From positions 33,985 through 97,984 of the forward strand of contig CALXPQ010000004.1 of assembly GCA_944390485.1 (NCBI GenBank): DNA of 64,000 bases. Reading direction: 5' to 3'. Source of the stretch: Veillonellales bacterium. GTDB taxonomy: Bacteria > Bacillota > Negativicutes > Veillonellales > Dialisteraceae. The position numbers and the translations under genes were made by a program. This document shows positions 1-64,000 of this stretch, piece by piece (position 1 is the stretch's first letter; each line of letters opens with the position of its first letter). Under the pieces are notes generated by a model. It was not told where the DNA came from and ran no database searches. It saw only the letters and a list, made by a program, of their open reading frames with translations.

Positions 1-818
1 TGCGCCTTCGCGTAGAAGGCTTCCGCATCGCCGAAGGCGTCTCCGTCGGGCACCGCGGCGTAGCGGGCGCCGTCGGTCAGGCTGTAGTCCCCGCGGTCCG
101 CGTCGGAGAAGCGGCCGAAGCCCAGCTGCACTTCGTACCGCCCGCCGAAAGGCACGCGCAGCTCCGCGCCGTCGAAGGCGTTCCCGTAGAGCCAGTTGTC
201 CTGCGTGCCCAGGTCCAGCTCGTACCGGCCGAGGGTGAGCGCCGCCGGGCCGAAAGCGTGGCGCGCGTAGATCCGGTCCATGAATACGTCTCCGCTGTCC
301 CCGCTCTCGAAATCGATGTCGCCCGTGGTGAAGCGCCCGGTGACGGTGGTGCGGTCGTTCACCGCCGCCTCGGCGGTGAGGCGGAGCCGGCCCGTATTCA
401 CTTCATTGTCTCCGTTGTCTTTGCGCTCCGTCCATTTCTGATGGGCCGTGCGCAGTTCTCCGCGCCACGCGATGTGCCCCGCCTGCCGCTCCAGATTCGC
501 CACGCGCAGGCCGAGCGTCTCCAGCTCCGGCGCGTATTCTTCGGCGAGGCGGTCCACCTTCGCCCGTTCGTCCGGGGTGAGGCGGTCTTCCTTCGCGAGG
601 AGCCGCGCGGTGATCTGCGCCATCTCGTACCGCGTGACCGGCGTCTCCCCGCGGAACGTCCCGTCCGGGTAGCCCTCCACGAGTCCCGCGTCCGCGAGCT
701 CCGCCACCGACTGGTACGCCCAGTCCGAAGGGGCCACGTCGGAGAAGGGATTCGCCGCCGCCGCGCCGCCCGCAAGAAGCCCCGCCATGGCCGCGCCCGT
801 CCAAAGGTATTTCCTCAT
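1..818 (-). CDS. SLH-domain outer-membrane porin (OmpM/Mep45-like), C-terminus cut by the window edge
   Basis: Absent from the ORF track because there is no stop in the window. From the ATG at 818 the reverse strand reads MRKYLWTGAAMAGLLAGGAAAANPFSDVAPSDWAYQSVAELADAGLVEGYPDGTFRGETPVTRYEMAQITARLLAKE... This is a signal peptide, an SLH domain, a coiled linker and the barrel start. It is collinear with the paralog at 39205-40488 up to ...FGDAEAFYAKA at position 3. Confidence 0.8.
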   Translation of the reverse strand, partial: MRKYLWTGAAMAGLLAGGAAAANPFSDVAPSDWAYQSVAELADAGLVEGYPDGTFRGETPVTRYEMAQITARLLAKEDRLTPDERAKVDRLAEEYAPELETLGLRVANLERQAGHIAWRGELRTAHQKWTERKDNGDNEVNTGRLRLTAEAAVNDRTTVTGRFTTGDIDFESGDSGDVFMDRIYARHAFGPAALTLGRYELDLGTQDNWLYGNAFDGAELRVPFGGRYEVQLGFGRFSDADRGDYSLTDGARYAAVPDGDAFGDAEAFYAKA

Positions 819-1000
819 AGTCTCTCTCCTGTCTCTCTGCTTTCCGCGGCGCTTCTCCGCCGCGTCCCGCCCGCCGCCGGAAAAACGGATTCCACAGCTC
901 CCGCGGCGGGACATGTCCCCTGTATCGTATCCTATCTATCTCCCCTTTGGCAAGAGAGGAGCGGAGAAAAAGAGAGCCGTCCGCCTGTCTGCGGACACTG

Positions 1001-1039
1001 AAAAAGCAGGCCCTCCGGAGAAGGTCTGCTTTTCTTTTT
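1001..1039 (-). terminator. intrinsic terminator (bidirectional) downstream of larA copy 1
   Basis: Stem GCAGGCC (1006-1012) pairs with GGTCTGC (1023-1029). An A-run and a T-run flank it. Confidence 0.6.
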
Positions 1040-1044
1040 GTTCA

Positions 1045-2349
1045 TTATTTTGCAAGCGACGGGATGACGCTGCCGCCGTGAGGAAGGATATTCACCGTGG
1101 GCGCGCCGATGCCGGCCGCGGCGCACTGCGCTCTGGCCATGGCCCAGGCGTCCTCCACGGTCTCCGCGGGGATCTGGCCGGTCTTCCGCACGAGGTCGAA
1201 ATTCTCTTTCCGCGTCACCATGTAGATGGTGTATTTGTGGGCGAGGCAGAAAAGATTGAACGCCGCGAAGAAGGGGATGGTGAACTGCTCCCGGAGAGCG
1301 CGCTCCATGTCGGCTTCGCTCTCGAAGCGGAAGCTCTCCATGAAAGCCGGCGGGTCCATGATCTCCGGGGACTCCACGATGGCGATGATGATGCCGCCGG
1401 GCTTCGTGGTCTCCGCCGCGGCGTCGTAGAATTTGCAGCCCTGATAGAGATTCACGTCTTTCGGGTAGCCGCCGGCGCAGCCGAAGGTCACGTCCGCCCG
1501 CGCGGGGTAGGTCACTTTCTGGATGCGCGCCACTTCGCGCACGCCGTCCATCCACGCTTCGTGCGGGTCGCCGCCCACCAGACGGCAGATCTGCCCTTCG
1601 TCATTTACCACGGAATGGACGAGGAAGCACGGACGGACCATGTCGCACGCCTCCTGCATGTCGTCGCTCACGGGGTTGCCGTCCAGCACGGCCGCGCGGG
1701 TGGCGGGATTCACGCCGCCGCCGAAGTGGTCCGCCAGGGCGTGGCAGTGGTTCTTCTGGATGGAGTCCCACCCGGCCACGCCGGGGAGGATCATCTTCCG
1801 GCCGGCGCTGTAGCCCGCGAAGAGGTGCGTGGTGATGCCGTCCACGAGGATGACCTTGTCCGCCTCCACCACGCGGCGGTTCAGCTCCACCGGGGTGCCG
1901 CGGGAGGTGGTGCCCACGAGGACGAGGTTCGCCCTGTCCCGGCTGTCGTGCTGGTAGAGCCGGATGCGGCGCGCCACTTCCTCGCCGACGACGCGCACGT
2001 CTTCTTCCGGTGTGTGCTTGCGGTGGGTGCCCTGGGCGAAGAGGATGGAAATGTCTCCGTCCGGCACGCCGCCCCGGTTCAGCTCATTCACGATGTGGAT
2101 GACGAACTGGTCGGAATGGTTCCACGCGCGGGTGATGTCCGCGCAGACGATGCACACCTTGTCGCCGGGCGCGACCAGCTCTGCGAGAGGCGCGGTGCCG
2201 GCAGGATGGCGGAGGCAGCGGAGCGCCGCTTCTTCCACGTCCACGGCGGGCGCGGGGTTGCCCTCGATGATGGAAAGGATCTGTTCTTCCGGGATGGCCA
2301 CGGTCTGCGTGCCCATGCCGTAGCCGAATGTGATTGTTTTCTGTGCCAT
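1045..2349 (-). CDS. larA: LarA-family nickel-pincer-cofactor 2-hydroxyacid racemase/epimerase, copy 1
   Basis: DUF2088/LarA motifs are present: FAQGTHR, ITTHLFAGYSAGRKMILPGVAG, NHCHALAD. I placed the start at MAQKT (2349) because GGGAGG lies 5 nt upstream; the track start at 2361 lacks an RBS. Confidence 0.8.
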   Translation of the reverse strand: MAQKTITFGYGMGTQTVAIPEEQILSIIEGNPAPAVDVEEAALRCLRHPAGTAPLAELVAPGDKVCIVCADITRAWNHSDQFVIHIVNELNRGGVPDGDISILFAQGTHRKHTPEEDVRVVGEEVARRIRLYQHDSRDRANLVLVGTTSRGTPVELNRRVVEADKVILVDGITTHLFAGYSAGRKMILPGVAGWDSIQKNHCHALADHFGGGVNPATRAAVLDGNPVSDDMQEACDMVRPCFLVHSVVNDEGQICRLVGGDPHEAWMDGVREVARIQKVTYPARADVTFGCAGGYPKDVNLYQGCKFYDAAAETTKPGGIIIAIVESPEIMDPPAFMESFRFESEADMERALREQFTIPFFAAFNLFCLAHKYTIYMVTRKENFDLVRKTGQIPAETVEDAWAMARAQCAAAGIGAPTVNILPHGGSVIPSLAK

Positions 2350-2437
2350 GATGCCTCCCATGGGAAATCTCTGAAAATCGTCCCCATTATAGCAGAAAAA
2401 GGCCCTGATGCCAGAGCCTCTTTGCCGGATTTTCTGT

Positions 2438-3748
2438 TTATTTGTCTTCCGCGAGCGTCGGGACGATGGACGCGCAGTGGGGCATGATGTTGATGGTGTA
2501 GTCGGTCTTTCCTTCGGCGGCGAGCTGCTTCTGCGCGAGCTCCCACGCTTCTTCCACGGTCGCCACGGGGATCTGGCCGGTCTTCTTCGTCATTTCCAGA
2601 TTTTCCTTTTTCGTGACGAGGTAGATGGTGTACTTGTGGCTCATGCAGAAGAGATTGAACGCCACGAAGAAGGGAATGGTGAAGTTTTCCCGGAGGGCGC
2701 GCTCCATGTCTTCTTCCGTGTCGTACTGGAAGCTGCCCATGTATTCCGCCGGTTCGAGGATGTCCCGCGCTTCCATGATGGCGATGATGATGCCGCCGGG
2801 CTTCGTGGCCGCGTCCGCCGGGTCGTAGCACTTGCAGCCCTGGTAGAGGGAGACGTCCTTCGGATAGCCGCCGGCGCAGGCGAAGCTCACGTCCGCTTTC
2901 TGCTTGAAGGGCACTTTCTGGATGCGGTACACTTCCTTCGTCCCTTCGAGCCACGCTTCGTAGGGGTCGCCGCCCACCATGCGGCAGATCTGGCCGTCCG
3001 CATTCACCACGGAATGGACGAGGAAGCACGGCGCGAGCATGTCGCACGCTTCCTGCATGTCGTCGCTCACGGGGTTGTTCTCCAGCACGGTGGAGCGGGT
3101 CGCCGGATTGATGCCGCCGCCGAACTGGTCCGCGAGCGCGTGGCAGTGGTTGATCTGGATGGTGTCCCAGCCGGCCACGCCGGGGAGGATGAGCTTGCGG
3201 CCGCCGCCGTACCCTGCGAAGAGGTGCGTGGTGATGCCGTTCACGAGGATGATCTTGTCCGCCGCGGCGACGCGCTTGTCGATCCACACGGGAGTGCCGA
3301 GCTTCGTGGTGCCCACGAGGGTGAGGCCGTCCTTATTGCGGCTGTCGTGCTGGTAGAGCCGGATGCGGCGCGCCACTTCTTCGCCGACGACGCGCACGTC
3401 TTCTTCCGGGGTCTGGGCGCGGTGCGTGCCCTGCGCGAAGACGATGTACATATCCTCGTCGGGGATGCCCGCCCGGTTCAGCTCGTTCACGATGTGGATG
3501 ACGAACTGGTCGGAATGGTTCCACGTGCGGGTGACGTCCGCGCAGACGATGCACACTTTGTCGCCGGGTTTTACGACTTCCGCGAGAGGAGCCGAGCCGA
3601 TGGGATGGCGCATGCAGTCGAGCGCCGCCGCTTCCACGTCCACGGCGGGCGTCGCGTTGCCTTCGATCACGTCGGAGATGTGCTCTTCCGGGAGCATGAC
3701 CGACTGATACCCTGTACCAAAACCAAATTTGAATTCTTTCAATGCCAT
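2438..3748 (-). CDS. larA: LarA-family nickel-pincer-cofactor 2-hydroxyacid racemase/epimerase, copy 2 (tandem paralog)
   Basis: It carries the same motifs (FAQGTHR, ITTHLFAGYGGGRKLILPGVAG, NHCHALAD) and is collinear with copy 1 over its full length. AAGGAGG lies 8 nt upstream of the ATG. Confidence 0.8.
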   Translation of the reverse strand: MALKEFKFGFGTGYQSVMLPEEHISDVIEGNATPAVDVEAAALDCMRHPIGSAPLAEVVKPGDKVCIVCADVTRTWNHSDQFVIHIVNELNRAGIPDEDMYIVFAQGTHRAQTPEEDVRVVGEEVARRIRLYQHDSRNKDGLTLVGTTKLGTPVWIDKRVAAADKIILVNGITTHLFAGYGGGRKLILPGVAGWDTIQINHCHALADQFGGGINPATRSTVLENNPVSDDMQEACDMLAPCFLVHSVVNADGQICRMVGGDPYEAWLEGTKEVYRIQKVPFKQKADVSFACAGGYPKDVSLYQGCKCYDPADAATKPGGIIIAIMEARDILEPAEYMGSFQYDTEEDMERALRENFTIPFFVAFNLFCMSHKYTIYLVTKKENLEMTKKTGQIPVATVEEAWELAQKQLAAEGKTDYTINIMPHCASIVPTLAEDK

Positions 3749-3882
3749 AATGGCCCGCCTCCTTTGCTGCGGCGCGGGTGCGCCTGCATTTTTCTGTGTA
3801 TTTTTTTATTATATCATGCATGGCGGTCCGCTGTCCTGCCGCCATGCCGGTCATGGTACAATGAAATGGAAAGGAGGCGCTC

Positions 3883-4482
3883 ATGATCGAAGCCATCTAT
3901 CAGCGGCGGAGCATCCGCTGGTTTCAGGACCGGCCCATCCCGGAAGCGGCGCTCCGGGAGATCCTCCGCGCGGGGCGGCAGGCCCCTTCGCCGAAGAACC
4001 GCCAGCCCTGGCATTTCATCGTCGTGTTTGGCGCGTCAAAGACGGGCATGCTCGCCGCCATGGAGGAAGGCCTCTGCCGGGCGGAGCGGGGCGAAGGCCT
4101 CCTCGCGCCCCGGCCGGGCTATGTGGAGAACGCCCGCTTCACCCTGCGCGCCATGAGCGAAGCGCCGGTGACGGTCTTCGTGATGAATCCGGAAGGCCGC
4201 CCGCTCCGCGCGGACTGGAGTGCCGCGGAGAAGGTGCACGAGCTGAGCGACATGCAGGCCATCGGCGCGGCCGCGGAAAATATGGCGCTCGCCGCGGCGG
4301 ACCTCGGCATCGGGAGCCTGTGGAACGGCAACATTTTCTTCGCCTATGACGAGCTCCGGCGGTGGCTCTGCGCGGAGGGAGAGCTGGCGCTCGCCCTGTC
4401 CCTCGGCTACAGCGCCCAGCCGCCCTCGCTCCGGCAGATGCCGCGGAAGCCGCTCGAATCCCTCGTCACGTATCGTTCCTGA
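3883..4482 (+). CDS. nitroreductase-family protein
   Basis: The N-terminus MIEAIYQRRSIRWF...APSPKNRQPWHFIVV is typical of the nitroreductase fold. A GGAGG RBS is present, with an extended -10 TGGTACAAT upstream. Confidence 0.8.
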   Translation: MIEAIYQRRSIRWFQDRPIPEAALREILRAGRQAPSPKNRQPWHFIVVFGASKTGMLAAMEEGLCRAERGEGLLAPRPGYVENARFTLRAMSEAPVTVFVMNPEGRPLRADWSAAEKVHELSDMQAIGAAAENMALAAADLGIGSLWNGNIFFAYDELRRWLCAEGELALALSLGYSAQPPSLRQMPRKPLESLVTYRS

Positions 4483-4493
4483 AAGGAGACTCC

Positions 4494-4937
4494 ATGGAAA
4501 AGATCCTCGTCAGCGCCTGCCTCCTCGGCGCCTGCTGCAAGTACGACGGCGGGCACAACCGCAGCGAAGCGGTCCTCGCCTTCCTCAAAGGGAAAGACTA
4601 TATCCCCGTCTGCCCGGAACGCCTCGTCCTCCCCGCGCCGCGTCCACCGGTGGAGCTCCGGGACGGCCGCGTGGTCACGGCAGACGGCGCGGACCGCACC
4701 GCGCTCTATGAGAAAGGCGTGGCGGAGACGCTCTCCTGCCTCGAAGGCGAACCCATCGCGCTGGCCATCCTCAAGGCGCGGAGCCCCACGTGCGGCGCGG
4801 GCACGGTGTACGACGGCACCTTCACCCATACCCGCGTCCCCGGAGACGGCCTGCTCGCCCGCGCGCTCAAGGCCCGGGGCATCCCCGTATGGACCGAGGA
4901 GGATATAGAGCAGGTGCCCGCCCGGCGGGACCCGTGA
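4494..4937 (+). CDS. DUF523 (YbbK/TudS-like Fe-S) protein
   Basis: MEKILVSACLLGACCKYDGGHN... matches the DUF523 signature. The start was moved to 4494 (AAAGGAG RBS); the track ORF begins at 4362. Confidence 0.7.
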   Translation: MEKILVSACLLGACCKYDGGHNRSEAVLAFLKGKDYIPVCPERLVLPAPRPPVELRDGRVVTADGADRTALYEKGVAETLSCLEGEPIALAILKARSPTCGAGTVYDGTFTHTRVPGDGLLARALKARGIPVWTEEDIEQVPARRDP

Positions 4938-4989
4938 GCCCATTCCGCGCACGCAAAAACGCCGCCCCGGAAGGGACGGCGTTTTCCTT

Positions 4990-5283
4990 TCACCACACGG
5001 GCTCTCCGCTTTCCTCTTTGTCCAGCTGGCCGCTGAGCACGCGCTGCTCTTCCTCGCTGCACAGGAGGAGCGCCGCCATGCCGACGCCCAGCCCGTCGGC
5101 GATGTCGAGGAGCGTCGCGATGGAGAGACCGCTGTTGTACTTGCCCCGCTCGATCTTGCTCAGCGTGCTCTTGCTGATGGCGATCTTCCGGGCAAACGCT
5201 TCCTGCGAGAATCCCTCGATGGTGCGGTAGTAGGCGATCTTCGCGCCGATCTGCCGGTAGATCAGTATGCGCCTGGCGTCCAC
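4990..5283 (-). CDS. XRE-family helix-turn-helix transcriptional regulator
   Basis: FSQEAFARKIAISKSTLSKIERGKYNSGLSIATLLDIADGLGV is a Cro/C1-type HTH. The start is GTG with AAGGAGGG 7 nt upstream. Confidence 0.75.
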   Translation of the reverse strand: MDARRILIYRQIGAKIAYYRTIEGFSQEAFARKIAISKSTLSKIERGKYNSGLSIATLLDIADGLGVGMAALLLCSEEEQRVLSGQLDKEESGEPVW

Positions 5284-5349
5284 TGCGTTCCCTCCTTTCC
5301 TGTATTTATAAGTATCTCACATTTCCACGGCCCTCATCTCGCCCGGATA

Positions 5350-5365
5350 GGGCGGATATCCGCCC
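5350..5365. promoter_or_regulatory. perfect 16-nt palindrome GGGCGGATATCCGCCC, candidate operator
   Basis: Read directly from the sequence. It lies 67-82 nt upstream of the XRE regulator start, in an AT-richer intergenic region. Confidence 0.3.
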
Positions 5366-5495
5366 AAATGGTGCGCGCAGGCGGAATCATGAGAAATGAT
5401 GCACAGGCGAACACTTTCGGTTTCATCAACTGATATCTTTTGAAATTCTAGCTCTATTCTATAGGCTTCATATCGGACTGTAAAGGGCGGACAGC

Positions 5496-5535
5496 AAAAA
5501 ACAGCACCTCTCGTGAGATGCTGTTTCTTTTTTTG
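5496..5535 (-). terminator. intrinsic terminator (bidirectional)
   Basis: Stem AACAGCA (5500-5506) pairs with TGCTGTT (5519-5525), between an A-run and a T-run. It sits immediately after the stop at 5536. Confidence 0.65.
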
Positions 5536-5889
5536 TCAGCGGGCGAGCGCTTCGAGTTCGCGCAGGTCGCGGCACACGCTGTCCAGCGCTTCCTGCGCGA
5601 GGGCCGACGTCTCCCGGAGCCGGTCCGCCGCCTGGGCGAGCGCCGCTTCCGGGGCAGTACCGCGCTCCGCCTCGCCGGCGATCTGCTTCAGCGCGTTCTC
5701 CGTGAGTTTCTGCGCGCGGATCGCGAGCGGGGCGTCTTCATAGAGCACGCGGCGCAGCTCCGCCGTGCGGGGCGTTTCGGCGAAATCCGTCCGCCAGCCG
5801 AGCCGCTCCGCCAGCACCGCCGCCGTGCCCGCTTTCCGCCGGCCCGCCGCGACGAGCGCCGCCAGCGCGTCCAGTTCTTTTTCGTCCAT
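5536..5889 (-). CDS. hypothetical helical acidic protein (117 aa)
   Basis: GC3 is high in this frame, and GAGGAGG lies 5 nt upstream of the ATG. I recognise no family. Confidence 0.6.
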   Translation of the reverse strand: MDEKELDALAALVAAGRRKAGTAAVLAERLGWRTDFAETPRTAELRRVLYEDAPLAIRAQKLTENALKQIAGEAERGTAPEAALAQAADRLRETSALAQEALDSVCRDLRELEALAR

Positions 5890-5937
5890 AGATCCTCCTC
5901 TGTGATGCCGGGCAGCAACCCGGCGCGTCCTGCGCTC

Positions 5938-6423
5938 TTACGGATGCGTCCGCAGGAGCCGCCCCTCCTTGCCGGTCATGTGCTCCACGGTGATTTCGAG
6001 CACGGTCACGCCGGCGATGTATTTCCGGATATACGCCGCCCGCTCCGGCGGAGCGTCTTTCACGAACCGCGCGGCCAGCGCGTCGAGCAGGCCCGTCATG
6101 GCCGCCGGGTCCTCGATGAGCCGCACCCGGCCGAAGAGGATGATGCTCCGGTAGGCCGTGCTGTATTCCTCCGGCACGACCTCGTCTTCGTCGATGACGC
6201 AGAACGACACCTTGTCCGACCGGCGCACGGCGTCGATCTTGTGTCCTTCCTTCGCGCAGTGGATGTAGATTTTTTCTCTGTCGTAAAAATAATTCACGGG
6301 CACCGCGTAGGGATAGCCGTCGTCGCCGGACACGGCGAGCACGCCTTCTTTCCCGCGGCGGAGCGCCGCCCGGCACGCGTCGTCCGTCATCTGCTGTCCC
6401 TTCCGTCTCATGGGCCGAAACAT
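5938..6423 (-). CDS. pyridoxamine 5'-phosphate oxidase-fold protein, NimA-like (nitroimidazole reductase family)
   Basis: MFRPMRRKGQQMTDDACRAALRRGKEGVLAV...GYPYAVPVNYFYD is a typical Nim/PNPOx N-terminus. The start is taken at the second ATG (6423), 6 nt after AGGAAGG. Confidence 0.7.
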   Translation of the reverse strand: MFRPMRRKGQQMTDDACRAALRRGKEGVLAVSGDDGYPYAVPVNYFYDREKIYIHCAKEGHKIDAVRRSDKVSFCVIDEDEVVPEEYSTAYRSIILFGRVRLIEDPAAMTGLLDALAARFVKDAPPERAAYIRKYIAGVTVLEITVEHMTGKEGRLLRTHP

Positions 6424-6477
6424 GGGCATCCTTCCTTTCTGTGTGATTTCTTCTGATTATACCATGGGCGGCGCGCG

Positions 6478-6515
6478 AAAAAAGAGCAGGCGTTTCCGCG
6501 CTGCTCTTTCCTTTT
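6478..6515 (-). terminator. intrinsic terminator downstream of galU
   Basis: Stem AGAGCAG (6483-6489) pairs with CTGCTCT (6501-6507), with flanking A and T runs. Confidence 0.6.
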
Positions 6516-6525
6516 CGTCCGCGTA

Positions 6526-7401
6526 TTACAATGTGCCGGCGAGCGTCTTGAGATACGCGGCGAAAGCCGGACCCAGGTCGGGCCGGCGCAGGGCGTATTC
6601 CACGGTCGCTTCGAGGAAGCCTTCCTTGCTGCCCACGTCGTACCGGCGGCCTTCGAAGGCATAGGCGTAGACGTTCTCATTGTGCGCCATCACGCGGAGC
6701 GCGTCGGTGAGCTGCACCTCGCCGCCCTTGCCGGGCTTCGTCTCTTCCAGGATGGGGAAGACGTCCGGCGTGATGACGTACCGCCCCAGCACAGCCATGC
6801 GGCTCGGCGCTTCGGAGACGGCGGGCTTCTCCACCATGTCTTCCACTTTCATGAGGCGCGGGTCTGTCAGGACATCGCCTTTCACGATGCCGTACGAGGA
6901 GACCGCTTCCGGCGCCACTTCCTGGCAGCCGAGGACCGTCGCTCCGGTCTGCTCGTATACGTCGATGAGCTGCGCCAGCGCGGGTTTGCCTTCGTTATAG
7001 ACCACGTCGTCACCGAGGATGACCGCGAAGGGTTCGTGATCCATGAAGGTCTTCGCGCAGAGGATGGCGTCGCCCAGCCCGCGCATGTGCTTCTGGCGCA
7101 CGTAATGCACGGTGATCTCGGAGATCTTCTGGATCTCTTTCAGGAGGTCCATCTTGCCGTGTTCGTAGAGATGGGACTCCAGTTCCGGGGACGAGTCGAA
7201 ATGGTCCTCGATGGCGCGCTTCGCGTGGCCGCTGATGATGAGGATTTCCTCGATGCCGCTGGCGAGGATCTCCTCCACGATGTACTGAATGGTGGGCTTG
7301 TCCACGATGGGGAGCATTTCCTTCGGCATGGCCTTCGTCGCCGGGAGGAAGCGCGTCCCGAATCCCGCTGCGGGGATGACTGCTTTTCTGATGTGCTGCA
7401 T
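6526..7401 (-). CDS. galU: UTP--glucose-1-phosphate uridylyltransferase
   Basis: MQHIRKAVIPAAGFGTRFLPATKAMPKEMLPIVDKPTIQYIVEE is the GalU signature. The start is at 7401 with an AAGGAG RBS; the track start at 7461 is an upstream extension. Confidence 0.9.
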   Translation of the reverse strand: MQHIRKAVIPAAGFGTRFLPATKAMPKEMLPIVDKPTIQYIVEEILASGIEEILIISGHAKRAIEDHFDSSPELESHLYEHGKMDLLKEIQKISEITVHYVRQKHMRGLGDAILCAKTFMDHEPFAVILGDDVVYNEGKPALAQLIDVYEQTGATVLGCQEVAPEAVSSYGIVKGDVLTDPRLMKVEDMVEKPAVSEAPSRMAVLGRYVITPDVFPILEETKPGKGGEVQLTDALRVMAHNENVYAYAFEGRRYDVGSKEGFLEATVEYALRRPDLGPAFAAYLKTLAGTL

Positions 7402-7516
7402 AGAATCTCCTTTTCCGGATGGATTTCCTTCTACTATACCCGATTTGCCGCTCCGGTTCAATGAACGTTTATTTCCTATAGTATATGCTTATCCGCGAGG
7501 GCGGCCGGAGCGGGCA

Positions 7517-7546
7517 ATAAAAAATCCGCCGGCCGCACCGACGGAT
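7517..7546 (-). terminator. intrinsic terminator after the tRNA pair
   Basis: Stem ATCCGCCGG (7524-7532) pairs with CCGACGGAT (7538-7546) with one mismatch. The minus-strand U-run comes from AAAAAA at 7518-7523. Confidence 0.5.
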
Positions 7547-7552
7547 TCTTTC

Positions 7553-7630
7553 TGGTGACCCCAGAGGGATTCGAACCCCCGACACCTTGATTCGTAGTCA
7601 AGTGCTCTATCCAGACTGAGCTATGGAGCC
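7553..7630 (-). tRNA. tRNA-Arg (anticodon ACG), CCA encoded
   Basis: The reverse complement GGCTCCATAGCTCAGTCTGGATAGAGCACTTGACTACGAATCAAGGTGTCGGGGGTTCGAATCCCTCTGGGGTCACCA folds as a cloverleaf. The anticodon loop is CTACGAA. Confidence 0.9.
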
Positions 7631-7634
7631 ATAT

Positions 7635-7710
7635 TGGCAGGGGCAGAGGGACTCAAACCCCCAACCTACAGTTTTGGAGACTGTTGCTCTATCAATTGCG
7701 CTATGCCCCT
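7635..7710 (-). tRNA. tRNA-Trp (anticodon CCA), CCA encoded
   Basis: The reverse complement is AGGGGCATAGCGCAATTGATAGAGCAACAGTCTCCAAAACTGTAGGTTGGGGGTTTGAGTCCCTCTGCCCCTGCCA. The acceptor stem is AGGGGCA/TGCCCCT, the anticodon loop CTCCAAA and the discriminator G. Confidence 0.9.
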
Positions 7711-7743
7711 GCGCCTCGATCACACCTCACATGTGACTTGTAT

Positions 7744-7772
7744 ATCATAGCAGAGTTTCTCCGATTTGGCAA
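7744..7772 (-). promoter_or_regulatory. sigma-70-type promoter for the tRNA-Trp/tRNA-Arg operon
   Basis: The minus strand reads TTGCCA (7772-7767), a 17-nt spacer, then TATGAT (7749-7744). This is about 30 nt upstream of the tRNA-Trp 5' end. Confidence 0.5.
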
Positions 7773-7820
7773 GGGCTTTTGGCGAAAACGGGAAAAATTT
7801 TCCGTCTGCGCAGGGCGGTG

Positions 7821-9200
7821 TCATTTCCCCACGCAGAAATTGCGGAAGATGGACGCGATGAGTTCGTCGTCCACGGTGTCGCCGGTGATCTCCCCGAGGG
7901 TGTGCCAGCTCTCCGTGAGGTCCACGGCGATGCAGTCCGCGGGCATGCCGAGGCCGCACGCGGAGAGGGCGCGCTCCACGGCGAGGAGGGCCTTCCGCAC
8001 GAGCTCCACGTGGCGCAGGTTCGTCAGGAAGAGCGCCCGACCGGATTCCGCGTCCTGCGATTCCGTGAGGCGGCTGAGGGCCTCTTCCAGATCGCTGAGG
8101 CCGCTGCCGTACTGCGCGGAGAGGGAGATGACCGGCACGTCTCCGGCGAGCGCCCGCACGGCGTCTTCGCTGATCTCCTGCGGCAGGTCGTATTTATTGA
8201 GGATGACGATGGCCTGCCGTCCCCGGATGGAGGCGAGGAGCTGCCGGTCTTCGTCGGCCATGGGGCGGGAGCCGTCCAGCACGGCGAGGATGAGGTCTGC
8301 CCGCTGCATGGACTGCTTCGTCCGTTCGATGCCGATCTTCTCCACCTGATTGTCCGTATGGCGCAGGCCCGCCGTGTCCATGAGGACCAGCGGCACACCG
8401 CCGATGCGGATGGATTCTTCGATGGTGTCCCGCGTGGTGCCGGGGATGTCCGTCACGATGGCCCGGTCTTCCTGCAGGAGCGCGTTGAGCAGGCTGGACT
8501 TGCCCGCGTTCGGCCGGCCCACGATGGCCGTGCGGAGCCCTTCCCGGATGATGCGGCCCCGCTCGGACCGGGCGAGCAGCTCTTCCATGGGCCCTTTGAT
8601 GGCCCGGAGCCCGCTCTGGATCTCGTCCCGCGTGAGGTCTTCGATGTCCTCTTCCGGGTAGTCGATGGTCACTTCGAGTTTCGTGATGAGGTCTTTCAGC
8701 TGATCCCGCACGCCGTGCACGTACCGGGAGAGCGCGCCGGACAGGTGGCTCTCCGCCTGCGTGAGGGCTGCGCTGCCCCGGGCGGTGATGATGTCCATGA
8801 CCGCTTCCGCCTGCGTGAGGTCGATGCGCCCGTTGAGGAAGGCGCGCTTCGTGAATTCGCCCCGGTCCGCGAGCACGGCGCCCGCTTCGAGGACGAGGGT
8901 GAGCGTCTCCCGGAGGGCTTCCATGCTGCCGTGGATCTGGAGCTCCACCACGTCTTCGCCCGTGTAGGAATGGGGGCCCTTCATATATACGCCGAGGCCT
9001 TCGTCCACGGCGCGGGGCCCGTCCACGACGTGCCCGTAGTACATCCGCCACGGTTCGGCCGCGCGGAAAGACGGGCAGCGCTTCATGCGGAAGACGCGGC
9101 TCCCCACGTCGGCCGCCTGGCTGCCGCTGATGCGGATGATGCCCACGCCTCCTTCCCCGGGCGCGGTGGCGATGGCGGCGATGGTCGTTTCTTCGTACAT
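7821..9200 (-). CDS. mnmE: tRNA modification GTPase MnmE
   Basis: The N-terminus is TIAAIATAPGEGGVGIIRISG, the G-domain has GRPNAGKSSLLNAL, and the C-terminus is FCVGK. Confidence 0.95.
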   Translation of the reverse strand: MYEETTIAAIATAPGEGGVGIIRISGSQAADVGSRVFRMKRCPSFRAAEPWRMYYGHVVDGPRAVDEGLGVYMKGPHSYTGEDVVELQIHGSMEALRETLTLVLEAGAVLADRGEFTKRAFLNGRIDLTQAEAVMDIITARGSAALTQAESHLSGALSRYVHGVRDQLKDLITKLEVTIDYPEEDIEDLTRDEIQSGLRAIKGPMEELLARSERGRIIREGLRTAIVGRPNAGKSSLLNALLQEDRAIVTDIPGTTRDTIEESIRIGGVPLVLMDTAGLRHTDNQVEKIGIERTKQSMQRADLILAVLDGSRPMADEDRQLLASIRGRQAIVILNKYDLPQEISEDAVRALAGDVPVISLSAQYGSGLSDLEEALSRLTESQDAESGRALFLTNLRHVELVRKALLAVERALSACGLGMPADCIAVDLTESWHTLGEITGDTVDDELIASIFRNFCVGK

Positions 9201-9292
9201 GGCTCCTCCTTGTGAAATCGTGCTGTGTTTCCCTTATTATACGATACGGGCGGGGGAATATCTAACGTCCCTGCGGCCTGCCGGCGGGCAGC

Positions 9293-9336
9293 AAAAAAAC
9301 GCGGGCCCCTGCAGGCATCCGCGTTTCTTTTCTTTT
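9293..9336 (-). terminator. intrinsic terminator (bidirectional)
   Basis: Stem AACGCGG (9298-9304) pairs with CCGCGTT (9319-9325), with an A-run before it and a T-run after it. Confidence 0.6.
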
Positions 9337-9352
9337 TATACAGAGCGCGCCG

Positions 9353-9994
9353 TCATTTGTAGAGATGGAACGGCTCCCGGAGGAATCCCAGATCCCGTGC
9401 GCGGTAGAGGTAACGTGCCGCCGCCGAGGAATAGGGCCGCCACTTGCGGCATTTCTTCTCCACCGCCGCCGCGCTCCGATCCGGGCTTTTGTAGAGCCAC
9501 TGCCACGCCTGCAGAAAGGCCGCGTCCTCCACGGGCAGGATGTCCGGCCGGTCCAGCACGAAGAGGAGCACCATCTTCGCTGTCCACGAGCCGACGCCCC
9601 GGAAGGCGGTGAGAGTTCGCTTCACTTCTTCATCCGTCATGGCGGGCAGAGCGGACAGGTCGAGCGCGCCGCTCCGGACGGCTTCGGTGAGGCCCAGAAG
9701 GTACGACGCCTTCCGCCGGGAGACGCCGGCCGCGCGCAGGTCGTCTTCGGTGAGGCGGGCCATGGCCTCCGGCGTGACCGCGCCGCCGCAGAGCGCCTCC
9801 ACCCGCCCGTAGATGGTCCAGCCCGCGCGGATGGAGAGCATCTGCTCGATGATTTCATGGACGAGAAACGCGTAAGGCTCCCGGTCCGTATCATACGTGA
9901 GCGGGCCGATGCGGCGGATGACTTTCGCGAGCCGCCGGTCCCGCTCCATGAGATGCCGGATGGCCGGCGACGTGTTAGTGAGCGTCTTCTTCAT
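9353..9994 (-). CDS. DNA-3-methyladenine glycosylase II / HhH-GPD base-excision glycosylase (AlkA-like)
   Basis: It has a helix-hairpin-helix segment LTAFRGVGSWTAKMVLLFVLDRPDILPVEDAAF with the catalytic Asp context. The start is at MKKTL (9994) with an AAGGAGG RBS. Confidence 0.75.
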   Translation of the reverse strand: MKKTLTNTSPAIRHLMERDRRLAKVIRRIGPLTYDTDREPYAFLVHEIIEQMLSIRAGWTIYGRVEALCGGAVTPEAMARLTEDDLRAAGVSRRKASYLLGLTEAVRSGALDLSALPAMTDEEVKRTLTAFRGVGSWTAKMVLLFVLDRPDILPVEDAAFLQAWQWLYKSPDRSAAAVEKKCRKWRPYSSAAARYLYRARDLGFLREPFHLYK

Positions 9995-10016
9995 GGGTCC
10001 TCCTTCTCTGTGCACG

Positions 10017-10051
10017 GAAAAACGCGGACAGGCCTGCCGTCCGCGTTTCTT
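10017..10051 (-). terminator. intrinsic terminator downstream of the PBP gene
   Basis: Stem ACGCGGAC (10022-10029) pairs with GTCCGCGT (10039-10046), with flanking A and T runs. Confidence 0.65.
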
Positions 10052-10052
10052 T

Positions 10053-12104
10053 TTATTCTTCGCCTTTCACCTTGCCGGAAATGCGGTCGAGGATCTTGCT
10101 GCCCGCTTCCTTGGCGGCTTTCACGGCGTTCTTTTTCTTTTCTTCCGCCGCTTTCTTCGCTTCCGCGGCCTTCTTCGCCTCTTCGGCTTTCTTCGCTTCC
10201 GCGGCGGCTGCGGCCATGCGCTCGCGGGCCGCTTCGGAGAGCTTGAAGGACGCGGCCGGCGTATTCGCCAGCGCCTGACTCATGAAGTCGCGCCAGATGG
10301 TGGCGGGAAGGGTGCCGCCGGTGTAGCCGGCGTTGGACGAATTGTCGTCGCCCACCCAGACGGCGGCCACCACGTCCGGCGTGTAGCCGATGAACCATGC
10401 GTCGTGCTCATCGTCGGTGGTGCCCGTCTTGCCGGCCATGGGGCGGCCGATGTACGCGCCGCCGCCCGTGCCGTGGAGCACGGCGTCCTGCAGGATGCTG
10501 TTCAGCTCCTGCACGGCGTCTTCCTTCAGCACCTGCCGGCCGGCGGCGGGCGTCTCATGGTCTTCGAGGACGTTGCCGTTCCGGTCGAGCACTTTCACGA
10601 TGGCCATGGGCTCCACGAGGAGGCCGTCGTTGGCGAAGACGCTGTACGCTTTCGCCATATCCCACAGGGTGACGCCCCGGGTGAGGCCGCCGATGGAGGC
10701 GGCAAGGTTCACGTCGCTGTATTCCCCGCTGTCTACGAGGGTGGAGATGCCGCAGTCCTTCGCGGTCTGGATGACGTCGGCGATGCCCACGTCGTTCGCC
10801 AGATTGATGGTGGGGACGTTCAGGGAGTCTACCAGCGCGTCGTGGAGAGTCACCTGCCCGCTGAAGGTGCCGTCGTAGTTCTTCGGCGTCCAGCCGCCGG
10901 CGAAGGTGACTTTCTTATTGTCGATGAGGGTGTAGGAGTGCCGGCCCTTCTCGAGGGCGGTCACGTAGGTGAAGGGCTTGAAGGAGGAGCCCGGCTGGCG
11001 GATCATCTGCACGGCGCGGTTGAAGTGGTCTTCCCCGCGGCCGCCCACCATGGCGAGGATGTGGCCGGTCTTCGCCTCGAGGGCGAGCACGGCGCCCTGC
11101 GGCTGGGTGAGGCCGTTCTCATCCTTGAATCCTTCGGGCAGGTCCTGCTTCACCGCCGCTTCGGCGGCTTTCTGCATGTCCAGGTCGAGGGTGGTGTAGA
11201 CCTGCAGACCTTCTTTATAGATGGCCTCGGAGTCGTACTTGTCGGAGAGCTCCTGCACGATGTACGAGAGGAAATACGAGGCCGTCGCGCCGGTGCCGCC
11301 CGCGTCGGGCTTCGCCAGATGGAGGTCGGCCTGCTTGGCCGCTTCCGCCTCGTCCTTCGTGATGTAGCCGTATTTCGCCATCTGGTCGAGGACGACGGCC
11401 TGACGGGATTTCGCCGCTTCCACGCTGCGGAACGGCGAGTAGTAGTTCGGGCTGTTCGGCAGGCCCGCGATGAGCGCGCACTGCGCCAGGTCGAGGTCCT
11501 TCACGTCCTTGCCGAAGTACACCTTCGACGCGGTCTGGATGCCGTAGCACCCCTGGCCGAAGTAGATCTGGTTCATGTACATCTCGAGGATCTCGTCCTT
11601 CGTGTATTTCCGCTCGATCTCGATGGCGAGCACCGCTTCGAGAAGCTTGCGCTTCAGGGTCTGCTCCTGCGTGAGGAAGGCGTTCCGCGCGAGCTGCTGG
11701 GTGATGGTGCTGCCGCCCTGTCCGGTGGCGTCGCCGGAAATGATGTTATTGTACACCGCGCGGAGGATGCCCCGCGGGTCGATGCCGTGGTGCTCGTAGA
11801 AACGCACGTCCTCCGCCGCGATGAACGCGTGCTGCAGGTCTTCCGGCACCTGCGACAGCGGCACGGGGAGGCGGTTCTCTTCCGCGTGGATGGTGGTGAT
11901 GAGCCGGCCCTTGCGGTCGAAGACCTGCGAGGAGGCGTCCGGCGTCATGGTGCGGGACACGTCCGGCAGGCCGCCCCACACGGCGGAGAGAAAGCCCGCG
12001 GCGGCGCCGCAGGTGATGATGAGCACGATGACGAGGAGAAACAGGAGGATCTTCTTCAAGGGAGACGACCTCTTTTTCTTCCGGTGTATATCCGAATCTT
12101 TCAT
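10053..12104 (-). CDS. class A penicillin-binding protein (glycosyltransferase + transpeptidase, PBP1A type) with a Lys/Ala/Glu-rich C-terminal tail
   Basis: The N-terminal TM segment is followed by GT51 motifs (AFIAAEDVRFYEHHGID, RKLLEAVLAIEIERKYTKDEILEMYMNQIYFG). The transpeptidase motifs are SSFKP and KTGTT. Confidence 0.9.
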   Translation of the reverse strand: MKDSDIHRKKKRSSPLKKILLFLLVIVLIITCGAAAGFLSAVWGGLPDVSRTMTPDASSQVFDRKGRLITTIHAEENRLPVPLSQVPEDLQHAFIAAEDVRFYEHHGIDPRGILRAVYNNIISGDATGQGGSTITQQLARNAFLTQEQTLKRKLLEAVLAIEIERKYTKDEILEMYMNQIYFGQGCYGIQTASKVYFGKDVKDLDLAQCALIAGLPNSPNYYSPFRSVEAAKSRQAVVLDQMAKYGYITKDEAEAAKQADLHLAKPDAGGTGATASYFLSYIVQELSDKYDSEAIYKEGLQVYTTLDLDMQKAAEAAVKQDLPEGFKDENGLTQPQGAVLALEAKTGHILAMVGGRGEDHFNRAVQMIRQPGSSFKPFTYVTALEKGRHSYTLIDNKKVTFAGGWTPKNYDGTFSGQVTLHDALVDSLNVPTINLANDVGIADVIQTAKDCGISTLVDSGEYSDVNLAASIGGLTRGVTLWDMAKAYSVFANDGLLVEPMAIVKVLDRNGNVLEDHETPAAGRQVLKEDAVQELNSILQDAVLHGTGGGAYIGRPMAGKTGTTDDEHDAWFIGYTPDVVAAVWVGDDNSSNAGYTGGTLPATIWRDFMSQALANTPAASFKLSEAARERMAAAAAEAKKAEEAKKAAEAKKAAEEKKKNAVKAAKEAGSKILDRISGKVKGEE

Positions 12105-12174
12105 AATGGTGGTCCTTTCTGGGCCTTTTCGGCCGTTTGCCCTATTATATCACACCCGATAGGGAGAAACGGCG

Positions 12175-13347
12175 TCACGGCAGGCCCCGGCCGGCGGCGG
12201 TGAAGAGGGGGATCATCACCGTGAAGACCACCGCCGCGGTGAGGCCGCCCACGAAGAGGAGGAGCGCCGGCTCGAGGAGGGCTTTCCACCGGGCGAGGAC
12301 GCGCCCGGTCTCTTCCGCCATGAGGCGCGCCGCTTCGCCGAGGAATTCCGGGAGTTCTCCGCCCGCTTCGCCCGCGGCGGCCATGGGGTCGAGCGCCGGG
12401 GAGGACAGGCCGGCCGCGGCGAGGCTTTCCGCGAAGCCGGACCCGCTCGCGAGGGCGGCTTCCGTCCGCCGGATGCGCCGTTTGCCTTCTCCGTTCCCCG
12501 CGGCGGCTTCCGTCAGGCGGAGCGCGTCGGAGAGCGGAGCCCCGCTCCGGAGGAGCGCCGAGAGAGCGGCGCAGAAGCGGATGAGGAAAAGGCGGCGCAC
12601 GAAGCGGGAGCGGAAAAGGAGCCGGTCCCATACCGCCCGTCCCTGCGCGGTGCGCCGCCACAGGAAGAGCGCAAGGCCGATGAGGAGGAGGCCCGCGGGG
12701 AGCGCGGGGCCGTACTGCCGGAGGAAAAGGCCGAGGGCGAGCGCCTGCGCCGTGACGGCGGGCAGCGGCAGGCCCAGCGATTCGAAGAGGAGGGCGAACG
12801 ACGGCAGGATCACCGTGAGGACGAGGAGGAACACCGCCGACGCGAGGCACAGCACGAACGCGGGATAGGCCAGCGCGGCGAGGAACTGCCGGCGCAGGCG
12901 GGCGCTTTTCTCGTAGTACGCGCCTAGGCGGCGGAGCTGCTCCGGGAGTGTGCCGCTCTGCTCGCCAACGGCGACCATGGCAAGGAAGAAGGGCGGGAAC
13001 GCGCCGCTCTGGCGGCAGGCGCCGGCCGCGGTCTGCCCGGAGGCGACGGTCGCCGCGAGGTCCGCGAAGGTCTGCCGCGCCGCGCGCCGCCCGTGCCCCG
13101 CGATGACCGCGAGCGCTTCCGTCATGGGGAGGCCCGCCGAGAGGAGCGACGCCCACTCCCGGCAGAAGAGCGCGAGCGTCCGCCTGGAGAGAAGCTGCGG
13201 GAAGAGGACGCGCACCGGGCGGAGCCGGGCCACCGTGCAGCCCCGCTCCCGCAGGGTGCGCGCCGCCTCTTCCGCGCTGGCCGCGGGGAGCGTGCCCGTG
13301 ACCGCCGCGCCGTTCGCGCGGAACGCTTTGTACCGGTATCGTTTCAT
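12175..13347 (-). CDS. pilC: type IV pilus / type II secretion platform protein (GspF/PilC family)
   Basis: It has the two-repeat GspF architecture: FCREWASLLSAGLPMTEAL... and ...FCAALSALLRSGAPLSDAL, each followed by TM segments. Length is 390 aa. Confidence 0.8.
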   Translation of the reverse strand: MKRYRYKAFRANGAAVTGTLPAASAEEAARTLRERGCTVARLRPVRVLFPQLLSRRTLALFCREWASLLSAGLPMTEALAVIAGHGRRAARQTFADLAATVASGQTAAGACRQSGAFPPFFLAMVAVGEQSGTLPEQLRRLGAYYEKSARLRRQFLAALAYPAFVLCLASAVFLLVLTVILPSFALLFESLGLPLPAVTAQALALGLFLRQYGPALPAGLLLIGLALFLWRRTAQGRAVWDRLLFRSRFVRRLFLIRFCAALSALLRSGAPLSDALRLTEAAAGNGEGKRRIRRTEAALASGSGFAESLAAAGLSSPALDPMAAAGEAGGELPEFLGEAARLMAEETGRVLARWKALLEPALLLFVGGLTAAVVFTVMIPLFTAAGRGLP

Positions 13348-13385
13348 TGGGATTCGCCTCCTGTTTCTTTCATTGTAGCGGTCAT

Positions 13386-13412
13386 GAAAAAATCCGGGGC
13401 GCGCCCCGGAGC
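13386..13412 (-). terminator. intrinsic terminator after the permease gene
   Basis: The palindromic stem TCCGGGGC/GCCCCGGA (13393-13410) is preceded by AAAAAA, which gives a U-run on the minus strand. Confidence 0.6.
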
Positions 13413-13459
13413 TGTAAGGAAAAGAAATCCATGTTACAGAGATAACGAATCCGTCGGAT

Positions 13460-14590
13460 TTATGCGAGGACGGCGGCGAGCGCGCAGAGTGGTCCGAGGA
13501 AGGCCAGATTCCACAGGGTGAAGACCTTCAGGAAGGCCGCCTTCTTGTACGGATAGACCGCCGCGTAGAATTGGAACGTGATGAGGCTTGCCAGCGACGC
13601 CACGAGGGTGCCGAGGCCGCCCAGGTTCACCCCGGTGAGAAGCGCTCCGTAGTCCGCGGTGAAGCCCGAGAGGAGCACCGCCGCAGGGACGTTGCTGATG
13701 ACCTGGCTCGCGAGGAGCCCCGCCCAGAGCTCCCGGCCCGCCACGAGCGCGGTGAGGAGCGCGTTCACTTCCGGGAGCCGCCGCACGTTGCCCACGAAGA
13801 CGAAGAAGCACAGGAAGGTGAGGAGCAGGAACCAGTCCACGCCGCGGAAGAGCCGCCGGTCGAGGAGGAAGACGGCCGCCGCGGTGACGGCGCACACCGG
13901 CTCCCAGGGCAGCGCGCGGAACACCACGAGGAGCGCCAGCGCAAGCAGCGCGAGGTACGGCAGGAGCGCCGGGAAGAGCGGCTTCCGCTCCGCGTCCCCG
14001 CCGAGGGGACCCGCGCCGGCAAAGCGCGCATTGCCGCCCCGCAGGGCCGCCGCGGCAAGCAGTACGAGGGAGAGCGTCGCGTATGGCAGGACCGCCCAGG
14101 CGAAGTCCCCCATGGAGAGGCGCGACACGGACGTGAGGTAGATGTTCTGCGGATTGCCGATGGGCGTGGCCATGCTGCCCAGGTTTGCGGCGATGGTCTC
14201 CAGCACGGTGAGCGTGAGCGCCCGGCGCCCCTCTCCGATGCGCCGGAAAATGAGGAGCGTGAAAGGGATGAACGTGATGAGGGTCACGTCGTTCGTGATG
14301 ACCATGCTGCTCGCAAAGCAGAGCAGCACCAGCGTGAGGGAAAGCCGCCGCAGGGTCCGCGCCCGCGCGAGGAGCGACTCGCCCAGCACGAGAAAAACAC
14401 CGAGCGACCGGAAACCCGCCACGATGCTCATGAGGCAGAAAAGGAGGCCCAGCGTGCGGAAGTCCGGGTACGACAGGTACGCCGCGTCCGGCGGCACGGC
14501 CAGCGCCGAGGCGAACGCCAGCAGGAAGGCGGCGCAGAAGACCGTCTGCCGGCGGAAGAACTGCCGCAGCGCGGCGGAGAACCGATGCAT
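13460..14590 (-). CDS. ArsB/NhaD-superfamily anion permease (CitMHS-like)
   Basis: It is polytopic and hydrophobic throughout, with the motif ANLGSMATPIGNPQNIY typical of this permease superfamily. Confidence 0.6.
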   Translation of the reverse strand: MHRFSAALRQFFRRQTVFCAAFLLAFASALAVPPDAAYLSYPDFRTLGLLFCLMSIVAGFRSLGVFLVLGESLLARARTLRRLSLTLVLLCFASSMVITNDVTLITFIPFTLLIFRRIGEGRRALTLTVLETIAANLGSMATPIGNPQNIYLTSVSRLSMGDFAWAVLPYATLSLVLLAAAALRGGNARFAGAGPLGGDAERKPLFPALLPYLALLALALLVVFRALPWEPVCAVTAAAVFLLDRRLFRGVDWFLLLTFLCFFVFVGNVRRLPEVNALLTALVAGRELWAGLLASQVISNVPAAVLLSGFTADYGALLTGVNLGGLGTLVASLASLITFQFYAAVYPYKKAAFLKVFTLWNLAFLGPLCALAAVLA

Positions 14591-14739
14591 GGGACGCCTC
14601 CTTTCGTCAGAATTTCATCTCCTGACAGTATACCCCGCGGGCGGTGCCGCGCCAAATGGGAGACGCCGGCCTTTCCCTCCCGGCTCTCCCCTGCGTCCGC
14701 GTTCCTGCCTGCCGGCCAATCTGCCATATGCGGGCCAAA

Positions 14740-14771
14740 GAAAAAAGCCCATGCCGAAGCATGAGCTTTTC
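14740..14771 (-). terminator. intrinsic terminator downstream of purA
   Basis: Stem AGCCCATGC (14746-14754) pairs with GCATGAGCT (14759-14767) with one mismatch. The A-run at 14740-14745 gives the minus-strand U-run. Confidence 0.5.
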
Positions 14772-14780
14772 CGTTTCGGA

Positions 14781-16157
<1,377 letters not shown>

Positions 16158-17450
16158 TCAGAGGCCGAACCGGGCGAAAATCTCGTCCACGTGGGCGAGC
16201 ATCGGGCGGTAGTCGAAGCAGGCCTTGATTTCTTCCGGGGTGAGGTACTTGCGCACGTCTTCGTCCTTGCAGAGGTTTTCATAGAAATCTTCGCCCTGGA
16301 GCCAGCGCTTCATGGCGTTGCGCTGCACCCAGCGGTACGCCGTGTCGCGGTACGCGCCCTTCGCGACGAGGGCGAGGAGCACCCGCGGGCTGTAGATGAG
16401 GCCGCCGGTGAGATTCAGGTCGGCGAGCATCTTTTCCGGATAGACGAGGAGCTTGTCGATGAGGTTCGTCGTCTCGTTCAGGATGTAGTCGAGCGCGGTG
16501 GTCGCGTCGGGGAGGATGACGCGCTCCACAGAGGAGTGGGAGATGTCCCGTTCATGCCAGAGCGGCACGTTCTCGAAGGCCGGCACGACGTAGCCCTGGA
16601 TGAGGCGGGCCATGCCGCAGATGCGTTCGCTCCGGACGGGGTTCCGCTTGTGCGGCATCGCGGAGGAGCCTTTCTGCTTCGGGCTGAAATATTCTTCCGC
16701 TTCCCGCACTTCGGTGCGCTGGAGGTGGCGCACTTCGAGGGCGATCTGGGAGAGCGTGGAGGCGATGACGCCGAGGGTGGCCATGTATTCCGCGTGATGG
16801 TCGCGCTGCACCACCTGGGTGGCGATGTCTTCGCGGCGGAGGCCCATCTTCTTGCATACGTATTCTTCCACGTAGGGGTCGATGTCCGCATAGGTGCCCA
16901 CCGCGCCGGAGAGCTTGCCCACGCGCATGTTGTCCGCGGCGTGCTTCATGCGGTCGATGTTGCGCAGGGTCTCGGCGTACCAGAGGAGGAGCTTCAGGCC
17001 GAAGGTGGTGGGCTCGGCGTGGACGCCGTGGGTGCGGCCGATGGTGGGGGTGTGCTTGAATTCCACCGCGCGGCGCTTCAGCACGTCCGCGAGGCGCTGG
17101 AGGTCGTCCAGGATGACGTCGGACGCCTGGGAGAGCTGCACGCACAGGCCGGTGTCCTTCACGTCGGTGGAGGTGAGGCCCATGTGGATGTACTTCGCTT
17201 CGTCGCCCACGTGCTCGCCCACGCAGGTGAGGAAGGCGATGATGTCGTGGTTGATCTCCGCGTCGATCTCATGGATGCGGTCCACGTCGAAGTCGGCCTT
17301 CGCCTTGATGACGTCCACCGCTTCCTTCGGGATGCGGCCCAGCTCGGCGTTCGCTTCGCACGCGGCGATCTCCACATCGAGCATGGTCTGCCATTCGTTT
17401 CTTTCATTCCAGATCTTTTCCATCACAGGACGGGTATATCTCGGTATCAT
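16158..17450 (-). CDS. purB: adenylosuccinate lyase
   Basis: The fumarate-lyase superfamily signature GSSAMPHKRNP and PurB-type N- and C-termini are present. Confidence 0.95.
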   Translation of the reverse strand: MIPRYTRPVMEKIWNERNEWQTMLDVEIAACEANAELGRIPKEAVDVIKAKADFDVDRIHEIDAEINHDIIAFLTCVGEHVGDEAKYIHMGLTSTDVKDTGLCVQLSQASDVILDDLQRLADVLKRRAVEFKHTPTIGRTHGVHAEPTTFGLKLLLWYAETLRNIDRMKHAADNMRVGKLSGAVGTYADIDPYVEEYVCKKMGLRREDIATQVVQRDHHAEYMATLGVIASTLSQIALEVRHLQRTEVREAEEYFSPKQKGSSAMPHKRNPVRSERICGMARLIQGYVVPAFENVPLWHERDISHSSVERVILPDATTALDYILNETTNLIDKLLVYPEKMLADLNLTGGLIYSPRVLLALVAKGAYRDTAYRWVQRNAMKRWLQGEDFYENLCKDEDVRKYLTPEEIKACFDYRPMLAHVDEIFARFGL

Positions 17451-18847
17451 TCTATGTCTCCCTTCGGTTTTCCTTCACGCGCGCAGATTTCCCGGCCGAC
17501 GACGACGCCCGCCGCGGAGGCCTGCGCGAGACCTCTCGTAATGCCCGCGCCGTCTCCGATGGCGAAGAGGTTCTCGATCTTCGTCTCCAGCTCGTAGGAC
17601 AGCTCCATGCGGGAAGAATAAAATTTGACTTCCACGCCGTACAGCAGCGTATGGCGGGAATTGGCCCCCGGCGCGATCTCGTCGAGCGCCTCGAACATCT
17701 CCATGATGTCCGTGAGGAAGCGGTACGGCAGGACCAGCGACAGGTCGCCCGGCGTGGCGCTCGGCATGGTGGGCCGCACGAGGCCGCGGCGGATGCGCTC
17801 AGCCGTGGAGCGCCGGCCGTCCCGGAGATCGCCCAGGCGCTGCACGATGGGGCCGCCGCCCAGCATGTTCGCCAGCGAGGCGATGTACTTGCCGTAGGCG
17901 ATGGGCTCCTTGAACGGTTCGGTGAACTGCTTCGACACGAGGACGGCGAAGTTCGTGTTGGCGCTCCGCTTGTGGGCGTAGCTGTGGCCGTTCACCGTCT
18001 GGAGGCCGTCGTTGTTCTCCGCCACGACGAATCCGTAGGGATTCATGCAGAACGTGCGCACCCGGTCATCGAAGCGGCGGCTGTAGTAGATGAGCTTCGA
18101 CTCGTAGCAGATGTCCGTGATCGGCTCGTACACCTCCGCCGGGGACTCCACCCGGACGCCGATGTCCACGGCGTTCGACGCGGTGGAGAGGCCCAGCCGC
18201 GCCGCTTCCTTCCGGAGCCACTCCGCGCCCTCGCGTCCCGGCGCGGCCACGACGTACTTCGCGCGGATGGTTTCGCCGCCGATGCGGACGCCCGCCGCCC
18301 GGCCGTCTTCCACGAGGATCTCGTCCACGGCGGTGCGGCAGCGCACCGCCACGTTCGGCGGGAGCGCGTCCCGCATGTGCTCGAGGATCCGGCTGTTCAC
18401 GTCGGTGCCCAGATGGCGGATGCGAGCGGGGATGAAGGCCAGGTCCGCCGCCGCGGCGCGCCGCTTCAGCGCGTGCAGCTCCTCTTTGTATTCGTCGCCG
18501 TAGATCTTGCGGTCCGCGCCGCCGTAGCGGCAGTACACGCTGTCCACGTAGGCGATGAGGCGGGCCAGCTCCCCTTTGTTCATGTAGTCGTCCAGGTTGC
18601 CGCCGTACTCCGTGGTGAGCGTGAGCTTGCCGTCGGAGAAAGCGCCCGCGCCGCCCCAGCCGGAGACGAGGTTCGTGCGCCGGTCCTTTGCGGGGGCGGT
18701 GCGGTCCTGATTGAGCGCCGCGCGTTCCCGGATGTCCAGTCCCTTCTCGGCGATGAGGATCGACGCGCCCGTGCCGGCCAGCTCCAGCGCGGTGAAGATG
18801 CCCGCCGGCCCCGCGCCGATGATGATCACATCATACTGCTTCGTCAA
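17447..18847 (-). CDS. FAD-dependent oxidoreductase (COG2509-type NAD(FAD)-utilizing dehydrogenase)
   Basis: YDVIIIGAGPAGIFTALELA is a Rossmann dinucleotide motif, with C-terminal FAIGDGAGITRG. The start is TTG at 18847. The stop overlaps the purB start as ATGA. Confidence 0.75.
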   Translation of the reverse strand: MTKQYDVIIIGAGPAGIFTALELAGTGASILIAEKGLDIRERAALNQDRTAPAKDRRTNLVSGWGGAGAFSDGKLTLTTEYGGNLDDYMNKGELARLIAYVDSVYCRYGGADRKIYGDEYKEELHALKRRAAAADLAFIPARIRHLGTDVNSRILEHMRDALPPNVAVRCRTAVDEILVEDGRAAGVRIGGETIRAKYVVAAPGREGAEWLRKEAARLGLSTASNAVDIGVRVESPAEVYEPITDICYESKLIYYSRRFDDRVRTFCMNPYGFVVAENNDGLQTVNGHSYAHKRSANTNFAVLVSKQFTEPFKEPIAYGKYIASLANMLGGGPIVQRLGDLRDGRRSTAERIRRGLVRPTMPSATPGDLSLVLPYRFLTDIMEMFEALDEIAPGANSRHTLLYGVEVKFYSSRMELSYELETKIENLFAIGDGAGITRGLAQASAAGVVVGREICAREGKPKGDIE

Positions 18848-18866
18848 TGGTCATCCTTCCCCTCTG

Positions 18867-18897
18867 AAAACAAAAAACGCCCCGCAGGCGGGGAGCG
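18867..18897 (-). terminator. intrinsic terminator inside the 5' leader of the oxidoreductase-purB operon (attenuator or sRNA end)
   Basis: The minus strand reads CUCCCCGCCUGCGGGGCG followed by UUUUUUGUUUU. It lies between the promoter at 18927-18955 and the RBS. Confidence 0.55.
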
Positions 18898-18926
18898 ATG
18901 GAATCGGAAAAATTTATTCCCTTTTA

Positions 18927-18955
18927 ATCATACAAAAATCCGCGGGGAGTGTCAA
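18927..18955 (-). promoter_or_regulatory. consensus sigma-70 promoter
   Basis: The minus strand reads TTGACA (18955-18950), a 17-nt spacer, then TATGAT (18932-18927). Confidence 0.6.
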
Positions 18956-18993
18956 TGAAATCCGCCGCGGGAAGGGGCGCGCCGCCGCGCATG

Positions 18994-19023
18994 AAAAAAT
19001 CCTCCCGCGCGGGAAGGGGAGGC
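18994..19023 (-). terminator. intrinsic terminator downstream of corA
   Basis: Stem CCTCCC (19001-19006) pairs with GGGAGG (19017-19022). The minus-strand U-run comes from AAAAAA at 18994-18999. Confidence 0.55.
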
Positions 19024-19974
19024 TCAGAGCATATCCTTCTTCCAGAGGACGTACGCCACGACGATGGTGAAGAGCACGCCGAAGAGGATGAGGCTCATGA
19101 ATCCCATGGGGGAGTCTCCCATGGGCACGGGGACGTTCACGCCCCACAGGCTGTACACAAGGGTGGGCACCGCGAGGAGGATCGTCATGGACGTGAGGAA
19201 TTTCATGATCTGCGCCAGGCGGTTCGAGATGATGGAGGAGAAGGCGTCCATCATGGACATGAGGATGTTCGTATAGATCTCCACCATTTCGAGGGCCTGC
19301 TTGTTTTCGATGATCACGTCTTCGAGGAGGTCCTCGTCTTCCTCGTACATCTTGAGGAGAGAGTTCATGTTGCTTGTGCGCAGGCGGAGCAGGCGCTCCA
19401 TGACGTTTTCATTCGCGTGGAGGGCGAAGTTGAAGTACGTCAGGGATTTCTGCAGCTCCAGCATGCGGAAGAGCTCTTTGTTCTGCATGGACTTCCGCAC
19501 CTGGTCCTCGATGAGGTCGGTCTTCTTGTAGATCTGCTGCAGGAAATACAGGAAGGACGACGAGGCGGTGGACAGGATCTGGAAGAGGAAGCGGGTCTTC
19601 TTGTAGGTGTGGAAGGAGACGGACGTATTCGCGAGGAATTTTCCCAGGACGACGCTCTCTTCGAGGCACACGGTGATGAAGAAATTCCGCGTGATGAAGA
19701 TGCCGAGCGGCAGGGCGTCGTACTCGTCCTGCTCGAGGACGACCGGCGTATTCACGACGACGAAGATGTATTCGTCCTCCAGCTCGACGTGGGACCGTTC
19801 CTCCCGGTCGAGGGCGGTCTGCAGGACGTCCACCGGGATGCCGGACAGGGCCTGCAGGCGGTGGAGTTCTTCTTCCGTGGGGGAGGCGCAGTTGATCCAC
19901 GAGCCTTTCTCGGCCAGGTCGAGGTCAATCTCGCAGAGCGCGTGGTTCTCATCGTGCTTGTACGCTTTGAGCAT
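19024..19974 (-). CDS. corA: CorA-family divalent metal ion transporter with a GVN (not GMN) signature
   Basis: It has the CorA architecture with two C-terminal TM helices. The signature loop reads YSLWGVNVPVP where CorA normally has YGMNF. The start is at MLKAYKH (19974) with an AAAGGAG RBS. Confidence 0.8.
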   Translation of the reverse strand: MLKAYKHDENHALCEIDLDLAEKGSWINCASPTEEELHRLQALSGIPVDVLQTALDREERSHVELEDEYIFVVVNTPVVLEQDEYDALPLGIFITRNFFITVCLEESVVLGKFLANTSVSFHTYKKTRFLFQILSTASSSFLYFLQQIYKKTDLIEDQVRKSMQNKELFRMLELQKSLTYFNFALHANENVMERLLRLRTSNMNSLLKMYEEDEDLLEDVIIENKQALEMVEIYTNILMSMMDAFSSIISNRLAQIMKFLTSMTILLAVPTLVYSLWGVNVPVPMGDSPMGFMSLILFGVLFTIVVAYVLWKKDML

Positions 19975-20039
19975 CGCCGGTCTCCTTTCCCGCAGAGAAA
20001 AGCAGGACATGTCCTGCGCCGTCTGTCACTTACAAATGT

Positions 20040-20068
20040 AATATAAGCAACGGCGGGACGTCTGTCAA
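20040..20068 (-). promoter_or_regulatory. sigma-70 promoter for corA
   Basis: The minus strand reads TTGACA (20068-20063), a 17-nt spacer, then TATATT (20045-20040). Confidence 0.55.
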
Positions 20069-20070
20069 AT

Positions 20071-20099
20071 GAAAAAGCGCAGGGCCGCTGCCTGCGCTG
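20071..20099 (-). terminator. intrinsic terminator downstream of pfkA
   Basis: Stem GCGCAGG (20077-20083) pairs with CCTGCGC (20091-20097). The minus-strand U-run comes from AAAAA at 20072-20076. Confidence 0.6.
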
Positions 20100-20102
20100 A
20101 GA

Positions 20103-21080
20103 TCACGGATGGACGGAGCGTCCCGCGCCGATCCGCATGGCGAGATCGTACCCCGCCTGATAGAATTCGCGCGTCTCGCGGAACGCTTCTTCATAGGAAA
20201 TGATGTGGGTCCGGCTGTTCCGGAATCCCGCGAGGAATCCCCGGCGGCCTTCGGCGAGCCCGTCCACGGCGGCTGCGCCGAGCACTGCCCCGAGGAGCGC
20301 GTCCCGCGCGGTGGGCGCGCCGCCCCGCTGGATGTAGCCGAGGATGGTGGCGCATACGTCGATGCCCGTGGCGTCCCGGAGCCACCGGGCGAGGGCCTGC
20401 CCGTCTGCGGCGCCTTCGGCGCAGATGATGATGCTGTTCGTACGGCCTTCCTTCTGCATGTCCGTGAGCGCGGCGGCGATGGTCTCCTTCGAGAAGGGCA
20501 CTTCCGGCACGAGGGTGAACTCCGCCCCGCCGGCGAGGCCAGCCGCGAGGGCGATGTGCCCGGCGTGGCGGCCCATCACTTCCACCACCGCGGCCCGGTC
20601 GTGAGAGGCGGCGGTGTCCCGGATGCGGGCGACCGCCTCGAGGACGGTGTTCACCGCGGTGTCGTAGCCGATGGTCTCTTCCGTGCCGCACATGTCGTTG
20701 TCGATGGTGGCGGGGACGGTGGCCGTGGCGGTGCCCAGCGCTTCGAGGGCGGCCGCCCCGGCCATGGAGCCGTCGCCGCCGATGACGATGAGCGCGTCGA
20801 TCTCCTTCTCCCGGAGGAGGGCGGCGGCCCGCTCCTGCGCGGCCTTTTCGCGGAAGGCGGGGCAGCGGGCGGTCTTCAGCACCGTGCCGCCGTGGTGGAC
20901 GATGCCGCCGGCGTCGCGCCAGCCGAGGCGGATCATGTCGCCGGCGAGGAGCCCTTCGTAGCCGCGGAAGACGCCCCACGTCTCGATGCCGCGGGAAGCG
21001 GCGCTCCGGAGGATGCTGCGGATGGCGGCGTTCATGCCGGGCGAGTCGCCGCCGCTGGTGAGGAAAGCGATGCGTTTCAT
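20103..21080 (-). CDS. pfkA: ATP-dependent 6-phosphofructokinase
   Basis: MKRIAFLTSGGDSPGMNAAIRS..., IGGDGS and PATIDND motifs are present. Confidence 0.95.
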   Translation of the reverse strand: MKRIAFLTSGGDSPGMNAAIRSILRSAASRGIETWGVFRGYEGLLAGDMIRLGWRDAGGIVHHGGTVLKTARCPAFREKAAQERAAALLREKEIDALIVIGGDGSMAGAAALEALGTATATVPATIDNDMCGTEETIGYDTAVNTVLEAVARIRDTAASHDRAAVVEVMGRHAGHIALAAGLAGGAEFTLVPEVPFSKETIAAALTDMQKEGRTNSIIICAEGAADGQALARWLRDATGIDVCATILGYIQRGGAPTARDALLGAVLGAAAVDGLAEGRRGFLAGFRNSRTHIISYEEAFRETREFYQAGYDLAMRIGAGRSVHP

Positions 21081-21081
21081 G

Positions 21082-21645
21082 TTATCTCCTGTCGTATCTG
21101 TCCCGTTCGTGGCGTTTGATGAATTCGATGTGATGGCGGTCGATGAAGCGGGCGATGAGAAGCGCGGTCTGCGCGGGATGGCGGTTCGTCGTATTGAAGA
21201 CGGCGTCCGCCCGCGGCTTCCACGATTCCCACTGGTTCCTCATGCGGCGCACGAAGCCGTCCACATTGGAGTAGTCCATGGTGGGCCGCTTCCCGATGCG
21301 CTTCGACACGCGCTCCGCCAGGCGGAAGGGGCGCGCCACGAGGAGGATCACCAGCCCGTGCTCGGAAAGAAGGCGGAACTTCTCTTCCGTCATGGGGAAA
21401 TTGCCGCCCATGGCGATGACCGCTTCGTGATAGTAGCGCACGTGATTGATGATGTCCATTTCCGTCTCGGCGAATGCCTCCGGTCCGGCATTGCGCCAGT
21501 AGTCGGCGATCTTTTCCCCGGTCATCCGCTCCATGATGCGGTCCGTGTCCGCCAGCTGCCAGCCGAGGCCATCAGCGAGAATCTTTGCGGCGCGGCTCTT
21601 CCCCGTGCCCATCGGACCGATCAGTACGATGTTTCTCTTCTTCAT
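21082..21645 (-). CDS. aroK: shikimate kinase
   Basis: It has the P-loop NIVLIGPMGTGKSRAAKILA followed by DTD. Length is 187 aa, and it lies directly upstream of pfkA with a 1-nt gap. Confidence 0.8.
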   Translation of the reverse strand: MKKRNIVLIGPMGTGKSRAAKILADGLGWQLADTDRIMERMTGEKIADYWRNAGPEAFAETEMDIINHVRYYHEAVIAMGGNFPMTEEKFRLLSEHGLVILLVARPFRLAERVSKRIGKRPTMDYSNVDGFVRRMRNQWESWKPRADAVFNTTNRHPAQTALLIARFIDRHHIEFIKRHERDRYDRR

Positions 21646-22123
21646 AGGTACCTCTGCTCCGGTACGCGCAGAGCTCCAGCTCGAAGGCGAGGCGGTCTCC
21701 CTCCCGCTCCAGGCGGAGGAGGTCTGCGGATACCCAATGCTTTTTTTGTATTATATCAAAAAGGGAGAGGACCTGTGCGAAATTTCCGGCTCCGGTGAGT
21801 TTCATTTTCAAAATGTCCCCGGCGGCTTCCGCCTGCGGAGGCTCTTCGGAGACTTCTTCGATCTGTGCGCCGCCGCGGAGACGGTCCGGCAGGGCGAGGA
21901 AATCCGAGGCGGGGAAGGCGAAGGGATCGGCAGGAGCCGCCCGCGGGGCAGCGGCGAAGGCGGCCGACGCGTCGTTCCGCGCGGCAAGGGAAGCAGCCCG
22001 CCCCTCCGCCCGCCCGGCAGCGCGGCAGAAGAGGACGGCAAGGGTGAGGAAGACGACCGCCGCCGCGGCGAAGAGCGCCGTCTGCCGGTCCCGGGACAGT
22101 GAGGGATGGGGCAGGCGGATCAT
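21572..22123 (-). CDS. PilO/GspM-like pilus assembly protein
   Basis: This is an internal start (MIRLPH..., GGGAGG RBS) within track ORF 21572-22678, and it overlaps the upstream stop as ATGA. It has one TM helix (ALFAAAAVVFLTLAVLF). The C-terminal domain then reads ILKMKLTGAGNFAQVLSLFDIIQK...LLRLEREGDRLAFELELCAY. It overlaps the aroK start by 74 nt. Confidence 0.55.
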   Translation of the reverse strand: MIRLPHPSLSRDRQTALFAAAAVVFLTLAVLFCRAAGRAEGRAASLAARNDASAAFAAAPRAAPADPFAFPASDFLALPDRLRGGAQIEEVSEEPPQAEAAGDILKMKLTGAGNFAQVLSLFDIIQKKHWVSADLLRLEREGDRLAFELELCAYRSRGTYEEEKHRTDRSDGHGEEPRRKDSR

Positions 22124-23361
22124 GAAGCGCCTCCCGCCGCGGGCGTGCATAGGAGAGCGAAGCGCACGAAAGGGAGCCCCGCTTCGCGGCGGAGGGACTC
22201 CACGCGGCAGGGCGTCCCCCACGCCGCGGAGAGGCGGCTCTGGAATTCCGGCACGGCGCGGCTCTCGGCGGCGGCCCCTTCGAGGCGGATGCGCCCGCCG
22301 TCCGAGGTGATCTTCCGGAGGGTGACGCCCGCGGGCAGGGCTTCGGAGAGCGAGAGGAGCTTCTGCTCCCAGTGCGGGTCGGATTCGATGAAGGCGCGCC
22401 CTTCTTCCCGGGCGGCCCGGCAGGCGGCGTCCGCTTTCTGCACGGCGGCCATGGCGCGCCAGGCGTCGGTGAGGCCGGCGGCCCGCGTCTCTTCCGCGGC
22501 GAGGGCCTCTCCCGCGCGGACCCAGGACGCGCCGAAGCAGAGCGCCGCCAGGGCGAAGGCGAGGCACGCGCCCTGCGCCAGGCGGAGCCACCGCGTCCGG
22601 CGGGAAAAGAAGGGCTGGTCCCGGTCTTCGGGGAAAGCCAGATTCATCGCAGGCGGTCCGGCGAGGCGGCGCGCCCATGCGCGGAGGGCTTTGTCATAGT
22701 CCGGCCTGTCCGGGAACGCTGCCCCGGCGAGAGCGGCCCAGTCTTCCGCCCGGCAGTCCGCCAGCGGGAGCGGCACCGCGGAAAGGCCGTGTTCCGCGAG
22801 GAAATCGGAGAGCGCCGGGGCGGTCCCAGCATCGAAGCGGCGCTTTGCGAGGCCGCCGCCTTCCCGGTACAGCGCCGCCCCGTGCCGGCGGCCGATGAGG
22901 ACGAGGCATTCGTCCGCCGCCGGGACGGGCGGGACCGCTTCAGACAGGCGCAGGCCCGCGGCGCGCGCCCCTTCGGCCCACGGGCGGAGTGTGTCTTCTC
23001 TCACCGCCGCGGCGGTCACGTCCCAGCCGTCCGGGCCGAGGGAGACGGCGGTCCAGTCCATGGCGAGCGGCGCGTCCGTGCGGAAGAGGCGGTCCGCCTC
23101 CCAGCGCAGGGTCTCGGCGAGCTCGTCCTCCGTCATGGCGGGGAAGCGGCGGCTCTCCGCACGGACGTCCGGGAAGGTCACGGCGAGGCGCACCCGTCCG
23201 GCCGCGGGACAGCGGGCCGCCGCTTCGCGAAAGAGAGAGGCCGGCGCTGTTTCCCGTGAAACCGGCAGGAAGAATCCGTCCTGCACTGCGCCTCCGTCCA
23301 GCAGGGCGAACCAGACGCGCTCCGCGCCGGGGACGCACAACAGCCGCTTACCATTTTTCAT
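22120..23361 (-). CDS. pilus assembly platform protein with GspL-like topology (PilM-like cytoplasmic domain + TM + PilN-like periplasmic domain)
   Basis: Length is 413 aa. A cytoplasmic region of about 245 aa is followed by one TM helix (LAQGACLAFALAALCFGASWV) and a C-terminal domain of about 145 aa. It has an AAGGAGG RBS and sits between the minor pilins and the PilO-like gene. Confidence 0.5.
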   Translation of the reverse strand: MKNGKRLLCVPGAERVWFALLDGGAVQDGFFLPVSRETAPASLFREAAARCPAAGRVRLAVTFPDVRAESRRFPAMTEDELAETLRWEADRLFRTDAPLAMDWTAVSLGPDGWDVTAAAVREDTLRPWAEGARAAGLRLSEAVPPVPAADECLVLIGRRHGAALYREGGGLAKRRFDAGTAPALSDFLAEHGLSAVPLPLADCRAEDWAALAGAAFPDRPDYDKALRAWARRLAGPPAMNLAFPEDRDQPFFSRRTRWLRLAQGACLAFALAALCFGASWVRAGEALAAEETRAAGLTDAWRAMAAVQKADAACRAAREEGRAFIESDPHWEQKLLSLSEALPAGVTLRKITSDGGRIRLEGAAAESRAVPEFQSRLSAAWGTPCRVESLRREAGLPFVRFALLCTPAAGGAS

Positions 23362-23782
23362 TGCCTGCCTCCTTCACCGTCACCGTGCGGCCGCCGTCCT
23401 CCGCCACATCCACCGTGAGCACCGTATACCGGAGCACGCCCGACGCGGTCTCGAGGCCGCGGGCGTACACCGTGCCGGTCCAGTGCGCCGCTTCTTCCGG
23501 CGTTTCTTCTTCCGCTGCGCGCACGAGGCGCACCTCCGTCTCCGTGCCCGGCCCGCAGGGAAAGGACGCGCGATGCTCTTCCGCCAGTCCATACTCCTTT
23601 ATATACAGGAGGCCCCACACGGCTCCGCTCTCCGCGGCGTACTGCGCGGCCAGCCCTTCGCGGTACCGCTCCGCCGTGCGGCCTGTGTGCGCCGCCGCCG
23701 AGACGAGGCCCGCCGCGGCCGCCGCCAGTCCGGAGAACGCGAGCAGGAGCCACAGGGCGAGCACGCCGCGCCGCCTACGCAT
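23348..23782 (-). CDS. minor pilin-like / ComGG-PilX-like protein
   Basis: The N-terminus MRRRRG-VLALWLLLAFSGLAAAAAG is a prepilin-like leader plus a hydrophobic helix. The start is taken at the ATG at 23782 (AGGTGAG 6 nt upstream); the track start at 23791 is GTG. Confidence 0.5.
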   Translation of the reverse strand: MRRRRGVLALWLLLAFSGLAAAAAGLVSAAAHTGRTAERYREGLAAQYAAESGAVWGLLYIKEYGLAEEHRASFPCGPGTETEVRLVRAAEEETPEEAAHWTGTVYARGLETASGVLRYTVLTVDVAEDGGRTVTVKEAGNEKW

Positions 23783-24302
23783 AGGGCTCACCTACGAGGA
23801 AATAATCCTCCAGCGGGAGCACGGCTGTCTCCACGGCGAAGTGGTCCGCCGCCCCGTGCCGCCGGAGTTCGTAGGCCAGATGCACCAGCCCGCCGGATTC
23901 GGTCCGGAAATAAGACGCCTCCCCGAGAGGGCGCACCTCGTACAGGAGAGGCTCCTCGCCGCCGGTGATGGGCTGTTTCCGCCCCGTGTACAGCTTGAGC
24001 TTCCATTCCTTTTCCTCTACAAGAAAGGTGTAGGGGCGGAGCCGACCGTCTGCGGCGATGGCGGCCACCTTATACGAAGTCGCGGGGCCCGCCGTGCCAT
24101 CCGCGCGCTTCCGGGAGTGGCGGATCTTGTCCGTGATGTAATCGCACGCGAAGAGGGCGCTCTCCTCGCTGTGGAGACGCCGCTCCAGCGCGGCGGACGC
24201 GCCCGCCGTCTGTGCGACTGCGGGAAAGACGGCCGCCGCGAGCGACGCCGTGAGGGCGAGCGCGAGGAGCGCGTCCAGAAAGAGAAAGCCCCGCCGCTTC
24301 AT
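23775..24302 (-). CDS. prepilin-type N-terminal domain protein (minor pseudopilin)
   Basis: This is an internal start, MKRRG-FLFLDALLALALTASLAAAV. It overlaps the upstream stop as ATGA. Asp replaces the usual Glu at +5. Confidence 0.55.
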   Translation of the reverse strand: MKRRGFLFLDALLALALTASLAAAVFPAVAQTAGASAALERRLHSEESALFACDYITDKIRHSRKRADGTAGPATSYKVAAIAADGRLRPYTFLVEEKEWKLKLYTGRKQPITGGEEPLLYEVRPLGEASYFRTESGGLVHLAYELRRHGAADHFAVETAVLPLEDYFLVGEPYA

Positions 24303-24676
24303 GGCGCGGCCTCCTCCGCCGGCCCGATGACCGCACGGAACGTGACGGACCCGCCGCGTTCTGCCGTGACCGTGACGGCCGCCGCCGTGCACGGGAGTCC
24401 CGCGGGGGACGCGGCTTCCCGGCGGGCCTCCACCGCGTAGCGCTTTCCGTTCCGCTCTGCCTCCTGCGGGATGGGGAGCGATGCGTCGAAGCGCTCGTTA
24501 TATTTCATCGTTTCCATCGCTTCCTCCGCGAGAAGCGTCATGTCCGCCGTCTCTGCCGCGCGCGCTTCCGCCCGGGCCGCCGCGGCGGTGAGGGCGAGCG
24601 TGCTCCCGCCGAGGATGAGGAGAAGGCACGACGCCATCTGCACCCACAGAAGGAGCAGGCCGTTTCTTCGTTTCAT
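24299..24676 (-). CDS. minor pilin-like protein
   Basis: The N-terminus is MKRRNG-LLLLWVQMASCLLLILGG. AAGGAGG lies 7 nt upstream of the ATG. Confidence 0.5.
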   Translation of the reverse strand: MKRRNGLLLLWVQMASCLLLILGGSTLALTAAAARAEARAAETADMTLLAEEAMETMKYNERFDASLPIPQEAERNGKRYAVEARREAASPAGLPCTAAAVTVTAERGGSVTFRAVIGPAEEAAP

Positions 24677-24751
24677 GGGCAGTCCCTCCTTGTCATCCGC
24701 CGGCGGCGGGGGTATGATTCATCCAAAGAAACAGGAAAGCAGGTGATCGGT

Positions 24752-25510
24752 ATGAGCGAGTCTCTCCGCGAAGGCGTCCTCGCCTATGCAGAGGACTGTT
24801 ACGGGACGGAGCCGGAATATCTGTGGGAGCGCTTCCCGCGCTACGCGGTGCTGCGCCGGCCGGACAGCGGGAAATGGTACGGCCTCATCATGGACGTGCC
24901 GCGGGACCGGCTGGGTCTTGGCGGGGCGGAGCGTGCGGACATCCTCGACGTGAAGGTGGACGACCCGTTTCTCCGGGACGACCTTCTGCGCCGGCCGGGG
25001 TATCTGCCGGGGTACCATCTCTCGTCCCGCACATGGACGGCGGTCCTTCTCGACGGGACGGTGCCGCTGTCGGAGATCTGCGCCGTGCTGGACGCGAGCT
25101 GGCGTGCGGCGGAGAAAAAGCGGAAGGCGGCGAAGTCCCGCGCGCCGAAAGAATGGCTCGTCCCGGCGAACCCCGCCTATTTCGACGTGGACGCGGCGTT
25201 CGCCGCTTCCGACGTCATCACCTGGAAACAGAGCAGCTCCGTCCGGCCGGGCGACACGGTCTTCCTCTACATGGGCGCGCCGGTGTCCGCGGTGTGCTGG
25301 CAGTGCCGCGTCCTCGAGACGGATCTCCCGTACGACTACCAGGACGAGCACCTCACCATCCGGCGGGTGATGAAGATCCAGAAGCGGCAGCATTACGAAC
25401 CTTCGCAGTTCCCGCTGTCCCTTTTGAAGACATACGGAGTCTTCGCCGTGCGGGGGCCGCGGAGCGTGCCCACCCGCCTCAGCACCTGCCTGCACCGGGC
25501 CGACCGGTGA
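24752..25510 (+). CDS. MmcQ/YjbR-family DNA-binding domain fused to a PUA/EVE-like C-terminal domain
   Basis: The N-terminal half (YGTEPEYLWERFPRYAVLRRPDSGKWYGLIMDV...ILDVKVDP...YHLSSRTWTAVLLDG) is YjbR-like. The C-terminal half (EWLVPANPAYFDVDAAF...ITWKQSSSVRPGDTVFLYMGAPVSAV) resembles the EVE/PUA-like fold. Confidence 0.6.
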   Translation: MSESLREGVLAYAEDCYGTEPEYLWERFPRYAVLRRPDSGKWYGLIMDVPRDRLGLGGAERADILDVKVDDPFLRDDLLRRPGYLPGYHLSSRTWTAVLLDGTVPLSEICAVLDASWRAAEKKRKAAKSRAPKEWLVPANPAYFDVDAAFAASDVITWKQSSSVRPGDTVFLYMGAPVSAVCWQCRVLETDLPYDYQDEHLTIRRVMKIQKRQHYEPSQFPLSLLKTYGVFAVRGPRSVPTRLSTCLHRADR

Positions 25511-25514
25511 AACG

Positions 25515-25539
25515 GGCCGCCGCGAGGCGGTCTTTTTTT
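25515..25539 (+). terminator. intrinsic terminator after the YjbR-like gene
   Basis: Stem GGCCGCC (25515-25521) pairs with GGCGGTC (25526-25532), followed by TTTTTTT. Confidence 0.65.
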
Positions 25540-25545
25540 GTGCTC

Positions 25546-26064
25546 TCAGCGCGGCACCGTCTCCACGCGCACCCGCCCTGTATACATGGAGACGACCACC
25601 TTGCGCGCGGTATCGGACGATAGACTATATAATTCAAATTGAAAATCATCGCTTTTCCCGGCAAACACATCTTTGTCGAACCGAAGAATTACGGAATCCG
25701 GCTGTATAAAAATATCGGTCGGAAAATAGCCTGTCGGCGGCGTGCTTTGTACGCCTCGGCGGCAGTAATAGTAAATGTGATTGCCTCGTTGTTGCAGATA
25801 CAATTCTTTATATTCCCTTGTCAGTGTCCCGGGGTACTGCGCGTCTCCGTTTTTCGCATCCGCCTGCACGGTGCGGATGAGAGCGCTCGCCTCCGCCGCG
25901 GCCAGATCGAGCCGCCGCTCTTCCATCCAGTCCGCCATGGAAGGCAGGAGCAGTCCCGCGGCGAGCGCCGTGATGCCCGCAAGGAGCAGCGCTTCCAGCA
26001 GGAGCAGGCCCCGCCGCTTACCACAGGGACAGCCATGCGGTCCACAGCGATTCGCCCCAGACAT
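25546..26064 (-). CDS. prepilin-type pseudopilin (GspH/FimT-like)
   Basis: This is an internal start; the leader ...GKRRG-LLLLEALLLAGITALAAGLLLP has the canonical Glu at +5. The only ATG (26064) overlaps the peptidase gene by 47 nt. Confidence 0.55.
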   Translation of the reverse strand: MSGANRCGPHGCPCGKRRGLLLLEALLLAGITALAAGLLLPSMADWMEERRLDLAAAEASALIRTVQADAKNGDAQYPGTLTREYKELYLQQRGNHIYYYCRRGVQSTPPTGYFPTDIFIQPDSVILRFDKDVFAGKSDDFQFELYSLSSDTARKVVVSMYTGRVRVETVPR

Positions 26065-26548
26065 AGGCGGCACCTCCGGACAAACAGAGAAACGGCGCGA
26101 ACGGCAGGTCGTCGCGCAGGCGTTTCCGCTTCGTGAGGAGGAGCGCCGCGCCGGCGAGGCCGCCCAGCACGCACGCGCCCCACGCGAAAAGAAGCGTCCC
26201 CTCCCATGGGAGCCACAGCGCCGCCGCGCCCGCCAGAGGCGCATCGCCGCCGCCCGCCGCGCCGCACCGGGCAAGGACGCACAGGATGAGGAACAGGAGC
26301 CCCGCGGCGAAAAGGTCCGGCCATGAACCGCCGGTCATCCAGCGGGACAGGCCGCCCGCCGCGAGCGCGAGGGACCAGCCGTCGGAAATATACCCCGTGC
26401 GGCCGTCTTCCCACGCCGCCCCGGCAAGGAGCAGCACGAAAACCGCGCCGCTCCACGGGGAACGCACTGCCGAGAGGACGGCCGCGAGAAGCCCTGCCGC
26501 CGCTGCGGCAAGGACGGGGACCGGGCAGCGGAGCAGACGGCGGGTCAT
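26018..26548 (-). CDS. pilD: A24-family prepilin peptidase (short form, no methyltransferase domain)
   Basis: This is the internal start MTRRLL... It is polytopic with two Asp motifs (AAWEDGRTGYISD and CGAAGGGDAPLAG). It overlaps the pilin stop as ATGA. Confidence 0.65.
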   Translation of the reverse strand: MTRRLLRCPVPVLAAAAAGLLAAVLSAVRSPWSGAVFVLLLAGAAWEDGRTGYISDGWSLALAAGGLSRWMTGGSWPDLFAAGLLFLILCVLARCGAAGGGDAPLAGAAALWLPWEGTLLFAWGACVLGGLAGAALLLTKRKRLRDDLPFAPFLCLSGGAAYVWGESLWTAWLSLW

Positions 26549-26931
26549 CCGTTCTCCGACGTGGTGCCGAAGGACGAATAGGTCACGCCGTTGTACGTGT
26601 ACGTCACCTCGCCGGACGTGCTGTTCAGGTTGTACGTGTCTCCCTCCACCGGCGGCTTCGGTTCCGCCCGGAGATAGCCGCCCCGGCCGTCCGCCGAATC
26701 CGCCACCAGATCGGTCAGCGCCGACGGGTAGCTCCCATTCTTCGCGTAGTAAATTTCCACCGCCGAGCCGATGGTGGACAGATCCGCCTGGATGCGCGCC
26801 GCCCGCGCTTCGTCCGTCGCGTCGATGAAGCTCGGCACGGCCACCGCCGCCAGAATCCCGATGATTGCCACCACGATCATCAGCTCGATCAGTGTGAAGC
26901 CCCGGCGTACCCGCCGCATGTTCCGTTTCAT
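26545..26931 (-). CDS. pilA: type IV major pilin / pseudopilin
   Basis: It has the canonical class III signal MKRNMRRVRRG-FTLIELMIVVAIIGILAAVAVP. The start is at 26931 with a GGGAGG RBS. Confidence 0.85.
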   Translation of the reverse strand: MKRNMRRVRRGFTLIELMIVVAIIGILAAVAVPSFIDATDEARAARIQADLSTIGSAVEIYYAKNGSYPSALTDLVADSADGRGGYLRAEPKPPVEGDTYNLNSTSGEVTYTYNGVTYSSFGTTSENG

Positions 26932-27115
26932 AGGCACCTCCCATGCATTCTGCTGCTGCAACTCTGTATTTCCTTTATGATTTCAGCTTACGCCCTGCGA
27001 AAGCGGCCGGCGGAAAGGGAAGGGGCGTGTCCGCACTTTCCCGCGCGTAATCTCTCTAATGAATGTGGCGGAAAAAAGCCCGCAAAAAAAGACGGCCCCT
27101 CAGGGGACCGCCCTT

Positions 27116-27637
27116 TTATTTTTTTCGCGGCTTTGGGAAATGGAACCGCGCCATGTCGAATCCTTCCAGCCGGAGGAGCGCCGCCTTCCGCTCGAGGCCG
27201 CCCGCATAGCCAGTGAGGCTTCCTGAAGCGCCCACCACGCGGTGGCACGGCACGATGAGCGACACGGGATTGCGGCCCACCGCGCCGCCCAAAGCCTGTG
27301 CCGACAGTTTCGCGGGGCCCCGTTCCTGCGCGAGGTCCGCCGCCAACGCGCCGTAAGTCGCCGTCGTGCCGTAGGGGATGGCGAGGAGCCGCCGCCACAC
27401 CGCCCGCTGAAACGCGGTGCCCGTGAGATGGAGCGGCGGCGTGAAGTCCGGCCGGCGGCCGGAAAAATACACCGCGAGCCACCGCCGGGCCGCCTCGATG
27501 GCGTCCGCCCCGCCGCGCCCGCCGGGGAGCGTCCGGGGCGCATGCCGGCTTCCTTCGAACCAGAGCCCGCAGAGGCCTTCCTCATCCGCGGCGAGCCATA
27601 CCGCGCCGAGCGGCGTCATGACCTGTGCCATAGCCAT
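27116..27637 (-). CDS. ogt: methylated-DNA--protein-cysteine methyltransferase
   Basis: The active site is IVPCHRVVGASGSLTGYAGGLERK. The start is at MAMAQV (27637), downstream of GGAGGGGAGG. Confidence 0.85.
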   Translation of the reverse strand: MAMAQVMTPLGAVWLAADEEGLCGLWFEGSRHAPRTLPGGRGGADAIEAARRWLAVYFSGRRPDFTPPLHLTGTAFQRAVWRRLLAIPYGTTATYGALAADLAQERGPAKLSAQALGGAVGRNPVSLIVPCHRVVGASGSLTGYAGGLERKAALLRLEGFDMARFHFPKPRKK

Positions 27638-28047
27638 GGGCCATCCCTCCCCTCCTGTCCATAGCGATAAAAACTGGCGCGAAAAAATTTGTGTACAAAA
27701 GGCAGAAGCCCTGCTTCTCCCGCCGCTGATGCGGCACCGATTCCCTTGTGAAAATTCCTTCAAAAAAGGGACGAAGCCGGGGCGTCTTTTTCCTGGTGCA
27801 GTTAGAAAGATAACGAAACGAACGCTCGATTTTAGAAATACCCCGGTTATTAGGCATCGGCCGCCTTATTTTTAACCGGCATAAAACTGTAAAGGTTAGA
27901 CGCGGTCTGTCCTTTTACTCCTTTTTCTCCATGTGCCGGAGCCGCCGATTTTCCCCCTTTTCAGCCCGTTTTGACGCGGAATTGACGCGTTTTTCCTATG
28001 TCAAATCGGCAAAATGCGGAAACGCGTTACGGATTTTGCATAGGTGG

Positions 28048-29379
28048 TTACGAATGTTCCTGTGTCCTGCGGTCTTCGATGACGGACGACAAGACGGAGA
28101 CGGCGTAAAGGGGCAGGTTGATCAGCGTGTCCTGCTGCCGGTAATCGGACAGGGAGAGGCGCACGCCGAAGGGCAGATGATTGGAGGCGGTGAAGCTTTT
28201 CAGGCTCTTGGCCCGCAGATTTTCAGCGGCTTTGACTTCGAGAGGCACGATGCCCTGCCCCTGCTGGATCAGGAAATCGATCTCTCCGCTGGACGATTCG
28301 GCGGACCAGTAGTACGGCGTGAGGTGGAGGGTGGAGAGAAGCTGCTGGCAGACGTACTGTTCCGTGAGCGCTCCTTTGAATTCCGTAAAAATGGTGTTTC
28401 CCTCGAGCAAGGTCTTTTCATCGAGGTCCGCCATGGCGGAGAGAAGCCCCACGTCGCAGAGGAACAATTTGAATGCGCCGAAATCTTCGTAGGATTTCAG
28501 CGGAAATCCGCCCCGGGTCACACGCGGCACACGGCAGCACAGGCCGCAGTCTTCCAGCCACTGGATAGCGGTTTCGAATTCACGGGCCCGCGCGCCTTTC
28601 CGGAGGACGCTGTAGATGAATTTCTTGTTTTCTTTGGCAAGCTGCGCGGGGATGCCGTTCCACACCATGCGGATGCGCGGAATGAGCACAGTCGGTACAT
28701 GTTTGGAAAAGTCCTGCTCGTAGTCGCTGAGAAGCTGCTTCTGGATGCGCCGCACTTCTGAAAAATCGCGGCGGGCCTGATAGGCCGCGTCCGCAGCCGG
28801 CATGCCGCCTGTGAAATAATAGGTTTTCAGCCATTCGGCGAAGCGCTCCCGGAAAGCGGAAATCATGGACCAGTCGCGGGACTCGAGCAGAGACAGCAGT
28901 CCATCCTCGCCCATGGCGCGGAGAAATTCCGGGAAGGACAGCGGATAGAGCGGCAGCGTCTCCACTTTGCCCACCGGGAAGGAAAGGCCCGCGTGGAGCG
29001 CGATGCCTAGCAGAGAGCCGGCGGCAAGGATATAGAAGGAATGGGTTTCGTCTTCGGCAAAATATTTCAGCGCCTGGATGGCTTCCGGGACTTCCTGGAT
29101 CTCATCAAAGAGGATGAGCGTCTGTTCCGGGTCGATGGGCATGCCGCATTCCAGCGAGAGCCCGCGCAGGAGGCGGGGGATAGAAAGTTCTCCGGAGAAG
29201 AGCGCTTTCATCCGTTCATTCCTGTCGAAATTGATATAGGCCGTGTGGGGGAAATGCCGCCGGCCAAATTCTTTCATGAGCCATGTCTTGCCCACCTGCC
29301 GTGCGCCGCAGAGGATCAGAGGCAGCCGGCGGGGCTGTTCCTTCCAGCGGAGAAGCGCGTTCATTGCCTGTCGTTCCAT
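28048..29379 (-). CDS. AAA+ ATPase with DUF4143 C-terminal domain
   Basis: It has a Walker A (LILCGARQVGKTWL) and a Walker B-like LILFDEIQ. The layout is typical AAA_14/DUF4143. Its GC content is visibly lower than its neighbours. The start is at 29379 (AAAGGAG RBS). Confidence 0.75.
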   Translation of the reverse strand: MERQAMNALLRWKEQPRRLPLILCGARQVGKTWLMKEFGRRHFPHTAYINFDRNERMKALFSGELSIPRLLRGLSLECGMPIDPEQTLILFDEIQEVPEAIQALKYFAEDETHSFYILAAGSLLGIALHAGLSFPVGKVETLPLYPLSFPEFLRAMGEDGLLSLLESRDWSMISAFRERFAEWLKTYYFTGGMPAADAAYQARRDFSEVRRIQKQLLSDYEQDFSKHVPTVLIPRIRMVWNGIPAQLAKENKKFIYSVLRKGARAREFETAIQWLEDCGLCCRVPRVTRGGFPLKSYEDFGAFKLFLCDVGLLSAMADLDEKTLLEGNTIFTEFKGALTEQYVCQQLLSTLHLTPYYWSAESSSGEIDFLIQQGQGIVPLEVKAAENLRAKSLKSFTASNHLPFGVRLSLSDYRQQDTLINLPLYAVSVLSSVIEDRRTQEHS

Positions 29380-29585
29380 ACATTTTCTCCTTTCTGTCTG
29401 TATTATGAAAGGAGAAATCACAAAATTCAAGGGTAATTACGTTGTGAATTCCATTTTTTCGTCGGTAAAAATGGAGATCGCTTGGATTTTCCGCGGATTT
29501 CAAAAATGGGATCGAGTTGAAACCATGAAGGCCGCACGGCCGGCGGGGAAGATTTATAATAAGAGGCAAGAAGGGAGGCGGGCGT

Positions 29586-30725
29586 ATGGAGGAGCTCATG
29601 GCGGCTTCGGCGGAGACGGCGATGAATGAGATCTGCCGGCAGGCGGTGCGCGAAGGGGCGAGCGACATCCACATCGAGCCGGGGCGGAATGCGGTGCGCG
29701 TGCGGTTCCGCCGGGACGGCCTCCTAGAGGAGCGGTACACCCTGCGGAAGCACATGGCGGAGAAGCTGGCCGTACGGTGCAAGGTGATGGGCCGCATGAA
29801 TGTGGCGGAGGCGCGGGTGCCGCAGGACGGGAGCGCGGTCTTCACGGAGGACGGCGAGGACTACGACCTGCGCCTGTCCGTGCTGCCGTCCATGTACGGC
29901 GAGACCATCGTCATCCGCATCCTGTCCGGGCGCGTGGCGTTCATCGAGCGTCATGAGCTGGGCATGCTCCCGGAGCAGGAGGCGGCGTTCCGCCGGTGCC
30001 TCGCCGGGCGGAGCGGGATGATCCTCACCACGGGCCCCACGGGTTCGGGCAAGACGTCCACGCTCTACGCGGCGCTGAAACTCCTGAACCGGCCGGAGGT
30101 GAGCATCATTTCCGTAGAAGACCCGGTGGAGTACCGCATTCTGGGCATTACGCAGGTGGCGGTGAATGAGAAGGCGGGCCTCACCTTCGCCGCGGGGCTG
30201 CGCGCGCTGGTGCGGCAGGACCCGGACATCCTCATGATCGGCGAGATCCGCGACCGGGAGACGGCGGAAATGGCGGTGCACGCCGCGCTCACGGGGCATC
30301 TGGTGCTGTCGTCGCTCCACACGAACAACGCGGTGCAGGCGCCGCTCCGCCTGATGGACATGGGCGTGCCGCCGTACCTCATCGCGGCTTCGCTGTCCCT
30401 CGTCATTTCCCAGCGGCTCGTGCGCCGGCTCTGCCCGCACTGCCGCGCACGGGAGGGCGCGTATTTCACCGCGCCGGGGTGCGGAGCCTGCGGCGGCACG
30501 GGACGGCAGGGACGCACGGGAATCTTTGAAATGCTGGAAATCGACGGCGAGGCGCGGACGCTTCTCCACGACGCGGCACCGCCGTCTGCGCTGTGGATCT
30601 GCATGAAGCGCTCCGGTCAGCCGGACATGGCGGAAGCGGCCCGCCGCGCTGCGCTCGAGGGGCGCATCACCGCAGAGGACGCCGCGTGGATTGCCGGTGA
30701 GGCGGAGGAGACGATCGCCCTGTGA
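29586..30725 (+). CDS. pilB: type IV pilus assembly ATPase (GspE/PilB family, short ComGA-like form)
   Basis: It has Walker A TGPTGSGKTST, Asp box and Walker B DILMIGEIRD, His box LSSLHTN, and the tetracysteine motif CPHC...CGAC. Confidence 0.85.
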   Translation: MEELMAASAETAMNEICRQAVREGASDIHIEPGRNAVRVRFRRDGLLEERYTLRKHMAEKLAVRCKVMGRMNVAEARVPQDGSAVFTEDGEDYDLRLSVLPSMYGETIVIRILSGRVAFIERHELGMLPEQEAAFRRCLAGRSGMILTTGPTGSGKTSTLYAALKLLNRPEVSIISVEDPVEYRILGITQVAVNEKAGLTFAAGLRALVRQDPDILMIGEIRDRETAEMAVHAALTGHLVLSSLHTNNAVQAPLRLMDMGVPPYLIAASLSLVISQRLVRRLCPHCRAREGAYFTAPGCGACGGTGRQGRTGIFEMLEIDGEARTLLHDAAPPSALWICMKRSGQPDMAEAARRAALEGRITAEDAAWIAGEAEETIAL

Positions 30726-30748
30726 ACGGGACGGGAAGGAGGCAGACC

Positions 30749-31750
30749 ATGGACTGGCTGGCATCGGTGCTCGCCGCGCATCCCCGCGCGACGGACATCC
30801 ACATCACGGAGGGGGCGGCGCTCCTCGTACGGGAAGATGGCGCGCTTCAGGAGGCCGGGCCTGCGGGAGACCGGGCGGCCGCGCTGGAGGCGGGGCTCCC
30901 GCCGGAGAAGCGGGAGCAGTTCCTCCGCACCGGCGCGTGCGACAGCGCGTTTTCTCTGGGCGGCGTGCGGTGCCGTCTCCATCTGTACCGCGCCTGCGGG
31001 CGGCGCGCCGCGGCGGTGCGGCTCCTGCCTTCGCTGGACGGCCTGCCGCCGGACGGGGACTGGGACTGGATCGAGGATACGGCGGCGCTCACGGACGGGC
31101 TCGTCCTCGTGGCCGGCCCGGCCGGTTCGGGGAAGAGCACCGCGCTCGCGCGGCTGGTGCTCGCCGTGAGCCGCCGGCCGTGCCACATCGTCACCATCGA
31201 GGACCCGCCGGAGTATCTCTTTCCCTCCGGCCCGGCGCTCGTCCATCAGCGCGAAGTGGGGATCGACACGGCGACTTTTGCGTCCGGCGTGAAGGAAGCG
31301 CTCCGGGAAGACCCGGACGTGCTGGTCGTCGGCGAGCTCCGGGACAGCGAAACCATGGCGGCGGCTCTCGCGGCGGCGGAGACGGGCCGCCTCGTGCTCG
31401 CCACGCTCCACAGCGGGAACGCCGCCGGCATCGTGGGGCGCATCGTCCACGCGTTCCCCGCGGAGAAGGAGCGGGAGATCCGCGCGCTCCTCGCGTCGGT
31501 CCTGCGCACGGCGGCCGCGCAGCGGCTCTGCCGCCTCGGGAGCCGCACGTTCCTCCTGCGGGAGATCCTCACGAATCTCCCCGCGGTGGCGCATCTCATC
31601 CGCGAAGGGAAGGACGAGCAGATTCCCTCGTACATGGAAATGGGCCGGCAGCACATGCGCACCATGAAGCAGGCCGCTTCGCGCCTCCTGTGGAAGGAAA
31701 CGCTCTCGGCGGACGAGAAGGAAACAATCCGCCGGCTCGCAGGCGGGTAA
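30749..31750 (+). CDS. pilT: twitching-motility-type retraction ATPase (PilT family)
   Basis: It has Walker A AGPAGSGKST, HIVTIEDPPEY, Walker B VLVVGELRD and ATLHSGN. The start is at 30749 with a GGAAGGAGG RBS. Confidence 0.8.
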   Translation: MDWLASVLAAHPRATDIHITEGAALLVREDGALQEAGPAGDRAAALEAGLPPEKREQFLRTGACDSAFSLGGVRCRLHLYRACGRRAAAVRLLPSLDGLPPDGDWDWIEDTAALTDGLVLVAGPAGSGKSTALARLVLAVSRRPCHIVTIEDPPEYLFPSGPALVHQREVGIDTATFASGVKEALREDPDVLVVGELRDSETMAAALAAAETGRLVLATLHSGNAAGIVGRIVHAFPAEKEREIRALLASVLRTAAAQRLCRLGSRTFLLREILTNLPAVAHLIREGKDEQIPSYMEMGRQHMRTMKQAASRLLWKETLSADEKETIRRLAGG

Positions 31751-31763
31751 ATGGCGGACAAGC

Positions 31764-31808
31764 AAAAATCCCTGATGCCTTTGACGGGTATCAGGGATTT
31801 CTTTTTTG
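31764..31808. terminator. bidirectional intrinsic terminator between the convergent pilT and PH-domain genes
   Basis: A 10-bp stem AATCCCTGAT (31767-31776) pairs with ATCAGGGATT (31790-31799), flanked by A and T runs. Confidence 0.7.
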
Positions 31809-31816
31809 TCCGGCGC

Positions 31817-32191
31817 TCAGCCGATGTGCTGCGCCATGATCCGGGCGATCTCCCGGATGTCGATGGTGCCGCGGAGGAATTCAAATTCCACCCGGCCGAT
31901 GCCGGAGCTCCACACGTTGAGCTCGGCGTCCACTTCGAAGGTGCCGCTCGACTCGACGGAGTAGGCGGTCATCTTCGAGAAGGGGAGGACGAGGAGCTCC
32001 CGCTTCTTGCCGGTGAGGCCCTGCACGTTGAGGGCGATGATCTTGCGGTCCGTGATGACGCAGAGGTCGCGGATGGATTTGAATTCCATGAGGACCGTCT
32101 CGCCCGGCGCGAGGACGAAATCGTATTTGTCCCGGTTCGAGCCGGGCGGGGCAGAGGTGAGGTTGTGCAGTTCCAGTGCGCTGTCAGCCAT
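31817..32191 (-). CDS. bacterial PH-domain protein (YokE-like)
   Basis: This is the internal start MADSALELHNL... (AAGGAGG RBS) at the 3' end of track ORF 31817-33397. The segment FVLAPGETVLMEFKSIRDLCVITDRKIIALNVQG is typical of bPH domains. Confidence 0.6.
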   Translation of the reverse strand: MADSALELHNLTSAPPGSNRDKYDFVLAPGETVLMEFKSIRDLCVITDRKIIALNVQGLTGKKRELLVLPFSKMTAYSVESSGTFEVDAELNVWSSGIGRVEFEFLRGTIDIREIARIMAQHIG

Positions 32192-32202
32192 GGTGAGCCT
32201 CC

Positions 32203-32538
32203 TTATTTTCCGGAATAAATGATGAGCGCCATCATGACGAGGTCCGTGCTGCCGATATTTTCGATGGCGTGGCTGTGGCCGTCCGGGCAGAACGTAGCAT
32301 CCCCGGGGCCGACCTCCCGGCTCTCGCCGTCGCCGGTGTAGAGGCCTCTGCCTTCGAGGATGTAGTAGGACTCGCCGTCGCCGTGATGGGTATGGGTCCC
32401 CATGGAGCTGCCCGCGGGGATGGTGACGCGCGCGTAGAGGCGGCATTTCCCGCCCATTTCCTCTTCGGAGAGGATGGGCTGGATGATGAGGCGGCCCTTG
32501 CCGCCGTTGGCGTTTTCTCTGATGATGGGTTCCAGCAT
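32203..32538 (-). CDS. cupin-domain protein
   Basis: The two-His cupin motifs are GTHTHHGDGESYYILEG and PDGHSHAIEN. Confidence 0.75.
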   Translation of the reverse strand: MLEPIIRENANGGKGRLIIQPILSEEEMGGKCRLYARVTIPAGSSMGTHTHHGDGESYYILEGRGLYTGDGESREVGPGDATFCPDGHSHAIENIGSTDLVMMALIIYSGK

Positions 32539-32604
32539 GTGCAGTGCTCCTTTCTGTTGATCCTGTCTGTATTATATCATCGCCGCCGGGCGCGGCGGGC
32601 ACAG

Positions 32605-32640
32605 AAAAACACGGCCCTGCGGAAGAGCCGTGTTCTTTTT
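32605..32640 (-). terminator. intrinsic terminator (bidirectional)
   Basis: Stem AACACGGC (32609-32615) pairs with GCCGTGTT (32627-32634), with flanking A and T runs. Confidence 0.6.
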
Positions 32641-33288
32641 TTACTGGTTGTCCACGAAGATCTGGGCAGCCGCTTTGTAGGAGAGGGAGTAATCCTTCCC
32701 GCCGGAGGTGAAGAGGACGGGCCCTTCGTAGGGTTCCTTCGCCTGCATGGTGATGGCCATGCCCATGACAATGCCCGAATCCTGGAGGTAGTCCATGAGC
32801 TCCGAGTCTTCCCGGCAGCAGCGGATGTGGGAGGTCTCGCCGGGCGCGAGGTCGAGCAGCGGGCGGCGCGCTTCCGGGGCGCGGGTGCCGTCCTTCTTCG
32901 GGATGGGCATGCCGTGCGGGCAGTAGGCGGGGTAGCCGAGGAATTCGTCCAGCCGGTCCGCCGCCTTCTCGGAGATGTGGTGCTCCAGGTCGTGCGCTTC
33001 CCGGTGCGCCTCGCTCCAGCGGAAGCCCAGGCACCGCACGAGGAAGACTTCCCACAGGCCGTAGTAGCGGATGAGCCGGGAGGCGGCCATGCGCCCCTTC
33101 AGGGTGAGGCGGCTCCCCTTGTAGGCGGTGTACTCGATGAAGCCTTCCTTCTGCAGCTTCACGATCATCTCGCTCACGGACGGCGGCGAGACCCGGAGCA
33201 TGTCGGACAGCTCCTTGTTCGATACGACGTGCCCGTCGTCGCCCAGCGAGTACAGGGCTTTCAGATAATCTTCTTTCCCGGATGTCAT
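32641..33288 (-). CDS. DtxR/MntR-family metal-dependent transcriptional regulator with a FeoA-like C-terminal domain
   Basis: EDYLKALYSLGDDGHVVSNKELSDMLRVSPPSVSEMIVKLQKEGFI is the DtxR N-terminal HTH. The metal-binding and dimerisation region follows. Confidence 0.8.
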   Translation of the reverse strand: MTSGKEDYLKALYSLGDDGHVVSNKELSDMLRVSPPSVSEMIVKLQKEGFIEYTAYKGSRLTLKGRMAASRLIRYYGLWEVFLVRCLGFRWSEAHREAHDLEHHISEKAADRLDEFLGYPAYCPHGMPIPKKDGTRAPEARRPLLDLAPGETSHIRCCREDSELMDYLQDSGIVMGMAITMQAKEPYEGPVLFTSGGKDYSLSYKAAAQIFVDNQ

Positions 33289-33446
33289 GAGACAGGACCT
33301 CCCTCCAATGCAATCGGGCCGCGCAGCGTGTGCAGAAAAAGCAGGACCGAGGTCGTCCCGGTCCGTCCGTGTTCCTTGTTCCTGTTTTTTCCATCATAGC
33401 TCATTTCCGGGGGCGCGTCAAAATTTTGCGCCGGCGCCGCGGGCGG

Positions 33447-34214
33447 TCAGCCCTGCTTCGGCGTGACGGCGAAGACGCGCGCCGGCAGTCCCGTCGCGCC
33501 CTCGATGCGCGGCCAGGCGGCGAAGAGGAGGGCCCCCGCCGGCGCGACGCGGTCCAGATGGCAGAGGACCTCAATCTGCACCTTGCCTCGGGACAGGACG
33601 TAGCGCTCGCACGCCAGGTCCCCGGCCCGGGCCGCCTCGGCGGATGCGTCGGTGTCGAACGTCTCGTGGCCGTTCGCCGCGGCGTTCCTCGTCTCGTAGA
33701 TGTAGCGCAGGGCGGAGAGCGACCAGCCGGGGAAATTTTCGCTGCCGTCTTCCGCGATGCCGGACATGCGGTCCATATCCGGCCAGAAGCGGCTCCAGTC
33801 CGTGCGGAGCGCGACGAACGCGCCGTCCGGGATGGGGCCGTACCGGTCTTCCCAGGCGCGGATGTCCGCCTCCGTTGCGGCGTAGTGCGCATCTTCCCGC
33901 ACCTTGTCCGTGATGTCCACCACGCACAGCGGGTAGACCATGTGCGCCGGGCCGAAGGCTTCCGACGGGGCGGCGCCTTTCACGAAGTGCGCCGGGAAAT
34001 CGATGTGCGTGCCGAACTGGCCGGGGAAGCGGAACGTCTGGATGAGGCATTCCAGCATGGGATTGCCCCAGTCGAAGACGGTCCGGCAGAGATCGACCGA
34101 GCCGTCCGGGATGCCGGACCAGACGGGGGTGTCGTTGTTGAGAGAATGAGAGAGCTCCACCCATTCGTAATCGCTGCGAAGGGCGGCGAGCAGGTTCCAG
34201 AGTGCGTATGCCAT
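33447..34214 (-). CDS. cyclase-family protein (kynurenine formamidase-like fold)
   Basis: The motif QFGTHIDFPAHF matches the HxGTHxDxPxH signature of the putative cyclase family. Confidence 0.7.
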   Translation of the reverse strand: MAYALWNLLAALRSDYEWVELSHSLNNDTPVWSGIPDGSVDLCRTVFDWGNPMLECLIQTFRFPGQFGTHIDFPAHFVKGAAPSEAFGPAHMVYPLCVVDITDKVREDAHYAATEADIRAWEDRYGPIPDGAFVALRTDWSRFWPDMDRMSGIAEDGSENFPGWSLSALRYIYETRNAAANGHETFDTDASAEAARAGDLACERYVLSRGKVQIEVLCHLDRVAPAGALLFAAWPRIEGATGLPARVFAVTPKQG

Positions 34215-34508
34215 ACATGCCTCCTGTCTCCGGCGCGGGCCGGATGGTTTTTCTTTCTTACTCTACCGGAGGAAAGGCGGGCCGTCCATAATGGAATTTC
34301 TATGCCGGCGCAGGGATTTTCTATACCGGGCGCGGCGCGCGGTCCGGTTCCCGCGGCGCTCTTTCTGTGATAAAATGAATTTTCGTATGGGGCGCCCGGC
34401 GCCGGTATGCTATAATAAAAAATATGATTTTTACAGCAGTGAGGGAGAAACCGCCGATCGAAGGAAATCTGTGGTTTCTATTGTCCTGCTCGAAAGGGGC
34501 TGGCGCGC

Positions 34509-34985
34509 ATGGCCATATCCGGAGCGAAAGACGTGATGCTCCGCATCACGAGCCTGCAGGAAGATGAACAGGGCGAGACGGAGCGCATCGTGCTGGAGAC
34601 GCCGGGGCATTTCGGCGTGCGCCGGACGGTGCCGTTCCTCACGTATGAGGAGACGGAGCTCACGGGCATGAAGGGGACGCGGACGACGCTCTTCCTTCAT
34701 CCGGAGTCGGTCAGCCTCGTGCGGACGGGAACCTTCATGATGAAGCAGGAGTACCGCCCGGGCGAGGAGACCTACGCGGTGTGCGAGACGCCGGCGGGCC
34801 TGCTGGAGCTCGCGGTGCGGACGGAGTCCATCGAGAATACGGTCGGCGCGGCCGGCGGGAGCCTGCGCATCGTCTATGATGTGGAGCTCCGCGGACTCTT
34901 CCGGCACAGGAATGAAATATTGGTAGACGTATGGGAGGAAAAGGGGATCCATGGAAGTCAGAGAGGAACTGAAGCAGATCATTGA
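34509..34985 (+). CDS. DUF1934 (YwiB-like) protein
   Basis: It is a small beta-rich protein directly upstream of argS, as ywiB is in Bacillus. It overlaps the argS start by 35 nt. Confidence 0.6.
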   Translation: MAISGAKDVMLRITSLQEDEQGETERIVLETPGHFGVRRTVPFLTYEETELTGMKGTRTTLFLHPESVSLVRTGTFMMKQEYRPGEETYAVCETPAGLLELAVRTESIENTVGAAGGSLRIVYDVELRGLFRHRNEILVDVWEEKGIHGSQRGTEADH

Positions 34986-36615
34986 GGCGGCGAAGGAAGC
35001 GGCCGTAGCGGCCGGGGACCTGCCCGCCGGGGACTACGCTCCGGTGCAGCGCCTGGAGGTGCCGCCGCAGAAGGAATTCGGCGATTACTCCTCGAACGCG
35101 GCCATGCAGTGGGCGCGGACGGCGCGCCGCGCGCCGCGGATGATCGCGGAGGCGCTGGTGAAGCACATGGCTTCCCCGCTGGTGGACCGCGTGGAGATCG
35201 CCGGCGCGGGCTTCCTCAATTTCTACCTCACGACGGACACGGTATACACGGAGCTGCGGCGCATCCTCGAAGAGGGCGCGGCCTACGGGGACCTGCCCCG
35301 CCGGGAGGACGACACGGTGCTCGTGGAATACGTGTCGGCGAATCCCACAGGGCCCCTTCACATCGGCCATGCGCGCGGCGCGGCCTACGGGGACGCCATG
35401 GTGCGCCTCTACCGGGCGGCGGGCTACAACGTGGCCTCGGAATATTACATCAATGACGCGGGCAGTCAGATCCTCCATCTGGCGGAATCGGTGAACGCCC
35501 GCTACCTCCAGCTCCTCGGCGAAGACGCGGAGGTGCCGGAGAACGGCTATCACGGGCAGGACATCGTGGAGACTGCCCGGGCCATCCTCGAGCGGGACGG
35601 GCGGAAATACCTGGACATGTCCGAAGAAGACCGCCTCGCTGCGTTCAAGACGATCGCCCTCGAGGAGAAGCTCGCCGCGCTGAAGCGGGACCTCGAGCGC
35701 TTCCACGTGACCTTCGACCGCTGGTTCAGCGAGAAGTCGCTCTACCCGGACAAGGTGGACGGCGTGCTGCAGACGCTGAAAGACGAAGGCGAGCTCTACG
35801 AGCAGGGCGGCGCGTGGTGGCTCCGCACGACGGACAACGGCGACGACAAGGACCGCGTGGTCATCCGCGCGAACGGCGAGCCCACCTATTTCTGCTCGGA
35901 TATCGCCTATGCGAAAGATAAATTCGACCGGGGATTCAAAAAGCTGGTGGACATCTGGGGCGCGGACCATCACGGCTACATCGTGCGCCTGAAGACGGCC
36001 ATCAAGTTCCTCGGCTACGATCCGGACGCTTTCGACGTGGACCTGCTCCAGATGGTGACGCTCCTCCGGAACGGCAAGCCCGTCCGCATGTCCAAGCGCA
36101 CCGGGGAAGCGGTGACGCTGGCCGAGCTCATCGACGAAGTCGGCACGGACGCGGCGCGGTATTTCTTCACGAGCCGCACGCTGGACAGCCAGATGGAATT
36201 CGACATCGACCTGGCGAAGAAAGAATCCAGCGAGAACCCGGTCTACTATATCCAGTATGCGAACGCCCGCATCCACAGCCTCCTCGCGCAGGCGAAGGAA
36301 GCGGGATGCGTCTTCCGCGGCGCGGAGCAGACGGACTTCACGCGCCTCACGGCGGAGTCCGAACTGGACCTCATCAAGAAGATGGATACCTATCATGATC
36401 TCATCGCCAATGCCGCCAGGGAGCGGGCGCCGCACCGCATCGCGCGCTACGCCTACGAGCTGGCCGGCCTGTTCCACCATTTCTACCGGGAATGCCGCTG
36501 CCTCTGCGACGATCCCGGCCTTACGCAGGCGCGGCTCGGGCTGATCCTGGCCGTGCAGTCCATACTCGTTCACGCAATGACCATTTTGGGTGTCTCTGCA
36601 CCGGAGCATATGTAA
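34951..36615 (+). CDS. argS: arginine--tRNA ligase
   Basis: It has the class I HIGH motif (SANPTGPLHIGHARG), the KMSKR-type motif (RMSKRTGE) and a DALR anticodon-binding C-terminus. Confidence 0.95.
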   Translation: MEVREELKQIIEAAKEAAVAAGDLPAGDYAPVQRLEVPPQKEFGDYSSNAAMQWARTARRAPRMIAEALVKHMASPLVDRVEIAGAGFLNFYLTTDTVYTELRRILEEGAAYGDLPRREDDTVLVEYVSANPTGPLHIGHARGAAYGDAMVRLYRAAGYNVASEYYINDAGSQILHLAESVNARYLQLLGEDAEVPENGYHGQDIVETARAILERDGRKYLDMSEEDRLAAFKTIALEEKLAALKRDLERFHVTFDRWFSEKSLYPDKVDGVLQTLKDEGELYEQGGAWWLRTTDNGDDKDRVVIRANGEPTYFCSDIAYAKDKFDRGFKKLVDIWGADHHGYIVRLKTAIKFLGYDPDAFDVDLLQMVTLLRNGKPVRMSKRTGEAVTLAELIDEVGTDAARYFFTSRTLDSQMEFDIDLAKKESSENPVYYIQYANARIHSLLAQAKEAGCVFRGAEQTDFTRLTAESELDLIKKMDTYHDLIANAARERAPHRIARYAYELAGLFHHFYRECRCLCDDPGLTQARLGLILAVQSILVHAMTILGVSAPEHM

Positions 36616-36618
36616 TAA

Positions 36619-38250
<1,632 letters not shown>

Positions 38251-38359
38251 CAGGTAAAAATGAATCGGCGCTTCCTCCGGGGAGCGCTGATTTTTTATGC
38301 ACCGCCGCGCCGGCGCCGTTCCGCCGTGCCGCGGGCCCGTAAAGAAAGGAGACATTCCC

Positions 38360-38839
38360 ATGAAACACATCGCGCTTTTCTGCCTCCTCTGCGCCGCATG
38401 CCTCCCGGCCGCGGCCTCCGCCATGACGATGGAAGAGCTTCTCGCGTCGCCCGGACGGTACCGCGTGCTCTATGCGGACGAAGCGGAGACGGTGTACGCG
38501 GACATGACGACCGTCCGCCGCGCATCGCGGTCCGGCGGGGCGGCCTTCTCCGGTACCCTGTACGCGGCGGTGTACAAGTACCGGCCTGGTCCGGCGGACT
38601 ACCGGCGCGGGACGCTCACGGCCAATATCCAGCGCTACGACGCGCGCCTCACGGCGGACGGAGAGACCCGCACGTACCGGCTGGACAAGAAGCTGACCGA
38701 CGTGTGGGATCGGGACAGCCGGCGCATCGGAGGGTCCGCGTGGTGCGGCCCGCTTTCCCTGGCAGACGGCGCGCCGCTCTTCCGGAACCTGTGGCTCGCT
38801 GCGGAAACCGGCAGTGCCGGAGAACGGCCGAATCGCTGA
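38360..38839 (+). CDS. secreted hypothetical protein
   Basis: It has the signal peptide MKHIALFCLLCAACLPAAASA and an AAAGGAG RBS. I recognise no family. The start was moved from the track position 38297. Confidence 0.55.
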   Translation: MKHIALFCLLCAACLPAAASAMTMEELLASPGRYRVLYADEAETVYADMTTVRRASRSGGAAFSGTLYAAVYKYRPGPADYRRGTLTANIQRYDARLTADGETRTYRLDKKLTDVWDRDSRRIGGSAWCGPLSLADGAPLFRNLWLAAETGSAGERPNR

Positions 38840-39204
38840 GCCGGCGGCGCCTCTTCAGGGCGGCACATACGGGCCGGGCATGGGAGCCGGACGGGACAGG
38901 ACGCGGGGCAGCGGGCCTTACTATGCGGCGGACGCATGAATCGTCCTGCGCATGTGCCGCGGGAATGGATGCCATGCGCAGAATCTATGCATAGTTATGC
39001 AGAAAACGGCTTGACGGGCTTGACGTGAACTTGATATCATAGACACAGCTTTTACAGATGCCCCGCATGTATGGGACAGATGCCTTTCCTGTATGAGCAG
39101 GGAATGGAAGCGGAAACGGCGCAGAGGAAACAAGGCCACTCTTGCAGAAGGGTCCGCGGACGCTCCCCCGAATGAAAGGTAAAATACCAAAGGAGCGAAG
39201 AAAC

Positions 39205-40488
39205 ATGAAAAAAATTCTCGCAATGGCAGCCGTCGCTGCTCTCGCTGCAGGCGCATCCGCTTATGCAGCCAATCCGTTTTCCGATGTGTCCACTTCCGAC
39301 TGGGCGTATCAGGCAGTCTCCGATCTGTCTGATCAGGGCATCGTAGAGGGCTATCCGGACGGCACGTTCAAAGGCCAGACGAACATCACCCGCTACGAAA
39401 TGGCACAGATCGTGGCCCGCCTGATGGCGAAAGAAGATCAGTACAACGCGGAACAGCGCGCGACGATTGACAAACTGGCTGCGGAATACGCAGACGAACT
39501 GGACAGCCTCGGCGTACGTGTGTCCAACCTCGAAAAGAAGGTCGGCAACATCTCCTGGAGCGGCGATGCCCGCATGCGTTATAAAGCTAATCCGGATGGC
39601 ACCGACAACTGGCAGGGCCGTGTCCGCATCAACATGAAGGGGCAGGTCAATGACAGCACCTACGTCTTCGGCCGTCTGACTTCCGGCAATGTCGACATGA
39701 AAGGCGACAGCAACGGCGACGTCTCCATGGACCGCATCTATGTTCACCATGACTTCGGCGACCATGTGGGCCTGACCCTCGGCCGCTATGAAGTCGACAT
39801 GGGCACGCAGGCTACCTGGCTCTATGGCAACGCTTTCGACGGTGCGGAAGCGCAGATCAAGTTCAACGACGACTACTCCCTGAACTTCGGCTTCGGCCGC
39901 TTCCATGATGCAACTGGTGATTATGAAGGTGAAGTTGAGGAAGCTTTAATTGGCGGTGATGAATTCGGCGATGCGGAAGCGTTCTACGCACAGGCAAAAG
40001 CCAACTTCGGCTTTGCGAAACTGGGCGTAGATTACTACACCACCTCCAGCTTCAAAGAATGGACGGATGACAGCTATACCGCTACGAAGAAAGGTGAATC
40101 CTCTGTCTGGGGCGTGAATCTCCTCGTTCCGATCAGCGATTTCCGCATCTTCGGCGACTACTACAAAGACACCGAAGCGCAGGGCGATCCGCAGATCTGG
40201 GCTGTGGGTCTCGGCTACGGCGCGATGGATCTCCAGAAGCCGGGCACCTTTGACATCGACGTGGCCTACTACGATGTGGAAGAAGGCCTGTATCATCACA
40301 ACATGAGCGGCCTCGACATCGACGGCACCATGTTCGAACGCAGCAGCAACTTCTGGCTCGCGACGGCTGACGTAGCGATCATGGAAAACATGTACATCCG
40401 CGGTGAATATGCATTCGCTTACGATCCCGACCATGCGGATCAGGACCTTGACGATGCATGGGAAATCGCGCTGAATTACAAGTTCTGA
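39205..40488 (+). CDS. SLH-domain outer-membrane porin (OmpM/Mep45-like)
   Basis: The N-terminus reads MKKILAMAAVAALAAGASAYA-ANPFSDVSTSDWAYQAVSDLSDQGIVEGYPDGTFKGQTNITRYEMAQIVARLM. This is a signal peptide plus an SLH domain. A coiled linker follows, then an aromatic-rich beta-barrel ending in YKF. Confidence 0.85.
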   Translation: MKKILAMAAVAALAAGASAYAANPFSDVSTSDWAYQAVSDLSDQGIVEGYPDGTFKGQTNITRYEMAQIVARLMAKEDQYNAEQRATIDKLAAEYADELDSLGVRVSNLEKKVGNISWSGDARMRYKANPDGTDNWQGRVRINMKGQVNDSTYVFGRLTSGNVDMKGDSNGDVSMDRIYVHHDFGDHVGLTLGRYEVDMGTQATWLYGNAFDGAEAQIKFNDDYSLNFGFGRFHDATGDYEGEVEEALIGGDEFGDAEAFYAQAKANFGFAKLGVDYYTTSSFKEWTDDSYTATKKGESSVWGVNLLVPISDFRIFGDYYKDTEAQGDPQIWAVGLGYGAMDLQKPGTFDIDVAYYDVEEGLYHHNMSGLDIDGTMFERSSNFWLATADVAIMENMYIRGEYAFAYDPDHADQDLDDAWEIALNYKF

Positions 40489-40500
40489 TTTCTTCAGAAG

Positions 40501-40528
40501 AAAAGGCTCCCTTCACGGGAGTCTTTTT
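40501..40528 (+). terminator. intrinsic terminator after the porin gene
   Basis: Stem GGCTCCC (40504-40510) pairs with GGGAGTC (40516-40522), followed by TTTTT. Confidence 0.7.
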
Positions 40529-40581
40529 GCGTGGGATATTTGGCGGTGCGGACCCGCGGCCGGCAGACGGCGCAGAGGCAG

Positions 40582-40606
40582 AAAAAGCCCGGCACAGGGC
40601 CGGGCC
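40582..40606 (-). terminator. intrinsic terminator after the hydrolase gene
   Basis: Stem GCCCGGC (40587-40593) pairs with GCCGGGC (40599-40605). The minus-strand U-run comes from AAAAA at 40582-40586. Confidence 0.6.
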
Positions 40607-40624
40607 GAAAAACAAAATCCATCG

Positions 40625-41686
40625 TTATTCTGCCGCGAGCGATTTCGTGAAGAAATCGGCGAGCTTGTCCACCGCGGGCGCAACGTACTGCGGCTTGTCA
40701 TACATGTCGATGTGAGACGCGCCGGGAATGATATAGACTTCCTTGTGCCCTTCGGGGAGCGCGGCGTAGAAGCGGTCGGTCTGCCATTTCGAATCGGCGC
40801 GGCTTCCTGCGATGAGGAGGACCGGCTGTGTGAGGAGAGCACTGTTTTCGATGGCGGAGTAGGCCATCTTCGAGGCCTGGCTGCGGTAGAGGAAGCGGTT
40901 GTCCGCACGGGGGTGGTACGCCCGGGCGGTGCGGTAATACTCATAGCCTTCGCGGAAAGACGGCGCGGTGTGCGCATCCGGCTCGGGGCACATGTAGAGC
41001 ATGCGGAGCGGCGCGCCCTGCGCTTCCCTGGTCCGCTGTTCCGCCACGTCTTCGAGGATGCGGATCTGTTCGGCGATCGGCCGGCCGCCGAGCCAGCTCT
41101 CCCGGTTCGCCGCGCCGATGTCCGCGGCCGAGACGCCGGCCACCGCGCGGATGCGCCGTTCCGTGGGCGCCGCGCCGATGACGTAGCCGCCGCCGGCGCA
41201 GAGGCCGAGCGCGCCGATGCGGTGAGGATCGACAAAGGAGAGCGTATCCAGATAGTCGATGGCGTAGCGGATATCCTCGATGCGGTCCCAGGGCATTTCC
41301 GAGGCGTACGGCTCCCCGCCGCTCTCGCCGGCGTAGGTGGAGTCGAAGGCGAGCGTCACGAAGCCGCGCCCGGCGAGGAGGAAGGCGTAGAGGCCGGAGG
41401 ACTGTTCCTTCACGCTGCCGGCGGGATGGACGGAGAGGATCGCGGGATATTTTTTCGCGGGATCGAAATCCGGCGGGAGGAACAGATTGCCCGCGAGGAC
41501 GATGTGGTTGCTCCGCAGGAAAGAGACCTTCCGCACGGTGACGCCGGTGCCAGCCGGGACGGGCGTGACGGTGACGGCTTCGCTGGGGACGGAGCCGGGA
41601 AGGGGATCGGCGGCGCGCGCCGCCGGAGGCGTGAGGACGAGCGCGGCGGCGAGGCCGAGCAGCAGGAGGGCGGTTCTTTTTTTCAT
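40625..41686 (-). CDS. secreted alpha/beta hydrolase (dienelactone-hydrolase-like, Cys nucleophile elbow)
   Basis: It has the signal peptide MKKRTALLLLGLAAALVLTPPAARA. The nucleophile elbow reads GALGLCAGGGY (G-x-C-x-G). Confidence 0.65.
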   Translation of the reverse strand: MKKRTALLLLGLAAALVLTPPAARAADPLPGSVPSEAVTVTPVPAGTGVTVRKVSFLRSNHIVLAGNLFLPPDFDPAKKYPAILSVHPAGSVKEQSSGLYAFLLAGRGFVTLAFDSTYAGESGGEPYASEMPWDRIEDIRYAIDYLDTLSFVDPHRIGALGLCAGGGYVIGAAPTERRIRAVAGVSAADIGAANRESWLGGRPIAEQIRILEDVAEQRTREAQGAPLRMLYMCPEPDAHTAPSFREGYEYYRTARAYHPRADNRFLYRSQASKMAYSAIENSALLTQPVLLIAGSRADSKWQTDRFYAALPEGHKEVYIIPGASHIDMYDKPQYVAPAVDKLADFFTKSLAAE

Positions 41687-41851
41687 GGGCAGCTCCTTTC
41701 CGGAAACAGAGGGAATACCGATTTGTCTGCATTGTAGCGGATGGATCGCCGGCGAATCAATCTGGATTTCCGACAGGGCCTATAAGGAAAACTGATGGGA
41801 AGACGCGGCGCGGATTTCGCATGAATGGATGAGAAAAGTGCAAAAATCGTA

Positions 41852-41881
41852 TTGACAGCGCCGGGGGGATGTTGTTATACT
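41852..41881 (+). promoter_or_regulatory. sigma-70 promoter of the T-box leader
   Basis: TTGACA (41852-41857), an 18-nt spacer, then TATACT (41876-41881). Confidence 0.55.
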
Positions 41882-41887
41882 GAATGC

Positions 41888-42125
41888 ATATTTCAAATCG
41901 ACATCCCCTCATGATGATGAACGGGAGCCATGCAAAGGCGCATTGCAGAGAGTCGCTGGGCGGTGGAAAGCGGCAGAGTCAAATTTGCATGTCCTCGCCC
42001 GGGAGTCCTTTTCTGAACGGAGTAGGAAGAGCGCAGGCCTGCGTTACGGGCTTTGAGTACAATGCAGGGTGGTACCGCGTAACTACGCCCCTGCCGGAAG
42101 TGAAAACCGGCAGGGGCGTTTTGTT
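41888..42125 (+). promoter_or_regulatory. T-box riboswitch leader (tRNA-sensing transcription attenuator)
   Basis: The elements are:
- AG bulge AGAGAG (41947-41952)
- distal loop GGTGGAA (41962-41968)
- Stem III (42031-42044)
- T-box sequence AGGGTGGTACCGCG (42066-42079)
- competing 13-bp terminator ACGCCCCTGCCGG/CCGGCAGGGGCGT plus a T-run (42085-42125). Confidence 0.85.
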
Positions 42126-42184
42126 ATAGAAAAAATTGGACCGCATGGGCGAGCCCGTGCCATACATCCAGAATGGAGGCAATC

Positions 42185-43048
42185 ATGGAAGCTGGAGAAA
42201 AACTGAGAGAGCGACTATCGAAGGACGAGATCCTCGTCCTTCCGGGCATTTATGACGCGCTGACGGCAAAGATCGCCGTGGCGCAGGGATTCGACGGACT
42301 GGTCATGGGGGGCTACGCGGTCTCCGCGTCCCGGCTGGGACAGCCGGACGTGGGCTATCTCTCCATGACGGAGATGCGGGACGCGCTCCGCACCATCACC
42401 CGCGCGGTGGACGTGCCGGTGGTGGCCGACGGCGACACGGGCTACGGCAACGCCATGTGCGCCCGCCGGACGTTCCGCGAATTTGAATGGGCCGGCGCGG
42501 CGGCGGTGCTCCTCGAAGACCAGGTGTGGCCGAAGCGCTGCGGGCACATGGCCGGCAAGCAGGTGGTGGACGCGGAGCTCCACGCGAAGAAGCTGCGCGC
42601 CGTGGCGGACGACAAACTGCACGACTCGACGATCCTCATCGCCCGCACGGACAGCCGGGCGGTGTACGGCATCGACGCCGCCATCGAGCGGGGCAAGCTC
42701 TACCTCGACAGCGGGGCGGATGCGCTCTTCATCGAAGCGCCGCAGAGCGTGGAGGAGCTGGAGAAGATCGGGAAGAGCTTCCCCGACACGATCCTCGTGG
42801 CGAATATGATCGAGGGCGGCCGCACGCCGAACCTCACCGCGAAGGATCTGGAGGAGATGGGCTTCGACATCGTCTTCTGGCCGTGCACCGCGGTGTACGC
42901 CATCACGAAAGCGTTCTCCGACGTGATGCACGCGCTGCGCACGGACGGCAATACGCGCAATGTGGAAGACAAGATGATGCATTTCAGCGATTTCAATCAT
43001 TTCATCGGCCTCGACACCTACAACGAGCTGGATGAGAAATATAAGTAA
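42185..43048 (+). CDS. isocitrate lyase/PEP mutase superfamily C-C lyase (methylisocitrate/dimethylmalate-lyase-like)
   Basis: The motifs are DGDTGYGN and LEDQVWPKRCGHMAGKQVV (the K-R-C-G-H catalytic loop). The start is at the second ATG (42185), 5 nt after GGAGG. Confidence 0.75.
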   Translation: MEAGEKLRERLSKDEILVLPGIYDALTAKIAVAQGFDGLVMGGYAVSASRLGQPDVGYLSMTEMRDALRTITRAVDVPVVADGDTGYGNAMCARRTFREFEWAGAAAVLLEDQVWPKRCGHMAGKQVVDAELHAKKLRAVADDKLHDSTILIARTDSRAVYGIDAAIERGKLYLDSGADALFIEAPQSVEELEKIGKSFPDTILVANMIEGGRTPNLTAKDLEEMGFDIVFWPCTAVYAITKAFSDVMHALRTDGNTRNVEDKMMHFSDFNHFIGLDTYNELDEKYK

Positions 43049-43082
43049 GTGAGACCGGGGCAGGGCCCCGGAGAAGGAAAGG

Positions 43083-44123
43083 ATGATCCCCATGAAGATG
43101 ATGAAAAAGATGACGGTAGCCGCGCTGGCAGCGGCAGTGGTGCTGGCGATGGCGGGCTGCGGCGGCAGCGGCGACAAGGCTCCGGCGAAATCCGCCGGCG
43201 GCGATCAGGCGGTGACGCTGAAACTGGCGGCGGCGCTCCCCACGAGCCATCCGCTGGTGCAGGCAATGGAACAGCTGAAAACGAAAGCGGCGGAGAAATC
43301 CGGCGGCACCATCACCATCAATATCTATCCTGCAGGACAGCTCTTCAACGACAAGAACATGAACGACGCCCTCATCTCCGGCGGCATCGACATGGGGCTG
43401 AATACGGTGGGCCGCTGGGCTTCGATCGTCCCGGCGATGGACGTCTTCGACGTGCCTTTCCTCTTCCCGAGCTATGAAAAGGTCGATCAGGCCATCGACA
43501 GCGGCCTCGGCGAAAAGCTCGGCGCGGAGCTGGAAAAGAAAGGCGTGCGTCCGCTCATCTGGGCCGACTACGGATTCGTCCAGTTCGCCAATAACGGCAA
43601 GCTCATCACGAAGCCGGAAGATTTCCAGGGCATGAAGATCCGCGGCTACAGCAAGTTCTCCTCCGAGACCATCAATGCCCTCGGCGCGTCCTCTGTCACC
43701 ATGGGGTCCAGCGAAGTGTACATGGGCATCCAGCGCGGCACCATCGACGGTCAGACCTCCGGCACCACGGCCATGCGCGACCGCAAGATGTACGAAGTGC
43801 TGAAATACATGACCGTCACGAACCACGCGTCCCCGGAATTCATCGTCGCCATGAGCCAGAAGTCCTACGACAAGCTCTCCGATAACCAGAAGAAAGCGCT
43901 GGACGAAGCGTGCAAGGAAGTGCAGCAGTCCATCCGCGACAACGCGAAGGCCGAAGACCTGAAAGCGCTGGACGATCTGAAGGCGAAGGGCATGGAAGTC
44001 TACGTCGTGCCGGAGAGCGAACTCCCGGCCTGGCAGGCGGCCACCCGTCCCGTGTGGGATCAGTTCATCGCAGAGACCGGCGACCTGGGCAAGGAACTGG
44101 TCGATATCTGCACGAAGCAGTGA
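43083..44123 (+). CDS. dctP: TRAP transporter substrate-binding protein (DctP family), lipoprotein-type signal
   Basis: It has the signal and lipobox ...VVLAMAGCGGSG. DctP-family features include FDVPFLF and the KIRG region. It is followed by the small and large TRAP permease genes. Confidence 0.8.
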   Translation: MIPMKMMKKMTVAALAAAVVLAMAGCGGSGDKAPAKSAGGDQAVTLKLAAALPTSHPLVQAMEQLKTKAAEKSGGTITINIYPAGQLFNDKNMNDALISGGIDMGLNTVGRWASIVPAMDVFDVPFLFPSYEKVDQAIDSGLGEKLGAELEKKGVRPLIWADYGFVQFANNGKLITKPEDFQGMKIRGYSKFSSETINALGASSVTMGSSEVYMGIQRGTIDGQTSGTTAMRDRKMYEVLKYMTVTNHASPEFIVAMSQKSYDKLSDNQKKALDEACKEVQQSIRDNAKAEDLKALDDLKAKGMEVYVVPESELPAWQAATRPVWDQFIAETGDLGKELVDICTKQ

Positions 44124-44153
44124 TTTCCTGATTGAAACAGAAAGTGTGATCCT

Positions 44154-44681
44154 TTGACATCCTTCATCCGTACTTACGACCGGGCCGTGGCGCTCGTGAC
44201 GAAGCTCGCCGGCGTCATCGCCGGGGCGCTCGTCCTGGCGGTGGGCTTCATGATCGTCTATGAGATCATCGCCCGCGGCGTCTTCAATTCTCCCACCGAG
44301 TGGGTGACGGAGCTCTCCACGTACGCCGTCATCATCGCAGGCTTCCTTGGCATGGGCGTCACCTACGCCGGAGGGAAGCACATCCAGGTGGACATCCTCA
44401 TCATGCACTTCTCTCCGAAGGTGCGCTGCTGGGTGGAGTTCGTCACGTGCATCCTCGCGCTCTACTACAGCTATGTCTTCGTCGTGGAAGGCTGGGCCAT
44501 GACCATGCTCTCCATCGCCTTTGACAACCGCGCGCCCACGACGCTTTCGACGCCCCTGTGGATCCCGCAGATTTCCATGCCCATCGGGCTGGCCATCCTC
44601 GCGCTCCAGATCTTCGGGACGATCCTTCACGATTTCCACAAGATGACCACCGGCCAGTATGAAGAAAAGGAGGAAAAATAA
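44154..44681 (+). CDS. dctQ: TRAP transporter small permease (DctQ family)
   Basis: It is a 4-TM protein of about 175 aa between the dctP and dctM homologs. The start is TTG at 44154. Confidence 0.75.
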   Translation: MTSFIRTYDRAVALVTKLAGVIAGALVLAVGFMIVYEIIARGVFNSPTEWVTELSTYAVIIAGFLGMGVTYAGGKHIQVDILIMHFSPKVRCWVEFVTCILALYYSYVFVVEGWAMTMLSIAFDNRAPTTLSTPLWIPQISMPIGLAILALQIFGTILHDFHKMTTGQYEEKEEK

Positions 44682-45959
44682 ATGCTCGCGTTATTTACCA
44701 TCCTCCTTCTGGTACTGCTCTTCTCGGGCCTCCCCGTGGCCTTCTCTCTCGGGCTCGGCGGCGTCGCCGGCATGGTGCTCTTCCTCGGCGGCGAAGGGGC
44801 GCTCGCGCAGCTCCCCATCATCGGGTACAAATCCCTCGACGATTTCGTCCTCGTCTCCATCCCGCTCTACATCCTCATGAGCCAGGTGCTCCTCACCGGC
44901 AAGGTGGGGAACGATCTCTTCGAGCTGGCGAATAAATGGCTCTGCCACCTGCCGGGTGGCCTCGGCGTGGCCACGGTCATCGCCTGCGCCATCTTCGCGG
45001 CCATCACCGGCTCGTCCGTGGCGTGCGCCGTCACCATCGGCTCCATCGCCATCCCGGAAATGCTCTCCCGCGGCTATGACCGCCGTCTCGTTCTCGGCAC
45101 CGTTGCCGCCGGCGGGACGCTGGGCATCCTCATCCCGCCGTCCATCCCGATGATCCTCTACGGGGCCATCACGGACGAATCGGTGGGCAAGCTCTTCATG
45201 TCCGGCGTCGTACCGGGTGTGCTCCTCATGTTCCTCTTCATCTGCGTGGTGGTCTACTCCTCGCGGAATCTGGAACGGCACGCCGCCGCGCCGTGGCATG
45301 AGCGCCTCTCCGCGCTGCGCCAGTCCATCTGGGGCCTGCTGCTCCCGATCATCGTCGTAGGCGGCATCTACACCGGCGCCTTCACCCCCACCGAAGCGGC
45401 GGGCGTGGGCACCGTGTACAGCCTCTTCATCACCTTCTTCGTGTACAAGACGCTGAAACCGAAAGATCTGCCCGGCATCCTGAACGACACCGTCCAGACG
45501 AGCTGCATGATCTTTGCCATCATGATCGGCGCGAGCCTCTTCGGCTTCGTCCTCACCATCCTCGACGCGCCGCAGGCTCTCACGAACTGGGTGGCCGGCC
45601 TCGAGCTCGGCAAATGGGCGGTCTTCGTGGCCATCAATATCCTGCTCCTCTTCCTGGGGTGCATCCTCGAGTCCATTTCCATCATCTTCATCACCCTGCC
45701 GATCCTCTTCCCGCTCATCATGCGGCTGGGCTTCGATCCGATTTGGTTCAACGTGGTGATGCTCCTCAATCTGGAGCTCGCCCTCATCACGCCGCCCGTC
45801 GGCATGAACCTCTTCGTCCTGCAGGGCGTCAGCCCGGACAGCAAGATGACCGACATCATCCGCGGCGTCGTTCCCTTCGGCTGCATGATGGCCCTCGAGA
45901 TCCTCATCCTCTGCTTCTTCCCGGAAATCGCCACCTGGCTTCCGAGCGTATTGAAATAA
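44682..45959 (+). CDS. dctM: TRAP transporter large permease (DctM family)
   Basis: It is a 425-aa polytopic permease whose start abuts the dctQ stop. It shows typical DctM repeats. Confidence 0.85.
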   Translation: MLALFTILLLVLLFSGLPVAFSLGLGGVAGMVLFLGGEGALAQLPIIGYKSLDDFVLVSIPLYILMSQVLLTGKVGNDLFELANKWLCHLPGGLGVATVIACAIFAAITGSSVACAVTIGSIAIPEMLSRGYDRRLVLGTVAAGGTLGILIPPSIPMILYGAITDESVGKLFMSGVVPGVLLMFLFICVVVYSSRNLERHAAAPWHERLSALRQSIWGLLLPIIVVGGIYTGAFTPTEAAGVGTVYSLFITFFVYKTLKPKDLPGILNDTVQTSCMIFAIMIGASLFGFVLTILDAPQALTNWVAGLELGKWAVFVAINILLLFLGCILESISIIFITLPILFPLIMRLGFDPIWFNVVMLLNLELALITPPVGMNLFVLQGVSPDSKMTDIIRGVVPFGCMMALEILILCFFPEIATWLPSVLK

Positions 45960-45967
45960 TGTTTCCG

Positions 45968-45996
45968 AAAAGGCCCGGCCTGTGCCGGGCTTTTTG
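45968..45996 (+). terminator. intrinsic terminator ending the T-box/TRAP operon
   Basis: Stem GCCCGGC (45973-45979) pairs with GCCGGGC (45984-45990), followed by TTTTT. Confidence 0.75.
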
Positions 45997-46193
45997 TGTG
46001 GAGAAATGGAAACGTTTTTTCTGCATACGGTGAGGGCCCGCATGGTGAAGGTGCCGTTTCCTCTCAGGGGGGGGAGCGGCCCCGCATCGCGGCGTAGGAA
46101 GTTGCTTCTCATCATTCTGCGACCCGCAACATCTATCCGTACGTGTCCGAAATATACGACAATTTCCATTTTGGGAGTACGAGCGCCGTGGCC

Positions 46194-46234
46194 GCGCACT
46201 TTCCTTCTTTTCCGCAAAAGAAGGGAAAGTGCGC
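46194..46234. repeat. long near-perfect hairpin (18-bp stem, 4-nt loop) in a noncoding region
   Basis: GCGCACTTTCCTTCTTTT, loop ccgc, then AAAAGAAGGGAAAGTGCGC, with one bulged G. Confidence 0.6.
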
Positions 46235-46268
46235 AAAGGAAGAAACCGCCGCCCAGTCACTGCGGCCT

Positions 46269-46352
46269 GAAATTTTGGCTGGTCACTACCCTCCGAAGAG
46301 CTCGCAGCGCTCGCTCAAACAGGCCGACCGTTGACGCTGCCAGCCAAAATTT
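46269..46352. repeat. 13-bp inverted repeat pair (AAATTTTGGCTGG / CCAGCCAAAATTT) enclosing about 57 nt
   Basis: Read directly from the sequence. The arms are at 46270-46282 and 46340-46352. Confidence 0.55.
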
Positions 46353-46447
46353 TTCCCTTCGGGTACCGGCCTCTGTTCCAATGGGCGGGGAAACCGCGCC
46401 AGTGCCGGCTTGTTCGTTTTCAAGCGGCGCGGCGGCAGGTATATTTT

Positions 46448-46570
46448 TCATTTGTTTGGATCCATTGTGTGCGATTCATAGGTGATACGGACTGTGAAGT
46501 ATGCCGGAGTGTATCCGTATTCTTCGCGAAATCTTTCATGAACAGAAAAGAAAGGAAAAAGGCGGAGCGC
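46448..46570 (-). pseudogene. probable relic of an AraC-family regulator C-terminus
   Basis: The reverse frame ends ...FFSVHERFREEYGYTPAYFTVRITYESHTMDPNK*, which resembles the second HTH of AraC/XylS proteins. Upstream, the frame degenerates and runs into the neighbouring gene. Confidence 0.3.
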
Positions 46571-46707
46571 GCCTTCCCTCACGGCACGTCCGCGTTTCCG
46601 GGAAACGGTTTCGTGTTTGCCGTCCGCGTAAATTTTGCGCTTCTGCTTCGCGCTTCGCTCATTCTGCACACGAAAAAACAGCCCGGAGGCTGCCTGTAAA
46701 AAACGGG

Positions 46708-47169
46708 TCACACGATTTCCTTGATTTTCCTGAAGTCCATGTCCATGGGGCGGATGAAAGACCACGTGGAATGCACGACCCGCCATACGCCGTCCTCTTC
46801 CTTCCGGTACAGCTCGATGCAGTTGTACTGCATGTCGAGGAGCGTCGTCTTCGCGTAGAGCTGGTATGTGAGGAGCGCCATCGTGCCGCCGAACTGCACG
46901 CGGGGCGCGCAGAAGTCGTAATGGTCGGCGAAGAGCTTGCCTTCGATGGCGTCGAGGAAGCGGCAGATTTCTTCGTACGAGTCGATGCGGTGCGGAGCCG
47001 CGCCGTCGAAATAGCTGAAATTGGTCTTCGACCAGAGCGCGCGGTATCCTGACGTGTCGCCCTGGAACCATTTGTCGAGCGCAGCCTTTTCGAGGCCGAT
47101 GATGTGCGCCGCGAGAGCTTTTTCTTCGGGAGTGTACTGCGCTTCGTAAGCGGGAATGGATGGTGTCAT
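46708..47169 (-). CDS. SnoaL-like / NTF2-fold (DUF4440-like) protein
   Basis: Length is 153 aa. The segments ...KWFQGDTSGYRALWS...VQFGGTMALLTYQLY...ELYRKEEDGVWRVVHSTWSF are typical of NTF2-like small proteins. GGAGG lies upstream. Confidence 0.6.
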   Translation of the reverse strand: MTPSIPAYEAQYTPEEKALAAHIIGLEKAALDKWFQGDTSGYRALWSKTNFSYFDGAAPHRIDSYEEICRFLDAIEGKLFADHYDFCAPRVQFGGTMALLTYQLYAKTTLLDMQYNCIELYRKEEDGVWRVVHSTWSFIRPMDMDFRKIKEIV

Positions 47170-47356
47170 GGTGTGTTCCTCCTTGCAGAATCATTTCTGT
47201 CATCATTTTCTTCTGTCAGCATACGACTTTTACGGAATTTGTCGAGTACGCAGTTTTTTTGTACCTGGTACGGGAGAGCGTACCGGAAGTTTTTCCGGAC
47301 GGTGCGGACCGGCATTACACGCAAACCGTTTTTCCCGCATAAGGAACGGGCCGCGC

Positions 47357-47384
47357 TTGCAAAATGAAGGGGCTGCGGTATAAT
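47357..47384 (+). promoter_or_regulatory. promoter of the candidate antitoxin sRNA
   Basis: TTGCAA (47357-47362), a 16-nt spacer, then TATAAT (47379-47384). Confidence 0.55.
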
Positions 47385-47390
47385 AAAAAC

Positions 47391-47452
47391 ACAAAGGTTT
47401 AAAAAGTCCCCTCGGGGAACGAAAAAGGACGAGCGGCTACTCGTCCTTTTTT
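47391..47452 (+). ncRNA. candidate type I antitoxin sRNA (RNA II-like), about 60 nt
   Basis: It starts about 7 nt after the -10 and ends at the terminator GGACGAG/CTCGTCC plus a T-run (47425-47452). It carries AGGTTTAAAAAGTCC (47395-47409), which is complementary to toxin mRNA codons 2-7. Confidence 0.55.
47395..47409. repeat. 15-nt direct repeat, copy A (AGGTTTAAAAAGTCC)
   Basis: It is identical to 47547-47561. Confidence 0.9.
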
Positions 47453-47467
47453 GTTGCTTTTATGACT

Positions 47468-47566
47468 TCAGCGGTGATTGAGCCAGCGCTCGAAAAGCGC
47501 AAGGATCATGCCGGCTAAAACGGGAGCAAGCAACGGGCTCCAAATCAGGTTTAAAAAGTCCTCCAC
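47468..47566 (-). CDS. Fst/Ldr-like type I toxin peptide (32 aa)
   Basis: It is not in the ORF track. A GTG start follows AAGGAGG by 8 nt. The product is VEDFLNLIWSPLLAPVLAGMILALFERWLNHR: one Pro-containing hydrophobic helix and a polar, basic tail, like Fst (MKDLMSLVIAPIFVGLVLEMISRVLDEEDDSRK). Confidence 0.6.
   Translation of the reverse strand: MEDFLNLIWSPLLAPVLAGMILALFERWLNHR
47547..47561. repeat. 15-nt direct repeat, copy B (AGGTTTAAAAAGTCC)
   Basis: It lies inside the toxin ORF, covering codons 2-7 on the opposite strand. Confidence 0.9.
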
Positions 47567-47700
47567 GGAGAACACCTCCTTTCTGTGGGAGGATGTTCCT
47601 ATTGTATCACAGGCTCCGTTCCGGCCGGGAGACGGCAGCGGGGCGGGGTTCCTGTATAATGGAGGAAAAGGGAGTTGTTTTCAAAAGGAGGGAGCCGGCT

Positions 47701-48519
47701 ATGGACAGAGCGGAGCGGACGCGGCGTCTGCGGGCGGTGGCGGCGGAGAATGAGCGGCTCATCGCGCAGGGCTGGTACGAGGCGGGCGGCGTGCGCCATG
47801 TGTTCTCGCCGCGCATCCGGGCGTGCGTGCTTTTCTCCGGGGAGGGGCACGGGGCGCTCATCGCGTCGGAGGGCGCGGCCCGCACGGCGGCGCGGGCGGA
47901 GATCCGCGTGGTCTCCGGGGACACGATGGCCCATGCGGAGGAGGCGGTGCTGAATTTTGCCGACGCATACACGCCGGGCGGGGCGTATCTCGCGGGGAGC
48001 GCGGCGCAGGAGGAGTGCCTCTGCCGGGAGAGCACGCTCTACGCATCGCTCACGTCGGAGGAGGCCGCGCCGATGTACGCGGCGAACCGGGCGCGGCGGG
48101 GGCCGGAGGCGGACACATTCCTCGTCACGCCGCATGCGGAGATTTTCCGCGCGCCCATGGAGGCGGAGTACGCGCTGCTCCCGGAGCCGCGGGTCTGCGC
48201 GGTCCTCACGTGCGCCGCGCCGGACTTGTCGTCGTCGTCCCGGGGCCTGCCGCCGGCGGCGGTGCGGGAGACGGTGCGGCGGCGTCTGCGGGCCCTGCTG
48301 GCGGCGGCGCACCGCATGGGGTACCGGTCGCTCACGCTCGGCGCGTGGGGCTGCGGGGTCTTCGGACACGATGCGGCGGACATGGCGGAAGATTTCCGCG
48401 CGGTGCTCATAGCGGAGCGGTGGCAGTCGCTCTTCCGGCGGATCACGTTTGCGGTGTACGCGGAGGACGCGGCGGGCCGGTACAACCTGGCGGCGTTCCG
48501 CCGCGCCTTCGGCGGCTGA
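47701..48519 (+). CDS. TIGR02452/DUF2263-type macrodomain protein (bacterial poly(ADP-ribose) glycohydrolase-like)
   Basis: VLNFADAYTPGGAYLAGSAAQEECLCRESTLY resembles the bacterial PARG signature GGG-X6-8-QEE. The start is at 47701 with an AAGGAGGG RBS. Confidence 0.7.
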   Translation: MDRAERTRRLRAVAAENERLIAQGWYEAGGVRHVFSPRIRACVLFSGEGHGALIASEGAARTAARAEIRVVSGDTMAHAEEAVLNFADAYTPGGAYLAGSAAQEECLCRESTLYASLTSEEAAPMYAANRARRGPEADTFLVTPHAEIFRAPMEAEYALLPEPRVCAVLTCAAPDLSSSSRGLPPAAVRETVRRRLRALLAAAHRMGYRSLTLGAWGCGVFGHDAADMAEDFRAVLIAERWQSLFRRITFAVYAEDAAGRYNLAAFRRAFGG

Positions 48520-48570
48520 AACGGGCGCAAAAAAACAGCCCTCTCGAAAGGGGGCTGTTTTCGTATGCGC

Positions 48571-49188
48571 TTATTCTTCCGTTTCCGGGAGCGGCTCGCC
48601 TTTGTAGGTGACCACGTCGGAGAGGGGCTTCCGGGGCGTCGCGGGGATCTCCTTGTCGGTGTAGCCGAGGGCGAGGGCGGCCACCGGCTCGCCTGCCACG
48701 CCGAGGTAGTCCTGCAGCTCGTGGTACGCGAAGTAGATGTCGCAGGTCCAGAGGCTGCCCACGCCGCAGTCGGTTGCGGCGAGCGCCATGTTCTGCATGG
48801 CGGCGGCCACGGACTGGATGTCGCTGGATTCCTTCAGCGCTTCCGCGGTGTCTTTCTCATAGTCGAGGGCGTAGCCCAGCGCGTTCAGCGCGAAGATGAG
48901 GCACGGCGCCTGCTCGAGCACGCGGGTGGTGTAGACGGCGCTGGGGATGAACTGCGGGTACTTGGAGAAGATGCCTTCGCCCGCGCGGTTCTTCCGGATG
49001 CCTTCCTTCATGCAGCGGATGACGTTCCGCCGCTCCGCGCCCTGCACGACCACGAAGCGCCAGGGCTGCTGGTTCTTTTCAGAGGGGGCCTTGATGCCCG
49101 CGGAAAGGATGGACTCCAGCACGTCCGCCGGGATCTGCTTCTTGATGAAATGGCGGGTGCTTCTTCTATGATAAATTGCCTCGATCAC
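48571..49188 (-). CDS. nitroreductase-family protein (paralog of 3883-4482)
   Basis: (V)IEAIYHRRSTRHF...APSEKNQQPWRFVVV. The start was moved to the GTG at 49188 (AAAGGAG 9 nt upstream), which matches the paralog N-terminus MIEAIYQRRSIRWF. Confidence 0.8.
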   Translation of the reverse strand: MIEAIYHRRSTRHFIKKQIPADVLESILSAGIKAPSEKNQQPWRFVVVQGAERRNVIRCMKEGIRKNRAGEGIFSKYPQFIPSAVYTTRVLEQAPCLIFALNALGYALDYEKDTAEALKESSDIQSVAAAMQNMALAATDCGVGSLWTCDIYFAYHELQDYLGVAGEPVAALALGYTDKEIPATPRKPLSDVVTYKGEPLPETEE

Positions 49189-49341
49189 TGCAATACGCTC
49201 CTTTGGGGAAATTAACACTTGCCATTATAAACAATGACTTACTGATATGCAAGCCGCAAACGGGGAAACGGGCCGATTTCTCCGGGGGCGGCCGCCGGGC
49301 GGGTCTGTTATAATAGACAGCAGCAGAGAGGGGGAAAGACT

Positions 49342-50244
49342 ATGCAGGGAGGCAGCGCGGCTTCGGGCCATCTCGCGGCGGCGGCGACGATCCTCGTGTG
49401 GGGCACTACGTATATCTCGACGAAGGTGCTCCTCGAAGACTATGCGCCCATCGACATCCTGTTCACCCGGTTCCTCATCGGGTTCTTCGTGCTGTCGCTG
49501 GTGTGCCGCACGCGGGTGCGGTTCCGCCGGTGGCGGGAGGAGCGGCTCTACATGGCGGCGGGGCTCTGCGGGGTGACGCTGTATTTCCTCTTCGAGAATA
49601 TCGCGCTCACGTACACCTACGCGTCGAACGTGGCCATGGTCATGGCGTCGGCGCCGATGCTGACGGCGGTCGCGGCGCGGCTCTTCCTCCGGTCGGAGCG
49701 CATCGGGTGGTCGTTCGTGGCGGGCTTTTTCTGCGCGGCGGCGGGCATCGGGCTCATCTCGTTCAGCAGCGTGGAGGAGATGCACCTGAATCCTTTCGGG
49801 GATTTCCTCGCGGTGATGGGGGCGCTCACGTGGGCGGTGTACTCCATCTTCACGCGGAAGATCGCCGCCTTCGGCGAGACGTCGGCGGAGGCCACGCGGC
49901 ATATCTTTTTCTGGGGGCTCGTCTTCATGGGGCCGGCGCTGTACGCGTTCGATTTCCACTGGGGGCTGGCGCGGCTGGCCGACCCGGTGAATCTGGGGAA
50001 TCTCCTCTTCCTCGGCGTGGGCGCGTCGGCGCTGTGCTTCGCCACGTGGACGTACAGCGTGAAGACGCTCGGCGCGGTGAAGACGTCGGCGTACATCTAC
50101 GCGAGCCCGGTCATCACGGTGGCCTGCGCGGTGGTCGTCCTCGGGGAGACGATCACGCCGCTCATGGGCGCGGGCATCGTGCTCACCATGACGGGGCTGT
50201 TCCTGTCGCAGTGGTTCCCCGTGCTGAAGGAGAGATGGGCATGA
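49342..50244 (+). CDS. DMT-superfamily (EamA-like) transporter
   Basis: It has ten-TM, two-EamA-repeat hydrophobicity, with WGTTYISTK near the N-terminus. Confidence 0.75.
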   Translation: MQGGSAASGHLAAAATILVWGTTYISTKVLLEDYAPIDILFTRFLIGFFVLSLVCRTRVRFRRWREERLYMAAGLCGVTLYFLFENIALTYTYASNVAMVMASAPMLTAVAARLFLRSERIGWSFVAGFFCAAAGIGLISFSSVEEMHLNPFGDFLAVMGALTWAVYSIFTRKIAAFGETSAEATRHIFFWGLVFMGPALYAFDFHWGLARLADPVNLGNLLFLGVGASALCFATWTYSVKTLGAVKTSAYIYASPVITVACAVVVLGETITPLMGAGIVLTMTGLFLSQWFPVLKERWA

Positions 50245-51131
50245 AGGCGGGACACGGAAAGGGCGTGGCGCTCGCGGTGGCCGGATCGGTGCTGTGGGGC
50301 GCGTCGGGCATCGCCGGGCAGTTCCTCCTGCAGGACCGGGGCGTCACGCCGGAGTGGCTCTCGGCGGCGCGCATGATCGGCGCGGGCATCCTGCTGCTCG
50401 GGCTGGACGGCCTGCGCTGCGGCGGGGACATCTTCTCCATCTGGAAGAGCCGCCATGAGGCGCTGATGCTGCTCCTCTTCGGCGTGCTGGGCATGGTGGG
50501 CGTGCAGTACACGTATTTCGCGGCCATCGCGCTCAGCAACGCCGCCACGGCGACCATCCTCCAGTACACCATGCCGATCCTTGTCATCCTGTGGACGGCT
50601 TTCGCAGAGCGGACGCGGCCATCCGGGCGGGTGCTGGCGGCGCTGGTCCTCGCGGTGGGCGGGGTGCTGCTCCTCGTGACGCGCGGCGAATGGGGGACGC
50701 TCGCCGTCTCGCCGGAGGCGCTCTTCTGGGGGCTCCTCTCCGCGGCGGGCGCGGCGTTCTACACGGTGCAGCCGAAGGGGCTCATCCGGCGGTGGCGGTC
50801 GTCCCTCGTGGTGGGCTGGGGCATGCTCATCGGCGGCCTTTTCCTCTCGCCGCTCGCGTCTCTCGCGGCCCCGCCGGGCCTGTGGGACCTCTCCGCGTAC
50901 GGGGCGCTCGCCTTCGTGGTGGTCTTCGGCACGGCGGCGGCCTTCTCGCTCTATATCTCGAGCGTGGCGTACATCGAGCCGGGCGAGGTGAGCCTCCTGA
51001 ATTCCATGGAGCCGCTCTCGTCCATCCTCTTCTCGGTGGCGCTCCTGGGCATGACCTTCGGCGCGGCGGAGCTCTGCGGCGCGGCGGCGATCCTGGCCGC
51101 CGTCTGCTGGGTCTCGCGGGACGGCGGGTGA
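50241..51131 (+). CDS. DMT-superfamily (EamA-like) transporter
   Basis: This is the internal start MKAGHGKGVALAVAGSVLWGASG..., which overlaps the upstream stop as ATGA. The track ORF 49398-51131 carries a shadow N-terminal extension. Confidence 0.75.
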   Translation: MKAGHGKGVALAVAGSVLWGASGIAGQFLLQDRGVTPEWLSAARMIGAGILLLGLDGLRCGGDIFSIWKSRHEALMLLLFGVLGMVGVQYTYFAAIALSNAATATILQYTMPILVILWTAFAERTRPSGRVLAALVLAVGGVLLLVTRGEWGTLAVSPEALFWGLLSAAGAAFYTVQPKGLIRRWRSSLVVGWGMLIGGLFLSPLASLAAPPGLWDLSAYGALAFVVVFGTAAAFSLYISSVAYIEPGEVSLLNSMEPLSSILFSVALLGMTFGAAELCGAAAILAAVCWVSRDGG

Positions 51132-51198
51132 CCGGACGATCGGGGACAAATAAAAAAGAACGCTTCGCGATGGGAGCGTTCTCTTTTTTTTATGCCGT

Positions 51199-51687
51199 TC
51201 AATACGTGCCGTTCAATTCCTTTTCCGCGTCGCCGGGCTTCGAGAGCCAGCGCACGATGTCCCCGTAGCTCTCCTGCATGTGGTACACGAGGAGATTCAG
51301 GGTGGTGCGCACCATCTCCGGGTCGAAATGATCGTCCCGCGCGGTGAGGCACACGTCGAGATAGAGCCCGCCGTCCTGATTCATGGCGTACTTGAAGAAG
51401 GCGTGATGCGCGTTCAGGTTCCGCAGGTATTCGAGGAACTGCGCCTCGTCGGCCGCGCCGGGGATGCGGTCGCCCAGGTGGCAGCGGACGATGGTGTAGA
51501 TGCTGTTGTCCGTGATGACCGCGGCGAGCAGCTTGTACGCGCCGGCGGGGATGGCGGTGATGTACACCACCGTGTCGGACGCGTTGCCGGTCACCCGCTT
51601 GTGGAAGAAATTCAGGTGCTCTTTCGCGAAATAGTCGTCGAGGAGCTTTACTTTTTCATTTTTGAGATCGTTGGTCGCAGCAGCCAT
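51199..51687 (-). CDS. hypothetical protein (possibly YbjN-like)
   Basis: Length is 162 aa with good GC3 and no TM segment. The family assignment is weak. Confidence 0.5.
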   Translation of the reverse strand: MAAATNDLKNEKVKLLDDYFAKEHLNFFHKRVTGNASDTVVYITAIPAGAYKLLAAVITDNSIYTIVRCHLGDRIPGAADEAQFLEYLRNLNAHHAFFKYAMNQDGGLYLDVCLTARDDHFDPEMVRTTLNLLVYHMQESYGDIVRWLSKPGDAEKELNGTY

Positions 51688-51792
51688 GGGAGCCTCCTTG
51701 TGTGCGTATGTATTTGTATTATTATAATGGCCGGCCGGCGGGAAGAAAAGGGGCGGCGGCCGGGCCGCGGGGAGAAAGGCGGCGGGCGCGGC

Positions 51793-52560
51793 TCATTTCA
51801 GGAGGATGAGCACGCCGAGGATGTAGTTCACGGTGATGATGGACGGTCGGATGACGCGCTCGGCCCGCTCTTTGCCGAGGCGGGAGAGGCAGTACGGCGC
51901 GGCGGCCGCGCCGACGATGGTGCCGGAGGCGAGGTAAGCCACGAGCGTCCAGTCCACGCGGCCGAGGGAGAGGTGCGCCAGGAAGCCCGTGAGGGACATG
52001 ACGGCGATGACCGCCACGGAGGTGCCCACCGTGCGGAGCGCTGGGCAGCGGAGCTGGAAGAGCGCCGCCGTGATGGGGCCGCCGCCGGAGAGCCCGATGG
52101 CCCCGGTCATGAGGCCGGAGAGGAGGCCGTACGCCGAGGCGGCCGCCCATTCCTTCGGCGTGAGCCGGGCGCCAGCGGGGCGGAAGGCTTTCCCTTTCTG
52201 GCGGAGCCACGTCCAGAGCATCTGCGTGGAGAGGATGAGGAGGAGCGCGCCGGAGATGAGGTAGTACGCCGCGTCCGGGAGGAGGGTGGAGCCGTACGTC
52301 CCCGCGGCGGTGCCGAGGAGGGCGCTGGCGAGGAGCGCCCCCGCGAGGCGGAAGTCCACGTGGCCCGCGCGGATGTGGCCGAGCGCGCCCACGAGCGTGG
52401 TGGGGATGATGGTGGCGAGCGACGTGGAGGCGGCGAGCGCCGGCGGGATGCCGCACAGCGCGGTGAGCACGCCCACGTAGATGGCGCCGCCTCCGCCGCC
52501 GAAGGAGATGACGAGGAATCCCGCGAGGAATCCGATGACGGGCAGACATTCGATGGGCAT
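51793..52560 (-). CDS. TauE/SafE-family sulfite/organosulfonate exporter
   Basis: This is the internal start MPIECLPVIGFLAGFLVISFGGGGGAIYVG... (AAGGAGG RBS). It is polytopic with Gly-rich motifs typical of TauE. Confidence 0.7.
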   Translation of the reverse strand: MPIECLPVIGFLAGFLVISFGGGGGAIYVGVLTALCGIPPALAASTSLATIIPTTLVGALGHIRAGHVDFRLAGALLASALLGTAAGTYGSTLLPDAAYYLISGALLLILSTQMLWTWLRQKGKAFRPAGARLTPKEWAAASAYGLLSGLMTGAIGLSGGGPITAALFQLRCPALRTVGTSVAVIAVMSLTGFLAHLSLGRVDWTLVAYLASGTIVGAAAAPYCLSRLGKERAERVIRPSIITVNYILGVLILLK

Positions 52561-52687
52561 GGCGCGCCTCCTTTGCAAAATGGTTTCTCTTATTATATAC
52601 CGGGCGGGCACTTGCCGGCGGCGGGGCCATCGGGTAAGATGGAGCCGTATCGCACGGCGGGCGGCGGCCCGCAGGAAGGAGAGCAGC

Positions 52688-53557
52688 ATGGAGCAGAGGA
52701 CAAAGGGGCGGCAGGTGACGCTGGGGATCGCGGCGGCGATGACGGCGGCGCTCCTCTTCACGGGGATGGACGTGTGCGCGAAGGCGCTGCCCCGGCTGGG
52801 CGCGGGGGAGATCACCTTCCTCCGCGGCGCCATCGGCCTCGCGTTCCTGCCCTTCATCGCGCGGCAGGAAGGGCGGCGCGTCTTCTCCGGCGCGGACCGG
52901 TTCACGCTCCACCTGCGGGGCTTCACGGGCGGGCTCGGCATCCTGCTCTTTTTCTTTTCGCTGGAAGGGCTGAAGCTGGGCGACGCGGAGATCCTCACGG
53001 AGCTCTCGGCGTTCTTCATGTGCCTCCTCGCGCCGTTCTTCCTCCGGGACAATCCCGGCCGGGAGGTGGCGCTGCCCCTCGGGATCATCGCGGCGGGCGC
53101 GGCGGTGGTGCTCCAGGTGTGGAATTTCGATTCGTTCAACGGCTACGCCCTCTTCGGCCTCGGCTCGGCGCTGTCCTCGGCGGCGGCGTATATCTGCATC
53201 GGCCGGCTCACCGAGGTGCCCGGGCGGCACTCCGGGACGGAGCTCGTCTTCTATTTCCAGCTCTACAGCATGCTCTGCGGAGCGGCGCTCCTGCCCTTCG
53301 GCTTCGTCTGGCCTGAGGGGGAGGAGTGGCTGTGGGTGCTCGGCCTCTCCGTGACAGCCATCGCCGCGCAGATGGTCTTCACCTGGGGCTGCCAGCACGC
53401 GCACTCCCTCATCATCTCCTTCGTGATGTACACGGCCATCCTCTTCCACATCCTCGCGGGATGGCTCTTCTGGGGCGAAGTGCTCACGCTCTCCTCCTGG
53501 GCGGGCGGGGCGGCCATCGTCGGCGGCAGCGCCCTCCTGCTCCTGCGCACGAGGTAG
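52688..53557 (+). CDS. DMT-superfamily (EamA-like) transporter
   Basis: This is the internal start MEQRTKGRQVTLGIAAAM... (GGAAGGAG RBS). It has two EamA-like repeats. Confidence 0.7.
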   Translation: MEQRTKGRQVTLGIAAAMTAALLFTGMDVCAKALPRLGAGEITFLRGAIGLAFLPFIARQEGRRVFSGADRFTLHLRGFTGGLGILLFFFSLEGLKLGDAEILTELSAFFMCLLAPFFLRDNPGREVALPLGIIAAGAAVVLQVWNFDSFNGYALFGLGSALSSAAAYICIGRLTEVPGRHSGTELVFYFQLYSMLCGAALLPFGFVWPEGEEWLWVLGLSVTAIAAQMVFTWGCQHAHSLIISFVMYTAILFHILAGWLFWGEVLTLSSWAGGAAIVGGSALLLLRTR

Positions 53558-53587
53558 GAAAAGCGCCGGAAATACGGGGATTTTTCA

Positions 53588-53616
53588 TTGACAGAGGGGA
53601 CCGCTTTTATTATAAT
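53588..53616 (+). promoter_or_regulatory. perfect consensus sigma-70 promoter of rpmH
   Basis: TTGACA (53588-53593), a 17-nt spacer, then TATAAT (53611-53616). Confidence 0.7.
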
Positions 53617-53675
53617 TAGTCTGTTACAGTGTGCAGAGATGACACTGCCATGGCAGAAGTAAGGAGGTGTGACAC

Positions 53676-53813
53676 ATGGCAAAAATGACGTTCCAGCCGA
53701 ACAATACCTGGAGAAAACGTACCCACGGCTTCCGCGCCCGCATGAAGACCCGCGCAGGCCGCATCGTGCTGAAGAGAAGAAGAGCAAAAGGCAGAAAGGT
53801 ACTGAGTGCCTGA
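53676..53813 (+). CDS. rpmH: 50S ribosomal protein L34
   Basis: It is not in the ORF track (45 aa). The product is [45 protein letters not shown], with an AAGGAGG RBS. Confidence 0.95.
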
Positions 53814-54192
53814 TTCTACGATGGACGGGGAAAGAATTCGGTATACGCTTCCCCGGGAGACCCGCATCCGCCGCAATGGGGATTACCGCCGGATCTATGC
53901 CCGCGGGAAGCGATTCAATAATCGGGCAGGCCTTCTGTATGTCGTGAAGGCGCCGGGCCGGCCGACGAGGATCGGCTTCGTGACGACGAAGAAGATCGGC
54001 CACGCATTCGCGCGCAACCGGGCTCGCCGCCTGATGAAGGAAGTGTACCGTCTCCACCGGCATGAGCTCGCCGGGGGACATGAGGCGGTCTTCCTCGCCG
54101 GTTCCTTTCTGACCCGTGCATCCTATCAGGAGGCCGAAAAAGCCGTCCTCGCTCTGTGGCGCAAAGCCGGAATGATGGAGGCGCACGCATGA
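53806..54192 (+). CDS. rnpA: ribonuclease P protein component
   Basis: [18 protein letters not shown]...[26 protein letters not shown] is the RnpA signature. The start is either the GTG at 53806 or the ATG at 53821. Confidence 0.9.
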
Positions 54193-54398
54193 AAGCATTC
54201 TTGATCGGAGCCATCCGTTTCTATCAGGTTTATCTTTCACCGCTGAAGCCGCCGTGCTGCCGGTTCGTGCCGACATGCAGCGAGTATGCGCTGGAAGCAA
54301 TTCAAAAATATGGTCCTGTCAAAGGCAGCTGGCTCGCAGTCAAGCGGATCTCGAAATGCCACCCTTTCCACAAAGGCGGCTACGATCCCGTACCGTGA
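54189..54398 (+). CDS. yidD: membrane protein insertion efficiency factor YidD
   Basis: [42 protein letters not shown]. It overlaps the rnpA stop as ATGA. Confidence 0.9.
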
Positions 54399-54556
54399 GG
54401 GGTTGCTTTTTCTTTTTTTACGGATTTTGCCCGCCGGCAGAGCAAATGAAATCCAGCTTGCTCCGGCCGCGGGGTTTTCCCGGGGAAAACAGGCGCCGCA
54501 TCCCGGCGCGCATCAATGCGGATGAAATGAAGGCCGCGTAAGGAGAAAACGATACC

Positions 54557-55663
54557 ATGTCAGATTTTCAGATTCCGATTCTGGCCCAGCTCGTGGGGCT
54601 CCTCGCGGACTGGATGCGCATCGCGCTCCAGTTCTGCTACGAGATGTCCACCGACTTCGGCCTGCCGAGCTACGGCATTGCGATCATCGTCCTGACGATC
54701 CTCATCAAGATCGTCCTGCTTCCGCTCGCCGTGAAGCAGATCCGCTCCATGAAAGCCATGCAGGAGCTCCAGCCGAAGATCCAGGAGATCCAGAAGAAAT
54801 ACAAGGGCGACCGGGCGAAGATCAGCTCGGAGATGCAGAAGCTCTACCGGGACGCGCACGTGTCCCCGCTGGCGGGATGCCTGCCGCTTCTCATCCAGAT
54901 GCCTTTCCTTGTTTCCATTTACTACGCCCTGCAGGGATTCCCCTACGACCCGGCGCACGAGAGCTTCCTCTGGCTGGACAGTCTCGCCTCGCCGGACTCC
55001 ACGTACATCCTGCCCGTGCTGTCCGCCCTCTCCACCTGGGTGATCTCCTGGCAGACCACGCCGAAGAACGTCCAGGGCTCGCAGAAGACGATGCTCTACA
55101 TCATGCCGCTCTTCATCGGCTACATCAGCCTGTCCTTCCCGAGCGGCCTCGTCATCTACTGGGTGGTGTGCAATATTTTCCAGCTCATCCAGCAGACGAT
55201 CATGTTCCGCGGGGAGATGAAGGAAAAACTGGCGGCGAGCCGCAAAGGCGTCGTCACCATCCATACGCCCCGCCGCGGTGAGGCGAAGAAGACCGTGAAG
55301 AAAGTCGCGGTGAAGAAGAGCGCTAAAGCGGAGAAGGAAGAAGAAGCGAAGAAGGCGAAAGCCGAAGCGAAACGCGCGGCGCGGAAGGCCCGCGCGAAAG
55401 CCGCCGCCGAAGCGAAAGCCGAAGAGGAAGCGGCCGACGCGGACGAAGCGCCGAAGGCGGAGACGGCCGCGGAAACCCTGCAGACGGAAGCCCCGGCCGA
55501 AGCGCCGAAGGCAGAGACGCCCGCGGAAGCGCCGGAAGCGGAGGCCCCGGCGGAAGACCGCCCGGCCGCACCGCAGGAAGACGCGCCCGCCGCGGAGCCG
55601 CAGGCCGCGGAAAAAGCGCCGGAGACGGACGCCGCAGAAGCAGGAAAAGAGGACAGGAAATGA
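54557..55663 (+). CDS. yidC: YidC/Oxa1-family membrane insertase with a long Lys/Ala/Glu/Pro-rich C-terminal extension
   Basis: The conserved core includes LLPLAVKQIRSMKAMQELQPKIQEIQKKYK and GLVIYWVVCNIFQLIQQ. The last roughly 130 aa are low-complexity. Confidence 0.9.
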   Translation: MSDFQIPILAQLVGLLADWMRIALQFCYEMSTDFGLPSYGIAIIVLTILIKIVLLPLAVKQIRSMKAMQELQPKIQEIQKKYKGDRAKISSEMQKLYRDAHVSPLAGCLPLLIQMPFLVSIYYALQGFPYDPAHESFLWLDSLASPDSTYILPVLSALSTWVISWQTTPKNVQGSQKTMLYIMPLFIGYISLSFPSGLVIYWVVCNIFQLIQQTIMFRGEMKEKLAASRKGVVTIHTPRRGEAKKTVKKVAVKKSAKAEKEEEAKKAKAEAKRAARKARAKAAAEAKAEEEAADADEAPKAETAAETLQTEAPAEAPKAETPAEAPEAEAPAEDRPAAPQEDAPAAEPQAAEKAPETDAAEAGKEDRK

Positions 55664-56625
55664 AAACAGTACGTGTCACAGGAAAAACGGTGGAAGAAGC
55701 CGTAGCGGAGGGCATCGCCCGGCTCGGCATCTCCCGGGAAGAAGCGATCGTCCACGTGGTGGAAGAACCGTCCGGCGGCCTCTTCGGGCTGCTCCGCCGG
55801 AAACAGGCCGTGGTAGACGTGAGCTGCATGGACGACGAAGGCGCGGCGCAGCAGTTCCTCGACGAGCTCGCTCAGGAAGGGCGCGAAGCCGCTGCCCGCG
55901 CGAAGGCGGAGAACGCCGCGGCCGTACAGGGCCTCGCCTCCGCGGACGAAGCGGAAGCGGCGGACGAAGCGTCGGCCGCGCAGGCAGACGCGCCGCAGGC
56001 GGAAGAGACGCCGGCGGCAGAGCCCGCAGCCGACGCGCCGCAGGCCGAAGCGGCCTCTGCGGAAGAAACGGCACCCGCCGGGGAAGACGCCGCGGCGGAC
56101 GGCGAAGCGGCAGAGGCGCCGGCCGAAGAAGGCCGGAAGGCCCGCCGGGACGAAACGCCCTTCTCTCAGGAAGAGCAGAACGCCACCGCGGAAGAAGCGA
56201 AGAAATTCCTCGCCGGCGTATTCCGGGGCATGGGCCTCGACGTCACCATGGAAAAGATGACGAACGAAGAGCGCATCCTCCTGAACCTCCGCGGCCGCGG
56301 CCTGGGCATCCTCATCGGGAAGCACGGCCAGACGCTGAACGCGCTCCAGTACCTGACGAACCTCGCGGCGGGGCGGCTCTACCATCACCGCTACTTCGTT
56401 ATGCTCGACGTGGAGAACTACCGCTCCCGCCGGGAACAGACCCTCACCGCGCTGGCCCGCCGCCTCGCGGAGAAGGCGAAGCGCACCGGCCAGCCCGTGG
56501 AGCTCGAACCGATGGAGCCGGGCGAACGGCGCATCATCCATCTGGCGCTCCAGCACGATCCGGACGTGGCCACCGACAGCGAAGGCGAAGGCTCGTACCG
56601 CCACGTGGTCATCCATGCGAAATAA
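55660..56625 (+). CDS. jag: Jag/KhpB RNA-binding protein (Jag_N + KH + R3H) with an acidic Ala/Glu-rich insert
   Basis: The N-terminus is MKTVRVTGKTVEEAVAEGIARLGI. The KH region is LIGKHGQTLNALQYL and the R3H-like region is MEPGERRIIHLAL. It overlaps the yidC stop as ATGA. Confidence 0.85.
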   Translation: MKTVRVTGKTVEEAVAEGIARLGISREEAIVHVVEEPSGGLFGLLRRKQAVVDVSCMDDEGAAQQFLDELAQEGREAAARAKAENAAAVQGLASADEAEAADEASAAQADAPQAEETPAAEPAADAPQAEAASAEETAPAGEDAAADGEAAEAPAEEGRKARRDETPFSQEEQNATAEEAKKFLAGVFRGMGLDVTMEKMTNEERILLNLRGRGLGILIGKHGQTLNALQYLTNLAAGRLYHHRYFVMLDVENYRSRREQTLTALARRLAEKAKRTGQPVELEPMEPGERRIIHLALQHDPDVATDSEGEGSYRHVVIHAK

Positions 56626-56630
56626 TTCGG

Positions 56631-56662
56631 AAACAGCGGGGACATCTCCGCTGTTTTTCTTT
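56631..56662 (+). terminator. intrinsic terminator after jag
   Basis: Stem ACAGCGG (56633-56639) pairs with CCGCTGT (56648-56654), followed by TTTTCTTTT. Confidence 0.65.
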
Positions 56663-56679
56663 TGCCCGAAGGAGGCTCT

Positions 56680-57612
56680 ATGAATCCGCTCGAACCGCTC
56701 CTCGCCCGGGAGCCTTTCCTCGTGCTGGACGGCGCGCTCGCCACCGAACTGGAACGGGCGGGCTTTGCCATCGACGACCCGCTCTGGTCCGCGCTCGCCC
56801 TCATGGACGCGCCGGAGCGCATCGCCGCCGTCCACCGGTCCTACCTCGAAGCGGGGGCGGACGTCATCACCACCGCGAGCTATCAGGCGACGGTCCCCGG
56901 CTTCCGGCGGAAAGGCTGCACCGCTGCGGAAGCCCGCCGCCTCCTGCGCCGCTCCGTGCGCCTCGCGAAGGACGCGCGGGACGCATACGAAGAGGAAACG
57001 GGCCGCCATGCCCTCGTGGCCGCCTCCGTCGGCCCATACGGCGCGTACCTCGCGGACGGCTCGGAATACCGCGGCCGGTACGGCCTCTCCCGGGCGGCCC
57101 TCGCGGCGTTCCACCGGGAGCGCCTCGCCCTCCTCTGGGACGAAGGGCCTGATCTCATCGCCTGTGAGACGATCCCCTGCCTCGAGGAGGCGGAGGCCCT
57201 CGCGGACGCGCTCGCGCCGTACCCGGCTGGCTGTGCGTGGGTGTCCTTCTCCTGCGCGGACGGGCGCCATACCTGCGGCGGGGACGACATCGCCCGGTGC
57301 GCCGCCTTCCTGGACGGGGTGCCGCAGATCGCGGCGGCGGGCGTGAACTGCGCCGCGCCGGCATACATCGCGCCGCTCCTTTCGCGGATGCGTGCGCACA
57401 CGGCGAAGCCGCTCGCGGCCTATCCCAATTCCGGCGAGGTCTTCGACACGGCGCGGCGGATGTGGATGGGACGGCCTGCGGATTTCGCCGCCCTCGTCCC
57501 CGCGTGGCACGCCGCCGGGGCGCGGCTCATCGGGGGCTGCTGCCGCACTACGCCGGACACCATCCGCGCCCTCGCGCGCGTGCGGGACCGTCTGCAGGGA
57601 GGCCGCTCATGA
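56680..57612 (+). CDS. mmuM: homocysteine S-methyltransferase
   Basis: It has the Hcy-binding domain LVLDGALATELE, the zinc Cys motif GVNC, and the C-terminal GGCCRTTP. The start is at MNPLE (56680) with a GAAGGAGG RBS. Confidence 0.85.
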   Translation: MNPLEPLLAREPFLVLDGALATELERAGFAIDDPLWSALALMDAPERIAAVHRSYLEAGADVITTASYQATVPGFRRKGCTAAEARRLLRRSVRLAKDARDAYEEETGRHALVAASVGPYGAYLADGSEYRGRYGLSRAALAAFHRERLALLWDEGPDLIACETIPCLEEAEALADALAPYPAGCAWVSFSCADGRHTCGGDDIARCAAFLDGVPQIAAAGVNCAAPAYIAPLLSRMRAHTAKPLAAYPNSGEVFDTARRMWMGRPADFAALVPAWHAAGARLIGGCCRTTPDTIRALARVRDRLQGGRS

Positions 57613-58148
57613 TCTGGCTTCTCACCGGCGCGTCCCACACGGGCAAGACCGCCCTCGCCCGGCGCATTCTCGTCGCGCGGCCCCGGCTCTCCCTCTCGCT
57701 CGACCTGCTGAAAATGGGCTGTATCCGCGGAGGGCTCACGGCGCTCACCCCGGAAGACGACGACGCGCTCGCCGCGTTCCTCTGGCCCGTGGTGCGGGGC
57801 GTCATGCGGACCGCACTGGAAAACGGGCAGGACCTCCTCATCGAGGGCGGGTATATCCCCGAGGACTGGGAGGAGGATTTCACGGCGGACGAGCGCCGGT
57901 TCATCCGGTATGGCGGCCTCGTCATGACGGAGACGTACATCCGGACGCACTGGGCGGACATCCTCGCCCACGGATGTGATGCGGAGCGGCGGAAAGACCC
58001 GTCGTGGACCATGGCGGACGCGCTGGCGGACAACGCGCAGCATGAGGCGGCCTGTCTCCGCCGGGGTCTGCCCATCCTGTATATCCGGGAAGACTGGGAG
58101 CAGGACACCGCCCGTTGGCCGCAGGTTTTCCCGGACGGGGCGGTATAA
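57609..58148 (+). CDS. small P-loop NTPase/kinase-like protein
   Basis: This is the internal start MIWLLTGASHTGKTALARR (Walker A), which overlaps the mmuM stop as ATGA. Length is about 179 aa. The family is not resolved. Confidence 0.55.
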   Translation: MIWLLTGASHTGKTALARRILVARPRLSLSLDLLKMGCIRGGLTALTPEDDDALAAFLWPVVRGVMRTALENGQDLLIEGGYIPEDWEEDFTADERRFIRYGGLVMTETYIRTHWADILAHGCDAERRKDPSWTMADALADNAQHEAACLRRGLPILYIREDWEQDTARWPQVFPDGAV

Positions 58149-58172
58149 TAGGGAAAAGAAAGGAGGCGCGCC

Positions 58173-59009
58173 GTGAATCAGAAGAATTTTTACAGGGGCA
58201 AGCACATCCTCCTCGTGGGCGCATCGGGCGGCCTCGGGCAGGAACTGGCCCGTCAGCTCGCGGCGCGCGGGGCCGGGCGGCTCGTGCTCTCCGGGCGCAA
58301 CGAAGCGGCGCTCGCCGCGCTGGCGGACGAAGTGCGGGCCGCGGGGACGGCGGCGGACGTCCTTCCGTGCGACGTGCGGGACCGGGACGCGCTGGCCCGC
58401 TGCCTCGAGCGCGCGCTGGAAGGCGGCCTCGACGGGGCGTTCCTCGCGTGCGGCGTCGCGCCGGGGAAGAGCGCCGACGGGCTCGAAGAGCCGGAAGAGA
58501 TGACGCGGTGTTTCGCGGTGAACGTGCTCGCCCCGGCGTCCGCGCTGGTCCTGCTCTGCCGCGGATGGGAGCGTGCCGGCCGGGGCCGGCGCTTCGCGGT
58601 GGTCGTCACGTCGCAGGCGGGGCTCCTGCCGCTCCCCTTCGCGCCGACGTACGCCGCGTCGAAAGCGGCGATGAACGCGCTCGGGGAAGGCCTGCGGGAC
58701 CGCCTCGCCGCGGCGGGCGCAGCGCTCACCCTCGTCATGCCGGGCTTCTTCGACAGCCCCATGGGCCGCCGGTTCCGGGGGAAGCGGAAGTGGTTCTCCC
58801 TGTCCGCGGAGGAAGCCGCCAGGCGGACGCTCGACGGGACGGCCCGCGGAGAAGCGCGGTGCATCTTCCCGTGGGAGCTCGCCTGCGGTATCTGGCTGGC
58901 GAACCATCTGCCGGCGCGGATCGTGAAGCCCGTCATGCAGGCCTTCGCCTTCGATACCGCTCCCGACGAGGAGAGCGCGGCCCGCGGGAGAGAGGACGGC
59001 CGGCGCTGA
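58173..59009 (+). CDS. SDR-family oxidoreductase
   Basis: It has VGASGGLG (a TGxxxGxG-type motif) and the YAASKAA catalytic motif. The start is GTG with an AAAGGAGG RBS. Confidence 0.8.
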   Translation: MNQKNFYRGKHILLVGASGGLGQELARQLAARGAGRLVLSGRNEAALAALADEVRAAGTAADVLPCDVRDRDALARCLERALEGGLDGAFLACGVAPGKSADGLEEPEEMTRCFAVNVLAPASALVLLCRGWERAGRGRRFAVVVTSQAGLLPLPFAPTYAASKAAMNALGEGLRDRLAAAGAALTLVMPGFFDSPMGRRFRGKRKWFSLSAEEAARRTLDGTARGEARCIFPWELACGIWLANHLPARIVKPVMQAFAFDTAPDEESAARGREDGRR

Positions 59010-59118
59010 CCGGCAGGCGGCGGCAAGGGCGGGCCCTGCGGGCGGTTTCCCCGGCGGCAGGGGCGAGGCAATCGATGTGTTTCACGGGAAACGGACGGTC
59101 TGGAAAGGAGGCAGCGGA

Positions 59119-59988
59119 ATGGATCTGGAAATCTTGCGGGCGTTCCTGGTGACGGCGCGGGAGGAGAATGTCACGCGGGCGGCGCGGCTTCTCCATGTGT
59201 CGCAGCCGGCCCTGTCGCGGCAGCTCCGGCAGCTGGAAGAGGAGCTGGGGACGGCGCTGTTCCTGCGGGGGCAGCACAGCGTGTCGCTCACGGAGGCGGG
59301 GATGCTGTTCCGCCGGCGGGCGCAGGAGATGCTGAGCCTCGCCGAGCGGGCGCGGGCGGAGCTGGCCCGGTCGGGAGAGGCGCTTACGGGGGAGATTGCC
59401 GTGGGGTGCAATGAGTCGCGGAGCATGCGGGAGCTGGCGGAATGGATCGTGGCGTTCCGCCGGACGCATCCGCTGGTGAAGTTCACGCTCCGCAGCGGCG
59501 GCAATGAAGATATCCAGGCGTGGCTGGAGCAGGGGGCGGTGGATTTCGGCATCCTGGTGGAGCCGGCGGCGGTGGCGCGGTATTCCTACGTGCGGATGCG
59601 GAGCCGGGACGAATGGGGCGTGCTGGTGCACGGGTCGTCGCGGCTGGCGGAGCGCGCCGGGATCCGCGCGGAAGATCTGATGGAAGTGCCGCTCATCACG
59701 GTGATGGACGAGACGATCCACCGGGCGCTGGCCCGCTGGTCGGGGCCGTATGCGGACCGGATGATGCCCATCGTCCATTACAATCTGCTGGCGAACGCGG
59801 CGACGCTGGTGGAGGCGCGGGCGGGCGCGGCCGTCTGTCCCCGGCCGGACGGGGTCCGGGAGGGGCTCCGCTTCGTGCCGTTCGATCCGCCGTTCCGGCT
59901 GGGCGCGCAGATCGCGTGGAAGACGCGGCAGGTGTTCGCGCCGGCGGCCGCGGCGTTCGCGGAGTATCTGGAGCGGCGCGGCGGGTGA
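59119..59988 (+). CDS. LysR-family transcriptional regulator
   Basis: MDLEILRAFLVTAREENVTRAARLLHVSQPALSRQLRQLEEELG is the LysR HTH. The start is at 59119 with an AAAGGAGG RBS. Confidence 0.9.
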   Translation: MDLEILRAFLVTAREENVTRAARLLHVSQPALSRQLRQLEEELGTALFLRGQHSVSLTEAGMLFRRRAQEMLSLAERARAELARSGEALTGEIAVGCNESRSMRELAEWIVAFRRTHPLVKFTLRSGGNEDIQAWLEQGAVDFGILVEPAAVARYSYVRMRSRDEWGVLVHGSSRLAERAGIRAEDLMEVPLITVMDETIHRALARWSGPYADRMMPIVHYNLLANAATLVEARAGAAVCPRPDGVREGLRFVPFDPPFRLGAQIAWKTRQVFAPAAAAFAEYLERRGG

Positions 59989-60105
59989 TGCGTTTCCTGC
60001 ATGGGCGAGACTCAGGAATGGGCATTTCCGCTTCCGCTGCGGAACGGGTAAGATGAAGACGTACCGAAAGGGGCGTCTTTTTTTACGGCACAGGGAGGGA
60101 ACGGG

Positions 60106-60759
60106 ATGAAAAAAACAATCGTCGTGGTGGGCGCGGGGCCCGGGCTGGGCAATACGATAGCGCGGGAGTTCGCTTCGCACGGATTCTGGGCGGCGCTCGT
60201 CGCGCGGAGCGAAGCGCATCTGGCAGCTTATGCGGAGGCCTTCCGCCGGGAGGACATCGAAGTGGATACGGAGGCGGCGGACGCGGCCCGGCCGGAGACG
60301 CTCACCCGGGCGCTCTCCGCGCTCACGGAGCGGCTGGGGACGCCGGACGTGCTGGTGTACAATGTGGGCGTCACGGCGCCGGACGGGGACCGGGCGGTCA
60401 CGTCGGAGCTCCTCATGGAGCGGTACCAGATCGACGCGGCCAGCGCGTGGCACTGCGCGTGCCTGACGGCGACGGAGGACTTCGCGGCGAAGCGCGGGGC
60501 CATCCTCTTCACGGGCGGCGGCTTCGCGCAGACGTTCCGCCCCGTGCCGGGCCTCGTGCCGCTCTGCATCGACAAGGCCGCGCTCCGCGCCATGGCCTGC
60601 ATCCTGCATCAGCAGCTCGCGCCGCGGGGCATCTTCGCGGGGACCGTGCTGATCCGCGGCGTGATCGCGCCGGGGGATGCGCGCTACGACCCGGCGGTCA
60701 TCGCCCGGGTGTACTGGGATATGTATGAGAAGCGGCAGGACCGGGAGATCCTGTATTGA
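60106..60759 (+). CDS. SDR-like Rossmann protein lacking the canonical catalytic Ser/Tyr
   Basis: VVGAGPGLG is the dinucleotide motif. The segment aligned to S...YxxxK reads FTGGGFA...PLCIDKAAL, so Ser becomes Gly and Tyr becomes Leu. Confidence 0.65.
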   Translation: MKKTIVVVGAGPGLGNTIAREFASHGFWAALVARSEAHLAAYAEAFRREDIEVDTEAADAARPETLTRALSALTERLGTPDVLVYNVGVTAPDGDRAVTSELLMERYQIDAASAWHCACLTATEDFAAKRGAILFTGGGFAQTFRPVPGLVPLCIDKAALRAMACILHQQLAPRGIFAGTVLIRGVIAPGDARYDPAVIARVYWDMYEKRQDREILY

Positions 60760-60775
60760 GCAGAGGAGGCATCGT

Positions 60776-61525
60776 ATGGAACAGAGACTGACAGGGAAGA
60801 CCGCGCTCGTCACCGGCGCGGGCACCGGCATCGGCCGGGCGGTGGCGCGCCGTTTCGCGGCGGAAGGGGCGGAGGTGCTCATCCTCGGCCGCACGGAGGC
60901 GACGCTCCGGGAGGCCGCGTCCGCGGACAGGAAGATCCGGTACACCGTGGCGGACATCGAGAAGGAAGACGATCTGGACCGCGTGACGGAACGCATCCGG
61001 CAGGACTGGGGCCGGCTGGATATCCTCGTGAACAATGCGGGCTGGGCGCCGGTCACGCCGATTTCCGAAGTGACCATGGCCGAGTACGACAAAGTCTTCG
61101 GCGTCAATGTGCGGGCGCTCGTCAATATGACGATCCACGCGCTCCCGCTCGTCAGAGCGGCCAGGGGGACGATCCTCAATATGTCCAGCGTGATCTGCCG
61201 GAACGCGCTGCCGAACATGTCCATGTACGCGGGGACGAAAGCGGCGGTGGAAATCTTCACGCGCATCTGGGCGAAGGAACTGGCCCGGGACGGCATCCGC
61301 GTGAACGCCATCGGCGTGGGCTCCATCGAGACGCCCATCTACGGCAAGACGGCGCTCTCGGCCAGCGGCATCCGCGAGCACATGGAGCGCATCGCCCGCG
61401 CCATCCCGCAGGGGCATTTCGGCCAGCCGGAGGACATCGCCGCGGTGGCGGCTTTCCTCGCGTCCGATGAGGCGCGGTTCGTCACCGGCTCGGTGTACGG
61501 CGTGGACGGCGGCTTCGGCGCGTGA
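60776..61525 (+). CDS. SDR-family oxidoreductase (FabG-like)
   Basis: This is the internal start MEQRLTGKTALVTGAGTGIGRA (GAGGAGG RBS). The motifs are NNAG and MSS...YAGTKAAV. Confidence 0.85.
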   Translation: MEQRLTGKTALVTGAGTGIGRAVARRFAAEGAEVLILGRTEATLREAASADRKIRYTVADIEKEDDLDRVTERIRQDWGRLDILVNNAGWAPVTPISEVTMAEYDKVFGVNVRALVNMTIHALPLVRAARGTILNMSSVICRNALPNMSMYAGTKAAVEIFTRIWAKELARDGIRVNAIGVGSIETPIYGKTALSASGIREHMERIARAIPQGHFGQPEDIAAVAAFLASDEARFVTGSVYGVDGGFGA

Positions 61526-61571
61526 AGGCACAAAAAAGAGGACCCGGAAGGGTCCTTTTCTATTGGGTCTG

Positions 61572-62306
61572 TCAGGCGAAGAGCATCGCCCCCGAGAGGA
61601 GGAGCAGGCCGTAGGTGATGCGCCGGAAGAGGGACTGGGAGATGCGCTCGTGGATGCGGTTGCCCAGCCACACCGCGGCGGCGAGGAACGGCAGGGCCGC
61701 GAGGAGCAGGACGGCGAACTCGGCGGTGTACACGCCGCGGCTCCAGTCGGAGATCATGAGGAGCGGATTGAGCGCGGTCCACACGGCGGCGGCGTTCGCC
61801 CGGAAGGCGTGCTTGTCCCGGAAGACCGCGGCGAGGTACACTACGAGGAGCGCCCCGCCGGAGACGAAGAGGCCGTGGATGATGCCCGCCGCGGGGAGGA
61901 TGGCCGTGAGGAGCGGCGCGGGGAGGCGCTTCTCCGAATGGACGAGGAGATTCTTCAGCGCTACCGCGATGAGGAGCGCCCCGTAGAGCGGGATGAGGAC
62001 GGACGCGTCGAGACGGGCGTAGAGCCACACGCCGGCGGCCATGCCGAGGAGCATGAGCCCCAGGATGTGCGCGAGGCGCCGCCGGTCGAGCCAGGCGCGG
62101 TTCTGCCACGCCACCGCGCCGCACAGGAGGAGGCCCAGCACATTGGCCAGCGCTTTCGCTAGGTCGGGGCCGAAGAGGAGGATGCACGGCGGCAGCGTGA
62201 GGAGCGTCCCGGCGAAGCCGGTGAGCGCCTGGATGACGTTCGCGCCGAAGATGACCGCGCAGTACAGCGCGAGCGCGGCCGGCGTGATGAAGGAAAACAG
62301 TTCCAT
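61572..62306 (-). CDS. TauE/SafE-family exporter (second copy)
   Basis: It is a polytopic 244-aa protein with FGANVIQALTGFAGTLLTLP typical of the family. A GGGAGG RBS is present. Confidence 0.7.
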   Translation of the reverse strand: MELFSFITPAALALYCAVIFGANVIQALTGFAGTLLTLPPCILLFGPDLAKALANVLGLLLCGAVAWQNRAWLDRRRLAHILGLMLLGMAAGVWLYARLDASVLIPLYGALLIAVALKNLLVHSEKRLPAPLLTAILPAAGIIHGLFVSGGALLVVYLAAVFRDKHAFRANAAAVWTALNPLLMISDWSRGVYTAEFAVLLLAALPFLAAAVWLGNRIHERISQSLFRRITYGLLLLSGAMLFA

Positions 62307-62484
62307 GAGGCACCTCCCTGTTCGTGATTCTTTCCTTATTATAAATCAGAATGACCGGTGAATACACCGGCGCATTTTCCGAGCGGCGGCGCGTCCTGCA
62401 TGTTATAATGAAACCAGAATAGGCGGATTAGACGCCTGACGCGCCGGGAAGCCGGCGATTCCCCGCAGAAAGGATGTCGAACGT

Positions 62485-63843
62485 ATGGAAGACGGCGGCC
62501 ACATATGGTCGGAAATTCTGATTATTCTCGTATTGATTGTATTTAACGGCATTTGCTCCATGACGGAGATCGCCGTCGTGGGCGCGCGGAAGACGAAGCT
62601 CCGCGAGATGGCGAAGAAGGGCAATAAGAAAGCGGAGTACGCGCTGAAGATCGCGGAAAATCCGGAGAACCTTTTCTCCACGATCCAGATCGGCATCACC
62701 GCCATCGGGATCCTGACGGGCATGTTCTCCGGCGCGTCCCTGGCGGTGCCGCTCGCGGCGGAGCTGCGGGAGATCCCGGCGGTCGCGCCGTACGCGCAGG
62801 GCCTGGCCATGGCCATCGTCATCTCCGCGGTGACGTACGCCACGCTCATCCTGGGCGAGCTCGCCCCGAAATGGCTGGCCATCGCCATCCCGGAGAAAGC
62901 GTCCTGTACCATCGCCAAGCCGATGCTCATGTTCTCCGCGCTGTGCCGGCCGCTCGTCATGTTCAGCACCTGGTCGACGAAGGTCGTCATCGGCCTCATC
63001 GGCATCGACATGAATAAAGAACAGCCCGTCTCGGAGGAAGAGATCCGGGTCCTGCTCCGGCAGGGCGCGCGCATGGGCACCTTCGACCAGGCGGAGCCGA
63101 TCCTCGTGGACCGGGTCTTCCAGCTGGACGACCTCACCGCGGCGGACTGCATGACCTCCCGGACGCAGCTCACGTGGATCGACATCGAGGACACGGAAGC
63201 GGAGATCTGGAAGGTCTTCGAGGAGTCGAACCATTTCCGCCTCCCCGTGGGGCAGGGCTCCCTCGACGATTTCATCGGCATCGTGGACGTGAGCGACGTG
63301 CTCATGGACAATCACCGCCATCCGGAGCACACCATTGCGGACTCCATCCGCGCCGTGCTGCGCCAGACCGTGTACATCCCCGAGACGCTCACGCTGGTGA
63401 AAGTGCTCCGCCAGTTCCACGACAAGGGCGTGCATGAAGCCATCGTCATCGACGAATACGGCGTGCTCTCCGGCCTCGTGACGCTCCACGACGTGCTGGA
63501 AGAGATCGTGGGCGACATGCCCGGCGACGCGGAGGATATGAAAGAGGAGCAGAACCGCTTCATCCGCCGGTCGGACAATTCCTGGCTCGTGGAAGGGCTG
63601 TGCAGCATCGACGATTTCCGCGAACATTTCCATCTGGAAGAAGAACTCCCCGGCGAAGCGGAAGACTACTACAAGACGCTGGGCGGATTCATCGTATACC
63701 TTCTGGGCTATATCCCGAAGGAAGCGGAGACGGTGGACTACGACCGTTTCCATTTTGAAGTACTCGACTGCGACAACCGCCGCATCGATAAAGTGCTCGT
63801 CACGGAGCGGCAGGAAGGTCCTGCCGGAAAGGAGAAGGCATGA
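62485..63843 (+). CDS. CNNM/hemolysin-family protein (DUF21 + CBS pair + CorC_HlyC)
   Basis: The N-terminal DUF21 TM domain is followed by a CBS pair (...EAIVIDEYGVLSGLVTLHDVLEEIVG) and a C-terminal CorC/HlyC transporter-associated domain. Confidence 0.85.
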   Translation: MEDGGHIWSEILIILVLIVFNGICSMTEIAVVGARKTKLREMAKKGNKKAEYALKIAENPENLFSTIQIGITAIGILTGMFSGASLAVPLAAELREIPAVAPYAQGLAMAIVISAVTYATLILGELAPKWLAIAIPEKASCTIAKPMLMFSALCRPLVMFSTWSTKVVIGLIGIDMNKEQPVSEEEIRVLLRQGARMGTFDQAEPILVDRVFQLDDLTAADCMTSRTQLTWIDIEDTEAEIWKVFEESNHFRLPVGQGSLDDFIGIVDVSDVLMDNHRHPEHTIADSIRAVLRQTVYIPETLTLVKVLRQFHDKGVHEAIVIDEYGVLSGLVTLHDVLEEIVGDMPGDAEDMKEEQNRFIRRSDNSWLVEGLCSIDDFREHFHLEEELPGEAEDYYKTLGGFIVYLLGYIPKEAETVDYDRFHFEVLDCDNRRIDKVLVTERQEGPAGKEKA

Positions 63844-64000
63844 ACGGGAACAAAGAGTGGAAAATGTCTCTGGAGGACGCGCTCCGGGAGATCCACCGCC
63901 AGCTGATGGAAGACGAGATCTTCCTGAACCGGCGCCTGCAGCAGGGGTCATTCATGGAGGAGCTGCCCGATGAGGAAATGCGCATCCGCCGCATCTTCTC
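63840..64000 (+). CDS. hypothetical protein, N-terminal fragment (runs off the window)
   Basis: The ATG overlaps the upstream stop as ATGA. The frame stays open with high GC3 (MNGNKEWKMSLEDALREIHRQLMEDEIFLNRRLQQG...). It is not in the track because there is no stop. Confidence 0.4.
   Translation, partial: MNGNKEWKMSLEDALREIHRQLMEDEIFLNRRLQQGSFMEELPDEEMRIRRIF

Follow-up and report, generated by a model that had tools for sequence, protein, structure and literature searches.

The window, by which we mean the whole 64,000-nucleotide stretch of DNA analyzed here, contains a T-box leader followed by a four-gene operon, lyase-dctP-dctQ-dctM, with all features on the plus strand. A sigma-70-type promoter lies at 41852-41881 (-35 TTGACA at 41852-41857, an 18-nt spacer, an extended TG, and -10 TATACT at 41876-41881). 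This promoter matched 11 of 12 consensus positions and was the top promoter-like site in a consensus scan across 41500-46300, and a TATA(A/C)T promoter-like element occurs at the equal relative position in loci L001, L013, and L016. In the consensus scan, the interval separating the leader terminator from the start of the lyase gene (42125-42185) contained no promoter-like site.

Positions 41908-42125 form a complete transcriptional T-box leader of class I, comprising Stems I, II, and III and an antiterminator/terminator switch. A first-pass annotation had proposed such a leader behind the TTGACA-18-TATACT promoter, and every element it listed was present where it had been placed. Full-length RF00230 (model positions 1-219) aligned to 41908-42095 (74.9 bits, E = 1.3e-16), which bears out the proposal. 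The score is under the curated gathering score of the family (93), and a default scan of the window therefore omits the leader. Related leaders scored similarly low, at 65-84 against the same threshold. A profile built from 14 orthologous leaders matched the window at 41909-42125. In the Rfam alignment, Stem I spans 41914-42006 and includes the GA/K-turn motif UGAUGAUGAA (41912-41921), the AG bulge AGAGAG (41947-41952), the distal loop (41958-41968, with GGUGGAA at 41962-41968), and a specifier loop in which the canonical S-turn sequences (GAA/AGUA) are missing. Stem II (42008-42031) and Stem III (42032-42043) contain four and two pairs with compensatory change, respectively. The antiterminator (42066-42092) contains the T-box sequence AGGGUGGUACCGCG (42066-42079) and pairs AGGG with CCCU and GCG(U) with (A)CGC around a 7-nt UGGUACC bulge, with a folding energy of -13.1 kcal/mol. 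The intrinsic terminator (42085-42125), a 13-bp stem (42085-42119) followed by UUUUGUU, is far more stable (-29.2 kcal/mol, z = -6.8). The 5' arm of the terminator shares nucleotides with the antiterminator's 3' strand, so the two folds are mutually exclusive.

Across the 14 orthologous leaders, 86% of cells paired in the canonical fold, compared with 38-54% when the register was slid by 1-3 columns. Compensatory changes occurred at 25-29 pairs, and the observed covariation score was reached by none of 500 shuffles. The Stem I base helix (41922-41925/41998-42001) was 100% paired with three covarying pairs, the Stem I distal helix (41952-41957/41969-41974) 96% paired with six, the antiterminator helices 96-100% paired, and the leader terminator 93% paired with six covarying pairs. 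Covariation of the Stem I closing helix fixes the register of the codon just 5' of it, CUC at 41994-41996 followed by the purine G41997, in agreement with the Rfam register. By its sequence, this specifier is a leucine codon, and CUC is the usual leucine specifier of T-box leaders. The first-pass annotation had not named the sensed amino acid; it is identified here. In 100 aligned leaders, the specifier column read CUC in 19 and GUC in 81 with the UC invariant, and the T-box core was likewise invariant in the 100 leaders read. A survey of T-boxes, which also discusses specifier codon preference in general, found that the specifier agreed with gene function in every experimentally verified case (PMC2494555).

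The first gene (42185-43048, with the ribosome-binding site GGAGG at 42175-42179) encodes a 287-aa C-C lyase of the ICL/PEP-mutase superfamily (PF13714, 151 bits) that resembles the petal death protein, its best solved relative (1zlp; 246 bits, 273 residues alignable). In the alignment, the catalytic residues D55, D82, D84, E111, K117-R118-C119-G120-H121, R154, E184, and N207 are conserved, preserving both the Cys loop of the active site and the Mg2+ ligands. PrpB residues T212, R241, and R270, which bind the distal carboxylate of succinate (the carboxymethyl group of the substrate), are replaced by I, Y, and F, as in the petal death protein. The lyase scored under the cut-off of every NCBIfam equivalog model, including prpB (274 bits against 354). 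We rejected an identity as methylisocitrate lyase on the basis of this score, the loss of the three residues, and the lack of prpC/prpD neighbors. Some homologues bear the NCBI name "oxaloacetate decarboxylase", and no model passes its cut-off behind that name.

The likely substrate size was judged from sequence alignment together with residue roles described in the MICL structure literature, and so is a prediction from sequence and not from a ligand-bound structure. In E. coli PrpB, F186, L234, and P236 form the pocket for the C2 substituent, and these positions are F/F/P in the leucine-type lyase. The leucine-type pocket is thus predicted to be at least as tight as that of methylisocitrate lyase or dimethylmalate lyase, which suggests that the product would be glyoxylate or pyruvate, not 2-oxoisocaproate or 2-oxoisovalerate. 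The valine-type lyase aligns with a roomier pocket (G26, A187, D188, G189, A236). The earlier suggestion, cleavage of an alkylmalate to yield the 2-oxoacid of whichever amino acid is limiting, is therefore a poor fit for the leucine-type enzyme, but could apply to the valine-type one.

The remaining genes encode a TRAP transporter. The product of dctP (43083-44123; PF03480, 266 bits) is a DctP-family solute-binding lipoprotein of 346 aa with the lipobox LAMAGC, scoring 202 bits against TIGR00787 (cut-off 175). It is followed by the small membrane subunit DctQ (44154-44681, 175 aa; PF04290, 94 bits) and the large membrane subunit DctM (44682-45959, 425 aa; PF06808, 361 bits), which scored 405 bits against TIGR00786 (cut-off 268). 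These matches agree with the earlier reading of the operon as a KRCGH-loop lyase plus dctP, dctQ, and dctM. Intergenic gaps are 34, 30, and 0 nt. A G+C-rich hairpin in the lyase-dctP gap (CCGGGGC-AGG-GCCCCGG, 43055-43071) lacks a U-run and so is not a plus-strand terminator; the terminator scan reported only a minus-strand site there. The operon ends at a terminator with a 7-bp GCCCGGC/GCCGGGC stem followed by UUUUUGUGU, which the first-pass annotation had also recognized and which we place at 45973-45999. The nearest solved binding protein is 4P47, an apo structure (175 bits; other solved members reached at most 127 bits), for which four ligand-contact positions have been named (PMC11668362). 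DctP keeps the carboxylate-anchoring arginine (R173 in 4P47), and R152, Y196, and N213 become V, S, and S. The resulting V/R/S/S signature is common to the leucine-type and valine-type binding proteins, suggesting that they bind the same or a similar ligand.

The association of T-box, lyase, and TRAP transporter is conserved. The order T-box(CUC)-lyase-dctPQM was found in 17 of the leaders read (the window, L001-L005, L007-L012, L083-L085, and L091-L092), and the leucine-specific unit is carried by Phascolarctobacterium, Sporomusa (including Sporomusa ovata), and relatives. One Phascolarctobacterium binding protein is present on 212 contigs. In two Negativicutes MAGs, one labeled Sporomusaceae (L011 and L012), a single CUC T-box precedes leuA-leuC-leuD-leuB-lyase-dctPQM; each leu gene scores above its NCBIfam cut-off, and the end of leuB and the start of the lyase gene overlap. 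Dialister-type genomes carry the lyase and TRAP genes as separate units, each with its own GUC (valine) T-box. Dialister loci have the order T-box(GUC)-lyase, and in 75 gut loci a GUC T-box leads into dctPQM without a lyase gene in between. One contig (L145) holds both units, both with GUC, and the close TRAP relatives L120 and L122 have CUC in place of GUC. No T-box was detected in six of 22 Negativicutes-type loci: L006, a lyase-TRAP operon; L019, L020, and L022, where the lyase stands alone with a tRNA gene upstream; L021, where a dctM homologue lies directly upstream of the lyase; and L015, which is cut at its 5' end and so is uninformative. Proteobacterial Sutterellaceae carry the valine-type lyase, and the leader profile detected no T-box there. 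The leucine and valine specifiers, the fusion to leuABCD, and the separate valine T-boxes together indicate that lyase and TRAP transporter are a module under branched-chain amino-acid tRNA control. They also strongly reinforce the earlier idea that uncharged tRNA may promote uptake of an organic-acid precursor.

We consider the best explanation, with a probability of about 0.65, to be a leucine T-box switch controlling a lyase/TRAP module that provides the carbon skeletons from which branched-chain amino acids are built. The regulatory part is well supported, as the leader, its specifier, the operon layout, and the conserved co-regulation are directly shown, and a response to uncharged tRNA-Leu is expected. 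Transcripts starting from the promoter at 41852-41881 would by default stop at the leader terminator. When tRNA-Leu is uncharged, its anticodon would pair with CUC at 41994-41996, its elbow would dock onto distal Stem I, and its free 3' end (NCCA with A73) would pair with UGGU in the T-box bulge. The bound tRNA would stabilize the weaker antiterminator, allowing RNA polymerase to read into the lyase and dctPQM genes. Lyase and transporter would then act as a two-part module. The TRAP system may import a carboxylate precursor serving both valine and leucine, with an isopropylmalate-type dicarboxylate or a 2-oxo/2-hydroxy-isovalerate-type acid as candidate ligands. The lyase would make or break the C2-C3 bond of a substituted malate, connecting the TRAP-fed pool with the 2-oxoisovalerate/isopropylmalate node, which precedes LeuCD and LeuB and near which the module probably acts.

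The version we tentatively favor, as a possibility rather than an expectation, is that isopropylmalate itself is imported. The roomier lyase of valine-type organisms would then cleave 2-isopropylmalate to 2-oxoisovalerate and acetate. In leucine-type organisms, including that of the window, imported isopropylmalate would feed LeuCD and then LeuB. Cleavage to 2-oxoisovalerate is unattractive for the leucine-type enzyme because its predicted C2 pocket is small, and imported 2-isopropylmalate would need no lyase to become leucine. This tighter enzyme may instead act on a malate with a small C2 substituent, possibly forming (2R,3S)-3-isopropylmalate from glyoxylate and isovalerate, although a source of glyoxylate is not evident. 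Overall, lyase and transporter would constitute a conserved supply route for leucine and valine, pointing to uncharacterized metabolism in common gut bacteria.

An unlikely alternative is that the module provides pyruvate in general. Here, the TRAP system would import a C4/C5 dicarboxylate (citramalate, D-malate, oxaloacetate, or dimethylmalate), from which the lyase would release pyruvate (or glyoxylate) plus acetate or propionate as a supply for acetolactate synthase in asaccharolytic Negativicutes that use succinate and have little pyruvate. Pyruvate is the source of both valine and leucine, the predicted C2 pocket (F/F/P, Y26) is like that of the pyruvate-releasing dimethylmalate lyase, and the petal death protein reportedly cleaves citramalate-type substrates and oxaloacetate (Lu et al. 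2005). However, T-box regulons normally concern a single amino acid, so that control of pyruvate, a central metabolite, by only tRNA-Leu or tRNA-Val would be unexpected, and the module in L011 and L012 follows leuABCD, not ilvBNCD. The hydrophobic character of the binding site, which exceeds that of relatives (V for R152), further suggests a branched or hydrophobic ligand. The "oxaloacetate decarboxylase" name of some homologues also favors a pyruvate supply, but no model above its cut-off backs that name.

We regard it as rather improbable that this is an ordinary T-box amino-acid transporter, with DctP binding leucine and/or valine and the lyase a passenger with a separate role. A T-box directly before transporter genes is the usual pattern of T-box-controlled amino-acid permeases (PMC2494555), as in the 76 gut loci where dctPQM follows a valine or leucine T-box with no lyase between, and R152V, Y196S, and N213S (4P47 numbering) give the ligand site a signature that is unusual in the family. 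Yet the carboxylate-anchoring arginine is retained, and characterized DctP-type proteins bind organic acids (PMC5812351). Moreover, in each clade with a T-box the lyase itself is controlled by one, whether within the shared operon or from a separate valine T-box on the same contig (L145), and the pair is appended to a biosynthetic leuABCD operon in L011 and L012. Since the lyase is itself T-box-controlled, organic-acid metabolism is needed as an explanation.

The lyase could also serve metabolite repair, removing the wrong 2-alkylmalates (citramalate, 2-ethylmalate, and 2-propylmalate) that LeuA, promiscuous and derepressed, would produce when leucine is lacking, and so preventing norvaline and norleucine formation, with a functionally independent TRAP system. 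The petal death protein, the closest characterized enzyme, is reported to cleave (2R)-methyl-, ethyl-, and propyl-malates (Lu et al. 2005), and the lyase immediately follows leuB in L011 and L012. Still, we find this highly improbable, as it leaves unexplained the strict lyase-TRAP pairing in 17 operons, the separate valine T-box control of the two units in Dialister-type genomes, and the small C2 pocket of the leucine-type enzyme. Finally, a decayed, non-functional T-box before an operon that is constitutive or otherwise regulated might be read from the sub-threshold Rfam score (74.9 against 93), the degenerate S-turn, and related operons without a T-box (L006), but is scarcely tenable given the full-length RF00230 match, the T-box core and specifier UC invariant in 100 leaders, compensatory changes in every helix, the retention of a very strong terminator, and the lack of any internal promoter-like site in our scan.

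Among known systems, the supply module proposed here is closest in its regulation to the leucine T-boxes of Firmicutes (the Bacillus subtilis ilv-leu operon, leuS, and the putative leucine permease yvbW). The architecture is the same, with Stem I and its specifier loop, AG bulge, and distal loop, Stems II/III, T-box, and switch in common. The leucine codon choice is also shared and so, presumably, is the uncharged-tRNA logic. The window leader differs in scoring below the Rfam gathering cut-off and in lacking the consensus GAA/AGUA in its specifier loop. Its cargo is a petal-death-like lyase plus DctPQM rather than genes for a synthetase, canonical biosynthesis, or a known amino-acid permease. 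In agreement with the earlier view of this cargo as unusual, we found no paper in the searchable full-text literature that connects a T-box with either TRAP components or this family of lyases.

The carnation petal death protein (PDB 1zlp) is a broad-specificity (2R)-alkylmalate lyase and oxaloacetate hydrolase. The window lyase has the same K-(R/K)-C-G-H loop, Mg2+ ligands, and I/Y/F replacements. Its C2-pocket positions are F/F/P in place of the plant F/A/S, so its substrate range is probably narrower, and it is a bacterial enzyme with an operon-linked transporter and a T-box. PrpB and isocitrate lyase share its superfamily fold and catalytic residues, with PrpB set apart by T212, R241, and R270. 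The 2,3-dimethylmalate lyase works with a LeuCD-like dimethylmaleate hydratase in nicotinate fermentation, and distant homologues of the window lyase lie beside LeuCD-type hydratases in L035, L038, L063, and L073. The dimethylmalate lyase belongs to the same family as the window lyase and has similar C2-pocket residues (Y26, F186, P236). However, the window lyase matched the dimethylmalate-lyase structure 3fa3 with only 174 bits, the C3-pocket residues differ, and the dimethylmalate system is catabolic, whereas the window operon would be under amino-acid starvation control.

For the transporter, import of 2-oxo-acids that serve amino-acid biosynthesis is an established function of TRAP systems (PMC5812351). 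The 2-oxo-acid system of Rhodobacter capsulatus (Thomas et al. 2006) is such an amino-acid-precursor transporter, and large-scale screening found binding proteins for 2-acetolactate and pantoate (PMC5812351). Unlike the window TRAP system, none of these has been reported under T-box control, and the window DctP has modest similarity to solved members and a distinctive V/R/S/S ligand-site signature. The conserved carboxylate-binding arginine is common to both, and these known systems provide a precedent for importing the carboxylate precursors of branched-chain amino acids.

The complete T-box leader that the first-pass annotation had described ahead of the lyase gene was recovered by sequence inspection, with all of its elements in place at 41852-42125 on the plus strand. 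The TTGACA-18-TATACT promoter was present with an extended TG, matched 11 of 12 consensus positions, and was the best promoter-like site in a consensus scan of 41500-46300. Sequence and the Rfam alignment together placed the GA/K-turn motif (41912-41921), the AG bulge (41947-41952), and the distal loop (41958-41968) in Stem I, as well as the specifier codon with its purine (41994-41997). The T-box sequence AGGGUGGUACCGCG, located from sequence, lay at 42066-42079 with its UGGN bulge within the antiterminator, which pairs AGGG (42066-42069) with CCCU (42089-42092) and GCGU (42077-42080) with ACGC (42085-42088) around a 7-nt UGGUACC bulge. A competing 13-bp terminator, also as proposed, occupied 42085-42119, was followed by UUUUGUU, and overlapped the antiterminator at 42085-42092. 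Because this terminator folds at −29.2 kcal/mol (z = −6.8) vs. −13.1 kcal/mol for the antiterminator, termination is the predicted default state.

The Rfam covariance scan supported the T-box assignment in extent and fell short in score. With permissive filters over 41800-42200, positions 1-219 of the T-box model RF00230 matched 41908-42095 end to end at 74.9 bits (E = 1.3e-16), below the gathering score of 93 in the Rfam release used. A default-threshold scan of the window returned two tRNAs only, and the T-box surfaced with permissive filters alone. Orthologous leaders scored 65 and 83.8 bits against the same model. The shortfall arises because Stem I is short and divergent and the specifier loop lacks the consensus GAA/AGUA, with no domain missing. 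Since these leaders score below the gathering threshold, which is a curation device rather than a biological criterion, automatic annotation pipelines will not flag them. Given that every structural feature tested was found and only the curated score was missed, we class this leader as a predicted class I transcriptional T-box.

When the lyase protein was scanned against one genome per species, 80 loci were returned, the nearest of them from Negativicutes. Of 22 Negativicutes-type loci, 16 had the T-box core AGGGTGGTACCGCG ahead of their lyase orthologue, and a profile built from 14 aligned leaders found exactly one match in the window and one per locus. In that 14-leader alignment, the canonical T-box fold was 86% paired, compared to 38-54% when pairing partners were slid by one to three columns. 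Compensatory changes occurred at 25 pairs in the antiterminator form and 29 pairs in the terminator form, and none of 500 shuffles reached the observed covariation score. The Stem I helices covaried; the antiterminator and terminator were both conserved, with covariation in the terminator. RNAalifold also proposed a long-range pairing between UCGCCC beside the specifier (41995-42000) and GGGUGG of the T-box (42067-42072; alignment A1 columns 107-112 with 224-229), which we treated as uninformative because its bases are invariant or nearly so and offer no covariation either way.

The helix closing the specifier loop (41922-41925 with 41998-42001) was paired in all 14 leaders, with three covarying pairs, and this fixes the register of the specifier codon. 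Both the Rfam and the orthologue alignments put CUC (41994-41996), followed by G41997, directly before the conserved purine and closing helix, so the specifier of the window leader is read from these alignments as leucine. The UGGU of the bulge calls for a tRNA carrying A73, a feature compatible with tRNA-Leu and tRNA-Val alike. Across 100 full-length leaders aligned to the profile, the specifier was CUC in 19 and GUC in 81, with UC invariant. The number of independent observations is lower than this count, since a small set of species probably contributes many of the metagenome loci as separate strains. Among experimentally verified T-boxes, the specifier agreed with gene function in every case, and T-box specificity has been switched by single-base specifier changes (PMC2494555).

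The dctP, dctQ, and dctM genes said to follow the lyase were confirmed, passing family cut-offs and separated by gaps of 34, 30, and 0 nt. The TRAP models PF03480, PF04290, and PF06808 all matched, as did TIGR00787 (202 vs. 175 bits) and TIGR00786 (405 vs. 268 bits), and the DctP protein carried the lipoprotein signal LAMAGC. On the plus strand, no terminator or promoter-like site broke the operon before its closing terminator, found at 45973-45999, except for a weak intragenic promoter-like site within the lyase gene (42783-42810) that matched only 9 of 12 positions. Between the lyase stop and the dctP ribosome-binding site, a 7-bp G+C-rich hairpin without a U-run (CCGGGGC-AGG-GCCCCGG, 43055-43071) might influence how stable the mRNA is or how strongly the operon's two parts are expressed relative to each other.

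The rest of the window, with genes called by GC3 at a G+C content of 64.7%, is housekeeping chromosome, with argS, pyrG, purA, purB, mnmE, and pfk among its genes. By these gene calls and Pfam, no branched-chain amino-acid genes were found elsewhere in the 64 kb, and neither the Rfam gathering scan nor the leader profile detected a T-box at argS (34951-36615). Two tandem LarA-like genes of the lactate racemase family (PF09861 and PF21113) occupy 1045-3748 on the minus strand, and adjacent tRNA-Arg(ACG) and tRNA-Trp(CCA) genes lie at 7553-7710, also on the minus strand.

The comparison of T-box-linked lyase and TRAP operons that the first-pass annotation had suggested showed that both the module and its T-box are conserved, in leucine and valine versions. 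The lyase-dctP-dctQ-dctM block was kept in a dozen Negativicutes loci (L001-L012), in Phascolarctobacterium metagenome contigs, and in Sporomusa ovata, and a CUC T-box preceded every one of these blocks except that of L006, which had none. One Phascolarctobacterium binding protein was recorded on 212 contigs. In two Negativicutes MAGs (L011 and L012, one labelled Sporomusaceae), a single CUC T-box was followed by leuA, leuC, leuD, leuB, the lyase, and dctPQM. These leu genes passed equivalog cut-offs (750, 682, 246, and 488 bits), with the stop of leuB overlapping the start of the lyase gene. Nothing related was found in the L011 and L012 flanks, and no further ilv or leu genes were within reach in the Phascolarctobacterium, L011, and L012 neighborhoods. 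A homologue search with the binding protein returned close relatives of the same clade only, with no informative distant context.

Other T-box-like elements were seen near these operons. In Sporomusa ovata, a T-box of 116 bits, above the gathering score, lies ~3 kb from the lyase-TRAP operon (L091 15649-15858, minus strand), has the specifier GCC (Ala), and precedes genes for a PF01037 AsnC-type regulator and a class I/II aminotransferase. In Phascolarctobacterium, a weak T-box-like match (L083 12248-12482, also in L084 and L085) stands before trpB-trpA, ~5 kb downstream of the lyase-TRAP operon, and is probably a Trp T-box.

In the valine version, the lyase and the TRAP genes were found in separate units. 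Five Dialister loci (L013, L014, and L016-L018) carried the lyase alone, 55-57% identical, behind a homologous T-box with the valine specifier GUC, and the Rfam model independently read the L016 specifier as GUC-A. The Dialister lyase leader is followed, right behind its first terminator, by a second, partial T-box discriminator (AGAGUGGUACCGCG... with its own terminator and no Stem I; L016 5619-5689, L013 3123-3195, L014 4637-4712), which may be a tandem T-box remnant or an extra termination checkpoint. On the L086 contig, which an oversized DctP hit had led to, a T-box of 83.8 bits with GUC-G sat directly before dctPQM, and no lyase gene was found within this 13.3-kb locus. A metagenome scan with the L086 binding protein returned 80 human-gut loci, and in 76 of these dctP was directly preceded by a full-length T-box, with no intervening lyase gene. 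One contig, L145, carried both units: a T-box(GUC)-lyase whose enzyme shares 80% identity with that of Dialister and, ~5 kb downstream, a T-box(GUC)-dctP. CUC was the specifier at two TRAP-only loci (L120 and L122), whose binding proteins were 78% identical to those of the GUC group.

The dctP-dctQ spacer in Dialister-type TRAP operons varied from ~350 to 1100 nt and consisted of tandem ~200-nt non-coding repeats (...GCCGCCGAAGGCGGCTGCTTCCCGCCGACCGG...CCGCGTACCAAGATTCTTC...CAGAATGAC...) with a REP- or MITE-like look (L125 7990-9090; also L119, L121, L128, and L156). A 559-aa L086 product (P0124, 8046-9680) was rejected as a lyase fusion: it held two overlapping DctP-like segments (query residues 25-346, then 84-345), and the same dctP gene had normal length in 22 near-identical loci (L093-L114). 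The long product reflects either a partial duplication within the gene or an artefact of strains collapsed during assembly.

Some lyase loci had no detectable T-box. Among them were three rumen-type loci (L019, L020, and L022) with a Val-type lyase and a tRNA gene upstream, scanned with the leader profile and Rfam, and the proteobacterial Sutterellaceae loci with a Val-type lyase, scanned with the leader profile. In gut Sutterellaceae (Mesosutterella and Duodenibacillus), the lyase, 56-59% identical to the Dialister enzyme, adjoins a MetQ/NlpA-family PF03180 binding lipoprotein gene with no TRAP system there (L087 6948-8897; L089 and L090 7114-8891), and a PF03180 gene also occurs on the L086 contig. 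Contexts of distant homologues were heterogeneous (L019-L022, L035, L038, L049, L063, L073, and L080), with LeuCD-like hydratases, SSF or MFS transporters, a PrpR-type activator, or an upstream tRNA gene, and they gave no substrate identification. Homologues 45-48% identical adjoin LeuC/LeuD-like hydratase genes in Abyssobacteria, a Firmicutes MAG, Nitrospirales, and Poribacteria (L035 3823-6867, L038 1508-6870, L063 12-6083, and L073 4157-6858), and L038 additionally has a second lyase paralogue and a gene for a sodium:solute symporter. Such neighborhoods resemble further pathways that handle substituted malates.

To return to the window, the first gene of the operon (42185-43048, plus strand, with a GGAGG ribosome-binding site five bases upstream) was indeed a lyase of the isocitrate lyase/PEP mutase family with the KRCGH loop (PF13714, 151 bits). 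Alignment showed the Mg2+-binding acidic and catalytic residues D55, D82, D84, E111, K117-R118-C119-G120-H121, and R154. Numbered by alignment with PrpB, the 2-methylisocitrate lyase of E. coli, the full catalytic set was D58, D85, D87, E115, K121-R122-C123-G124-H125, R158, E188, and N210. Among candidate identities, methylisocitrate lyase, isocitrate lyase, PEP mutase, and CPEP mutase were rejected because all NCBIfam equivalog cut-offs were missed and the residues binding the succinate carboxylate were absent. The best equivalog score was that of prpB (TIGR02317, 274 vs. a cut-off of 354 bits; NF008455, 215 vs. 353 bits). At PrpB T212, R241, and R270, which are described in the structure papers as binding the succinate moiety's distal carboxylate, the window lyase has I, Y, and F. 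The carnation petal death protein (1zlp), its closest solved relative, shares this I/Y/F signature and was the top PDB match at 246 bits, compared to 146-169 bits for methylisocitrate lyases. The retained catalytic residues together with I/Y/F therefore point to a true Cys-dependent C-C lyase that would act on a substituted malate and is neither a methylisocitrate nor an isocitrate lyase.

Ten positions, each fixed within its clade, set the lyases of the leucine and valine clades (Leu-type and Val-type) apart, and half of these lie at the ends of active-site strands. With the Leu-type residue first, the differences include Y vs. G at PrpB position 26, I vs. A at 187, E vs. D at 188, A vs. G at 189, and P vs. 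A at 236. Positions 186 and 234 were F in both clades, and in PrpB the C2-methyl pocket is formed by 186, 234, and 236. At these three positions, the petal death protein, which reportedly accepts C2 substituents up to propyl, has F/A/S, and dimethylmalate lyase has F/I/P. By this comparison, which draws on sequence alignment and on residue roles in PrpB, the window lyase and its Leu-type relatives probably take a small C2 substituent and release glyoxylate or pyruvate, whereas the Val-type lyase appears to have room for a larger one. The earlier idea that an alkylmalate is cleaved to the 2-oxoacid of the limiting amino acid thus fits poorly with the small pocket predicted for the window enzyme but could apply to the Val-type enzyme with its roomier pocket.

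The binding protein offers a second view of the substrate. Its K-I-R motif aligned with R173 of 4P47, the nearest solved TRAP binding protein (apo), and so keeps the arginine that anchors the substrate carboxylate (PMC11668362); the other 4P47 ligand-contact residues R152, Y196, and N213 (roles as in PMC11668362) were replaced by V, S, and S. This signature was identical in Leu-type and Val-type proteins, which suggests that both bind the same or a very similar carboxylate ligand, probably a more hydrophobic one. Relatives of 4P47 bind pantoate or erythronate (PMC11668362), and the window DctP scored 113-116 bits against the solved DctP proteins 9dsy, 9dtl, and 9ht3, no better than against uronate or pantoate binders. 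There are known TRAP systems that import 2-oxo-acids for making amino acids, and known binding proteins that recognize 2-acetolactate (PMC5812351).

Across these loci, the lyase and the TRAP system thus act like a single functional module, joined in certain lineages and separated in others. The leaders are otherwise homologous but differ by one base, which puts this module under predicted tRNA-Leu or tRNA-Val control. The enzymes of leuABCD consume 2-oxoisovalerate. Given that control alternates between leucine and valine and that two genomes have the module appended to leuABCD, it is most simply read as a source of something at, or immediately ahead of, the shared valine/leucine branch point. 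Our main mechanistic proposal, to which we give a probability of roughly 0.3, is that the imported compound would be isopropylmalate. The Val-type lyase would cleave 2-isopropylmalate to 2-oxoisovalerate and acetate, and Leu-type organisms would pass imported isopropylmalate to LeuCD and LeuB. The Leu-type lyase would act on a malate with hydrogen at C2, possibly joining glyoxylate and isovalerate into (2R,3S)-3-isopropylmalate, the stereochemistry that the whole lyase family is known to use.

Alternatively, the TRAP system may import 2-oxoisovalerate or acids like it, and the lyase may form or cleave isopropylmalate independently of CoA. A second alternative is generic pyruvate supply from citramalate-type acids. 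Direct uptake of amino acids by the TRAP system and metabolite repair by the lyase are further alternatives. Returning to isopropylmalate, a wider version of the proposal is more doubtful still: a new branched-chain amino-acid route in common gut anaerobes, in which imported or scavenged organic acids would enter the isopropylmalate/2-oxoisovalerate node by CoA-independent C-C chemistry, with both lyase types taking part. The 3-isopropylmalate condensed by the Leu-type enzyme would feed LeuB, and one C-to-G change in the specifier would be enough to bring the entire module under valine instead of leucine control.

Few computational clues to gene function are as reliable as T-box specifiers. 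Here they assign two orphan families to the supply of leucine and valine: a clade-specific TRAP transporter and the petal death protein's bacterial relatives. This assignment covers two genera that are common in the human gut and make no use of sugars, Phascolarctobacterium and Dialister. If it is true, precursors of branched-chain amino acids would be cross-fed or salvaged by a route absent from current metabolic reconstructions. A conserved, specifier-switching regulon in abundant gut genera also makes the function of both families directly testable, and the same module, fused or split and behind CUC or GUC, illustrates how a regulon can shift between amino acids.

The cargo is as unusual for a T-box as the first-pass annotation had held. 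A full-text literature search returned no paper combining T-box with TRAP, DctP, or C4-dicarboxylate terms, and a 2008 T-box survey contained no case with lyase or TRAP cargo. T-box, leucine, and methylisocitrate lyase co-occur in one Geobacter genome paper, where the term counts suggest separate mentions. Compared to known T-box systems, what is new is therefore the cargo, in that a known regulatory mechanism is joined to an uncharacterised metabolic module.
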